From Pelomyxa schiedti (Eukaryota > Protista > Evosea): a stretch of 46,754 bases of DNA. The position numbers and the translations under genes are program-made. Within the stretch, counting starts at the first letter, position 1; every line of letters starts with the position of its first letter. Below, one piece after another: positions 1 through 46,754 of this stretch. The stretch spans positions 1 through 46,754 of the forward strand of contig JAHLWZ010000923.1 in the NCBI GenBank assembly GCA_020536535.1, given 5' to 3'. The notes under the pieces were generated by a model. That model was not told the origin of the DNA, made no database searches, and was given only the letters and a program-made list of their open reading frames with translations.

Positions 1-8
1 CACTTAAG

Positions 9-143
9 CAACTGGAGGAGCTGATGCGGCAGATGGTGTGTGCAGCAAAGTCAATAGGCAACACGGAGCTGGAGCAGAAGTTCGCAGAGGGAATCACCAG
101 AATCAAGAGGGACATTGCATTCGCTGCATCACTCTACACTTGA
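9..143 (+). CDS. MTR4: 3'-terminal exon of Mtr4/SKIV2L2 exosome-associated RNA helicase (DSHCT domain), partial
   Basis: Translates QLEELMRQMVCAAKSIGNTELEQKFAEGITRIKRDIAFAASLYT*, closely matching the Mtr4 C-terminus (LEELLRQ...AAKAIGNTELENKF.EGI.KIKRDIVFAASLY). AG acceptor at 7-8, TGA at 141-143. Confidence 0.92.
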   Translation, partial: QLEELMRQMVCAAKSIGNTELEQKFAEGITRIKRDIAFAASLYT

Positions 144-227
144 TGCCAAGAGATCCACTTGGAAACAACAGCCAAAAAAAAAAGAACCGTATCTGATATT
201 TTTTTTGAAAAATGGAAAAAGGAACCC

Positions 228-3200
228 TCAGGGGAGTAGCAAGGAGACGGTGACGTAGCCGTCGCCCTGGTTGGTGTTGGTGGTGTCAGTCTGATCTGTG
301 CCGGCGTTGTAGGAGCACGCCCCGTAGTCGTCGAAGGTTGTGTCGCACTGGTTCAGGGGCACGCCGTTGCCACCGGAGTAGCCTCCCCCGCCGCCTCCTT
401 CATACAAGGTGCCGCCGCCACCTCCAAAACCCCCGTGCCCCAAATTGTAGCTGGGGTTTCGTGCCTCGCCGCCCCGGCCCCCGTTTAGGAACGACTGCCC
501 CCCGGTGCAGCTGTCTCCATCCTTGCCGTTGGTGGAGAACCCGCCGCCGCCGCCGTTGCGGTCGCAGGTCTGGCCCCCAGTGTCGCCCCTGCTGCCGTGC
601 GATGTGCCCCTGCCCCCTGGCCCATGTGTCTTCCAGTTGAGATGGTTTGCGCCGTTCCCACCAGCAGCCACCAGCAATGGTTCCTTGCCGTCGCCCCCTT
701 TCCGCCTCACCACGAACGACCCGCCGCCTCCACCACCTGCCCCGCTGTACCCCTTCCGCGTGTCGTCGCAGCCCTTCTGCCCCACCAGCACCAGTATCAC
801 ATCCCCTGCGTTGAGTGTGAATGTGCCCCCACACACTGCTCCCTTGCCTGCCTTTGAGGGCCCTGGTGACTCGCCACCAGCGGCCCCGGCTGCCGTTATC
901 CTGTATCTTCCTGTGCATGGTATCCCTATTTCCTTTTTCCCCCCAAGTTAATCACACAGCACACACACCATCCCAGGCACACAACAACGCGATGGCATAA
1001 AGATATTTGAAAACGAGAGGCGACAAAAGATAAAAAGGGGCAAGGAAAAGAATGGGGGGGTGAATGGAAACCTGTATTCCTGCATTTATCCTCACCAGAC
1101 CTTCCAGTGGTGTTCCATTATATTGTGACACAGCTCCACTTCCTGGTCCATCTCTCCCTGTTGCTCCAAGTGTTGTGAATCGCGCAGTATCTCCTTTGAA
1201 AGGCCCTACTGTGGCACTGAATGGGGAACCCTTGATGTTGTGCCAGTCACTCCCCTGCCCTATCTTTCCCTGTATCAAGGTAGTGATCTTTCCAGGCTGT
1301 GAGACTCTCCATGACACGGTGTGGGCGTCATTGTCCACAGTGGCTCTGGCTCCCTCTGCTTGTGGCGGGTCAAAGCTAACACGCCACTCTATCGGATAAT
1401 GAACATTCTTTGGATCAACAGGCTTGTCCACAGAATCCCTTAACTAAAACCAAGGAGTGATCACTTGCAAACAGAGCAACGAGATTAACCTGGATTTGAT
1501 ATTTCATTTCAGTGTTACAGGTAAACCATGAAGGAAGAGCTTCAATTAAACATTTGGAAATATCTACAGAGAATGCAAACAGAGTTGCTGGGCTGTTGAG
1601 GAGCGACACCCATTTTGTATACCGGGGTGGTGCACATCCCTCCACCACAAGGGTGTGCTCACCAACGGAGTTGAGAGTAACCATCAATTGGGTCACCCCA
1701 TCACAGATAACCACAGAGGGAGGTGCTTCTTCGCTTGCTGATGCTCTTTGCAAGGATGAGCGTATTTGCATTACCTTTGGAATGACGGAAAGTGAAGGTT
1801 TACTCACTGGTTCCCCGTTGGAGAAGTGTGGCTGTTTATATTATTCCTTAAGAAAAGGAAAGGAAAGAAAAGAAAAGTAGCACATACCATTACTTGTATA
1901 GAAACAGGAGCCCCAATGTAACATAGATTAGGAATATCCACCAGCTTGGTCTTAGTTAGATCAATTGCTTGGCACTGTTAATTGTGCATACTTAGACCTG
2001 TGAAGTTACCTTTGACGTCAAGGTGCCCCACTTCATGACCACCAATGGATACACTGTGTTTGCCGGGGACTTTGGGTGTGAAAGAAATTAATGTAGATGC
2101 AATTCCACTGTTTTCATTGTACTCCCACTCAGGATTGGTGAAGGTAAATTCTCCTTATTGTGGTCAGCACTCAAAATAAGCAGGTACCGTACCATTTGAA
2201 AAGGACAGTGTGAGAGTAAAGCAGGAAAGACTTGGAACAACCAGTGCTGGTGCTATTGCAGTACCACTTGTGTCAACGATGTTTGACACTTTGACAGTGA
2301 AACTAAATGGGATGCATGCAATTGGTTCTGCTCCCTGTGCCACTTCTGTTGTAAATTTCCCTTCACTCAGTGCAACACCTGTGTGGTATCAATATGCTCT
2401 GAGATTTCACAAGTGGCCAATACCAAAGGCAAATTTCCCAAAGGCCCGAATCTCTTGCCCACATTTGGCACTTGAAAATACTCTAACAGTCGGTGAGCAG
2501 CAAGGGGCATCCACTATCTGCAATAGATGCAAGTTAACACAGACTCCTTGCGTTGTTTATTCTGCCTAACCTTCACTTTCTTGAGCATTGTGTTGAGCCA
2601 TTCCATGGTGGTGCTTGAGACAGATAAAGCAAGACCATAGTTGACACTGTGAGTGAGCATGTTACAGGCTTTCACGGCTCCTTCCAACACTTGGCTGTGC
2701 TTCTGGAGCAACTCAAGCTGTGCTTTGAGAATAACATCTTAAAATTATGAATGTTAGACCAACGGATTGATGCTTTAGGTCTCCAGACCTGAGGTTATTT
2801 CAATGTTCTTTGACTCGGATAAGAGGGTTTTTTGTCTCTGGTTAAGCAGTTCATGGAGCTCAAGGAAGATTTTTTCTATGTGTTCTCGAGCTTTTGTGAA
2901 ATTCTGCGGGGATGCAGTGAGACAGGACGAATTGAAGTTGAGGCACTCACATCAGCAAGATCTTTTCTTGTTTCAATGACGTGTTTTGCAGCATTTTGCA
3001 GCCTTGCAATCTCAGTGGAGGTGGCTTTGGTGGTACTTTCTACATCTTGCCTCATGTTGTTGAAGGCTGTCTCAAGAGAAACTGATGGATGTTGAATCCC
3101 CGTGACAGAGTCCTTGTGAGGACCATTGCACAAGCACTCTGCACAAATAGCAACACGGTCTTGTTCGCAGTAATAGTTGAGAATCTGGTTGTGCTGCACA

Positions 3201-4180
3201 CACTTAGGAAGTTTTATTGTTGACCTTAAAACAATTACAAGAAGTGAATTTTAATTGAAGGGAATGCAGACCTTTGATCTGATAATGGTACAGGTGAAAA
3301 CTTTCAAACATTAAATAATAATAGAAAGGGAAACAAGTTACTTTGTGATCAAGCCTTCTTTGATGGATCCTTGCTTGTGTTTGGGCGCATTTGGGTTTTT
3401 CACAAACCAATGCCTTGCAGAGTGAACAGCAAAACGATGCGGGTTCCTCACAGGACTCGCATGTACTCTCTTCCTCTTGTTGGCTTTTATATTTATCAAT
3501 GCACTTTTGAGCTTTTGTGTTGCTCTTGTAAAGTTAACTCAATTTCTCTGTATAGACTGGAACACACAGGCAAAGCAGTAACTCCCCTGTCAAGAGGAAC
3601 CTGTGCCTCCTCTCCACAAGTGGGGCACTTGATGAATACAACCCCTGTCACTATTTTCTCATTGTTACCATTCACATCACCCCCTTCCCCAGACATCATC
3701 ATTGTCCTCTTCCTCTGTTTAAAAAAACAAAACCAAAAGTATCAGAAACAAAAGTGTGCACAAACGATTTAAAAGCCATTAGAAAAAGAAAAAAAAACAA
3801 TAAATAACTAAACATAAAAACCACAAGTATAACCCCACCCACACAACTGACAACCCAGCCCAAATTATGGGACGCCGTTGGGAACTCACCAAAGCGAACG
3901 TAGGAGGGACCGTGGCCCCTCCATTGGCGTCGTCGCCGCTCCTGCCGCCCCTGCCGCCCCCGCCGCCGGACAAGACGCAGCGGGCCTGCAGCGCCGCCGC
4001 AGCCGCGTCGAACATCGCGAGGGCGCATGGGGCCCGGCACACGGCGTGGTCCGCGTGGGAGCACAGCGACACGGGGTCCTCGCTCACCCGCAGGCACGCG
4101 GAGCACCGGCACCCGTCCTCCGCCACCTCCCCCAGCGACTCCGCCACCGCGTTGGTGTTGCGTGTTGTGCTCCCCGCCAT
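228..4180 (-). CDS. TRIM/RBCC-like protein: RING, two B-boxes, coiled coil, filamin/Ig-like repeats, C-terminal ALK/LTK-like glycine-rich domain (multi-exon)
   Basis: RING CSAC...LCSHADHAVCRAPC...IKCPTC; B-box1 CESCEEPASFCCSLCKALVCEKPKC; B-box2 QHNQILNYYCEQDRVAICAECLCNGPH; filamin-like 'NIKGSPFSATV'; then FTTLGATGRDGP...GIQ/EIGIPCTGRYRITAAGAAGG...GTFTLNAGDVILVLVGQKG...GGGGGGSFVV...PLLVAAGG...GGFGGGGG...GGGGGGYSGG. ATG at 4180. Middle exons not fully traced. Confidence 0.75.
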
Positions 4181-4365
4181 TTTTTTTTGTTGTTGTTTCG
4201 TTTGAACGCTGCGTTTTGTGTGCTGTTGGTTGGGGGACAAACCAAGTTGGGGTTTGTTTCAAACCAAGGGCAAACTGGCCTCATGAGGGGTGTAGCATCC
4301 GCGCATGTTGAATGCGGTCATTTGAGAGTGTTCACTTCTCCAAGTTGTGAATTTCAGTTGTGCGG
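4181..4365. promoter_or_regulatory. Probable bidirectional promoter between TRIM-like gene and GNAT
   Basis: Head-to-head ATGs 185 bp apart, flanked by CpG-rich first exons; no specific motif identified. Confidence 0.4.
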
Positions 4366-5398
4366 ATGGCAGCCGTGGACGTAGTTCAGCTGGATGAGGG
4401 CGACGCCGCCACGATAGGAGCCGCGTGCCGCCTGGTGATCGACGTGTTCACGCAGTTCGAAGGGGCACACACGCCCCCGGACGGCATGTCCGAATTCGCC
4501 CGGTTCGTCAACCCTACCACCATCTCGCGCCGCCTCTCCCTCGGCCGCCAGAACCAGATCCGCCTCCTTAACCAGCACAACCAAATGCACCAGCAACAGC
4601 AACAGCAGCAGCACCAATCCCCAATCACAACCCCCGTGAATCCCGACACTACCGCCGCAACTACAACTGCAAATGCAAGTGCCAGTGCCACTGCTGCGGC
4701 AGATACGAGTATGACCCAGAAGCCAGAGGAGACGGAAGGGGGAGGGGCATTTGCGTTCGTGGCTGTGCCAAAGGGGGGAGGAGGCGGCGTGGTGGGTGTC
4801 ATAATGGTTAGGGACGTGACCCACGTGTGCCTCATGTTCGTCGACCCTGGCCACCATCGCAGGGGAGTGGCTCGCGCTCTGTGGGACCGCGCGCTGTCTC
4901 ACATCGCGTGGCTGGTGTCAATCTCCCCGGCGCCCAGTTGCATGTGTGACGTCACTTGTGTCTTTGTTTTTACCCTTTTTTTTTTCCCCGTTTCAGTCCT
5001 ATGTTTGGTGGTTGGTGAGTTTTTCTTTCTTTTTGTTTCTTTTCGTTTTGTTTTTGCGCTTGTCCGTACCATTAGTTACATTCCTCCGGCGTTTTGCGTT
5101 TTGCTAGAGAATCCTAACTTTAAACAAATGTATATGTATATTTCTGCTCTTCACGTACTGAGTGAAAGCTCCTAGAACTCCTTCTGAGACTGCCGATTCT
5201 ACTAGTCCGGCAACAGCATCAACTAGTACTCACAGTACAACGTCAACGAAGGCTGGGGGAGGGTTCACAGTGACAGTCAACTCCTCAACATACGCTGTTG
5301 GTGTGTATTCACGATTCGGTTTTGTGCCTACTGGTCCCGAGCAAACAAAAAATGGGCTCACCTTTACACCAATGTACCTCTCTATGAATTCGAACTAA
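4366..5398 (+). CDS. GNAT family N-acetyltransferase (Acetyltransf_10-like) with low-complexity insertions; one intron ~4908-5175
   Basis: VVGVIMVRDVTHVCLMFVDPGHHRRGVARALWDRA (acetyl-CoA motif A) and TVNSSTYAVGVYSRFGFVPTGPEQTKNGLTFTPM (motif B); poly-Q and T/A/S-rich inserts. Confidence 0.88.
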
Positions 5399-5538
5399 CA
5401 AAAAAACCATGGAAACAAGGAAATATACTATTTTCTTTTCAATACAATGACAGAATAAGTTTAGAATGTTTACATTTTACAGTAGTGTGCTACTAGGAGT
5501 CCCCAGCGAAAATTGATAGTGGTGTTGTGGAACATTTT

Positions 5539-8500
5539 TCACTGCACTCTATGAGTTGAGCTGGGTTTGGAAAGGGTCTTTTGGCTTGGTCTACTTTTGG
5601 TTCAGCACTATTGAGACGAAGGTTAAAAGTATCACGGAAAGGGGTTCAAAAACGTACAGCAGAAAGCATTCCACCTCACCCTTTCCCTTTATACTTCTCG
5701 GCCCACGGGATTCAAACTTGTAGCCCTTTTTCGTTAACAGGTCCATAGTGGCTTCACTGACTTGAATGCGATCTGGAACTCCAGTGCTCTCCAGTCTGTT
5801 GGAAGTCCATTTAGTGAATTGAGAGACGCATGAAGAACTACCTTGAGGCAAAATTCACTGTGTCACCCCAAATATCTTCATGGAATTTCAGATAAAAACG
5901 AAGAAAGGGACAGAATTTACCAAAGGCCCATTTCTTTTTCCCGATTACACCGGCAACAACAGGGCCTGTGTGAATTCCCAACCGAATATGAAGATTTTTA
6001 CCCTGGGTAGTATTGTACTTTTCAAGAGTATCAAACATTGCAATAGCTAGCTCCAGTACATCTTCAGCATGAGTCCTTGATGGTTCTGGCATACCCCCCG
6101 TTACCATGTAACTAAGATTAAGTTAACAACTAGGCAATGACCACAGAACTTATATACCAATCACCAATCGTTTTTATCTTCTCAACGTGATAGTAGTCGA
6201 TGAGGGAGTCCCACGCCGAAAATAAGGAATTCAGCATACTCACAAGTTCCCAGGGTCGCATTTTCGATGCTAATGGCGTGAACCTTGGGGATCAATCGCT
6301 AAGAAAGAGGTATTAAGAAGAGACTTCACATACTCTACAATATCCGCGAATGCAACTGTGACATGCTTGTACTGCTCAGCAATGAGTTTTTCAGGATTCA
6401 TTTCTAGTTGCTCTTTAATCATTCGGGGCAGGATATTAACTAGTAGAGTGTCAGTGCGCCTCTTTTGCTCTTCAATAATTGCTTCTTGGGCTTTGAGGTT
6501 ACTAATGTCCTTCAGGAACATTGCAACTGTTACACCTAGAAACCATATTAAGAAGTGAAAAGGTAATGGTTACATTTCATACCACCGTTGTTAACAATTT
6601 CGGAAACAGAAAGTAAAATCGGAATTTCCTTTCCATCTATTAAAAGGAGTTATTTTCTTCATTTCTTTTGAGGCATTACCTGTTCGGCAAATTAACAGTT
6701 CTGTGTTGTTTATTGAAGGAAGAGATCCATGATTGTCTGCATTATCTCCCACCAGCATTTCCATTCTAGCACTAAAAGGACGCATCACCTTTTCTGGGAG
6801 GATGAGGCTTGCATGGCGACCAAGGACATCTTCCGTTGGTCTTACAAAGAGGCTTTCAGCACTAGGATTGAATGATTCAATTAACCCTCTGGTACCAATG
6901 AGTGGGTTTTTACTCAGTAATGATGTGTTACCTTTCGTTTAACACTATGACAGCATCTTTTGAGCCATCTAAAAGTAGCCTGGTTTTTTTTTCTTGTTCC
7001 TCCTGATGTGTCATGAGGATTGAATTAGTTTGGTAGTGAATTTCCAACCGCAGCTGCTTTCACATCAACTGTATTTGATGACCCAGATTCCAGGAAACGC
7101 GATATTATTTCAGTGCCCTGTATGATGTTCAGTGGCAAGGTACCAACGATGCGGAGAATTCTTTGTAGGGATTAAGAATGTATCTTTAAGGAGGGATATA
7201 CCTTCGGTGTTCAATCTTCAAGCGATGCAACAAAGAGAGGGAAACAAGGTAGGATGAAAAAGTCAACACAATACTAGTAGAACTTAATTACACCATCTTG
7301 GAATCTCAAAGAAAAAACCTCATGCCCAACACGATTTTAGTAAGCAAACTCGTAACCACTAATGCTGCAGTTGATTCCACTTATTGAAGTAAGTGGATTT
7401 TTACGGCAAAATACCATACCAACAAAGAGAGATATCAGTTCATCACACCAGGAAAATAGAGTAGAAGCCAGAGCCACAGGGATCACGTAGTATTGGTGTG
7501 AACATGTTTGGTTTCTACAGTTCAACGGTGATTATTACGTAAAACAGCAACAACATACACATGTGGAAGGTGACGAAAGGCAATCAAGTTTTCAAAAAAG
7601 AGATAAAGTAGAGATTCTAATCCGGTACAAGTAACATTGATGCCACTGAATTTTGGGCATGGCCGAGCCAAAAGAAGCTCCTGTGCTTCATCCCGTGAAT
7701 AAATTTGACTAGGATACGTTTAATCCTTTTCCTATGACTATTGTTCGTACCCAGTTGAGTATCTCATTTGATCAAACCAATATCTGTATGATTCCTCATA
7801 AAATTGATAGGTTGAATTCAACTGCATAAAATATGAACCTCAGTGAAGAAAGGAAGAGACCTACCGAATCTCTTGGCCAAGTGACATTATCTCGGACAAG
7901 CAATTCATTTGTCAGGTACAATAGTCCTTGTGCTCGCTGGATCATAGTTTGTCCAGTGTCGATTGCAATGTCTGAATGGAGACCTGAGCAACATTGAAAT
8001 GCTTATTGTTGTACCTTTTCCTTTCTGAGGAACAGTATAGAACAGAACAAAAAAGGACAAAGCAATCAAAATTCCCAGTAAAAGGGAAAAGGAAATACCC
8101 AAGGCCAGCCGCAATTTCGTGATGATTCCCATCTTAAATGGAGGATTTTTGGTAAAAAAAAATTGAAAAAAAGGGTACCTGATTTTCCCCAATATCAACC
8201 TGATTAATAGTAATATCACTATCTTCATTTGATGTGACTTTTCCAATCATATTCAAAACCGTTGTCTGAGTAAAAATGATGAGTCTGCAGAAGCACTAAA
8301 TGCAACTAACTTTTGGAAGGTCCCGAAAGAGAGATACAATTGCCTTGGGTTAAGTAAGGAAGTTATATGAATCAACACAAAAAACCTCTCTCTCTTTTTG
8401 CAACGCCCTAATAGTCACTATGAACAACAGAGAAAAGAGGCCTGTGCAAATAACCACAGAAATAGGAAGGACTAAGTGAAGTTATTGCTGTGGAGCACAA

Positions 8501-11500
8501 GAATCTTACATACAAATGGACACTCTTACAGATAGCCTGTCAAATTCACCAAGGTTGATCATTCTTTGGGCGGTTGCGAGTACAAGCCTTGTTGTAAAAG
8601 TCAGATGGATCAAAGAAGTGGAAAGTGCACATTGGTTCGGCAATAGCTTGAAGGACATTATCTAAAAGAAACCGCATCCCCAGAGACATTGACAAATCCA
8701 AAGATGGCGTTGCGTCTACACGTCAGTTAGTTTTGTGTCATTCCTTTTGAGCTTTGATACAAATATCTCCAACCAACTCTTCAGCGTAAGTCAACACCTG
8801 CAGGCTTGACTCGTATAGAGTCTCATTTCGATATGTAAACCATTGGTCTGGATCAGGGTTGGCGTCATTACTGAGATTAAATGAATTCGACAAAAAAAAA
8901 GTTGAGCCAAAGTAGTACCCAATATAACATTTGATATGCAGATTAGGGGTCTCCCAAGCCTTCCTCTCTGATGTGGATTCTGAACTGGCTGCAAGAGACT
9001 CCGCAAAATAAAGGCGAGTAGTATTCACCATCCAGGGGAGTTTTGATTTCATTTCCTCAGTACCTGGGAGGGGGATGTGGCTGGTAGATTCAATATCAAC
9101 GATACGCAGAGTAGATAATAGAGCTGTCATATTGAGAATTGCATAGTCTGTGGAAATGAGATACAGTTAAGAAGGTTGAACTTCTACTTGAATATGTGAC
9201 GGCATCTGTATAGTGCGTGAGGGTTCCGCAGGAATTCAAAACAAACGAGGCCAGTAAACACAGTGCAAGTAGGACTGCGCCAATAATGACCCCAATTGTA
9301 ATCCTCATATATGCAATTGGCCAAGATCTGTGAAAAAATGAGGGGAAAATTTAAAAAAAAAACTTGAGACCTAATTGCTTCAATTCGTTGTCTGTATTGA
9401 AGTACCGAAGTCCTCTCTGATGAATGGTGCGAAGAGCTAAAGTCAGACATGCTCGCACTGGACTTTTGGCTCATGCTGCAGACTGATCCCTTTGGAGATA
9501 ACGAACCATCAGTAGGGGCAGGTTCTTCATTGAGCTTCTCAAAGCGGAGGGGAGGCCTGTTTTAATCCTAAATGGCGTACGAAAGAATAAATGAAAGCTG
9601 ACTTGGTAGTGTGGATGTGCCGTTTGCGGCTTTCATATTCTTCAGCCATCTGCAGAAGTAGTTCTGCTTCTTCTTTGTCATCTTTGATATCCTGAAGAAA
9701 TTGTGCCAAGTTTCTGAGACACTGTGGAGATCGAGGATTATCTCGTCTGAGTAACAAGTTAATTTCACTTTCATAACCGTGATAATTCTCGTACAATAGC
9801 TTTCTATACATTGTTTCAGCTGCTGTTTCATGTTTGTGAATTGATGCCACAATAGACAGCAGTCTATCTGTATTGAGAGTTTGTTTTCTACTGAGATGCA
9901 CCCAAAACGTTGCTATTCCTTTTTTGGTAGCTCTGGGAGAATTGAGTGCCGTCCAATCTCTATCAATCCATACTTGACATTACGTCGGGCATTCTCAAGA
10001 TCGAGCAACCTCTCGTCATGGGAAACACTTTCCCCTCTTCTGCTATTTATACAGTATCGAATGTACTGGATGTCAAAGGCAGCCGAGTTGTCGTGCCGTA
10101 CACTATTTAACTTCATAAAGGAAAAGCATTAGTTTAAGTTTCAGTTTGTGGAAATACTTTCGCCATAGCCTCAGAGTAATTCATCTTCTTTTCTATGAGA
10201 AAGATTGAATTCATGATGGTCAAATAAGGATTTTCCGGAAAGTCCCTGAAACAGTAAGTACAGCCTCAGAGATAATGGGAATCCTTTACTTTAAACCCAT
10301 TTCAAAAATGTTCTCTACAAGCTTCATTTCAGTTTCTGTCGGCTCTTTTCGGCCATAGATAAATCTTGAGAGGGGTCATTGCTAAAAAATTTCCAGTTAT
10401 ACCTTGTCTGTATTTCACATTGAAAGGGATAGCGGTAATTCGCACTGGACTTCAAAAATAAAGGTCTGACTTGCAAGAAAAACATTCGCATCTACGATTA
10501 ATAAGGAAACCACGCAAAGGAGAAGGGTCTGGAACCTTTAGAAGTAATATTCCCAAAGGCTGACTCAGTACAAATAGAGCAAGGCAAATAGAAAACCAGG
10601 GGAAATCGTTGTTGGCTTCCCACGCAGGATACAATGGGATTGAAGCAAATACTAAGCCACAACAAGACATCGCCACAATATAATTAACAGTTTTGTTATA
10701 ATATCCCTTGTTAACGTCAGTCGTAAGGATAGCTTCCAGATGAAGTACCAAGAACACAACTTGCACACAGAGAAGAAATATAAAGATTACTAGTACAATT
10801 GCCGGGTGCACAGAAGAAGCCCTCCCACTCTCTTCCAAGCCACACAAATTGGAGGCAAGGAAAACGTCAGAGAAGAGCAAAATCACCTTAGAAGCCCACA
10901 CAGACATATATACACGAGAGTTTGGCATAGCCAAAACAGAGTCAGTGGGACGATAATCATTACAGCTACCAGAATATGTCAGTAAGCAGAAATTAAGGGA
11001 AACCTACAATAGAAAAATCCTTGCTGAATCCAGCAATAGAGGAATAGCCACTATGCACATAAAAACGAGCGCAGCAATTGAAGCCTCGCTCACATCGGTC
11101 AAAGAATGGAGGGTCATGTACCCAAGTGGTAAAAATAATACTGGGTAGAATACATTGGTGAACCTGAGAACACCAAATAACTTCCTCCATCCTAAAGCAA
11201 TGAGTTTGATTCCAATATCTCAGGAAGATAATAGTAAAAAAAAAAAAAAGAAACCAAAGTTTCCAGACAATGCCACTTTGGCCTGAATGATAAAACAAGT
11301 CCAAGGCACCACGAGTAGGCATCCCACAATTATGAGGCCCACCCAAGCCGCGCTCCCAGAGTACCCCGCCAAAGGGTCCCTCAAATGCCTCAGAGCCCAC
11401 GCCGTTTTGGCGGCGCCAGTGTAATCGCCATCGTACTTTCCTGTGGTTTTCGATGATGGGAACAAGTAACGGTCGTCAAACGCGAACGTGAACAGCTGCA

Positions 11501-11906
11501 CTATCTCGAGAACGGCAAGCGGCAAACGAAACCTCTCAAAGTCGCGCTTTTTCCACGAATTGTAGCTGACGAAGTAGATCAAGTCGAAAGCCCTGTTGGA
11601 AGCCCCCGTCAAGGAACTGTATCCAGTCCCACTTGATCGATTCTGTGAGTTCCCTTCTGAGGAGAAGTCCTGACCCTCCCATAAGTCCCCTTCTGGGTCC
11701 TTTTTCTGCTCCAGCTCTGCTGTGGAATGTGGCAGTGCTCCCTCATTCGCAGGGTGGAGCTGGTGCTGGCTCGAATTGTTTTCGTCTGTGCAGTCCTCAA
11801 GGAAATTGGAGGCGGCTGCGTCGGAGGCCTGTGGGGTGGTGACGAGGGATTGTGGGTCTCCGATTTTGGACCCGAGGTCGTCTTCGTCGGGCTGAACCTT
11901 GGTCAT
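5539..11906 (-). CDS. Multi-pass membrane adenylate cyclase with TmcB/TmcC-like N-terminal region and PAS domain (many introns)
   Basis: Class III cyclase motifs [56 protein letters not shown] (K and D-I-W are ATP-specific). PAS: DAVIVLNE..GLIESFNPSAESLF...DVLGRHASLILP. TmcB-like YRKLL...NPRSPQCLRNLAQFLQDIKDDKEEAELL. Many hydrophobic segments. Confidence 0.85.
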
Positions 11907-12099
11907 AGTTGTAGGGATGCGCCAAAACCGAGTGTGAGTGTGTTGTTGAGGTGCTGTTGCTGAAGTTGTTGTTGTTTTGGTTTTTGCGTAAGGTTAAATG
12001 TTGTTGGCTTCTTTGTTACTGCCTGTTTTGCTTTTTCGCCCATTGTGGAGCTCACAGCGAAACCAGAACGGAGAAGGGCTTCCATCTCAACGAAAAAAA

Positions 12100-12780
12100 A
12101 AAGAATCACCTGAACTCGATCTGGTAAAATCCGTCAAGATTGTTAGCGCTGGTGTCTTCAAAATATTTCCGGCAGTCCATTTGGGGTTTGTGGCTGACGT
12201 CAACTCCCAGAGTTGACCCCTTGATCACAAACACAATGTTCAGTGTCTATTTGGTGGATTTGTCCACCCCACCCAAAACTGACATTATGAAATCGAGAGT
12301 AGCCGTACAGCTCATTCAGTGAGCTCGTGGCCGCGTATCTACTCTTCGAGAAATGGGAGGATTCTACTGGCCAAGTTCCATCCCGTGGTTGTGATGCCAA
12401 GTTCTGGTACCGTACTGGTGGGTTTAAAAGGTGAAACTCTTGATAATCTCCAGAAAGCTCGGCTAGGCAAGGTTGGTTAAGGAAGGAGTGCGCGGGAGTA
12501 AAGTTGTACCTGGAGATATGGACAATAGTAGGAGGGAACTCGATAGGAAGGTGGGTTGGAATAGACCTCATGTACCCTCCAAATGCCGGGCAAAGAGAAC
12601 CTATTTGCCGGGTTAGAGCCCAAAACAAGGAGGAAATGAGTGTCACAGACTTATGTAGGGAAGGGAACAGAGCTGTCCTGAATGAATTGGCAGGAAAAAC
12701 TCGTTTGCTTGCTGTGAGATGAAAGTCCCAACTTACTTTCACAGTTAGAATCAATCCACCTCCCACTGTCCCCAGCACTT
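12100..12780 (-). CDS. Possible hypothetical protein (poorly defined, may be decayed)
   Basis: 192-codon open frame 12200-12778 plus a downstream frame ...KPQMDCRKYFEDTSANNLDGFYQIEF followed by a GT donor-like site; no recognisable family. Confidence 0.25.
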
Positions 12781-13079
12781 TTCACAACAGTCCAAACCCA
12801 GCAATTCACTGCCAATTCCCAAACTCGCACACCCATCCACAGACATCCCAAAAGAACCCTCACAGCGGGAGGGTCACATCAGGATGGCCAACCACAAGTG
12901 CAAGCATGCAGTAACTGAAACAACAACGCCCGCATGACATCCGCTCCCATAACTTACTGAGCGCCTACTACCTCCCGCACCAGCAGCGGTCACGCTCAAA
13001 TTCGCCGCGTTCAAAACAACGCGAAACCTGGCTGACCAAAAAAACGGTTTTTTTTTAACTTGTGGCCCGTCGTAGTGGC

Positions 13080-16000
13080 ATGGCAACACTCTCAAAGTCG
13101 GATCTAGATCTAGGGGGTGGTGTGCGCCTTATAACAAAGGCGAGTGCGCAGAGTGTTGGTGGTCGCGGCAACGGTGTTGTCGGCAAAGTGCTGCCCAGTG
13201 TGGTGTCCATACATACTGACATTGTTGGCTTCCTGGCTCAGACGTGCGTCACTTTGGTATTTAGAAATACCTGTGCGTGCTCCTTTGCAACCCATCCCCT
13301 CTCCTTGTTCGTCTCACTGTGTCGGCACAGCGCCAAAAGAACTTACTGGAGAACTCGAGTTAAAACTGAAGTCTGATGCGACAGTTGTTGGGTACGCTGT
13401 AAACATGGGGGGTAAGTTTTTGGGACTTGTTCTCTGACTTGCTGAATCGTGTTCTCTATTCCAGAGACAATGGTGGAGGCTTCAATCGTCCCAAAAGATG
13501 TTGCCACAAAGGCTTTTTCTTCTGAGGTATTAGTGTGATGACCTCCAGTGGTCGAGTTTCACTATTCTTCCAAAGACTAGACACAAGAGTCAAGTAGCAA
13601 TTGCTGAACAATCAGTTGGAAATATTTTCCGATGCAAAGTTCACCCATTCAATCCATTATCTGAAAGAGTAATACAAGTATGGTCCATTGTCATTACCAC
13701 CGTTAACCCTGTGAAGGTGAGTATTTTTCACACCTTAGAGATGTATCCTTCAGAACTGGTGTATGAAACGCCATTTCAATTTTCTGCTGATACCGCCTTC
13801 AAGTTTATTGTATCCTTGCTGGTGATTTCCTTTTCCAATAAACACTCTAGGCTGAAGCTGAATTCCCTAGTGGCATTTGTGGTCCTCCCCATGTTAAAGT
13901 ATCTGCAAATCCTGCTTTCCAGATGCGTGCAGATCGTGTAACTGGTATCCACCATGAACAGCAATCAAATTTCTTATTCAACAAGACAATTTATCTCTTT
14001 ACTCGTGTGAATTCATGAGAGATTCACGTTGTGAGACTTCAGTGCTCAGAATCGATATTCCGCTCATCCACTGCAATAGTCCGCTTACATTGGTGGAACA
14101 AGATGATGACTCTACCTATTTTTGTGTTCAAGATTATTTCCCTGCTCCAGCAATTGTATCAACTCAAATACCTGTCTGGGAAACTCAGCATTTTAGAGTA
14201 ATGATAGAACCGCGAAAGTCGGAATTTTGTGGGATTGTTCACGTAGTCACTTGAACAGCAACATTGAGCAGTAAGAAAATCTAATAAGCGGAAAAACCCA
14301 TCAACTTTCCAACAGAGAGCTTCTGGTACTCTCTCATTTCTTTGGAACAGTTCAGACATCCTCCCTTGATTTAGTACTGTTTTCGACTTTAATAACGTCT
14401 AGTCACTTCCTGGTAAGCCCACTTAGAGTGCATGCAAGTTTTCAATGCCCAGACAGGATGCTTCCAAAATGCTTGAAACTCTCAAAGCCCATTCCGACTA
14501 CAATGGGGGTACGGATATCGTTTCATGTTTACAGCATGCTGTTGCAAATAATGAGATGTGTGACTTCTGGGTCTTCATCTCTGATGGGATATCCAGTTGG
14601 GGGGACCTTGAAGTTTTTTTTTTTATTTTGAAAATTAATCTTTACCTAGTTTAACAGGACTCCATTGGCTCGATGGACTTTTCATCATGCCCACCTATAA
14701 ACACCCTATGTTGCGCTTCAGTCGTTAATCACTCAGCATTGAGGGTATCCTGCATTCCACCATACCTCATTTAACATTACTCTAGAAAATAGCATATTCT
14801 ACAAAAGGAATTTACGTTCAAGAAAAAGATGCACATAAGGTTCTTTTTCGAGGGGGGGAAACCAGTCTCAGCTCTTTAAAGGCTGCACTTACATTAGTTG
14901 GGTGTAATACCTCAATTGTTGGAATAACAGACTGTGCTGGTCGTACCTCAAATAACTTTTTCGCATCTCAGATGTCACGTTCCCAGTTTTACACTGTGAG
15001 TGGATGTGTTCCCTTGCTCGCAGGGGGCAGTGGTACATTCATATCATCCATATGTAATAATATCAACCTAAAAACAGAAACTATATCTGTTTTTTTCCAG
15101 AATTCTGGGAAAACTTTTTCCTCTTCATACTCTGTTTCACGCAAAGCAGTATCATTGTGCCAAAGGAAACTAGGTATCTACAAACCTTTTTCTATCACAT
15201 GCATTTGACAGTTTGGAATCAGTTTCCAAATTTTGGGCTCTTTCAAAATTGGACAACATTTCTCTGACCAGTCAAACTGCGACAAGACAGAAGGAGTTCC
15301 TTTCATTGTGTAGAAAGTACCAAGTTCTCTCCTCCGTTACTTCTCTTGTTGTCCTAGAAACTATTGAACAAGTATCTTTTTCTACATGGCAATAATCCAA
15401 AAGAACACTTCTACAGTACCTTCGATATGGTATTGAACCTCCATCAAGTCAGCCCGAACTGCAAAGACAATACTTTTTATTAAAAAAAGACAAAGTTGTA
15501 TTGCTCAATCTCGTTCACTCTAACTCTTGAAAGGACTTGTCCCTTCAACGATACAATAAACGAGAACTGGTCTTAAACATGTGGAAACGCCGATTACTGT
15601 GGTTAAATGATAATTTCCTGTGTGATACAGTCGACCTTCATCACAAGGCTTTAAACTTTCTAAAACTATCTTGTGACGACACGGTCCTATTCTATGATGA
15701 CGAAATCTATTCCCGCCCACTAGTGACTCCTAATGGATACGAAGCTGATACAAGTGTACTGGCAACATATCCCTTGTCATCTTTTATCTTTTCCTCTGAA
15801 CCATCACTGGTACCAATTGTGGTGAGAAAGGAGGGAATTGGCATTTACCTGGAACTTTCAAAAGTACGTAAAAACTGCAGAGGTGGTGATCTTATCTTGC
15901 CTTATTCCAGATATTTGGGTCACATCTAGGGAATAGCGGAAAAAGGTAAACCATATCTCACAGAGCTCCATCGTAAATAGAACCCAGAGCCGAAATTCGT

Positions 16001-18924
16001 GGAGAGGGAAACATCCTTGATGAAAATAATCACCCCGCTCCTAATTACTTTGTGAACTCTCCCACAGGTAAGAGTCATATGAGATCTTACTTACAACTGC
16101 CTTACTCGTTAAAAGAGCTTTCGACTTTTTCTCAGGGCCGCGAAATACAACCTTTGATTGATGACTTCCTTCAGAGGGTGCAAAAGTTGGCAGAAGCTAG
16201 TGACTCCTTTTCTTCAAAAGTACTTCTTCTCTCGCATGATATTGCCACTGGACTGGGGAGTGGAACTGTGAGCACCTTGCTATCACGGTTATCTGAAGAA
16301 TATCCTTCATCATCCCGTGTGGCACTCACGCTCTTCCCTTCACTGAAAAGTTCTGTTGTCCAATCATACAATACAGTCCTTGCAATGCCATCACTGGTAT
16401 TCTGCCTCTTTTTTTTTTTTTTTTTTTTCGTTGTTTATATTCTGATTCATCTTTAGATTGAAAACTCTACACTTGACCTCTGTGTAGATCGTCAAGTACT
16501 GGGATTACTTGAAGTTTTTTTGTAACACATTCCAGGGCTTACAAAGGATAAAGTCATCCCCATTGGGTTGGGGATTCCCGTCTATGTACAATAATAGAGC
16601 GAACTTGCTGTACGACATCATGTTGCCCCATTTTTGTGAATACGAATCAAAAATGAGCTTGGAAAAAATTCAGTTCAATCTAGTTCCTTATCCAAGGTAC
16701 TTATTTCCTCAGTTTAGGGTCGCCTTTAAACCTCATACAGATTACATTTCATGATCCCGTCCATAGTGCCAGTAGTTGAAACACACACACCTCCCAGACT
16801 TTGGGAGGATATAAAGGATCTCTTTACAAATCCAGGGCGGAGTGCACTCTCTTCTGCTTCGTCAGGGACACATATATGTAGTACAATATTTTCTTCTTGC
16901 TCTCTTTTCTCCGCTATGGAGCTGAGTATGAAGCTTCCTTCGTTATATTCATCTGTATGTATCTTCTACTTTCTTTTCGATGTATTTCTCATTTCTTCTA
17001 CTTTGGCAGGCCACAGACTTTGCAGCATGGGCTCCAGCAAATGTAGTTTGCACTGTTCTCCCCCCTGTTCTTCCCTTGTCAGAGCATGTTACGCTATTGA
17101 CGAACTCAAGGGGTATACACAGCCATTGGTCTGGATTGACCGACCAATTTACCAAAGGGTTTCAGCACAAGATTCATATAGAAAGGCAAGCAATTGTTAA
17201 GGTGCTCGAACTTATTATTACCTTTAGATTTGTGGCCGAAGGCCTAGATGAAATGGAATTCACAGAAGCCGAAAGCAACCTAAACGATTTGTGCTCTGAA
17301 TATCAACAGTAAGACGAACATATTTGAATTACCAATAAAACCGGGATAGATACCAGGAATGTGTGGCAGACGATGAGGGTGACGAATGTGAAATTCCTGA
17401 ACTTCTCCCTGAAGAATCAGAAACAAATCTTATGTGCGAGGATGTAGATGGCTACACTGAAAGAGGGGGTATGGAAGAGAAGTCCATCCCTGAGGTTGAG
17501 GTTTTATCGGAGGAGGAGGGAACTGCTGCCATTGTAGTAGATACCACTGTTATTGACATTGAATCAAGGCCCTCACGAGAGCCGCCAATTTGTACCATTG
17601 TCAATCACCCGCCACTGCGACCATGTTTCACTCCAGATTGCTTGATTTATCCAAATTTTCGTCTAGAGCTTCATTGCACCACACCTTCTTTCGTCAATAC
17701 AAAGCTTGAGGACATCAATATCAGAGGTTAAGACTTTACTTACCTTTAGAGCTTATAATCTTCGTACCTAGGCCTTGATGATGTTTTTCGGAAGGAGTTA
17801 AATCGTGGAGAGGTGTGGCAGTTTGTTTACCTTTGCTGCTCGTGTGCAGTGTGCTTGTGGAAACAAGGATGCCATGGCCTAGCTATCAAGTCAATCTCTG
17901 TTCATACTCATGCAATCAGTTAAATAAACCACTAGGACCCTTAGTAATATTGCGGAGATTGCAGATGATAATGCCGACGTGCTCAGAACAATGGGATACT
18001 TGCTTCTCCAATTTTCCAAGGTGGAGGAAGCTGCACAAACTTTTGAAAGAATTTTGCACATACACCCAGATGAACCGAGATCGTATTTAGATCTTGCTCT
18101 CAGCCTTTTAAATGCTTCTGCGCCAGGTACCTGATGCCGAAAATACCGGTGTTAACTTCCATAAGCAAAAGGACTCAAGCGGGCATACGACCTATTCTCT
18201 TATATACTCGAGCAAGAGTGGGATGCGAGATTCAATCAGTTCGAAGTTGTAGCACTCATGGTATTTCCGTAGTAAGCCTCCTAAATATTAAATATTTTAT
18301 ATAGGATTTTGTCCGACTGAAATCTGCTGTCGATTCAACTAGGTTATTTCATTTTACATTCATTTGTTTACTTTTGTGTAGCTGTAGGGAGGGTTTCGAA
18401 TGTGATCACATATTTGAAGGCGATGTAAGCTGTAGTTTGCGAGTTGTATTGAACTGGTATTCTCCTCCATTCAAATTTTAATTTTGGTTGACATCTGAAA
18501 GGAACTGTGACATGACAGGTTGACAATGTTCCCTCCCACACAACACCAACAAGAAAAAGATGTTGAGCTACAAATCAGTGAGCCAAGTGGGGAGTGTTGT
18601 AGCACATTCCACAACAGCACAACCAGTGGTGGTATACTAAGCAAGAATATGGCATCTGGATATGGCCCCGTAGAATACATTACAAAGCACTGCCTCCCTG
18701 GCATATACATTGTTTCTGTACAGTTATATCACTCACCTTCCCCAGAACCCATGTATGTTTCTGTAGCTAGACCAGAGACAACCTCTAACTGTAACAGCGT
18801 TCCCGTGTGTTTACACATTTATACAAATTTTGGGCAGCCTTCTCAAACTTGTACTTGTACCACCTGCTTCCTAACAGAAGAAAAAGAGGTTGTTGCTCTA
18901 GCCACAATCGAATACTCTGAATAG
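13080..18924 (+). CDS. VIT-vWA-tubulin-like-TPR-DUF2135(YfaP) multidomain protein (many short introns)
   Basis: VIT: IVGFLAQTCVTLVFRNT..ELTGELELKLKSDATVVGYAV..MVEASIVPKDVATKAF..GNIFRCKVHP. vWA: KVGILWDCSRS..YNGGTDI..VFISDGISSWG. KFWALSKL..TSLVVLETIEQYLRYGIEPP. Tubulin ~15800-17390. TPR: TLSNIAEIADDNADVLRTMGYLL..ERILHIHPDEPRSYLDLAL..WDARF. DUF2135: LRVVLNWNCDMTDVELQISEPSGE..GGILSKNMASGYGPVEY..PGIYIVSVQLY..IYTNFGQP. Confidence 0.85.
15800..17390 (+). other. Divergent tubulin domain embedded in the VIT-vWA-DUF2135 gene
   Basis: DDFLQRVQKLAEASDSFSSKVLLLSHDIATGLGSGTVSTLLSRLSEEYP...FPSLKSSVVQSYNTVLAMPSLIENS...NLVPYPRLHF...FAAWAPANV...TLLTNS...[39 protein letters not shown] is colinear with tubulin from the GTPase domain to the acidic tail. 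Confidence 0.92.
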
Positions 18925-19022
18925 AGACAGTCTGACACAAAAAAAAATTCCTCTTACAAACCAAACAATCCATTTTTGGGCACATAATCACTGAGGGTTT
19001 GTTCAATGATGTGGTCATTTAT

Positions 19023-19712
19023 TTAGTGTTTCTCACGGATATTTTTGGTTTGGGTAAAGTGGAACTCGGTGCATGGGACCCAGGTGACAAGGGTGTACAT
19101 TTTTTCCTTGGCGTCTTCGTTCTCGTTTCTCCTCCTACAGAGTGGTGTTAGGTGTTTTGTTTTGCGAGGGTTATGTAGAGTGTCATGGTACGGTATTGTG
19201 GGTTAGGGTGTTTGGAGGGAAATGTGTGCTTGAGGCGGCGATGTTTGTCATTTTGAGGAAGAAGAAGAATACTTGGACAATCTGACGCGAACGCGGAAGG
19301 GCACGTTCTTAATGCCGGTGGACCAGACGAAGTGATTCAGCTTGGAATCCAGTCTAACGTCTTTTGTGTGCATTTCCTTCTTGGCAAATCGCCTGAGGAT
19401 CTTAATTGCCTTGGGGGCTCTGCGTTTGAACTGACTGCACAACAACGACAAAAGAAAAACGAGTTAGTTCGTGCAGAAAAAAAAAAGCGATACACATAAT
19501 AATAAAACAACCAAGCGTTGAAAACGTTAACTACGTGGCGTTGTTACGGCGACGCCGAAAAACGAATGAAGAGGTTTTGGTACAACAAAAAAAACAAGGT
19601 AGGGACAGAAAACGTACATGTTGTGGAGTTGTCTTCGCAGGTTGACGGTGTACTCGCGTGTGACGGGAGCGTTGCGATCTTTGGCGACCTTCTCCTTCTT
19701 CTCCCTCGGCAT
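19023..19712 (-). CDS. RPL31: 60S ribosomal protein L31 (eL31), 3 exons
   Basis: [87 protein letters not shown]. Confidence 0.96.
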
Positions 19713-20782
19713 TTTTACTCAATCTTCACGGTCCGGTGAGTGTGCGGGTGAAATTAAAATCGCTCAAATAGCGAGCCTGGCGTGACCACGACGGTATGGA
19801 CAAAAGAAAAAAAAATAAGACTATTCAAAGAGGAAATTAATTTGTCGCGTTACATCATGCTCAACAGTTGCAGGCCAATCTATTTCTATTTTCCCAAACT
19901 TCTATCCTCGGGAACATTCACTGACCACGGCTTGTTGAGAACATACCAGCAAAGTGAAAATCAGGGTCATTTCGGTTGTCTGGACTCGTGACCAAGTCTT
20001 GACTTGGAATGTTATATCTGTTTCGTTGTTCTGTGAGATGCAGCTGTGTTCTCCTGTGGCTCATGTCCGTAATTATTATTATTTTTTGAATGTGAGATGA
20101 AGAAACATGTAATAGCATATTATGGACTGCTTTTTTTTTTTTTTTTTTGCTGTTGTGATGGCTGGAGGTGTCATGCCTTGAATGGGTATATCGGTCAGAG
20201 AGAATCTCTGGCAAGCCTGTACAAGGCAGAGCACTTATAGAGTTTACATAACATCGGACCAGGTCACTCATGTTCATTGGAATTCCAGGCTTGACTTGTG
20301 AAGCTTGAATGTTTTGATCTCTGTTGCTTGCGTTAAGCCGACTCCGGTTCTTCTTGCATCCTTGGTATAAGCTTCTAATTCCATCAAAGTGCCAATGATG
20401 GACTCACTGCTCTTGGCTGATCTGAAGTGTCCGCCTTGTAGCTTTGCTGCTGGTGTGCGATTGCCATAAGAGTATATATTCATCTCTTGAACAATAGGGT
20501 CTTCTAAATATGCTTGGAAATGATGTCTCATCTCGCCTTAGAGCGTTTTCTGCTCATGGCGGTCCTAGAACGAGTGCTCTTGAGCTTCGATGCTTGGCGT
20601 ATATAGGTATGGACTGCTTCCTCAGAGTTTCCATATACCCATGAAATGTCCGGTTTGGAAATGATTAGAATGCAATCTTTCCCACGCAGTTTCCAGTAGA
20701 AATTTTTACGTGCAGGGAAACGATGACTAATCTCTGGTATTCATAGGGTCATGTAAAATAAAAAAAATATAAGGAAAAGACG

Positions 20783-21139
20783 ATGCAGACGCCAGGGAAG
20801 ACGCAAGTGATCGACATTGAGGAGATGAAGACTCTCGCTCACGAAGAGATGAGACAAACGTTCCTTGTAGCACAAGAAGCGGAGGTACCTTACTGCTGTG
20901 TCTTTTCCTTTTTTTTTTTTTTTTTGACACACAGAAAGAGCAAGGAGGAAGCACTTCGTATTCTGCACTCCAAGATCGATGAGTTGAGGAACAACTTGGA
21001 GCAAGAAGTGCGAGCCGCGTATGCCGCAAAGCGCGATGAGTATATAGTAAGCGTTTTTTTTTTCCCCTTGTTTCAATGCTCACAACAACAACAGAAGGCG
21101 TTTGTCGACCAAATTTCCAGTGGGGCAAACCCGCCCTGA
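20783..21139 (+). CDS. Small hypothetical coiled-coil protein (~85 aa, two introns)
   Basis: MQTPGKTQVIDIEEMKTLAHEEMRQTFLVAQEAE/SKEEALRILHSKIDELRNNLEQEVRAAYAAKRDEYI/KAFVDQISSGANPP*. Two T-rich GT-AG introns splice in frame. Confidence 0.55.
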   Translation: MQTPGKTQVIDIEEMKTLAHEEMRQTFLVAQEAEVPYCCVFSFFFFFLTHRKSKEEALRILHSKIDELRNNLEQEVRAAYAAKRDEYIVSVFFFPLFQCSQQQQKAFVDQISSGANPP

Positions 21140-21280
21140 GTGCAAAGTAGGCGCAAACTGACTGAGTATTAATTCCTTTTTATTCTTTGTTTTGGTAACT
21201 TTGCAACAGTACTACGAGTCACTGTCGCTACAATGGATTTTTTTAAGAATTTTCCCCTTTTGTTCCATTTTCAATATTTT

Positions 21281-24200
21281 TCAATTTTTTTCTGTTGTGA
21301 TGCTGGGGAGAGGGGCTGGCCGCGTTGGTTTTGGGAAAATGAGTGAGCATGATGACGGAGGCGATGATGACATTGGTGATTGATCCGACACAGCGGTTGT
21401 TGTGTTTGGATTAGCTTTTTCCCTGAGCTTGGATTCTTTGCAGGCCAAGTGATAGGTTTCGGAAAACCACGGCAGTGGTGAGACGACTTTTTTGGGTGGC
21501 CGGAATGCCGGCTTTGGTGGTTGTTTGTCCATTCCGTGAAGTGCTTTTTGTGCGGCCCATGTCAGTGTGGGTGGTGAGTTGCCTAGCTTCAGAGGACAAA
21601 AATGAAAACGAATGGAAGAATAGTGAGTTATTGTGAGCCACATGGGAGGAAGTTTACACTACCTGCAGTTGCAGCTGTCTGCGTTTCTGCGGGTGTTTGG
21701 TTAGGAGAAAGAATCGAAATAGGAATAATTGGAATGTACCATATATGCGGGTGACAGAGTCACTTTATCTTGGGGTACAAGGTTAGATTGCTGAATTACG
21801 GAATGTAAAACTTACTGGCGTCTAAGGATACTGGTATCAAGTTCTCACTTGGCATGTATCCTTTTATTATGTTTGTGGGATCACGTTCGGAGCAAACGAG
21901 CCACCAGGAGGAATTTGATGAATCCAAAACAGTGACGCGCTCTCCGCTTTGGAGATGCAAAAACCCAAAGGGGAGGTGTGATACATCATCTTCACTTGTT
22001 GTTATGTGATACTGAAAATATATATTGGCGTACCTTCTTGGTAGGAAGAATCATTAGCTACAATGGCGTGATTGAACACTTGTGAGAGTTCCTTGCTTTC
22101 AGTTTATATTACGACATAAATAACTGGATGCACAATGGGCACACCTAGAAAAAAATCGAGATAGTCTGTTTTTTTCAATGATAGAATTGTTTCGCCAACC
22201 ACAATCCCCAAGCCTTAGAAATTTCGGGTTGCGTTGAAAGTGTCTGTACTTGTCAGCAAAAAAAAGATTCTTCATTTGGGGTAAGGAAGGAATCTCACTC
22301 ACCCTTTCCACAGTTGGAAAAGACTCATGTTACTACTGGGGGTGATTGTTGTGAATTCACCTTGAATATACAGTGGATTGACATATTGTGCTTTAGAATA
22401 GTTTACTTCAGACCTTTTACAGTGAATAAAATGTGTGAGAGATCTAACCAATACCCACCACAAAGATATTGTTGAATTGGTGAGTCCAAGTGCTTCTCTT
22501 TGAAGGGCGCAATCTGCAAGAAATGTTCCATATCTTTTTATACATTTAAAGCGGTACATTCTTTAGGGAGCTTACCTGCAAGAGAAGAGCGCATCTACTA
22601 TCTTGAGAAGAAAGTTTTCGTTGAATTCAAAAGCGCAAGGATACTGTAGTGTCAACTGGTACACACAATCTGAAACAAAAAAAAAGTTGAGCCCACAGAA
22701 AATGAAAACAGGGAAGTGACCAATAAACTGGAGAAAAACGGGAGATCTTTCTGATGAGGACCTTTTTCTTGCATGCCCAACTCTACAAGAGATGAGACAA
22801 CTCTCGCTGATGTTGAGTGTTAATTTACCTCAGAGAAAATTTGTGCCCAAAAGATAGCCACTCCTTCTCAATCAGAACTTCAAACCCCAACAGAGTTCTG
22901 AAATAAGGATCGATTATCAATGTTGCCAGTGTGTTCAACTAATTTTGTTGTTACTTGAGGAAGTGGTGTGTAGTAAAATAACAATATAAAATTCTCTTGA
23001 AATATGGAGATCCCGATCTACCTGTGTAGATCTGTCAGACCCATCAAGGCATACTGTGAGAACAGACGTGCCTGCACATAGATAGTCGGCAATTCTAGAT
23101 GCCGAATTTAACACTGATTGTAGTTGTAATAACCATCTGTAATGCCTTAGCCGTATTTAGAATCTAGTAGCTTCACACTTCGGTATATCCGCGGGAGGTA
23201 AAGAAGGGATTTCTCCAATGTTTTGATAACTTTTATTGAGTTCCTGAAGGTCATCTTGGGATAAAGAGTAAGAAACAACTAATGCCATAAGGTCATTGTC
23301 AACCTAATAGTAGATTGCAGGAGAAAGTTTTATCATGTAGTCCCACAGGATCCAGTGCAGGTTGGACTCTTTTTTTTTATAGAGAAAGACTATCAGAATG
23401 GGAGGAAGAAAAAAAAAAAAGAAACTCAACTCAGGGCAGCAATCTACAAATGCCAGTCGTTTTGACAACTTCTCCAGCTGGCTCAGAAGATCAAAGTTGG
23501 CATTGAGGGTATTTCCAGAAAAGTCAATCTAGGTGTTATTAGCATTTAACAACGTAAGTGGCCATTTATTACCCTTGGTTTGGCAGATCTAAGAAGAAGA
23601 GCACGAGTTACTGGGTGCCTCCAGCTGAGAATTGGAAACCGACAAGAACTGTAGTATTTGGGAATTTGCCTAAGATGGAAATTAAGATGAGTAATAACAG
23701 GTTGTGTCTCACTTAAAGACGGAATCGTCAAGTGCTGCAGGAACTACTAATACTTGTGGATATGAAGGGCACAACAAAAAGTCATGGTTGAGGCTTGATA
23801 CTCTCCAATCTACTCAGCGAGTCAGTTTACGAAAAATGTACTTTCAATATGGACCAGAGTCAGGCAGCATCAATCTTGTGTACTCAGTGAGAGTGTTATA
23901 TACAGACCAGCCGGTATTTGGATAGTAAGACTGATACACAAAAGCAAAGGTTCTTGTTAACTTATTGGAGAATGATAGTCTATCGAGTATTAGTTCAAAC
24001 GCTTCCGCAGCATCTAGAATAAATGTGAGTAGTAATCTGGGCTGAAATGCTCACACCATCATTTGGTAGAAAACTAAGTGTAATTTTCCTTAGATCCTTA
24101 GAGAGAATCGTGCAAATTTTTTGTCCTTGGTCTGAGGACCATTTTGCCTTCTCAACACAAGCTAGAGGAATGGCCATCGAATTTGCCGATATGTCCGTCG

Positions 24201-26742
24201 AGAATGTGTCTCTTTTTACATTGTCATCACTCCATCTGTTTCTACAGTTTGTGATGATGCTATTTTTTGTATTGACAATATTGTCTGTAGGTTCAATGGT
24301 GTGACTGGGCACACTTTGGGTATTTTGGTATCCAAAAGTGTCCACCCCACCACAAACGTGGGATATAAAGTACATTCTGAAGTTGGTAATGATAATCAGA
24401 GAGGGCTTCTGCTTTGGAACCCCCAAAGGTTCTGAGTTTGTGTGGATTGGTGGATGTGTAGGAGACTTGGAAGAGAGTGACTGGTCAGTTGTGTTAACTC
24501 CCAATGTTGAATATTTTTGAACACCGCTTTTTTCAAATGGCTCACAAAGAGGAGGAGGTACAACAGGCTCAACGTTCAGAGGTGACTTTGTTCTTTTATC
24601 ATCATGGGAGTGTTCGTAAACCTCACCAGTGTGAAGAGAGTGGCCCCCTACGTGACTTCTTGAAGACTTGCCCTTGGATAGGGCACATAAAATGTCGTAG
24701 AGTTGCAGTGATGGTGACGCGTCTACACTTGAAGTATCTATATGTGGAGGCTCTATATTTGAAAGGTAGGGGGGTTCAACATAATGTGACCGGGAATGGG
24801 GTGAAGGAGACCTATCATATTTCCTAGAATGGTGAACTGAATCAGAGAGACAGTCGGGTGAAAAGGAGTGATGGCGTGAAGGGTGGTCTAGCTCAGGAGA
24901 TGCTGACGAGGGCTCATATCGCCCGGAGTGACCATGATGGGAGTGCGAATCACTATAATCAGAATGATGATGGTTAGGTGATTTAGAATGTCTTTCAGGT
25001 GACAAGGAAGTATCAGCTGACTCCTGTCTCTCTGATGAGTGGTGGTGCCTGCTGCGTGATTGGTGGTGCCGTTCAGGAGAATGATCATGGTGGGTTTTTC
25101 CTGTATCGTGACGCAACTCAGGTGAATGGCTGTGGTGGGTTTCTGGTGATTTGATGCAGCGTTCAGGTGAGTGGTGCCTGTGCCTCTCTGGAGAGTGGTG
25201 ACCATGTTTCTCTGAGGAGTGATGGCGCTCAAGGTAGTAGTGAGAGGGCTGCTCTGATGGGTGGTACTTGGTGTGAGAAAAGCCATCTATTGGAGGAAAA
25301 GACGCTGTGAGGCGTAGATCTAAGCAAGGTTGAGACGGGGATGGGCACCGTCTTATGGATACAGGAACAGGTGGATGAGCATGAAAATATTGAATTGGCT
25401 GAGGAGAGTAGGCTCTCTCCATGCGACTGGGAGAGTTTTCAGAAATGGTGAAAGGAGCTGAGGGGTGAAAAGCCACTGGTGCATATGGGAAAGGTAGGGG
25501 TAAGGGTCTTGGGGAGGAATGAGTTTTTAGGGCACTATGAGAGTACCCTGAGCTTCTTGTATTTTGCCCATAAGGGTAATATTTCAAAGGGGGAGCAGGG
25601 AGTGGGCGTCTAGAGGCAGAGGTTTGGGTATCAGGATCCCTCACTGGTTGCAGATGTGGACTGTATTTTGAGTGACTACTTCTGGTTTCTCTTGAGCTTT
25701 GTGGTGGGGTTGGAATGGAGTGAAGCTTTGGTGGGTTTGGAAGAGGTCGAGGGGATACAGTTTGGGGACCTGGTCTTCTGCTGAAAGAAGAAGATTTTCC
25801 AGTAGAGGAAATCCTCACCAAATTTGTGAGTAAAAGAGCTGATTGTGAGCTTCCTTGCGTTATGCGGTTATTGGTTGACAGTTCAGGGGAGGAAGAAACA
25901 CCACTTTCAAGAGAAACGGGCTCTGATTTTGCTAAATTTGGAGTGGATTCCAGCATTAATGCTGGGGACACAGAAGTGTCAGATGAAACAGGACTTGCAG
26001 TTGGAGTTGGCGAGGAAGGAGCGGATTTACTAGCCCGTATAATTGGAGGTGAAGGAAGTGGCCTGGGAGGCTTGGAAGCCACAACCCACGGCGCATTCCC
26101 TGCACCACATGATCCAATTTGTTCTTGGCCAGCTTCCACATCAGCCACATCATCCCCCTGCACTGTTCCTTGTTGTTGGTTCTGTACTTGTTGCAGTGAA
26201 TGTTTTTGCCTCTGTTCCTGCTGGCTCTGGTTTTGGTTTTGGTTTTGCATTTGCAATTGCATTTGAATTTGAATTTGTTGTTGACGTGGCGGTTCAAGGG
26301 GCACGCTGGGGGTTGGAGGCGGGGATTTCGACGGGATGGCAGCAATTACCTGCTCACCCCGCAGAATCTCGAGGTCGCAGTCTACGCCGTAAAACACGAA
26401 TCTCTGAGTGAGCTTCATTCGCCCACCGGCACAAAATGTCGCCGTCACAGGCACAGGCATCGGCATAGTGACGGGCACGACGGCCGCAGTAGCAGTGGTG
26501 CCTCCTGCCGCTGTGCCTGACGGCGATGATGGGATTGATGACACGGAGAATGGGGATGGGACTGGGGGTTGATGACGGGGTTTGGAGGGAACTACCACTC
26601 CAAGGATGTTTGGGTGCGATGTTTCTGGCTGTGGTGATTGGTGTTGTTCGGGGGTGTTTGTGGTGCTGCTGTTGTTGCATTCGGTGGGGAGTGCTGGGGG
26701 TGTTGTGGCTCTGGCGATGTGCTCGGCGAGCTTGGAAAACAT
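21281..26742 (-). CDS. Myotubularin-related phosphoinositide phosphatase with long low-complexity N-terminal insertion
   Basis: [121 protein letters not shown]. Confidence 0.9.
24850..25240 (-). repeat. Coding His-rich degenerate tandem repeat (HHSPER-like units) in myotubularin
   Basis: [41 protein letters not shown]...[23 protein letters not shown]...[10 protein letters not shown]. Confidence 0.75.
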
Positions 26743-27061
26743 TATTGTGGGAAGACAGTATGCTGAAAACGAAATAAACGGAGACGACGATTGGGGGAGG
26801 CAGGGAAGCGGTGTCAAAAAAACGCGGCGTCGTCGTTGTTTTTTGGGTTTAAAAAAAGGCAGTTTTTGAGAGCTCACGGAAAAGAACGGGGTTCGGCACC
26901 AAAAAGGAATGTGGCTACTCCAAATACCAGGGAGACGAAACTGTTTTGTTATTGAGGTTTTTCCTTGTCCAACAGGCACAAGGAGAATGGATGATCACTT
27001 TGTGACATTCAAAAGGTGCGAAATGTATGGTTGTTTCTTTTTGTCCCAAAGAGCGGTTCAT

Positions 27062-28444
27062 TCATTGAAGTCTATTGCCACAGTTGGAGCAGAACCTTCC
27101 GGCAGCAGGTGAAAAACAAGAATTGCAGCAATTGACCAGCTTACTACCACAGTTGCTGCAAAAGCGGCCATTCACAGCCTGCTGACATGTAGGACACCCA
27201 AGAACTGTGCCTACAGAAGATGAAGAAGCTGATGTTGATAATGGTGTGGAAGGAGGTGATGTGTTTACTGTTGTTGATGTTGTCGCTGGTGTTGATGGAG
27301 TTGGTGTGGGTGTGTGGCGTTCTGGCGAGGCCGGCTCCGTTGGGGTGGAACTTGTTCCGGAATGTGATGTTGATGGAGTTGGGGATGGTGATGTTTCCCT
27401 CTCTTTGGGTGGTGCCTTGACGGGAGAAATGTAGTAATCCACACCTTCGGGTTCGCCTTCTGTCATTGATAGCCTTTGCATCTTCAGGTAGTTATTGTAC
27501 ATATCTCCGGCCATACCGCCGGTATTGGCAAGCCCACTTGATAAACCGTGAGGCTTCAGACGGGATTCTGGGGGAGGATCAATGGGAACTCCAACAAGAG
27601 AATGTGCCATTTCCCGAATTCTTGACAAGCGAGTGGCACAATATAGCTTTTCAGCCTCGGTGAACTTCAAGTGAAGCCAACCAGTGAAATCAAAGCAGGA
27701 TATGTAGGTGACGTTGGAAGATGGTGGTGCGGAATCGGGTATTGAAGACACCTGCACTCCACAAAACATCATAATGCCACGGCAGAAGGTCTTGTTTATA
27801 GGAATATTGGGAGCCTCAAAGGATGCTCCCCAGCACTCAAACGAATCTGCCCCATTTGTATAATTGTGTGCTCTAAGAAAGGAGACATCACGTTTTGGGC
27901 ATGTAGCCGACAGTGTCTTGTGCTGCATATACAACTATTTGGGTGTTGGAAATAATTTGGGAAAAAAAAATCCCATGTACCAATTGTGGGTTTCCATCTT
28001 CAACAACTTGAATAGAAGCTACAGTTGTCCTATTCCACTGGAAGCACGTTAAAAATTCCGTGTGAAGTAAAGTTCAACAACACATATAAACACCTCACAC
28101 TCAACTCAAAACTTCCTTCGGCAGTCAGTACAAGCCACACCACCTATCTTATAAAGCAAAGACAGAAGTAATAGAAACAAAAATACCTTCGCTTCACTGT
28201 TCCAGTAAACATCAAAGACCATTTTTGGTGGGGCCTTTATCACGCCCCTTGCTCTCGTGCAATAAACCTCGTATTTCCCCCCAGGAGAGCAATGCACTCG
28301 AGAGGACAGACGATCGACTCCCGGCTCATCCGTTGGTATTTCCGACCACCCGTCTTCGGACGAGCACCACTCGTCTACTAGCGCCTTGCACTGTTGCAAT
28401 GACGTGGACGCCTGCTCGCTGCGCGCAACTGCAGCCCCCTTCAT
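27062..28444 (-). CDS. START-domain lipid-binding protein with C-terminal double zinc ribbon
   Basis: DGWSEI..RARGVIKAPPKMVFDVYW..WN..IVYMQHK..PKRDVSFLR..NVTYISCFDFTGWL (START); C-terminal CPTC...FCSNCGSKL..CCNSC...FCSNCGNRL (DZR). ATG at 28444. Confidence 0.8.
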
Positions 28445-28824
28445 TTCGTTTTTGGTTGTTTTGTTGGTGTCTGGGCTCGGCGTTGTAATTCGTTGCCTGT
28501 TGGTGTGGAGCTTTGTTTTTTGGTGTTGAAAATCCAAGAGGCAAATTTCGTGCCCCTTGATTTCAGAAATGTTCTTCTTGGTATGTTGTTCGTCTTTCAT
28601 TCTGGATTCATCATGCCATACTGGTTACACCACCTTAGCCCGACAGCCTGGCCAACCAATGCTTCCACCACAGCAATACTAACAACAAGGGAAACCAACA
28701 TCACCAAACTAAATCACAATGAATTCAAGGTTGTTCGAAAAAAGAACTTCATTTTTTGTGTAGAAACAGTGCTGGTGGAGTTGTTCCGAGGAGGGTGAGT
28801 ACGAGTCACTTGAGGCTTTAGGCT

Positions 28825-31800
28825 TCAACTGGAAGGAGAACTTGGGTTAGAGTCCGCACCACTGGGAGGAGAAGCGGCGGCGGATGTTGATGTGGTGTTT
28901 GTTTTGAACTCATTTTGTGCGGAACTGAGGTTTGACGGTGGTGGGGGTGGTGCACACCCAACTGGTGAGTTTGGTGCGAGGGTGGAAGACGCGGTTTTTG
29001 GGGTTGGCCTTCTGCCACTGCGCGATTTTGATGACTGCGGTGGTAAAGCATGTCCGCGTGTTGTGGTTGTAGTTGTTGTTGAGGTGGTGTGTTTTGGAGG
29101 TGTGGTGGCAAGCTGCCGGCCGTGATTGTTGCCGGGTGCGTGGCCGCGATTCCTGATGTTGGGGGACTCATCACTTGCAGGACTGAGGCTCCCAGAGCTC
29201 TCACTCCCGGAAAAGTTGTAGTCATCTTCTGCAGCTGCGGGACCCTGGTTGTCACTTCCAGACTGACTGTCACTCCCATAAACATCAACTTTGGGGTGTC
29301 TTCTCCTTGCGCTTGTCCTCACAGCTCCATGTTCGTGCCAAGTAATAGAACTTCCCGCCATTGACGCCGCTGTGCTAGCAGCAGTCGCAGAAGCAGACGC
29401 ACTATGCCGTTTACGGCGAGAGTTGGGAGCAGTTTGTAGGTCTTTATTCTTCCTGATACAATCAAGTAAGAATTTGATGTGTTCATGAAGTGTATCGTCA
29501 CTTGGCCAAGAGGCTGCGGCGCTTTTGTTGGGTGTTGAAGAGAGCTTCTTGGCACCAATACGAACTTTTATTGTACTGGACGACTTGGAACTTGAGGTTG
29601 TGCTCCACTTAGTAGCATCTGGGGAATTCGCATCATCTCCATATTGTTGAATGTCTTTGGTGAAGCACAGCTCGTAATCAGCACAAATGGCTGGGTAACA
29701 CCCCCATCCATGCTTGAATGTCCCCAATAATAAATCTCGGTCGCGTGTAACATCCCACCATGGAGTAAGTCTACGTCCAAAGTCCAACACGGTGTAATTA
29801 TTAGGAGTTGATGCTGTGGAAATCTCGTTGTTTAGTTGTTCAAGGAGCCTCATTCGGTCTGCTATTTCACTTAACTTCGTAGAAATTTCATCCTGTCCAA
29901 TAGAAGAAATGGGACTGTCTTCATCAGGTCTTTTCCTTCGCGACTTGGTGCGTGAGAATCGGTCTGACGTCTTGAGGGCGTTGAGGCGATCTAATACTGT
30001 CTTGAAGATTTGCTTGTCACTTGGAAGGGCAATAAGAATGCACTGCTGTAAAAATGTGCATACGATGTCCGACAACTCGTGATGGGCGTGGTGCGAAAAC
30101 CCAACTGACCTGCTCTGAATAAGTTTCCAGCATGGTCGGCAGTACAGTAAAAAAGCTTCAAACAGTGCTCGTGGCTGATTCGAACTAAGCCAGTCCAAGG
30201 AGAGAATATCGCAAGTGGGCTTCTTACTCACGGTGGGGGGAAGTGTGGGATTTGCAGAACGTTTGGATTTAGTGTTTGATCGTAGTGCTTGTGGTGGGGG
30301 AGATGATGACATTGGGTGTTTTTTTGACTTTTTCTTGTTTCTTGGGTCGGAATCATCATCCGATAGATGCTGTGATTGTTGTGCACTATCAACCTTATAG
30401 ACTTTTCTCTTCCTTCGCGAAAAATCAATATCACTTAGCCACTCCAGAATCTTAGCTTGCTCTTCAACAAAAAGAGTTGTTGTATGGCTTGCACAGAACA
30501 ACAGTAAGTTCCGTAAATTGTCTCTATCTGGGGGTATCCTGCCCTTGGCTTCATTGTATCCTGTGATCATTGCTTCCACAAGTCCTTGTAAGCTGTGCAA
30601 AAAGCCTTCTTTTTTCGATTCCAGCCACACTCGTTGCTCACTTTCACTTTTGCCAGCAACAAGGTTAGTAATTTGATCCAGCAAGGATTTTGCTGTTGCT
30701 GCTTGGGGGAGCACCTTTTCCCAAAAGTGTGGGTCTTTCACATCAAGACTTGCAGTCTGCTCATCCAAATGAAAAGTGGCTTTGCTAAACATACTTCCTT
30801 GGTTGTCTTCCTTCCATACAACACGTGAACTGCGCTTGACAAGGATGTTTTCTATGTCATCTTCACAAAAACTGGCACTGGCTTGATCGGCTTCCCCCTC
30901 ACGGAATAGGTCATACGCACCATACCGAAGCATGTCATTTATCTCCTCCTTTGACAGACCTGAAGAAGTTGCGGCGGACTGTTTGGCAGTGCCAGTGCCA
31001 GTACTACTCACTGTTGCGTGATTGTTGTTATTTGAGCCAATAGAGTGCAGAACCACTTGATCTAGTCCCAGTTTCTTAGAGGCACGGTCGAACATTATCA
31101 TTTCGTATGTATTGCGAGAGAGGAGTCTGTAGACTTTAACATCTTTCTGTTGTCCAATCCGGTGGCACCGAGCTTGTGCTGTGATATTATAAAAATTAGA
31201 TGAGAAAGGATTTTCCCCACCCCCTTTTTCCCTCAACCTTGCACATCATTTTGAGGATTCCAGTCACTATCATAGATAACAACTGTATTTTTTTTTTTTG
31301 TGGGTTATTAAATAGTGTGGGTTTGCACGTTCTCTAACCTGTATCAGCGGCTGCCAAGTTAATCCCAAACCCCCCTGCTCGCGTGCTAAGTAAGAACACA
31401 AATCTTCGGTATTCTGGATTGCAAAATCTCTCGATAGACATCTGCCTGTCATTTGCTTTGACACCACCATCCAGCCGCTCATACAGATAGTTGTTGAACT
31501 GCAAATACTTCTCCAGAAGGTCCAGAACTCCCTTTAACTGGGAAAATATGAGGATCTTGTGGTGGGCAGCAAACAGCTTGGGAAGGAGTTTGTCGAGAAG
31601 CACTAGTTTGCCTGAACTACGGGTGAGAACAGTGTTGTAGTCCTCTGCCGTTTTAGTGAAGCCAGCTTCTTTCTCTTCCACACCGGGAATGAGGAACGGG
31701 TGATTGCACACCTTTCTCAACTGCATCACTATGTTGAGTAGATTGGGCACATTCGCGTTGTTGGCACATCCTTTGTTAAGAAACTCGCGGTTCTTCTCCA

Positions 31801-34800
31801 ATATGGCGCGGTAGTACTGTTTCTGTAAAACAGTCAATTCTACTTCCACCACAGTTTCTTCCTTGGGAGGAATTGACTTCTCCACGTCGCCCTTCATACG
31901 GCGCAGCAGATGGGGATGCAAAACATCCTGCAATTTTTTGACCTGCCCTTCGTCCTGTAAATTTTCGAACTGATCAAGAAAGTCATCTTGGCTGGCGAAA
32001 TGAACTGGCTCAATGAAATTCAGCAATGACCACAACTCCTTTGTATTGTTCTGTATGGGGGTACCTGAAAGTGGTTTTTTTGTTTTATTGTAAGTCACTT
32101 TGGTATCTGAAACGAGCGAACAAACCAGTCAAGAGGATTCGGTGGTATCCTTTTATCGTTTTCAAAGTTGTGATAAGTTTTGACTGAGAATTTTTCATCC
32201 GATGAGCTTCATCAACGACAATTACTTGCCACTGAATACGGGCCAAATCGTTCGCGTCAGTCATTACCATCTCGTATGTTGTTACGAGAACAGTAAACTT
32301 TATCTGCTTGCTCAATGGTCGGCCACTTTGATCCAGATAAAACCATTCATACTTCTTGATGTACTCACGGTTGTCTTTGTTCCCAATGTAGACGACCACA
32401 TTCATATCAGTCCATTCTTGCAACTCCTTGACCCAGTGTGCGATTGTGGTAAGAGGTGCAACAACAAGGAAAGGTCCAGGGAGTAGTTGCACGACTCGGA
32501 GATGCTCAAAAAAAGCTACAACTTGCACAGTTTTACCAAGTCCCATCTTTTAAAAAAGTTACAAGAAAAAAAGTGGTAGACAACTGTAATACCTCATCAG
32601 CCAATATGGAGCCCCTGCCCTGGCACCAGCAGAAAATGAGCCAATTTAAACCCTCCAATTGGTAAGGCCGAAGCATGTTACTTCCTTTGTATTCTGGTGT
32701 CTGTTCCATTTTGACCCATAGGCGAGAGGGAAGGGGTGCCGGAGGTGGCTCCCTTGGAAGAATGTGAAACCGGCGATAATCCTCTATCTTTTTATCATCC
32801 TTGAAGTCTTCAGCAAACTCCCATGTGGACTCTGTGTAAGATAACCCCACCCATTTCACCAAGTACATTGGCTTCTTTCCCTCTTCAAGATCCACCTCCC
32901 CAGATGCAATAATCCTATCAACTTGAATATATTCAGGAGGAAAGAATTCCTCAGCACACGGGTCTTCACTGGCGCCGGCAGCAGGATGTTGTTCATTTCC
33001 GCGCTTTGTCCAGTACCGTTTGATCTTGGCAGCACCTTGTTTTCCTTCTTGTTGTAGTAGTTGAGGTTCCGTGATCCACTCACAATGCACATAGGATTTA
33101 TCTCTCCATTTCACTAAGTACTTGACAACTGGTTGAGTGGGTGCTGGGGTTACAGTAACAACGTTTGGTGTTATGGCTGCTGCACTATTGACAGGAATAC
33201 TACCAGAAGTCGCTGATGTCTCTGACTTTGTTTCATGGTTCTCTGCTGTTGTGGGCCTTTTTTCGTCAGGGGGTTCAGGCTGTTCAGATTTCACTTTTGA
33301 ATCCCGTTCTTGGGGTGGCTCATTTGCTGGTTCTGCGACAGTAGTAGTAAGGGGAAGCTTCTCTGTTCCCCCCGACACCTCCTCTTCTTTCGTCACTACA
33401 TTAATCTCTCCCGTCGTTGTTTCTACTTTAACATCCCCTGTCGTTTTCTCTTCGGTAGTTTTCGTTGTCGCAACAATAGGCACTTCATTCTTCATCACTG
33501 AGTCTGAAACAGTTGTTGCTTTGGAAACTACTTCCTTTGCCTTGTTTTCCTTGGCAGGTACAACTTCTTTAGCCTTGGCTTCAGTTTTGTACTCTACAAC
33601 GTGAGCAATAATCTTTTCAATGACGTCTCTGTCTTCATCTTTTTTCTGTAAGATTCGTTAAATTCACCAGGGTAAAAACTCACCCACTTCGGGAGCTGTA
33701 AAGGCAGGGAAATCAAGTGCCGCTTCTACAGCAGGTGGGGTTGCTTCCTTTGTCTCGTTGAGGAGGGGAGATGTCGGTGCCGGTGAGGAAGACGGAGCAA
33801 TTGAGGAATAGGTTGGACTGTGAGGTGCTACTGATGACGTTGTTGTTGTCAGACCCGTGGCATTAATCATGTCTGGGAGGGATGTGGGATTACTGCTGGT
33901 AACCCCATTTTCTGGGGTGGAAACAGGAGCTTCGACAGTAGTGGAAGCGGCTTTCTTTCCTCTGCCTTTCTTGGGGATAACAGATGCTGCTGCACCTTCT
34001 TCAGCATCCTTGTATGCAACACGCCGCCTTTTTCGAAGGGAATATGTTGTTTTATCTTCATCTTCATCGTCATCTTCATCGAACTCAGCCAAATCCATTG
34101 CTTCTTTTGCTTTCAGGGATTGACGGCGTGTGCGCATGGGTCGGTTGTTAACCGCCATTTGTACCTGTGGTCCCTGTAGTACTTTTTGTGGTGTATTTTG
34201 CACATTAACTTGTTGAGTAAGGTGCTGCTGAAGTTGTTGCTGAAATGCCATGGGTTGTTGACTCCCCGCTGAAGGTGGACCTATGGGAAGGTCACGCTTT
34301 ATCTGTCCAAGCAAATCCACTGGAGAGCCAACAGAACCTGCTTTTTGAGAAGATTCGCCCTGTTTTGAAAAACAAATTAACTCAATATCCAAGACGGTTA
34401 GGAGTTTAACCTTGGCCAGTAATTGTTGAAGCGAACTGAGTTGGGAGTGTAAGAACTGCTGCTGTTGTATGAGGATGGTAGTCTCTTGTTGCTGTTGTGA
34501 ACTGGGGTGGGCTGACTGTAACTGTTGCAAACTTTGTTGGATTTGTTGTATTTTAGCAGTGCATAATTTCATATGTATCTGTTGTTGTGTAGATTGTGGT
34601 AGGGACTGAAAGAGTTTTTGAAGATTAGCCAACTGTGCCTGGTTAGATTGTGGGCTCGTGGAGGATACTATTTGTTGTAGTGCTGTCTGAGCCTGTGAAG
34701 TGTTGGATGTTGTTGATTGTGGTGAAGGAGGAGTGTTTTGTGGTGGTATTTTCTGCTGGGGAAGTTGACCCTGGAACGCCTGCTGATTTGGCAGTGAACT

Positions 34801-35928
34801 GCCCTGCGGAAGTTGTGTCTGGGTTTGTGGTAATGTTTGAGTTTGGGGCTGTTGCATGAGTTGAGCTTGTTGTTGCACTTGTTGTGCTTGTTGCAGTTGA
34901 GCTTGGAGTTGTAACTGAAAAGACTGGAACGAATTTGGTTGCTGTGGTTGAACTGCTGGTGGAGTTTGGAGAGGGGGGAGTTGACCCTGGCGCGACTGCA
35001 AGAGTTGTTGTTGCTGGGCGTGCCTTTGAGCTGTTAATTGTTGAAATTGCTGTAGTTGCTGTTGCTGTAGTAAAAGCAATTGTTGTTGACTTTGAGCCAG
35101 GCTTTGTGGAGTTTGTATCCCTTGTTGATGCTCTTGAGCAACGGGCTGTGGCTTCGGAACTTGTTGCGGTAATATAATACCCACAGGCAGTGATTGCTGA
35201 GGTCCAACTTGTTTCAATGCTTGAAGGAATGCCTGATGAAACTTTAAAATGATTTTAAGTGACTACTTTCACTTACCTCTGGTGTCTTTTGATCCTGAGT
35301 GATCCCGACTCGTGTCATGTTCCGTTGTACTTTTTCAGAGTTAGGCATCCATTGGTTTTTTTGGTGATATAATTATATATAATCTATCACTTAAAAAAGG
35401 GGGAAAAAAGAAAAAAAAGAAAAACAAAATAAACTCACGTAGTGCCTCGCCTTGAGCAAGTTCTGCTTTGGGCATTGGCGTAGGAATCACGCCATTGGGC
35501 AGTTGAACGTGGATTTTCAAGTTATCACCACTCCCAACACCAGTACCGCCAGATGCACTCATCGAGATCCCAGAGCTGTTGCCATTGAGGCCGTTGTTGT
35601 TGTTGTTGCCGCTGACTCCGCCGTTGAGATTGACATTTACACTGACGTTTACGTTTACGTTGGCGTTGCCTACGGCACCACTGACGCGACTCGGATCTAC
35701 CGGTGCAGTGTCAACAACCACACTTGTCGTAGTCGTAGTAATTTGCTGTTGTTGTGCCATCGGCTGTAGTACCGCTACCCCATTTAATTGTTGTTGTTGT
35801 TGCTGTTGCTGTTGCTGTTGCGTTATCGGCTGCGACGAAGGAAGACGCGACTGGGAATGGGACGGAGATTGAGATTGTGGGTGGGGATTGATTGCCGTAG
35901 TAGATGCGGCCGAGGCAGTGGGTTCCAT
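28825..35928 (-). CDS. Chromodomain-helicase-DNA-binding protein, CHD6-9/Kismet-like subfamily
   Basis: Two chromodomains (KYLVKWRDKSYVHCEW; YLVKWVGLSYTESTWE); SNF2 motifs ILADEMGLGKT, DEAHRMKN, GTPIQNN, LSTRAGGFGINLAAADT, QARCHRIGQ; CHD6-9-type WWDVTRDRDLLLGTFKHGW..CF and WPS..TL; Q-rich N-terminus. Confidence 0.92.
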
Positions 35929-36168
35929 TTCCCCGAAATTTTGTCCGCTGCTGGTTTGGATTTCTCCGCCGATCAACAGTGCAGATTTTTCCGTTGCTTT
36001 TTTTTTCCCTTTTTCTTTTGCGGGTGTTGCACTTTGGTGGTTGTTGCTCCTTTTTTTCGTCAAAGAAAAAAAAAAGAAATCAAAGTTGAGGTTAGAGATT
36101 CCTGTTTAGATTTTTCAAATTGCAACTGCCGCCAAGAAGGAAAAAAATCGTTGAAAGACGAAAAATGA

Positions 36169-38418
36169 TTAGGAAGATTCTGGTGGTGGAGGTGATGGAC
36201 TGGGAGGGGGGAGAGTGACAACTGCTTCAGTGTTGGAAATGATAAGTTCCAGGGAGTTGTTGTGAACAAGGACACTGGCGGCTTTGTTTCCATTTCCGCA
36301 ATAGTGTGAGGATGAGAAAACAGTGACTGTGGTGGCCATTTTTGCTAGTTGAATGCCATCCTGGTGGAAAGTAAATAGGCCTGTAAAATGTTCCTTGAAT
36401 ACAAACGTGTGGGTACTGGTGAGCCCGAATTATGTGAGAGCATCCACTTTGCTCAAAGAACAGCTTGACTGCTAGTTTTCCAAACAAGCATGTTCCAGTT
36501 CCCCGTGGGTTAGAACCAAAACCACAGGGGAACATATTTTTCCCTAAATTTGTGAGAATTTATATTGTACTTTTCAACTTCGAACCTATCAATTTTCTTT
36601 CGTCATCTTCTGTAGCCGGGTCTGCCCAAAGGAGGTCAAAGACAAATTGTGATTGTAGAACTTTCACAGGGCGTTGTGTCTTTGATCGATTCAGATAAAA
36701 GAAAAAGTTAAAAGGCGAGCATACAGCCAAAATCTCGTTTAGTAAGTTGATATTATTCTGTGTCAGGGCGCGCGGAATACCAGCATGAACACAGAATATT
36801 CTGTTGTCTATAACAGAGGCAAGAGGCAGGTATCGGAAGCACTTATTTAGCTTTTTCCATAACAAGTCGCCTTCACGTTGCCAGTGAGTTAAGTAATTGA
36901 CTTGATTCAATCCCCTACCTTGCTCCGGATAGGCAGCTTGACACTGATACAGGAGGGAGCCTTCCTTATATGTACGGGTATCACCATTGATTTCTTTACT
37001 CTCGTGATTGCCTCTGAGCAAGAAAACCTTTGCCCTCTTAACTAAGAAGAAAGGATACAATTCGTACTTTTGTTGGTACTAGGACCTTGAATGCAAAAAG
37101 TAGTGCGATAGTTTCGATACTGTGGGGCCCTCTATCAACTTGATAATGATAAGTTTTCAATTGCATGAGTGCTAAAAGATAACACCATAGTCGCCAAGGA
37201 GTAAAAATTTGGCGGGAACGATCTCAAAGTAATTCCAAAGTCCGAAGGCTTTAGCAAAGCACACAAGATCCTGCTACAGTAAAAAACAAGATTGACACAG
37301 ATAAGCACTACCTTGTAATTACCGTGAAGGTCACCTAATACATAGATCGGAGGCTTGTGGCGCAGAAGGGTAGGTTCTGTTTGTAGAATTGCTATTGTTT
37401 CGTCAATAACTGCAATAATTTGCTGTACAGTCAAACACTCTGTAGGGGGATCCCATCTGAAGTGCATGTCAGAGAACGATTTACTGTGGGTAAAATTACC
37501 GGTGAGAAGGGCGAAATTGTTCATAGTTGTAATTGGTAACCTCCACGAACCTAGTGGGGAAAGTAAGGTATCTCGCATTAAAACTTTAGGTCGTACTTCG
37601 TTTGTAGTTTTGCAATTATTTCTCTAGCAGCTATTTTTCCGGGAGTTTCTGCCCTTGCAGTGCTGGAAACTAGAAGAAACACTTTAAGTAACAACCACAA
37701 AAAAAGGGATGTAACCTCTGTCAATCATAGCCAGTGATGCTACGCTGTTAGCCAAGGTTTTTTCAGTAAGTGGCTTGAGCTGAACTACACCACCTGGTGC
37801 TAGCTGCCAACAGAAAGTTAAGACCCCACAAAGAAAAAAGGAATAGAAAAAAGTTTTATGAAATTGCCCCATAGTATAGCTTGACTCGAATATTAGAAAT
37901 AGAACACACACCTCAGCAACTCTGGGACAAAGTTGGTACATTGGAGAGGCATAGCAAGACTGGCAGCCACATCTGCAACCGCACATCGAAGTCTGCGAGC
38001 CCCCTCCCGTAATTGCGCCGCCGCCGGATACCGGGGATCCCACGTATCTGGGAGGAGAAGGCGGAGACCCGAGGGGCGACGACGTCCTGGGGTATTCGGA
38101 CATACGGCTGCCGCCGATGGGCACCCCCATGCGAGATACGCCGTAGCCAGAGGCCGGCGGAATCTGACTTGTGGGAGAGTGGGGAGTCGATTGTGGGACG
38201 AGGGTCGGTTGGGTCCCCGGGGACTGAGACTGCGCGGATTGCTGCGTTGTGTTGTCTGAGGACGCATCGCCGCCACCAACGCCATGTTGCGACTGTTGTT
38301 GTTGCTGCGCAGTGGACGCCGTAGTGGCGCCCGAAAAGAACGGGAATTCCGAGTCCTCGGAATCGTCTCCCTCGACGTCATCCTGGTCCAGCCACATTTC
38401 CTGCTCGGCGTTGCTCAT
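36169..38418 (-). CDS. PPP-family Ser/Thr protein phosphatase with long N-terminal extension
   Basis: GDLHG, LLGDY/VDRGPHSIE, LRGNHE, CVHAGIP, DLLWADP, IIRAHQ, TVFSSSHYCG motifs across exons. Confidence 0.9.
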
Positions 38419-38646
38419 CGCAGACGAGATGCCAATTTAGTTTTTTCTCCGCAACCTCGACTTCCTCTTGTCATCAGAGTGAGTCCTCTGTTGTTCCCGG
38501 CCTGCCAAAACGCGGCCCGAATTCGGGGGGTTCTCCGAGTTGTGCGGTCTTGGCATTAGTTCCCTTCCTCTTCGATCTGTAGAAACGTGAAGGTCAAAAA
38601 GCCAAATAACTGTGAAGATTAAAAAAAGGAAGGAAAATATCTGAGG
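38419..38646. promoter_or_regulatory. Probable bidirectional promoter between PPP phosphatase and copine
   Basis: Head-to-head starts ~230 bp apart in CpG-rich DNA. Confidence 0.4.
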
Positions 38647-40717
38647 ATGAGTTACGGTACGTACGCCAACGGCACAACGTAAGATTAATGACTAGTAGGA
38701 TATAACCCGCAGCAGCAACAGCCTGGTTCTGGCTACGGTCAACCCACCGGCAGCGGTAACGTCTAGTTTTTTTTTTTTTTGATATGTACCTACCCGTCCT
38801 CACTTGTTTCCCCTTTTTTTTTTTTTTTTCCTTTTCCTGCGTTATTGCACTGTAGGGTATCCTCCGCAACAACCAGGGTATCCACCACAACAACAGCCTG
38901 GGTATCCTCCGCAGCAGCCGGGAGCGTACCCACAGCAACCAGGTTACCCACCACAACAACAGCCAGGATACCCCCCGCAGCAGCCCGGGGCGTACCCTCC
39001 GCAGCAGCCTGGTTATCCTCCACAGCAACCGGGTGCATACCCGCAGCAGCCGGGCTACGGCCAGCCGAAACCGGGATACCCCCCACAGCAGCCTGGTTAC
39101 CCGCCACAGCCGGGAACGCAGCCAGGCTATCCCCAACAGCAACCTGGGGCGTACCCACCGCAAACAGGCTACCCACAGCAACCAGGATATCCTCCACAGC
39201 AGCCAGGGTATCCTCCACAACAGCCAGGGTATCCCCCTCAGCAACCAGGTGCTTATCCAGGCCAACCTGGTGTGCTCTTTCCGGTTTTTTTTTTGTTTGA
39301 CAAGTCCCTGTTTTAGGTCAGCCGGGCATGGGGATGTCCGGACAACCAGGAATGGGAATGCCAGGACAGCCAGGAATGGGAATGCCAGGGCAACAAAGAC
39401 CAATGGGCCCAAATCCTGATGCCTACAGACCTTATGGTAAGGCATGTGTCTTGGCTTTACTCTAACATTGTTTAGTTCCCATGGGCCAACCACTTGGAGG
39501 AGGAGGAGGTTACGGTCCTGGCGGCTCTAGTAATCACTGAAACGAAAACCCTGCTTTTCTTAATCACTTTTCAGGCTTCTGTCCAATTGCCGATAGATAC
39601 AGAACTTTAGAGGAAGTCCAACAAGCTCTCCGAACTGCAGGACTCAAGTATCGATATTTTAATACTTGAATCTCCACCAATATTTTACAGTCAGGCCAAT
39701 CTCGTAATTGCTGTTGATTACACCAAGAGTAATGAAGAGACTGGGGCAATGAGTTTTCAAGGAAGATGCCTGCACACCATTATGCCAAACATGATGAATC
39801 CTTATCAAGTAAGGCACTCGTTTGTTTGCAAGGCTCATATTTACTAGAGAGTGATAGACATTATGGGACGGACCCTTGCTGCCTTTGATAGTGACGGAAT
39901 GATTCCAGTACTTCTCATTATAATCCAAATAGAATCTTACTTATCCTTAGACCTTTGGCTTTGGAGATTATCAAACTCAAGGACATGGATGCTTCCCATT
40001 CTATCCTGATGGTCATGCCTGCCGTGGCGTACAGTATGTATTGTGTCCTCTGTTTAACGTTCTTAAACCGCGCCAGGGAAGTTCTTCAGCGCTATGCGCA
40101 GGTAACCCCAACCACAACACTGTGGGGACCTACATCATTTGCCCCCGTTATCAGAAAGGCTGTAGAATTCGCTCAGCAAACCCGGCAGTATCAAATTCTT
40201 GTCATGTACACTCTTTCCCATTCTTCTTCTACTAAAGTGACATTTTAGTATTGCCGACGGCCAAGTGAATGACAATGGCGCAACTCGCCAAGCTCTAATT
40301 GAGGCTTCGCAATATCCTGTGTCCGTTATATGTGTTGGCGTAGGAGATGGTACGACGTTCAGTCCTTCTTTCTTTTTAACCACTCTCCAAGGACCATGGC
40401 ATGCTATGCGGGAGTTTGACGATTCTCTGGCTCAACGGAGATTTGATAACTTCCAGGTTTCGTCACACTCATTTTTCCCTTTCAGACCTAATTTTTCCCC
40501 TTAGTTTGTAGACTTCACTGGTTTAGCAGTTTGTGTTTCTATTTTAGTAAGTTTCCATACTCATTCTTTTAGAATGCATCTGGATACAATGTTGATATTC
40601 CGTTTGCTGTGGCTGCCCTACAAGAAGTACCAGAACAATTAGCATCAATGAGAAGGTGTGTCCCTCCTTGCCTAACTGCACTTACTCTTGTCCAGGCTGG
40701 GTATCCTTACTAACTAG
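38647..40717 (+). CDS. Copine/RGLG-type vWA protein with Pro/Gly/Gln/Tyr-rich N-terminus (no C2, no RING seen)
   Basis: [97 protein letters not shown]....[21 protein letters not shown]. Confidence 0.92.
38856..39390 (+). repeat. Coding tandem repeat: ~19 x G(A)YPPQQP, then GMGMPGQP units
   Basis: Directly visible in ORF 38804-39316 and the following exon. Confidence 0.9.
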
Positions 40718-41240
40718 GAATACAAGAAGAACAATAAAAAAAAACTTGCTTGTGAAAAGCACAACCCTTCTTAATTCTTGGACAACATCCCTTAACACAA
40801 AAGTAAATTCACCCCACGAAATCTGTTGGTGATGCCTGGTGTTCTTCATCATCCATAAGCCTTCTTGCAGTGTGGCACGGTGCTTTAGAATTAAGATACA
40901 GTTTGTGCCTACAATCAATCACATCGACATTTGGTGTAAGAACTTTGACCCAGTCAGAATTTCCACGTGAGACAGTCTGCAACTAGGAACTTTGCACAGG
41001 CTTTGTTGACAGATGCCAGAATCTCTTAGACAGTGTTATTTTCCATTTACATGGGGGAGTGAAAGGGGGGTAATCCTACTGAGGTCGTGGTGGTGTAGTT
41101 TCAGAGGTGTGGGCACCAGTGAATGTATATTCGACCTATTTGACAGGAGGAATAAAAATAAAGGAGAGTTGCTACCAAGTTGCTTTTTCACTTGCTTTGT
41201 CATCGTCAACCCAAAACCCACAGAAGCAGCAAGGGAAAAA

Positions 41241-41402
41241 ATGCCATTGCTGTACCATGGAACGCGGTGCTCGAGCTTATCAAGCATAGTAAACAATGGG
41301 TTCCTCCAAAGCAGTCACGGGCGGCTTGGACCAGGCGTCTATTTGTCGACGCTGGAAGTTGCCAGTTACAGAAACGAAGGGTCCACCGTGGAGGAACATT
41401 AA
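41241..41402 (+). CDS. Gig2/PARP-catalytic-like ADP-ribosyltransferase fragment (truncated or possibly pseudogene)
   Basis: MPLLYHGTRCSSLSSIVNNGFLQSSHGRLGPGVYLSTLEVA contains the YHGT and G.LG.GVY.S motifs of PARP-like folds; no clear continuation found. Confidence 0.6.
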   Translation: MPLLYHGTRCSSLSSIVNNGFLQSSHGRLGPGVYLSTLEVASYRNEGSTVEEH

Positions 41403-41607
41403 GGTTGTGAGGGAGTTCCCAGCCAATACCAATAAGGCTGGTCAGGCCACTGCGTAGCCACTGTTGGATGGTGGTGATTGTTGTTGCCTTGAGACTAAAA
41501 TACTCTGTGGAGTATACACCGACTACCGAATACTCCAATTCTTATTCATGCTTTGTTCTCTCTATGGAGAATTTTTTATTTGCGTTAATAAAAGTGGGAG
41601 GCCCAAA

Positions 41608-44382
41608 TTAGTTTGTGAAGGAGGCAGTGAGCCTGATGTCACGTGAAGAGGCTCCAACATAAGCCTTGAATGTGCCCCTCTGTTGCACAAACGAGTGTGA
41701 TTCAACATCCCAGGTGGACAAGTCCTTGCTGGGTGTGAGAGTAAAACTGACTTGGGTGCTTTCACCAGCTGCAAGGGTTACTTTCTCAAAACCACGTAGA
41801 ACCTTAGTGATACAAAAAAAAAAGGAAAAATCGTTAGGTTGTCAGAACCTCTGGAACTGGAACTTACTTGCGGGGGTTCACCAGCACTTGATGGGAATCC
41901 AATGTAAAGCTGGACTACCTCGGCACCACCACGAGACCCAGTATTGGTTACAGTAGCAGAAACGCCGGTGTTGCTGGCTGTTATAGCAGTGTACTCAAAG
42001 CTTGTGTAAGAAAGCCCATGTCCAAAGGGGAAGAGTGGGACCTGTCCCTTGGCATCATACCAGCGATAGCTACATAGGAGTGAGTTCTGATTGAATTTGG
42101 GTAGCTGGAAATCTTACCCAACAAGAAGTTGCTCTGTGTAAGTCTCAACGAGATTCACTCCTGGGTATTGCTCAGGTGTTTGGAGTGGTGTTTGGGCATC
42201 AGCAATGGGGAAAGTGACTGGTAGACGACCAGAAGGATTGACGTCCCCGAACAGTACAGCCGCGAGAGCGTTACCATCTTCCTGGAGAATAGCATCAGTT
42301 TTGAAGGATAAGAGAAAGCACTATTCTCTAACCTGCCCCGGATAGAAAGACTCTACGATTGTGGGGACCTCCTTTTCCCAAGGCATTAAAACGGCACCAG
42401 GTGAGTGGATCACGACGATGGTGTTTGGTTGGACATCAAGAACTTGCCAAATCAGATTATCCTAGGATGAGTAAGAGTTGGCACCGATATGTGGTGTGGT
42501 ACAGAGTCCAGAGGTAGTTCGAGAGATGCTCGGTCAGTTCCTTCTGCAGAGTCTACACCTACCACTATAATGGCAACATCAGATTCCTGGAAGTGATATC
42601 ACTTGATTTGGAAACGTCTGCCTGCTCAAACCTTGGCCAAGCGAGTTGCTTCAGAAAGAACTCTTCCATTCTTGTATTCTACCAAAGAAGCAGTTGCGCG
42701 TGTTTTTATCCCCTCATATGGAGTTACAATGTACTCGGCAAGCACATGTCCTGAACCAGATCCAGATATGATGGGGGAATCATGTGCAACAAGGCCAAGT
42801 ACAGCGATTTTCGTGAGCTTGTTGGTATCGAGAGGCAGAAGCTAGTTATTGATATGAGTCCTCTTGTATTTGATTGGTTTGCTCGCACGTTATTTGAGTT
42901 CTTTAAAAGTACTGTGCCAGCTTCACTCAGTTTTCGTGCAAGTTCGCAGTGCTCTTCACTTGTAGCATCAGCCCTGCCGCAGTGTTATAACATATTATTT
43001 TAGAATCAATATAACTGGAGATCGCCCGTCTGAGCATTGTCCATAAGACCCACAGCGTAATACGTGGTAAGAATGCGCAACGCCTTATCATCAATGGTTT
43101 CAACAGAGACCTTCATTAGGGGAAGAGCGGAATAAATTCTTCTGAATGAGGGGAAAAAATATTACTGTTCCAGCTGCAACAGCATCAGCAAGTGCATCAC
43201 CAAAATAAGTCCCACGAGGCATCTTGGAGTAGGTTTAGTTTCCACTTAAGGATGGTAAAACCAGTAATACCTCCATGTCAAGTCCACTGTTGGCTGCAAG
43301 TTCCGTGCTATGTGTGGCATACCAATCAGAGACTACAAAACCTTGGAAGCCAAGCGTCCCCTTTAAGTCTTGATTGAGAAGGTGATCATTCTCACAGGCC
43401 CAAGTATCATTTACTCTGGGAAGGAGTGTTGGACAACAAGACAGCAGGCAAAATTTAGTACTTGTTGTATGAACACATGATGGAACCAACACCAGCATCA
43501 ACAGCTGCCTGGAACTGAGGGTAGTATAATTCTGTGAGGAAGGAAAAAGGCAAATAAGAAAGGGAAAGGATAGATAGATCACCGAACCATATTGAGTTCT
43601 CTCATCCACATGCACACTAACGTTCATCCTATCGGTTTCGTCATTATTATCAGCAAGATGCTTTGAGCATGCAATAACTCCTTGTGACTGAATGCCAGGG
43701 ATTACCTTTTTTTTTTTATTGGGTGCTGTTTCAGGAGGAATGTTCGTTTTACTTGCGAAACATATGCGGAAGCGAGGTTTGGATCTTCTCCAGTTGTCTC
43801 GAAGTTTCTCCCAGCCGTTGGAACACGGACTAGGTTATTCATTGGTCCCAACATCATGTTGGAGCCCTGAAATTGATTAATAGTGGAACCCAAAGGAGAG
43901 TTATATACCTTGATCCTGTGCTCTTCTCCCATGGCTGCTCCAAACTGATAGAACAAGTCCTTGTCCCAGGAGGCTGTGACGCTCAGTGCAGTCGGCCAGC
44001 ATGTAACGTGACTTACTTCATCACCAACCTTGCCAAACTCAGAATGTAATAGCATTAGCTTTTGCAACATACACCCTGTGGACCATCCTCAAGGTGCAAC
44101 TGTGGAATGCCCCAAACCGGCACTCCTTCTACAGTCCCAATATACAGTGTGGTTCGAGACCCATGCACCTGTACTTTCTGTTAGTTTCCCCAACTACAAA
44201 CGGGGGGAAAAAACATAAGCAGGGAAAAAAAAAAAACCCAAAGCACATACGAGTCCTAGTTTCTGATTAAGAGTCATTTTGTCGACTAGAGCCTGTGCAC
44301 GCTCGGCTGGTGTGTCAGCGCCAGCATTCGCTGCAAGAAACAAAACAACAACAACCACCAAAGCAAAAGCAGTGTGCACCAT
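41608..44382 (-). CDS. Secreted glycoside hydrolase family 3 beta-glucosidase (with Fn3-like C-terminus)
   Basis: Signal peptide [20 protein letters not shown]; [44 protein letters not shown] (nucleophile), [37 protein letters not shown]. Confidence 0.95.
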
Positions 44383-44743
44383 CCTCCACAATCTGAGCTA
44401 TGTATCACGGAGGAAGGGAAAAAAAAAAGAAATCGAACAAGGCTCATACCCGTTCGTTTGATTCGTTGTTCTGGCAATCACAACCGTTTGGGGAACCACC
44501 TCAGCGGGTCTCCCAGATTGAAAGGCTGGAAGATTCATTGTTCCCTCTCACCCTGTTCTCTCTCAATTCGTTTCTGGTTCTGGGCAATGCGGGATCTCCG
44601 AGCTCCAGGAAATCAAAGAAATTGTCTCATCACAAACACTTTTCATTGCACACTGAAAACCATCGATGTTTGCTAACAACCCCGCGACTGGCCACGTATG
44701 TGTGTTGTTGATCTCAGTGTCAACCAAGCCCCTTCTTCCCCAG

Positions 44744-45336
44744 AAATGAACAACATTCAACAACGAATTTGCAGTCGCAAACGTCCTTCCTTTCCTTGGA
44801 AGCAGAAAACAAGTACCTGCAGACCACCGTGGAAGGTCTGCGAGCGCAAGTCTACAATCTTTCCCTCCGACCTCCCCATAATCAAGAACAACAAACTGGA
44901 ATTGGAACAGTCCTGCTTGTGGCCAATTTGGTTCCCGCCGTCAAAGAGAGAGACCTGATGGAGATTTTCGGTGAATTCTTTCCCAAGGTACCTTGCATTC
45001 CACTTCCTAGGAGAATCTCTTTCTTGAGTTTGAAAGTTTAAACTGTGCCCTGTCTACACACCCGATTTTATAATATAGCCTAACAAAATGCTCATCACAC
45101 AAAAAAATGTCATTCAAAAGAACACACAAATTGCAACCGAACATGGAGTAAGTCTTGGATATGCACTCATTGAATTTTCCAACCAAGCTGACCGGGACAG
45201 AGCCATCTATGTTCTGGAAAAAGTTGAAGTTGAAGGCCGGGAGCTGTTTATCAAACCATGTACTCAGTTAGAATCTTGTCCATTCCCTCCAACTCACAAC
45301 AGCATACAGGGAACTGGCCATTCCAAATGGCAATGA
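44744..45336 (+). CDS. RRM-domain protein with upstream coiled coil (5' end uncertain)
   Basis: RNP2-like LLVANLVPAVKERDLMEIFGEF and RNP1-like SLGYALIEFSNQADRDRAIYVLEKVEVEGRELFI. Confidence 0.7.
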
Positions 45337-45386
45337 ACCCAGTGGCAGGCTCCTTGTAATTTCTGGTAAAATAGATCTTTTTTTTA

Positions 45387-45496
45387 CTCAACGCTTTTCA
45401 TCTATGTTGGTGGTTGGTTTGTTGGCACAGGGTTTGGCCAGTGTGGCTAATTTATGCAAAACTTGCTTGGAGTTGTGCCCCACAATGATGGGTGGT
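45387..45496 (+). repeat. Left inverted repeat (110 bp)
   Basis: CTCAACGCTTTTCATCTATG...CACAATGATGGGTGGT. Confidence 0.95.
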
Positions 45497-46644
45497 CTTG
45501 CAAGGAAAGTTTATCCTTTGTGTTGGGTTTTTCTGTTGCTTCTTCTTGAATGGTTCAACAATTTGTGTGGTGTGATGAGGCTGACACCGGCAAATAACAA
45601 CGAAATTTATCAAGGAAACCTCCTTCAGTGGTGCTTTGCCTTGTATACCAGTTTTTGAGCTCAGTTTTCTAAGGCACAGATTGTGCTTGCTGGTGTGGTT
45701 ACCAACAACAAGGATGAGCTGCAGATTTGGGGGAACTCTCAGATGGAACTGTCTGTCACCATGAGTGGAACATAGTGAGGAATTTGGTTCAGGTTAAGGG
45801 TTTCATGTTGGTTACTCCAGATTGAGGGGGATGCCTTACTAAGTTTTGTGGTGCAAAGGCTTAATTGGGTGCTTTTCTAGTAATGTAATGTAATAATTAC
45901 GCTTTCCATGCTGAATCTTGATTTGCAGGATAGCTGCTTCAATGTCTGTTTCTGTGAGATGGTTGAGTTTCTTATTGGAAAGCTTTCTGGGCACTCTCAG
46001 AGATGATTGTTTTTGATCCACAATAGTGTGTTGGTTATGTTAGCATTCCACTCTTAATCAGTCATTGCATACACTTTTCATTAATTGTTGTAAAAGTTCT
46101 TTCTGGGATTTGAGGAATATTTTGGTGACTCAAACAGAACTTCATGACAGTCAAGCTCATCACATTTCAATGTCAGAAGTCTTTCTTCGTTGAAAAGAGT
46201 GCTTAAACAATGCCACAATCTGGTGAGGTAATTACATTCATTACTGTTCATGTAACAAGTTTACAACCTTGAACATTGGTCTTCTGCATCAATTGTCGCA
46301 CTTCCATGGATGGATGGCTCAGCTCAAGCTGGAACCTGTATGTTTTGTCTTGCCTCACCTCCAATATCAGGTTTTTTTTCCCCCACCATTCAACCTTGAA
46401 CAACCCTGTGTTGCACAGTGTTAGTGTTTTTGGCATTTCTTGTACAAGCAACACTGGTATGTGTCTCCTTTTTTTCTTTTTCAGTCTCTTTAGGTTCACC
46501 TCTATTATTATTATAGATGGTGCCTTGCTGGCTTTGTAGCTGAGAGCCTGTCACCAATTTACATCCCTCTCCCCTTTTATCTTCACCACACTCAACAATT
46601 CCACAGATGCCAGAAGGACTGACATCCACCTCACCTCCACACCC

Positions 46645-46754
46645 ACCACCCATCATTGTGGGGCACAACTCCAAGCAAGTTTTGCATAAATTAGCCACAC
46701 TGGCCAAACCCTGTGCCAACAAACCAACCACCAACATAGATGAAAAGCGTTGAG
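46645..46754 (-). repeat. Right inverted repeat (110 bp, reaches window end)
   Basis: ACCACCCATCATTGTG...CATAGATGAAAAGCGTTGAG is the reverse complement of 45387-45496. Confidence 0.95.

What the first reader, a model, noticed from the sequence alone, without database searches (positions are those of the whole stretch)
13080..18924. Tubulin domain fused inside a VIT-vWA-TPR-DUF2135 protein
Seen: hand-splicing gives one reading frame from the post-vWA region (TSLVVLETIEQ|YLRYGIEPP...LNMWKRRLLW) into a tubulin-like N-terminus (LVPIVVRKEGIGIYLELSK|IF), with no stop or separate start. The frame runs through the tubulin fold to [36 protein letters not shown] (41-nt intron 17309-17349). It continues without a stop through an acidic linker into TPR (LAIK|TLSNIAE..HPDEPRSYLDLAL) and DUF2135 (GYGPVEY). 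Established: tubulins are almost always stand-alone proteins, and VIT-vWA-TPR-DUF2135/YfaP is mainly a bacterial architecture with a variable middle segment. Inference: a eukaryotic tubulin was captured into that variable slot. It could act as a microtubule-docking or capping module, or as bait for tubulin-targeting enzymes or pathogen effectors. I know of no description of this architecture.
Basis: partly seen in the sequence, partly recalled or inferred. Interest (0 to 1): 0.95.

Follow-up and report, generated by a model that had tools for sequence, protein, structure and literature searches.

The report
Degenerate beta-tubulin inside amoeba bait scaffold
An anaerobic amoeba has one gene in which a worn-down copy of beta-tubulin, keeping mainly the outer helix that motors and other proteins grip, sits in the floppy loop of a large bacterial-type scaffold protein; sister genes carry actin, Rab, SNARE, ubiquitin or splicing-factor pieces in the same loop, which suggests an undescribed family of built-in baits.

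Summary
The fusion is very probably real. In Pelomyxa schiedti, 13080-18924 splices (32 exons, 13 introns seen in RNA) into one stop-free 1483-aa frame; the NCBI model (KAH3744382.1, misnamed 'Tubulin beta chain') is identical over the insert. Both halves of a VIT-vWA-TPR-DUF2135 scaffold flank it. RNA supports the 5' junction but does not cover the 3' junction. Correction: the insert is not a whole tubulin. Only beta residues ~105-430 match (~30%); the first ~100 residues and the GTP signature are gone, polymer contacts are eroded, but helix H12 is 20/23 identical at saturated synonymous sites, with kinesin/dynein-contact residues kept. Docking or capping is therefore unlikely. The scaffold core has the ITIH fold with an intact MIDAS, and the slot lies where ITIH4 has its protease bait. 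At least 24 paralogs share the scaffold; 14 carry Pfam-supported host domains in that slot. Best reading: a bait that displays the beta-tubulin outer surface; function untested. No paper and no second tubulin fusion found. This scan already noted the family on other contigs; the tubulin cargo analysis is new here.

The parts
13080..18924 (+). Whole gene, 32 exons, 1483 aa in my model; NCBI KAH3744382.1 1467 aa; no signal peptide seen by eye
13203..13677 (+). VIT domain (Pfam PF08487, 57 bits, P0003 42-146)
14230..14588 (+). vWA domain MIDAS elements: D291-x-S293-x-S295 (14230-14247), the GGTD threonine (14505-14516), D378 (14577-14588)
15339..15602 (+). End of ITIH-like core and long helix ending in the family W-x-x-R-x-x-W motif; last scaffold residues before the slot
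   Evidence: RNA joint 15371/15417
15603..16126 (+). Slot, first part (P0003 616-744): expressed and spliced, no detectable similarity to tubulin or anything else; may be an unrecognisably decayed tubulin N-terminus
16127..17249 (+). Degenerate beta-tubulin body, H3 to H11' (beta ~105-404), 27% identical to beta consensus; T4 loop reads ATGLGSG (16244-16264); R262 kept; M-loop, H9, H10 eroded
17186..17227 (+). 42-nt GC-AG intron (removal restores collinearity with beta-tubulin; same choice in the NCBI model)
17250..17359 (+). Beta-tubulin helix H12, 20/23 identical, E410, D417, E421 kept; split by intron 17309-17349
17309..17349 (+). 41-nt intron at the 3' junction; if retained gives an immediate in-frame TAA and holds an AATAAA (as do 2 other introns of 31); not covered by RNA
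17360..17726 (+). Acidic tubulin-tail-like stretch running into an acidic linker (28% D/E) and the start of the C-terminal scaffold half, one 125-codon open exon
17772..18260 (+). TPR-like helical region of the scaffold
   Evidence: RNA 18029-18447
18407..18921 (+). DUF2135/YfaP-like C-terminal domain (GYGPVEY at 18658-18678)
   Evidence: RNA

Best explanation
One cytosolic protein. Shown: its two scaffold halves belong to a bacterial-type VIT-vWA-TPR-DUF2135 family whose core has the ITIH fold with an intact MIDAS, and whose middle is a disordered loop; here the loop holds an old, captured beta-tubulin that has lost its GTP site and most polymer contacts while selection has kept helix H12 and neighbouring outer-surface residues. 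Inferred: the insert is a bait. It displays the surface that microtubule binders recognise (H12, R262, acidic tail). A protein that targets this surface, most plausibly an effector or protease of an ingested or endosymbiotic microbe or virus, engages or cuts the bait and is then held by the Mg2+-dependent vWA site, as in ITIH4, with the TPR-DUF2135 half passing on or completing the capture. The ~25 paralogs do the same for actin, Rabs, SNAREs, ESCRT-III, ubiquitin/E2, Hsp70/DnaJ, spliceosome parts and the Pol II tail.
For: Single frame and RNA. Slot has no counterpart in bacterial homologs and is the only long low-confidence part (591-687) of a bacterial homolog's model, pTM 0.76. Best fold match ITIH1, Z 25.8 over 488 residues; best sequence-profile match ITIH4, profile 23-531 to ITIH4 18-593; the ITIH4 bait is residues 633-713, just after that core, and trapping needs the MIDAS (PMC7793589). 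H12 20/23 against 82/303 elsewhere, p=1.5e-8; only 6-7 of 18-19 same-residue codons match the genome's beta genes, so it is protein-level selection, not a fresh copy; the genome's free-standing divergent tubulins keep T4 and H11' best instead. R262, E410, D417, E421 matter for kinesin and dynein (PMC4735607, PMC4298687). 14 paralogs with host domains above Pfam cut-off in the same slot.
Against: No binding partner, localisation or activity is known. ITIH4 is secreted and its bait is unstructured; a trap function has not been shown for any DUF2135 protein. H12 also binds the cell's own motors and MAPs, so conservation does not point to a foreign attacker. No related genome was available for dN/dS; the few RNA differences near the insert are 3 non-synonymous and 1 synonymous at depth 3-5, too few to read. 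The insert's fold could not be predicted (pLDDT 36). Metagenome relatives have only low-complexity slots.
Confidence: 0.45

Rival explanations
1. Host adaptor or sponge: the kept H12 and acidic tail bind the amoeba's own kinesins, dynein, MAPs or tubulin-modifying enzymes, so the scaffold is transported, or titrates those proteins. Each paralog would plug the same scaffold into a different cellular machine.
For: The kept residues are those that host motors need; the genome has many kinesin genes. Relatives in other eukaryotes carry a WH2 plus acidic motif (P0151) or a SNARE-like helix (P0153), which are docking motifs for host machines (both below Pfam cut-off). A cytosolic VIT-vWA protein of Dictyostelium partners an F-box ligase (PMC10539598), and an ITIH-fold chain sits in the trypanosome doublet-microtubule structure (9e5c_4s).
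Against: Motors bind across the alpha-beta interface (PMC4298687), and a lone beta H12 would bind weakly. It does not explain why cargoes are decayed copies of the machines' own subunits, nor the lineage-specific expansion.
Confidence: 0.3
2. Microtubule docking or capping: the insert pairs with alpha-tubulin or a microtubule end and anchors the scaffold.
For: About 330 residues from H3 to the tail remain collinear with beta-tubulin; the T7-H8-S7 stretch and S9 keep 5/18, 5/11 and 7/17 identities, part of the face that contacts alpha in the dimer (own knowledge).
Against: No T1-T3 loops, altered T4, H11' 3/12, M-loop 1/16, H10 1/16; both ends are tethered inside a 1.5-kaa protein.
Confidence: 0.08
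3. Neutral passenger: a permissive loop accepts stray retrocopies of abundant mRNAs, which then decay without function.
For: Cargoes are highly expressed housekeeping genes; none of the 6 introns of the canonical beta genes is shared, fitting retroposition; most of the insert is decayed.
Against: H12 is held at the protein level against saturated synonymous sites; the frame stayed open through about nine later intron gains; actin-bearing paralogs likewise keep terminal motifs.
Confidence: 0.1
4. Not one protein: a tubulin-like gene lies between, or terminates, a split scaffold gene, or the assembly is chimeric.
For: No RNA across 16785-18028 or 15434-15569; intron 17309-17349 has an in-frame stop and AATAAA; whole-genome-amplified DNA can be chimeric; a template-switch end lies at 18418.
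Against: Scaffold halves flank the insert in order; the beta sequence continues exactly across the intron; RNA joins the scaffold motif exon to the tubulin exons; two DNA runs agree; intron-poor paralogs carry core, slot and DUF2135 in single ORFs of 1025 and 1249 aa; another RNA contig reads through 18418.
Confidence: 0.07

Closest known systems
ITIH4 (inter-alpha-trypsin inhibitor heavy chain 4), bait-and-trap protease inhibitor (PMC7793589)
   Same: VIT-hybrid-vWA core, intact MIDAS, variable exposed region right after the core
   Different: ITIH4 is secreted, its bait is an 80-residue proline-rich stretch, and it has no TPR-DUF2135; here the protein looks cytosolic and the bait position holds a captured host protein. 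Inhibition is untested.
Bacterial VIT-vWA-TPR-DUF2135 (YfaP-like) proteins, e.g. Pedobacter DUF2135 proteins
   Same: Full scaffold, 22-30% identity over both halves, same variable slot
   Different: Bacterial members are ~1000 aa with an N-terminal signal-like helix and a ~100-residue disordered slot (one has a carboxypeptidase-regulatory domain there); no function described.
Beta-tubulin
   Same: Collinear from H3 to the acidic tail, best hits all beta, H12 nearly intact, K254-type T7/H8
   Different: No N-terminal ~100 residues, T4 signature altered, ~30% identity, embedded in another protein; the genome keeps separate alpha, beta, gamma, delta and epsilon genes.
Plant NLRs with integrated decoy domains (own knowledge)
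   Same: A conserved, expanded scaffold family whose members carry different, often degenerate copies of host proteins
   Different: No NB-ARC or LRR; no effector binding or immune output shown.
Known long tubulin-containing proteins (MC1R-TUBB3 read-through chimeras, tandem or mis-joined gene models)
   Same: Tubulin in a longer chain
   Different: Those have intact tubulin at a chain end; none of the best 120 has VIT or DUF2135.

Membership tests
beta-tubulin | Sequence closest to beta-tubulins over the fold | tested here: met
   Best 60 PDB matches all beta, E 1e-43, beta 98-441; own beta loci score best
beta-tubulin | N-terminal GTPase part with T1-T3 loops (residues 1-104) | tested here: not met
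   No similarity by HMM, hhalign, shuffled alignment, Pfam or ESM features
beta-tubulin | GGGTGSG (T4) nucleotide signature | tested here: not met
   ATGLGSG at P0003 784-790
beta-tubulin | H12 and acidic tail | tested here: met
   20/23 identical, acidic stretch follows
beta-tubulin | Tubulin fold | tested here: inconclusive
   AlphaFold with a 12-row alignment gave pLDDT 36
beta-tubulin | Dimer with alpha-tubulin, polymerisation | not testable with these tools
   Contact elements eroded
VIT-vWA-TPR-DUF2135 proteins | VIT domain | tested here: met
   PF08487 57 bits
VIT-vWA-TPR-DUF2135 proteins | vWA with MIDAS DxSxS...T...D | tested here: met
   By alignment with family members; Pfam vWA itself is weak
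VIT-vWA-TPR-DUF2135 proteins | C-terminal TPR and DUF2135 | tested here: met
   41 family members at E 1e-15 to 1e-31, ESM score 0.96; PF09906 alone is under cut-off
ITIH4-type bait inhibitors | ITIH core fold | tested here: met
   For a bacterial homolog's model: ITIH1 Z 25.8; profile hits ITIH4, PARP4, ITIH1. P0003 itself was not folded whole.
ITIH4-type bait inhibitors | Variable exposed region directly after the core | tested here: met
ITIH4-type bait inhibitors | Secreted | tested here: not met
   No hydrophobic signal at the N-terminus by eye; no predictor run
ITIH4-type bait inhibitors | Cleavage-triggered, MIDAS-dependent complex with the enzyme | not testable with these tools
   needs biochemistry
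NLR with integrated decoy | NB-ARC/LRR receptor scaffold | tested here: not met
   No such Pfam hit
NLR with integrated decoy | Paralogs carry different host-protein copies at one site | tested here: met
NLR with integrated decoy | Integrated domain binds a pathogen effector and triggers defence | not testable with these tools
   none

The most novel reading that the evidence does not exclude
A protist innate-defence family: a bacterially derived ITIH-like trap, expanded to about 25 cytosolic copies, each loaded with a decoy of a core eukaryotic machine; this gene is the anti-tubulin-effector member and a rare natural case of tubulin used as an internal, non-polymerising domain.
Probability: 0.35. 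Interest if true: 0.95.

Novelty: new variant of a known kind. Interest (0 to 1): 0.8.

Why it matters
Tubulin is almost never found as an internal domain. Here selection has stripped one to its outer helix, which marks the surface that matters to an unknown partner. With sister genes carrying actin, Rab, SNARE, ESCRT, ubiquitin and spliceosome pieces in the same loop, the family gives a ready list of baits for finding what attacks or regulates these machines in a free-living amoeba, extends the integrated-decoy idea beyond plant NLRs, and offers a first testable function for the uncharacterised bacterial DUF2135 scaffold. The NCBI name 'Tubulin beta chain' hides all this.

Tried and rejected
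AlphaFold of the insert failed for lack of alignment depth. Search for a second VIT-tubulin fusion: none among the best 120 of 231 long tubulin-bearing proteins, in viral contigs, in 18 metagenome loci or elsewhere in this genome; these searches are not exhaustive and no other Archamoebae genome was reachable. An attempt to pull annotated paralogs with a fragment alignment returned none. Recent gene conversion of H12 rejected. Alternative genetic code not needed. IQ-TREE timed out; FastTree on HMM-matched columns was used, one distant bacterial row left out. Papers: DUF2135 0 hits (37), YfaP plus macroglobulin 0 (67), decoy terms 0 (68), nothing relevant; the genome paper does not mention tubulin or von Willebrand. 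My spliced model was kept in the script folder and never sent to a search; searches used single exons by reference and, once a search returned it, the database's own protein P0003. The joined-model search step was left out.
Full report
Source and gene model. The genome (52.4 Mb, 5337 contigs) is Pelomyxa schiedti: a search with one exon returned the window's own protein P0003, listed as KAH3744382.1 'Tubulin beta chain [Pelomyxa schiedti]'. Hand splicing of 13080-18924 gives 32 exons, 31 introns of 39-60 nt and 1483 codons without a stop. The public model differs only by three in-frame intron choices before residue 501. One intron is GC-AG, a class making 1.59% of introns in this species (PMC8887013). 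Neighbours are ordinary eukaryotic genes (by eye). My joined model was not sent to any search; exons were searched by reference and P0003 was used once a tool had returned it.

Is it one transcript? DNA run X1 holds the gene in one contig and X2 in three pieces, from one sample. RNA contigs of low depth show 13 introns. They cover 15224-15371 joined to 15417, then 15570-15739, overlapping a spliced contig 15720-16496, then 16560-16784, and 18029-18888. So the exon that carries the last scaffold motif (15579-15602) is spliced into the tubulin exons. Nothing covers 15434-15569, 16785-18028 or the 5' part. The 3' junction rests on three things: the beta-tubulin sequence continues exactly across intron 17309-17349, the next exon is open for 125 codons (chance ~6e-4), and the parts on either side are two halves of one conserved protein. 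Retaining that intron would stop the chain right after H12, and it holds an AATAAA, but so do two other introns. I put the fusion at about 0.9.

Scaffold. Residues 36-625 and 1200-1467 of P0003 align with bacterial VIT-vWA-TPR-DUF2135 proteins; 650-800 and most of the rest of the slot have no counterpart. The MIDAS is complete. A model of a bacterial homolog (pLDDT 78, pTM 0.76) is confident except for a loop at 591-687, the slot. Its best structural match is ITIH1 (Z 25.8, 488 residues) and the family profile's best PDB sequence is ITIH4 (E 7e-12). In ITIH4 the protease-susceptible bait (633-713) follows this core, and trapping needs the MIDAS (PMC7793589). The slot is thus positionally the ITIH4 bait region. 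This is a resemblance, not membership: the amoebal protein looks cytosolic and no activity is tested.

Insert. P0003 745-1075 matches beta-tubulin ~105-441 at 31-33%. T4 reads ATGLGSG; H11' is 3/12, M-loop 1/16, H9 2/14, H10 1/16, H7 3/20, while H3, H4 and H5 keep 21/54 and H12 keeps 20/23 (H12 against 82/303, p=1.5e-8; the H3-H5 contrast is post hoc, p=4e-4). Free-standing tubulins of this genome show the opposite pattern, with T4 and H11' best kept, and its divergent beta has H12 at 15/23 against 52% elsewhere. H12 codons differ from the canonical beta genes at most synonymous sites and none of their six introns is shared, so the capture is old, perhaps by retroposition, and H12 is held by selection on the protein. 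R262, E410, D417 and E421, which matter for kinesin and dynein (PMC4735607, PMC4298687), are all kept. The genome retains separate alpha, beta, gamma, delta and epsilon genes, so this copy is surplus. The fold of the insert could not be predicted.

Family. At least 24 other loci in this genome have the same scaffold with slots of 0.5-3.8 kb. Above Pfam cut-off, slots hold actin (2), Ras/Rab (2, one with synaptobrevin), Snf7 plus PH, ubiquitin and/or E2 (2), DnaJ, Hsp70, SKIP plus SF1-type KH, Prp6 N-terminus, Slu7, G-patch and Pol II CTD repeats; weaker are an actin stub and an ESCRT-III. I did not build spliced models for the intron-rich paralogs, but two intron-poor ones carry core end, slot and DUF2135 in single ORFs of 1025 and 1249 aa. 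In a FastTree of scaffold columns, 23 paralogs, this gene and two other eukaryotic sequences form one group (0.92) apart from the bacterial rows; this gene sits on a long branch with the Snf7, SNARE and actin carriers (0.94). The two outside sequences have a WH2-acidic motif and a SNARE-like helix in the slot, both under cut-off; metagenome relatives have long low-complexity slots and no tubulin. The direction of transfer was not tested. I reached the family picture; earlier notes of this scan, read afterwards, describe the same family from other contigs and are not independent support.

Mechanism. Shown: an ITIH-like core with intact metal site, an exposed loop, and in it a non-GTP-binding tubulin remnant whose outer helix is under selection. 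Inferred: the remnant is there to be bound. The best reading (0.45) is a bait for a foreign tubulin-targeting enzyme, trapped through the MIDAS; the main rival (0.3) is an adaptor or sponge for the host's own motors, MAPs or tubulin-modifying enzymes. These two share the claim that H12 is a displayed binding surface (about 0.75 together). Docking or capping (0.08), neutral decay (0.1) and a split gene or artefact (0.07) fit less well.

Novelty. No paper in the searchable library mentions DUF2135 or this architecture, and no other protein joins VIT and tubulin among those checked. The parts and the concepts (ITIH4 bait, integrated decoys) are known; the combination is not. I class it as a new variant of a known kind, with a real chance that the family is a new defence system. 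Interest 0.8.

Noticed in passing
G000 loci L024-L048 (e.g. C919, C266, C644, C1277, C267, C954, C922, C596, C843, C757): Paralogs with actin, Rab, VAMP, ESCRT-III, Hsp70, DnaJ, ubiquitin/E2, spliceosome motifs or Pol II CTD in the same slot
   Followed up: partly
L039, L042, L047: The actin C-terminal motif ending HRKCF is kept and reads on in frame; L047 keeps only this stub
   Followed up: partly
PDB 9e5c chain 4s: An 809-residue chain of the T. brucei flagellar doublet 96-nm repeat has the same ITIH-like fold (E 1e-15): a VIT-vWA-type protein on microtubules; not identified further
   Followed up: no
L051 (P0151), L052, L053, P0153: Intronless or transcript-derived eukaryotic relatives with very long low-complexity slots; WH2 plus acidic-Trp motif in P0151, syntaxin-like helix in P0153
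   Followed up: partly
L061, L063, L065 (Ga0154020): Intron-bearing relatives from an unknown eukaryote in a metagenome; slot of L065 is partial, no known domain seen by eye
   Followed up: partly
L003 (C2279), L006 (C413), L008 (C989), L018 (C810): Several further divergent free-standing tubulins in this genome (beta-like, two alpha-like, one very divergent)
   Followed up: partly
L036 (C292): One paralog with a Gln/Met/Pro-rich slot and bacterial-type GYGPEEY falls outside the main eukaryotic group; perhaps a separate acquisition
   Followed up: no
window 19000-19620, minus strand: Ribosomal protein L31-like gene converging on the 3' end of this gene (by eye)
   Followed up: no
window 23998-35262, minus strand: CHD-type chromatin remodeller with long low-complexity arms (by eye)
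   Followed up: no
window 18418: RNA contig end carries a template-switch oligo; another contig reads through, so probably a truncated cDNA rather than a start
   Followed up: partly
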